Source of the DNA: a virus
DNA length: 5,590 nt
Strand: one strand, 5' to 3'
IMG/VR virus record: IMGVR_UViG_3300045988_012007
Location: 1-5,590 of that record
Every line of letters begins with the position of its first letter. Position 1 is the first letter of the stretch. The notes below the pieces were generated by a model, which was given only the letters and a program-made list of their open reading frames with translations, was not told the DNA's origin and ran no database searches. Positions 1-5,590 of the stretch are shown here, in pieces. The position numbers and the translations under genes were made by a program.

Positions 1-99
1 AAGTTCGTGCAATTTCGGTCTTGCCCTCGTTCATCCACTCTTGACTGAGTGTTGGCGGCATGTCGTAGTTGTCTGCATAGTGCCAGAAGTCTAGCGTGC
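1..99. repeat. Terminal overlap of a circular contig (left copy)
   Basis: These 99 nt are identical to 5492-5590 when compared base by base. Confidence 0.95.
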
Positions 100-1561
100 C
101 TTCTGCATTGCTCCGCATTTTACCGCTCACACGGTTTGGCTTCATGCGGTAGTCGGCCCATGCTTCCTGGTAACCGAATGTCTCTTCGTCCACTTCAGTG
201 CCCGTTACCATGATTTCCTTTTTCTTGATAGGCTGTTCGCCCAGATTTGCGAACTGCGGGAAATAGTAGTCCAGTCTGTCGTTACGGCTCCAAAAGCGCT
301 CCAAACCCTGCTGATAGCTGTGATTATGGCGAACACACATAACACCGATAATGAATCCGTGTTCTTCAAAGCTCTTGGTGAAAGAGCTTTCGTTGATAGG
401 TGTGACGGACATTGCGCCAGTTTCACCGATAGGTGTATCATTTTGGTTCTGCTGTCCTGAGGTCTGAACGATTTGGTTAATGTTGACGTGGTATCGTCCG
501 CCGCCCAGGTATTCCGGCACCTGTACTGTTTTGTCGCTGATGCTTACGCCAAACAGTGCCCTCACCTGTTCACGGTATCGACTGCCGCCACGTGCCAGCG
601 CTTCGTAATAGTGCTGTACTGCAAAGGCCTGTCTCAGCTGGTTGATTGTTGCGGCTTCGATGTTGCTCAGGTCTGTTGCAATGTATCTTGCGACAGAATC
701 TCCGCCTGTTTGTCCTGTTGAGCCCATTGCTACGATTGTTTCATCTGCGCTGTTCTGTTCCAGATTTGCTGCGGCTCCACTCATCCAGATTGTCGTTGGA
801 TTCGTTTGCCCGTTGATTCCGTTGTCATCGAACATTTTCACAGGTGCGTTTCCCGTTAGAGCGATTGTTACTTCCGGCCCACGCTGAGGATACGGCAGAC
901 AACTTGAAAAGTAGTCGTGAAAACGGCTAACTGGCAGACAGCGTCCGCCTCTGTATGCTTCTTTCAGAATTTCTTCAATGTTATTTTCATCGTTTGCGTC
1001 TGAGTATATTACGTTTTCATCGTTTGTGATGAGTGTTGCCGGGTTTCCTACGTTTTGGTCTCTGAAAAATTCGTTCCAGATTTTCACGTATGCTCTGAAT
1101 GGAAGCGCATTTACTTCCATTTCGGTTGCCGCACCTTTTTTGATTGCTTTTGTAGGTATCCCCATGTAATCACAGATACTTGCTTCGTATGGTCTGTCTG
1201 CTCTTTCTCCTGCAGGAATTATAAGCTTTGGCACTGTGTATGTTCCTTTCGGCATCCACGGTGCATCGTCTGCTTCACCCATGAATCGCTTGAAGTTGTC
1301 CCATAGGATTCGGTTCGGACAGAAGAAGTAATAGAAATCGATGAATGCATCATCGAAAACAGGATACTTTGGAGTGGTCATTCGGATGATTGCCGCCGTA
1401 TCCACGCTGAATGTATCGCCGGGCAATACTTCGTCTACATAGAAAGGAATCAGTTTACCTGCATCGAAAGTCGTGAGAATGTTCTGGTCTCGATTGAATC
1501 GTGTTCGGCTGACGTGTGTTTCCGGCACTTGGTTGAAGTGTCTCTCATTATTCCGGTTCAT
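1..1561 (-). CDS. VP1: Major capsid protein VP1 (phiX174 F-like capsid family). These are the first 520 codons; the ORF runs off the left edge and is completed by 5388..5491 on the circle, giving 554 aa in total.
   Basis: Hand translation from ATG at 1561 is open all the way to position 1, with no stop. It starts MNRNNERHFNQVPETHVSRTRFNRDQNILTTFDAGKLIPFYVDEVLPGDTF. It contains LPFRAYVKIWNEFFRDQN, INQLRQAFAVQHYYEALARGGSRYREQVRALFGV, FEEHGFIIGVMCVRH, FGYQEAWADYRMKPNRVSG and LDFWHYAD, all typical microvirus VP1/F blocks. SD AGGAGG lies 7 nt upstream of the ATG. Position 1 is codon position 1, and the frame continues exactly into 5491. Confidence 0.95.
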   Translation of the reverse strand, partial: MNRNNERHFNQVPETHVSRTRFNRDQNILTTFDAGKLIPFYVDEVLPGDTFSVDTAAIIRMTTPKYPVFDDAFIDFYYFFCPNRILWDNFKRFMGEADDAPWMPKGTYTVPKLIIPAGERADRPYEASICDYMGIPTKAIKKGAATEMEVNALPFRAYVKIWNEFFRDQNVGNPATLITNDENVIYSDANDENNIEEILKEAYRGGRCLPVSRFHDYFSSCLPYPQRGPEVTIALTGNAPVKMFDDNGINGQTNPTTIWMSGAAANLEQNSADETIVAMGSTGQTGGDSVARYIATDLSNIEAATINQLRQAFAVQHYYEALARGGSRYREQVRALFGVSISDKTVQVPEYLGGGRYHVNINQIVQTSGQQNQNDTPIGETGAMSVTPINESSFTKSFEEHGFIIGVMCVRHNHSYQQGLERFWSRNDRLDYYFPQFANLGEQPIKKKEIMVTGTEVDEETFGYQEAWADYRMKPNRVSGKMRSNAEGTLDFWHYADNYDMPPTLSQEWMNEGKTEIART

Positions 1562-1943
1562 TGCTTTCCTCCTGCTTCTTTTTCTCGGTTGCGGCCTTTT
1601 CCTGCATCCTCTGTAGTTCCATTGCATTGGCTTGTGCCGTTGCCATCATGGCGTGATACTCGTGAATGTTGGTCGGCCATTCGGTGATATCCACTGTTTC
1701 GTCCGTTTTTGCGCTGTCTGCCAGGCTTTTTGCGAACTGCGGGTCGAAACTCGCTTTGCGGACGATGTTTTTGATATCGCATTCGTCTGCGTAGCTTTCG
1801 ATTTCAGCTTGGATGTCGATTGGCTCAGTCTCAATCAGTTCTCTGTTGCCTTTTTCGTCTTTGCCCCAGACGTACTGCTTACGTAGTTTTTCGCCTGAGT
1901 TTGAAAAGAAGGGCTCTCGCCCTTCCTCATATCGTTTATTCAT
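1548..1943 (-). CDS. VP3: Internal scaffolding protein, VP3-like (131 aa)
   Basis: This is the internal ATG (1943) of the 204-aa track ORF, preceded by GGGAGGG 8 nt upstream. The annotated ATG at 2162 has no SD. The segment EIESYADECDIKNIVRKASFDPQ resembles the conserved ECDINNI-type block of gokushovirus VP3. The gene sits immediately upstream of VP1, and its stop (1548-1550) overlaps the VP1 start region. Confidence 0.75.
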   Translation of the reverse strand: MNKRYEEGREPFFSNSGEKLRKQYVWGKDEKGNRELIETEPIDIQAEIESYADECDIKNIVRKASFDPQFAKSLADSAKTDETVDITEWPTNIHEYHAMMATAQANAMELQRMQEKAATEKKKQEESNEPE

Positions 1944-2178
1944 GCGGTTTGCCCTCCCATACCTTTTCCGGCTCGATGCTCTGGAAGCTTCCGTTTTCAT
2001 CGTCGAAGTTTGCGATGTGGTAGCCCTTGTAGTCCTCAGGTGACTGGCCCAGGAACGTTTTCTCGTCCTTTGCCATGATATTGCACATCCGTGCAAAGGT
2101 TTCGTTGCTCTTGCTTTCTCCGATGTAGCAGTAGCACTTTGCCACGCTGTCGTAGATGCCATAGTATCCGTGAATCAT
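1936..2178 (-). CDS. Small conserved gokushovirus non-structural protein, VP5-like (80 aa)
   Basis: AAGGAG lies 6 nt upstream of ATG 2178. The pattern IYDSVAKCY...ETFARM...SPEDYKGYHIANFDDENGSF matches my recollection of the conserved small protein encoded just upstream of VP3 in gokushoviruses. It overlaps the VP3 start by 8 nt. Confidence 0.75.
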   Translation of the reverse strand: MIHGYYGIYDSVAKCYCYIGESKSNETFARMCNIMAKDEKTFLGQSPEDYKGYHIANFDDENGSFQSIEPEKVWEGKPHE

Positions 2179-2189
2179 GTTTTTCTCCT

Positions 2190-2309
2190 TTACAGTCTGA
2201 TGCCGCCCCGCATGGGTTTCTGGCTGAGGTTGATGCTTTTCGTTTTGCGCGCCGTTACGTTGAACATTCTCTTGTCAGTGTGTACCGGCATCCGCTGTCT
2301 GTGCTTCAT
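2190..2309 (-). CDS. 39-aa highly basic DNA-binding/packaging protein (gokushovirus ORF8 / phiX174 J analogue); not in the ORF track
   Basis: Hand translation gives MKHRQRMPVHTDKRMFNVTARKTKSINLSQKPMRGGIRL, followed by TAA. It has 11 Lys/Arg plus 2 His against 1 acidic residue. The C-terminal PMRGGIRL resembles the conserved end of small basic microvirus proteins. GGGAG lies 7 nt upstream of ATG 2309. Its stop codon is followed immediately by the SD of the next gene. Confidence 0.7.
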   Translation of the reverse strand: MKHRQRMPVHTDKRMFNVTARKTKSINLSQKPMRGGIRL

Positions 2310-2520
2310 ATGTGTACTCCCTTCTGAGTAGTTCCAGTTCGATGTCATTGGCCCATTTCTTCATAATCCATATTCGGTCAATCATATTTTTTGCGTCTTC
2401 TGAGTTGGATACTTTTTTTACCATTTTGTATCCAGCTTCTATCTGCTTGTATAGCCTTTCGGCCTCTAGTCTGAGGTTTTCTTCGGTCTGGTCTCGTACA
2501 TTCCATGTTTTGTGCATCAT
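2275..2520 (-). CDS. Hypothetical protein, 81 aa, predicted helical and charged; no family recognised
   Basis: The ORF starts with ATGATG, and AAGGAG lies 6 nt upstream. It is packed tightly between neighbouring genes, and its 3' end overlaps the 39-aa basic ORF by 35 nt. I see no recognisable motif. Confidence 0.65.
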   Translation of the reverse strand: MMHKTWNVRDQTEENLRLEAERLYKQIEAGYKMVKKVSNSEDAKNMIDRIWIMKKWANDIELELLRREYTYEAQTADAGTH

Positions 2521-2523
2521 GTT

Positions 2524-2628
2524 TTACTCCTTTTCCTTCAGGACGTGATAGATTTCGTCAAGCTTTTCCAGTACGGTCTTGATGAGCTGAATTGCTTCTC
2601 GCAGGTCCTTGACTTTGATTAATGCCAT
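2524..2628 (-). CDS. Hypothetical 34-aa ORF (amphipathic-helix-like); not in the ORF track
   Basis: Hand translation gives MALIKVKDLREAIQLIKTVLEKLDEIYHVLKEKE, followed by TAA. The SD-like GGGGG sits 8 nt upstream, inside the end of the peptidase gene. The ATG is 3 nt after the peptidase TGA and in the same frame. It fills an otherwise non-coding 108-nt gap in a very compact genome. Confidence 0.35.
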   Translation of the reverse strand: MALIKVKDLREAIQLIKTVLEKLDEIYHVLKEKE

Positions 2629-2631
2629 AGG

Positions 2632-3015
2632 TCACACCCCCTTTCTGTATCTTTTTTCACGTACATCAATGTGTGTGAAGTTTGTGTATCTGATTATTCC
2701 GCCTTGTTCTATGATGCTATCTGCGTACTTTGCGACTTCTTGACTGCTGTGTCCTTTTACTACGATATCGGCCGCCATTCCTTTGCAGTGGTAGCTGTTT
2801 GATGCTCCTTTTACTTTGCTGTTCCAACTCGGTGTACGGTATCCGCTGTTGATGATGACCGGTGCGTTGAAGTGGTTTCGGATTTCTTCTAAGACTGCGA
2901 GTAGCTCAGGTGCCCATAAGAATTCTTTTGTTTTGTCTTTGCATCTAAACTCTTCTGCTTTGAAGTGTTGCGTTAATCGGTCGTTGTTTGTTTGGTTTAA
3001 GATTTTTGTACTCAT
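2632..3015 (-). CDS. Zinc peptidase of the M15 family (Peptidase_M15_3-like), putative endolysin, 127 aa
   Basis: The motifs are FKAEEFRC...APVIINSGYRTPSWNSKVKGASNSYHCKGMAADI...FTHIDV. This is the SGYR, SxH-x6-D and HxD zinc-ligand layout typical of small phage M15 peptidases. I chose ATG 3015 because GAGGT lies 7 nt upstream and a promoter lies just beyond. The longer track ORF (to 3189) starts at a TTG and reads through the promoter and the repeats. Confidence 0.85.
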   Translation of the reverse strand: MSTKILNQTNNDRLTQHFKAEEFRCKDKTKEFLWAPELLAVLEEIRNHFNAPVIINSGYRTPSWNSKVKGASNSYHCKGMAADIVVKGHSSQEVAKYADSIIEQGGIIRYTNFTHIDVREKRYRKGV

Positions 3016-3034
3016 TTTTATTACCTCTAGTTTT

Positions 3035-3063
3035 TTTATATCATGGCCGGCTTGATAAGTCAA
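3035..3063 (-). promoter_or_regulatory. sigma70-type promoter driving the peptidase-to-VP1 gene string
   Basis: On the minus strand the promoter is TTGACT (3063-3058), a 17-nt spacer, then TATAAA (3040-3035). The -10 element ends 19 nt before ATG 3015. Directly upstream (3064-3090) is an A/T-tract stretch, AAAAGTTTTTTTTCAAAAAA, that could act as an UP element. Confidence 0.6.
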
Positions 3064-3116
3064 GGGTTTTTTGAAAAAAAACTTTTGACGTTCAAGTCGG
3101 ATGCCCGCCGCAGGCG

Positions 3117-3283
3117 TTTTCAACATTTTCCACATAGTTTTCAACATTTCCACATTGTTAAACTTTAGCACAATAGAGTGTTTCAACAATTCAACAAGTT
3201 TTCAACAAATCTTTCAACATTCTTTTTTGCGTTTTTTCTTCGTACTAACGTGAATAAAAAGCACTTTTCAACATTTCCACATA
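3117..3283. repeat. Iteron array: 3 copies of an 18-19 nt unit plus 4 short copies, all in the same orientation
   Basis: The unit TTTTCAACATTT(T)CCACAT occurs at 3117-3135, 3138-3155 and 3265-3282. The core TTCAACA starts at 3119, 3140, 3182, 3190, 3201, 3213 and 3267. Confidence 0.85.
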
Positions 3284-3318
3284 CTCTACTACTACGACTA
3301 CAACAAGTTATATTATAA

Positions 3319-3368
3319 TACGTGCGCACGCGTGCGCGTGTAGTTTTTCGCGTGCGCGTGTGTGCGCG
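3319..3368. repeat. Two alternating pyrimidine-purine GC-rich blocks containing a 13-nt direct repeat and a 14-nt palindrome
   Basis: 3319-3342 (24 nt) and 3349-3368 (20 nt) are unbroken Py-Pu alternations made of CG/TG/CA steps. CGCGTGCGCGTGT occurs at 3329-3341 and again at 3349-3361. GCGCACGCGTGCGC (3324-3337) is a perfect palindrome. The flanking sequence is almost pure A/T. Confidence 0.85.
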
Positions 3369-3400
3369 ATTAGAATAATCAGAATAATAATTAGAATAAT
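3369..3400. repeat. AGAATAAT short direct repeats, three copies
   Basis: ATTAGAATAAT occurs at 3369-3379 and 3390-3400, 21 nt apart. A third AGAATAAT sits at 3381-3388. Confidence 0.7.
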
Positions 3401-3402
3401 AA

Positions 3403-3434
3403 AGCCCAGTACCTTACTTGATAGGTACTGGGCT
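3403..3434 (-). terminator. Rho-independent-type terminator hairpin downstream of VP4 (Rep)
   Basis: There is a perfect 12-bp stem, AGCCCAGTACCT (3403-3414) with AGGTACTGGGCT (3423-3434), and an 8-nt loop. The stem begins 12 nt after the Rep TAG stop. On the minus strand it is followed by TTTATTATTCTAATT. Confidence 0.6.
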
Positions 3435-3446
3435 AGGTGACACCAT

Positions 3447-4466
3447 CTATAAAATACCACGCTTTTTCGTTTGTTTTTTGGTGACACGTTCTTTTGTCTC
3501 TAGGACTGTTTTATAGTCCTGCTCCTCTAGCTGTAGACGTTTTTGTTCTATGGCGTTTTTCTGTCGGTTTTGTTTAATTCTCCACAGTCTTTGTGGGTTT
3601 TCTGATTCCATCTGCTTTTCATAGTATCTTGGAATTTTCGCTTGTTTTCCGTTGGTGCATTGAATGTAACCTTTCTGCCAGATTTCTGCCTTGTGCTCTT
3701 GATAGTAATGGTCTCCAAGACCCGGTTTTAGGCTCATGCAAGCAAAAGGTTTCGTTTGTCCCAATTCGTAGTATGCATTGGCTTTCTTTCCTTCTATCTC
3801 GTACATTTTTTTTGTAACATACCCTGCAACATATCTATAGGTTTCTGGAACTGCTTGCGCAATCTGTATTTGACCCATGCCCCATAGGTTTTCTAACCAT
3901 TTGCTGGTATAGTATCCATTGTGGTGAATCTTGTATAGGTTCTTCAGGTCTGTCGGTTCCCACCCGTATAGTATCATGTGATAGTGTGGTCTTGCTGTTT
4001 GTTCTCCGTATTCACCCGCTACAAAATAGCGTAATTTGCCTCTGTAAGCCTTCCTGAGGCGTTTTAAGAATTTTTGAATATCTTCATACAGTAGAATCTG
4101 TACGCTGTCTGGACGCTTCTCTCCCGGCTTCCACGTGTATTGTACCTTTCGCATGATTTCGCCTGTTTTTACTATCATGCCCGGTACATGGTTGTCATCA
4201 TAAGTTAGCGTGATAAACCATACCTGTTCTTTTGGGTAATCTCTTGCTTCTAACTCTATGCGCGTCGTCCAGTCTTCTCGTTGTCTGATTCTGCACCCGA
4301 TGCATTGTCCGCACGGTATCAACATAACTTTTGGATTATACATCAAATCTTCATATTTTAGCTGTTTCCCGCTTAACTGAGAAAAGCGGGCGAGTGTATA
4401 TACCCGCCCGCTCACTTCTTTGTTATCCGGGTTGTACAGCCTGATTAGCGGCTTGTAACAACTCAT
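3447..4466 (-). CDS. VP4: Replication initiation protein VP4 (HUH rolling-circle endonuclease, phiX174 A-like), 339 aa
   Basis: The rolling-circle replication motifs are present in order: FITLTYD (motif 1), [10 protein letters not shown] (HUH, motif 2) and [11 protein letters not shown] (two-tyrosine motif 3, compare phiX174 YVAKYVNKK). The gokushovirus-type CGQCIGCR is also present. GGTGA lies 9 nt upstream of the ATG, and the start overlaps the VP2 stop as ATGA. Confidence 0.95.
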
Positions 4467-5347
4467 TTCAGATAATCACCCGGCTTTCTTTTTTGTCCAT
4501 AGTCTCCTGTTTTATTCTGCATTGGGTCGTCTGTTCTGTGTCCTGGTTTTCCACTGCCGTTTGCTTTTTTCCCCATTTTATTTGTGATGTCTTCAATTGT
4601 CTCGTTTGTTTCGTTGTCGATATTTGTTAGTGCTTTCATTAAGCCGTATGGAGAGAGATGTGTTTCGCTTAGCATTTGATTCCAGCTTTGCGATGCGTTG
4701 TACCAGTCTGATTTACTCCAGCTTGAGCTGCTGTATGAGTTCGGAACAAATCCGCTGCTTCTGCTGATTCCTAGTGCGCTGCTGCTTGCCAGTCCCATGC
4801 TTGCTCCGCTGATTGTTCCCGCCGAACCTCCTGGTGTGCTTGCTCCGCCGTTTGCAGCTGCTAGGATTGGATTTATACCTGCTTTTTTCATGTCCTCAAC
4901 CGCTCTTTGGTATGCTGTGTTGCTCATGCGTTCTTGGAACTGTCTGTTTGCTAGCGCTTCTGCGCTGTTGTAATTCATCGCGGCTGTGTTTTCGATGTGG
5001 TTGTATACGCCTTGCATGATGGCTTGCATTGTGTTGTATCCCATTTGCTGTAGCATACTTTTTCTGTTGTATTTTTGCTGTGCTATGCCTTCTGCGCTTT
5101 GATATCCGTATGCTTGCTGTAGATATTTTGCGATTTGCTCATCATTTGTTCCGGCTTGGCTTCCGCTTTCGGATGCTCCGCCGCCTTGGCTTACACTTCC
5201 TCCGCTACTTTGGCTTGTTCCTTCATTTCCCCATCCGCCAAAACTGCCTGTAACGTTTTTTACTGCGTTTGTTATGCTTCCTATGCTTGTTGCTACATTT
5301 CCAAGCATGCTTGTTCCTTTTATAATTGCTCCCCATGGAATTGCCAT
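4463..5347 (-). CDS. VP2: DNA pilot / minor capsid protein VP2 (H-like), 294 aa
   Basis: The call rests on its position between VP1 and VP4 and on its size. It has a Gly/Ser-rich low-complexity N-terminal third, then a helical Q/A/N/M-rich centre, as in gokushovirus VP2. There is no catalytic motif to check. An alternative start is Met14, which has AAGGA 6 nt upstream. Confidence 0.75.
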
Positions 5348-5356
5348 TTGAAAATA

Positions 5357-5375
5357 GCCGGGTTTTTGTCCCGGC
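5357..5375 (-). terminator. GC hairpin between the VP1 stop and the VP2 start (possible attenuator, or a hairpin splitting the ribosome-binding site)
   Basis: The minus strand reads GCCGGG-ACAAAAA-CCCGGC followed by TATTTTCAA-ATG. The only SD (AAGGAGG, complement of 5378-5384) lies upstream of the hairpin. Confidence 0.4.
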
Positions 5376-5387
5376 TTCCTCCTTTCT

Positions 5388-5590
5388 TTACAGCTTTTCC
5401 AGACCCGGCACGCTGTACAGCGGCATGCAACGAGTGGTCTTGTTCATCACCCTGATTGCCCCAAAGAACTGCGGTTCATTCTGAACAATCAAAGTTCGTG
5501 CAATTTCGGTCTTGCCCTCGTTCATCCACTCTTGACTGAGTGTTGGCGGCATGTCGTAGTTGTCTGCATAGTGCCAGAAGTCTAGCGTGC
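5388..5590 (-). CDS. VP1: 3' end of the VP1 major capsid gene (5492-5590 duplicates 1-99)
   Basis: The same frame as 1..1561 carried across the junction reads ...[39 protein letters not shown], followed by TAA at 5388-5390. The MPLYSVPGL ending is typical of microvirus VP1. Confidence 0.9.
5492..5590. repeat. Terminal overlap of a circular contig (right copy)
   Basis: These 99 nt are identical to 1-99. Joining the two copies restores the VP1 reading frame exactly. Confidence 0.95.

Follow-up and report, generated by a model that had tools for sequence, protein, structure and literature searches.

What would a cluster of bacterial-type initiator boxes be doing in a small rolling-circle virus? 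Microviridae replicate by Rep-driven rolling circle, and we know of no described need for DnaA in this family. Gokushoviruses are among the most abundant gut ssDNA phages, and their hosts, origins, and lifestyle are little known. The stretch of DNA analyzed here (the window, 5,590 nt) comes from a gokushovirus with a circular genome of ~5490 nt, bases 1 to 100 being repeated at 5491 to 5590. All of its coding genes lie on the minus strand and include those for capsid protein F (to 1561) and VP2, the VP4/rolling-circle Rep gene (3447 to 4466; Pfam REP_ORF2-G2P, E value of 3.7e-17), and a peptidase M15 gene (2632 to 3015; Pfam Peptidase_M15_3, E value of 7.4e-25), which is the first gene downstream of the intergenic region. 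The intergenic region, which spans 430 nt from the Rep gene end to the peptidase gene start, contains the box array and the trios described below. No conserved ORF was found in the module, no frame being open in more than 14 of 126 modules, and the Rfam search gave no match in the intergenic region, which together exclude a protein-coding or RNA role. A single sub-threshold Rfam match (Termite-leu) lies inside the Rep gene.

The original prediction listed seven TTCAACA cores in the same orientation, and all of them occur on the plus strand exactly where it placed them, starting at 3119, 3140, 3182, 3190, 3201, 3213, and 3267. Their number compares with 1.13 expected, and none of 200 dinucleotide shuffles reached 7. 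The 18/19-nt unit TTTTCAACATTT(T)CCACAT, predicted in three copies, indeed starts at 3117, 3138, and 3265. Ten box-like 9-mers, the upper figure proposed before, are packed head to tail in 3117 to 3281, all as direct repeats, with gaps between box starts of 9, 12, 8, 34, 8, 11, 12, 54, and 8 nt. The distal group (3117 to 3154, plus strand) consists of TTTTCAACA (3117), TTTTCCACA (3126), TTTTCAACA (3138), and ATTTCCACA (3146), head to tail. It is followed by a quartet (3180 to 3219, plus strand) formed by GTTTCAACA, AATTCAACA, TTTTCAACA, and CTTTCAACA, which start at 3180, 3188, 3199, and 3211, respectively. The last 7-mer core of the quartet (3213) lies 54 nt ahead of the first core (3267) of the proximal tandem pair, TTTTCAACA plus (A)TTTCCACA (3265 to 3281, plus strand), for which the consensus in relatives is TTTTCAAC-TTTTCCACA.

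Whether these repeats count as DnaA boxes depends on the consensus that is applied. As predicted, the 9-mer at 3126 agrees with TTWTNCACA at 9/9 positions and ATTTCCACA, which sits at 3146 and 3273, at 8/9. The strict E. coli-type consensus could not be upheld as the basis of the reading; its single match in the window is the TTTTCCACA site at 3126, against 0.67 expected, which is not an enrichment. The C6->A change lies outside the relaxed E. coli DnaA-box consensus. Enrichment was seen only with up to 2 mismatches or with a Mollicutes-type consensus. The plus strand of 3117 to 3283 holds seven 9-mers with no more than 2 mismatches to TTATCCACA, whereas 5000 dinucleotide shuffles of the same 167 nt gave a mean of 1.28 and a maximum of 6, so that the array passes the shuffle control proposed for it. 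Exact matches to TTWTCMACA number five, all on the plus strand within 3117 to 3273 (0.27 expected; 0 of 200 shuffles), and nine sites with at most 1 mismatch, four of them with one mismatch, lie on one strand within 165 nt of the region. This is the Mollicutes consensus, TT(A/T)TC(C/A)ACA (PMC3322544, Table 2). The TTTTCAACA and TTTTCCACA units fit it at 9/9 positions, and the TTTTTAACA variant of relatives fits the A. laidlawii version of the Acholeplasma consensus, TT(T/A)T(C/T)(C/A)ACA (PMC3322544). A DnaA-box cluster has been defined by at least 3 boxes with a mean spacing of <100 bp (quoted in PMC7561715). When applied here as at least 3 boxes within a short distance at no more than 1 mismatch to TTWTNCACA, the test returned TTTTCCACA with 0 mismatches and the TTTTCAACA and ATTTCCACA sites with 1 each, all within 165 nt.

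Directly beyond the proximal pair, the sequence continues with three further elements. A 4-nt spacer, TACT (3282 to 3285, plus strand), which is replaced by GCCC, GTGC, TACC, or TTGC in relatives, leads into DnaA-trio-like triplets that read CTA CTA CTA CGA CTA CAA CAA on the plus strand (3286 to 3306). The minus (coding) strand, which carries 5'-TAG-3', that is, 3'-GAT-5', is the strand predicted to be bound by DnaA, and its order is 5'-AT patch-TTG TTG TAG TCG TAG TAG TAG-AGTA-TGTGGAAAT. The AT-only patch GTTATATTATAATA (3307 to 3320) is a candidate duplex-unwinding element. By nearest-neighbor energy, 3306 to 3320 is the least stable 15-bp duplex in the genome (rank 1 of 5476). The CTACTACTA string occurs once in the genome, and 0.8% of shuffles have one; only 0.05% of genome shuffles contain the composite of a box, no more than 16 nt, and CTACTACTA. 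With the trios and the AT patch (3282 to 3320), the array extends past 3117 to 3283, the span originally proposed, the end of which falls 3 nt short of the triplets (3286). The AT patch, closed off by a GC block, spans just 14 bp, and unwinding elements tend to be longer in bacteria.

The arrangement follows the rules described for the basal unwinding system (BUS) of bacterial origins. These rules comprise a box with no more than 2 mismatches to TTATCCACA; an optional second tandem box with no more than 4 mismatches, 0 to 3 bp away; a spacer of 0 to 16 bp to the first trio, typically ~4 bp and GC-rich; at least 3 consecutive triplets with a central A and the consensus 3'-GAT-5', borne by the strand that shows the box as TGTGGATAA; and an AT-rich unwinding element beyond the trios (Pelliciari et al. 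2021; PMC8287927). In the phage, ATTTCCACA at 3273 has 2 mismatches and the TTTTCCACA of relatives has 1; the second box, TTTTCAACA at 3265, has 2 mismatches and overlaps the next box by 1 nt, an overlap also seen in bacteria (TTATCCACATATCCACA and TTATCAACTTATCCACA). The spacer measures 4 nt, TAG TAG TAG stands beside TGTGGAAAT on the coding strand and is followed by TCG and a fourth TAG, and the least stable 15-mer of the genome (3306 to 3320) lies beyond, although the patch itself is just 14 bp. Departures are the TACT spacer, which is not GC-rich, and the fourth triplet, which has C instead of the central A. B. subtilis incC requires a further, helically phased subregion of boxes that lies 44 bp or more upstream (PMC6669920), and, like the incC DnaA-box#6/#7 with its trios, the phage has a proximal pair and boxes at least 44 bp upstream. 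A chromosomal oriC lies beside dnaA/dnaN; since the phage module lies between microvirus Rep and peptidase genes, it is not a chromosome origin and is only built like one.

Conservation was originally proposed as a test of the repeat unit, and the unit withstood it. The intergenic DNA matches 47 GenBank gut gokushoviruses, and in several of them it is the sole matching region. Among 65 distinct relatives picked solely by Rep similarity (83 to 95%), 64 carry 5 to 9 TTCAACA (up to 10 if inverted) within 520 nt past the Rep gene. The single close relative that lacks the module (L195, from an 8.8-kb contig) has two reverse ORFs there. In an alignment of 61 sequences, the best-conserved blocks are the box groups, with the quartet among the top, and 3263 to 3312, and CAACAAGTTATAT in the AT patch region is at least 90% conserved. 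Measured from CAACAAG in 127 distinct modules, the boxes have places at -26, -34, -88, -100, -111, -119, and -153 to -192. The proximal pair is at -34/-26 in 102 to 110 of the 127, the quartet 7-mers are at -119/-111/-100/-88 in 95 to 105, and the distal boxes recur at -182/-173/-161/-153 in two register variants. The claim of helical phasing stands only in part: the four gaps on which it was argued were hand-picked, and the positions of the boxes are nonetheless almost invariant in the 127 modules. The spacer is free in sequence and invariant in length, with 19 nt from the box end to CAACAAG in 61 of 77 contexts, the other 16 being regex artifacts of the same length. Triplets 1 to 3 and 5 do not vary between modules, whereas the fourth does. 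At the same positions, relatives show TTCAACA, TTCCACA, or TTTAACA, an interchange that is the prediction for one site type with the Mollicutes/Acholeplasma consensus.

The module is also independent of the lineage, strand, and position in which it is found. Across the 127 distinct modules, Rep identity ranges from 35 to 95%. A second clade of 20 genomes, with Rep and capsid ~45% identical to those of this virus, shares the module, and its spacer is GC-rich (GCCC/GTGC), as in bacterial BUS. The module DNA is 68 to 75% identical where the Rep protein is just 35 to 46% identical. The module, from boxes to AT patch, is inverted relative to the genes in four close relatives and MG945447 (Rep 83%), as well as in KT264800 (Rep 46%), and MT121961 (Rep 35%) has it between VP2 and VP4. 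Both orientations and two positions in the genome are thus represented, and the module is not always beside the Rep stop codon. SpV4 (M17988), a cultured mollicute gokushovirus, has no box cluster.

Counterparts of the core were found in bacterial origins. The 18-mer of the proximal pair, TTTTCAACATTTCCACAT, was scanned for as an exact match in one genome per bacterial species, and at least 120 loci contain it. In at least 25 of these, which represent at least 8 lineages, dnaA is present inside the 8-kb locus, and most of the listed matches are lone sites inside genes with no second box nearby. The clearest case is a bacterial contig (L037) with the neighborhood rnpA-dnaA-dnaN-recF-gyrB, whose dnaA-dnaN spacer of 245 nt contains the 18-mer. 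After the 18-mer come TGC CTA CGA CGA CGA TGA TGA, an AT tract, and the dnaN start; all three TTCAACA of the 8-kb locus are confined to that spacer. In L046, L051, and L114, the 18-mer lies amid canonical TTATCCACA boxes. L066 and L081 were rejected as origins because a GTPase-like gene follows the 18-mer there. When the module is aligned with the L037 dnaA-dnaN region, the score is significant only at the box-pair/trio core (42 versus 19.7 ± 2.6), a match that fits a shared grammar and is no proof of common descent. At 35% G+C, against 45% for the phage, the L037 contig does not have to come from the host. Independent selection of 42 bacterial-type box-trio regions showed a 10-fold enrichment of the variant with A at position 6 and none of that with G, and other box-trio origins also hold tandem boxes 8 to 9 nt apart. 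A viral scan for TTATCCACA plus CTACTACTA returned no microvirus, only larger contigs resembling bacterial origins. These contigs, which show TTATCCACATTATCCACAGCCCCTACTACTAC and then AT-rich DNA, served as orientation controls. The trio orientation of the phage agrees with the box-trio contigs, the L037 origin, and C. difficile oriC2, in which 5'-CACCTACTACTATTACTACTATGA-3' precedes the unwinding element (PMC7561715). No DNA similar to the module was found among PLSDB plasmids.

We propose that 3117 to 3320 is a portable copy or mimic of the bacterial oriC unwinding core that would act on the double-stranded replicative form (RF), and we assign this reading a probability of about one half. 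What was observed directly is the sequence grammar and its statistics, the conservation of the module, the identity with real origins, and the fact that Rep lineage, strand, and genome position do not constrain it; DnaA binding, unwinding, and use of the opened DNA are what these features predict. Host DnaA would bind the ten same-orientation boxes of Firmicute/Mollicute type, TT(A/T)TC(C/A)ACA, and the proximal pair (3265 to 3281) would position an ATP-DnaA filament. The filament would then cross the fixed 4-nt spacer onto the coding-strand 3'-GAT-5' triplets (3286 to 3300) and pull open the adjoining 14-bp AT patch, the easiest duplex of the genome to melt. Host helicase and primase could be loaded there, and RF synthesis could be started or primed independently of Rep or in aid of it. 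Action at the duplex level is probably the best reading of a module that is inverted in some genomes, lies between VP2 and VP4 in another, and has no special fold and no ORF. The original interpretation is partly supported. Its core, that these DnaA-box-like sites could recruit host DnaA, draws strong support from comparison, namely from the Mollicutes consensus, the dnaA-dnaN 18-mer, and the trios with the AT patch. The presence of the module in >100 gut microviruses suggests that these rolling-circle viruses may also engage host DnaA.

A bolder version of the proposal is that a large group of gut gokushoviruses carries a second, host-type origin, a mobile oriC-core cassette fired by DnaA on the RF. 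Theta-type amplification without Rep or plasmid-like persistence would follow, or else Rep or the host helicase/primase would take over a bubble that DnaA has opened. We consider this version possible, but less likely than not. If true, it would overturn the purely Rep-driven rolling-circle view of Microviridae replication, and it would mean that a chromosomal-origin module has been exchanged between virus lineages.

The strongest rival explanation keeps DnaA capture and dispenses with firing. RF copies would titrate DnaA, as datA titrates the initiator away from the host origin, or DnaA would regulate neighboring promoters. This explanation, which we consider unlikely, draws on the same DnaA-box evidence as the origin reading and on the location of the array 55 to 220 nt upstream of a promoter candidate. 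That candidate, a sigma-70/SigA-type TTGACT-17-TATAAA read from the sequence (3035 to 3063, minus strand), leads into the peptidase gene, and because all genes are on the minus strand, the array lies upstream of it. The promoter was part of the original prediction and has fared unevenly: the same site in relatives reads TTGACA-16-TATAAT in their sequences, whereas a consensus promoter scanner called nothing across 2900 to 3550, the candidate included. Control of the adjacent promoter, also suggested originally, is disfavored because the module is inverted or located in another intergenic region in relatives, so that neither position nor orientation relative to promoters is kept. Moreover, titration or repression would need boxes alone, whereas the most conserved elements are the pair, the fixed spacer, the trios, and the AT patch, which matter only for strand opening and thus argue against a sink or switch. 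T5-like phages offer a precedent for capture: their injection-stop region contains a conserved array of 8 DnaA boxes, which is considered not to act as an origin and is proposed to serve membrane tethering, not replication (bioRxiv 10.1101/866236). Both arrays consist of precisely arranged consensus and variant (TTATCAACA) boxes in a phage, and that of T5 has been called reminiscent of oriC; T5, in contrast, is a dsDNA phage with its boxes in inverted repeats, and no trios or unwinding patch has been described for it.

The remaining alternatives assign the repeats to other proteins or to another strand. The original prediction allowed that the iterons could equally bind Rep, and this is now the weaker option. 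On that explanation, TTCAACA would bind VP4 or another phage protein, and the CTACAACAAGTTATAT block would hold the nick site of the viral origin, just as iterons lie beside the nick site in CRESS-DNA viruses and RCR plasmids. The module usually adjoins the Rep gene, the coding strand has AACTTG at 3303 to 3308, which we take to resemble the CAACTTG/ATA of phiX174, and inversion would be tolerated if the module defines the nicked strand. Rep-specific iterons are nevertheless improbable because one module, with the same TTCAACA units and geometry, serves Reps that are 35 to 95% identical, including those of only 35 to 46% identity; its placement varies and is not always beside the Rep stop codon, and the identity with bacterial origins would be a coincidence. 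To our knowledge, phiX-type Reps make no use of iterons, and we know of no iterons or DnaA boxes at the phiX origin. A better nick-site candidate is a perfect 12-bp hairpin directly past the Rep stop codon (3403 to 3434), which may serve as Rep nick site and/or terminator. Its loop is TACTTGAT on the plus strand and ATCAAGTA on the coding strand. It is preferred to the box array because its stems covary and the loop ACTTGATA is conserved, CTTGAT(A) being retained in 41 variants. The hairpin has a ~90% match in distant Ciona- and Apis-associated microviruses. The nick site of the phiX174 origin and the pC194 family reads CTTG/ATA; the phage, which encodes a phiX-type Rep, has ACTTGATA at 3415 to 3422, in a hairpin and outside the box array. 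This loop motif falls on the non-coding strand.

It is very improbable that the array serves a different host protein, such as a response regulator or Spo0A, or amounts to no more than bent, T-rich DNA. TTCAACA is, as we take it, one base off the Spo0A box complement TTCGACA, and direct repeats 8 to 12 nt apart resemble response-regulator sites. Among ~700 sites in 81 modules, however, the 0A-box (TGTCGAA/TTCGACA) is absent, with 0 TTCGACA compared with 98 TTCCACA and 29 TTTAACA, and the trios, the fixed spacer, and the dnaA-dnaN identity would be left unexplained. Complementary-strand priming, another of the roles first suggested, has become disfavored and is the least credible of these explanations. 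Priming of the second strand would start from the packaged strand, by DnaA itself or by a primosome of the DnaA type like that of the R6K A-site. In the common orientation of the module, the coding strand, which is presumed to be packaged, does bear the 3'-GAT-5' triplets, to which DnaA binds in single-stranded form. DnaA boxes must be double-stranded, however, and the phage boxes are direct repeats only, with no hairpin-held box as in an R6K A-site (ABC primosome); the single-strand fold of the module strand is no better than those of shuffled sequences (z = -0.32), and, with respect to the genes, the module can lie on one strand or the other.

The oriC-core reading also sets the module apart from the replicons it most resembles. 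P1 oriR, F, pSC101, and R6K are mobile replicons that recruit host DnaA via boxes beside an AT-rich region, and their origins depend on the iterons of their own initiators (RepA, pi). In the phage, in contrast, the iterons are themselves DnaA-type boxes, and there is no theta-type initiator gene. The TTTTCAACA and TTTTCCACA boxes fit those of Mollicutes oriC, whereas the cultured mollicute gokushovirus lacks the module. With BUS (Richardson 2016, 2019; Pelliciari 2021; C. difficile oriC2), the phage shares a fixed-orientation pair, a fixed-length spacer, at least 3 3'-GAT-5' triplets, and an AT patch. It differs in lying in a 5.5-kb rolling-circle ssDNA virus away from dnaA, in having all ten boxes in the same direction and mostly in the C6->A form, in its 14-bp, GC-bounded AT patch, and in its mobility among lineages in both orientations. 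The absence of any described DnaA-box array in Microviridae, suspected originally, agrees with our literature search, which found no paper linking Microviridae or gokushoviruses with DnaA boxes, DnaA-trios, or iterons. The element type is known; what appears to be new is that ssDNA microviruses carry it as a mobile module. An oriC-type module would offer a testable host link, by comparison of the box type and trio core with candidate host origins, and a mechanism of RF amplification or persistence resting on more than Rep. Such a module would also be a clear example of viral mimicry or capture of the chromosomal origin core, and would bear on the titration of DnaA and on how the host cell cycle is controlled in infected cells. 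In addition, >100 natural BUS variants with fixed geometry, a free spacer, and a variable fourth trio are useful for studies of DnaA opening.

Two further elements lie between the AT patch and the hairpin. A GC-rich block of alternating purines and pyrimidines with two CGTGCGCGTG-type repeats (3321 to 3368) is followed by three AT-rich 11-mers, ATTAGAATAAT, ATCAGAATAAT, and ATTAGAATAAT (3369 to 3402), which form the second least stable duplex of the genome and are weakly conserved among relatives. A dif/Xer site spanning the GC block and the AT patch was considered and dropped, the XerD-arm half being absent by eye. The composition of the GC-rich block is kept in most relatives, and the block is absent in some second-clade genomes. 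Where the box-trio module is inverted, the block keeps adjoining the hairpin.

The box-trio module (DnaA-box-like repeats, DnaA-trio-like triplets and an AT patch) is approximately 215 bp long and varies in its orientation and position among microviruses. It is inverted with respect to the genes in L163, L179, L194, L208, L430 (MG945447), and L431 (KT264800), and in L432 (MT121961) it is located between VP2 and VP4. Because of its inversion in several genomes and its VP2-VP4 placement in MT121961, the module behaves as a movable cassette. Only one close Rep relative, L195, lacks the module and carries two opposite-strand ORFs where it would be (3518-5200 of that genome). The contig that yielded L195 is 8.8 kb long, so L195 may be either chimeric or a larger element. 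The window itself has a 100-nt terminal direct repeat (1-100 identical to 5491-5590), which shows that the genome is circular and that the window represents it with overlapping ends.

The 18-mer that forms the proximal box pair of the phage module also occurs in bacterial genomes. Chitinophagaceae genomes (L025, L026, L039, L047, L048, L049, L054, L071, L072, L080, L091, L098, L103, L105, L123, L128, and L134) have in common a conserved element of approximately 90 nt that includes the same 18-mer (…TTTTTTTTCAACATTTCCACATGTGGGAAAAATAAGATAAC…) and lies approximately 500 nt upstream of dnaA, and this element is probably part of their oriC. In two Ruminococcaceae MAGs (L066, 1421-1460; L081, 4718-4760), TTTTCAACATTTCCACATAGTTTTCAACATTT, which is identical to the left-hand repeat junction of the phage, is found immediately upstream of a GTPase-like gene, the product of which starts with MTKIDIISGFLGAGKTT. 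No dnaA gene is present near this site in L066 or L081; the site may represent a promoter under DnaA control or be bound by another factor.

The AT patch is walled off by CGTGCGCACGCGTGCGCGTG and CGCGTGCGCGTGTGTGCGCG (3321-3368), a pair of GC-rich blocks of alternating purines and pyrimidines that could form Z-DNA or a cruciform. Their composition is kept in most relatives, and they are absent from some genomes of the second clade, the Rep and capsid proteins of which are about 45% identical to those of the window. Three AT-rich 11-mers, ATTAGAATAAT, ATCAGAATAAT, and ATTAGAATAAT (3369-3402), are poorly conserved among relatives, and the duplex there is the second least stable in the genome.

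A perfect 12-bp hairpin (3403-3434) lies directly past the Rep stop codon, and the GC-rich blocks remain next to it where the box module is inverted. Among relatives, its stems show compensatory pair changes, e.g., AGCCCAGTACCT and GTGGGCCTAATCCT, while the loop CTTGAT(A) is retained; microviruses associated with Ciona and Apis match it at approximately 90%. On the non-coding strand, the hairpin carries ACTTGATA, the nick motif of the phiX174/pC194 type, and on the coding strand it reads as a putative intrinsic terminator. The Rep gene also contains, in its 5' portion, a GC-rich 8-bp hairpin, AGCGGGCG ... CGCCCGCT (4384-4411), which overlaps a sub-threshold Rfam match to Termite-leu (27.4 bits versus a gathering score of 51).
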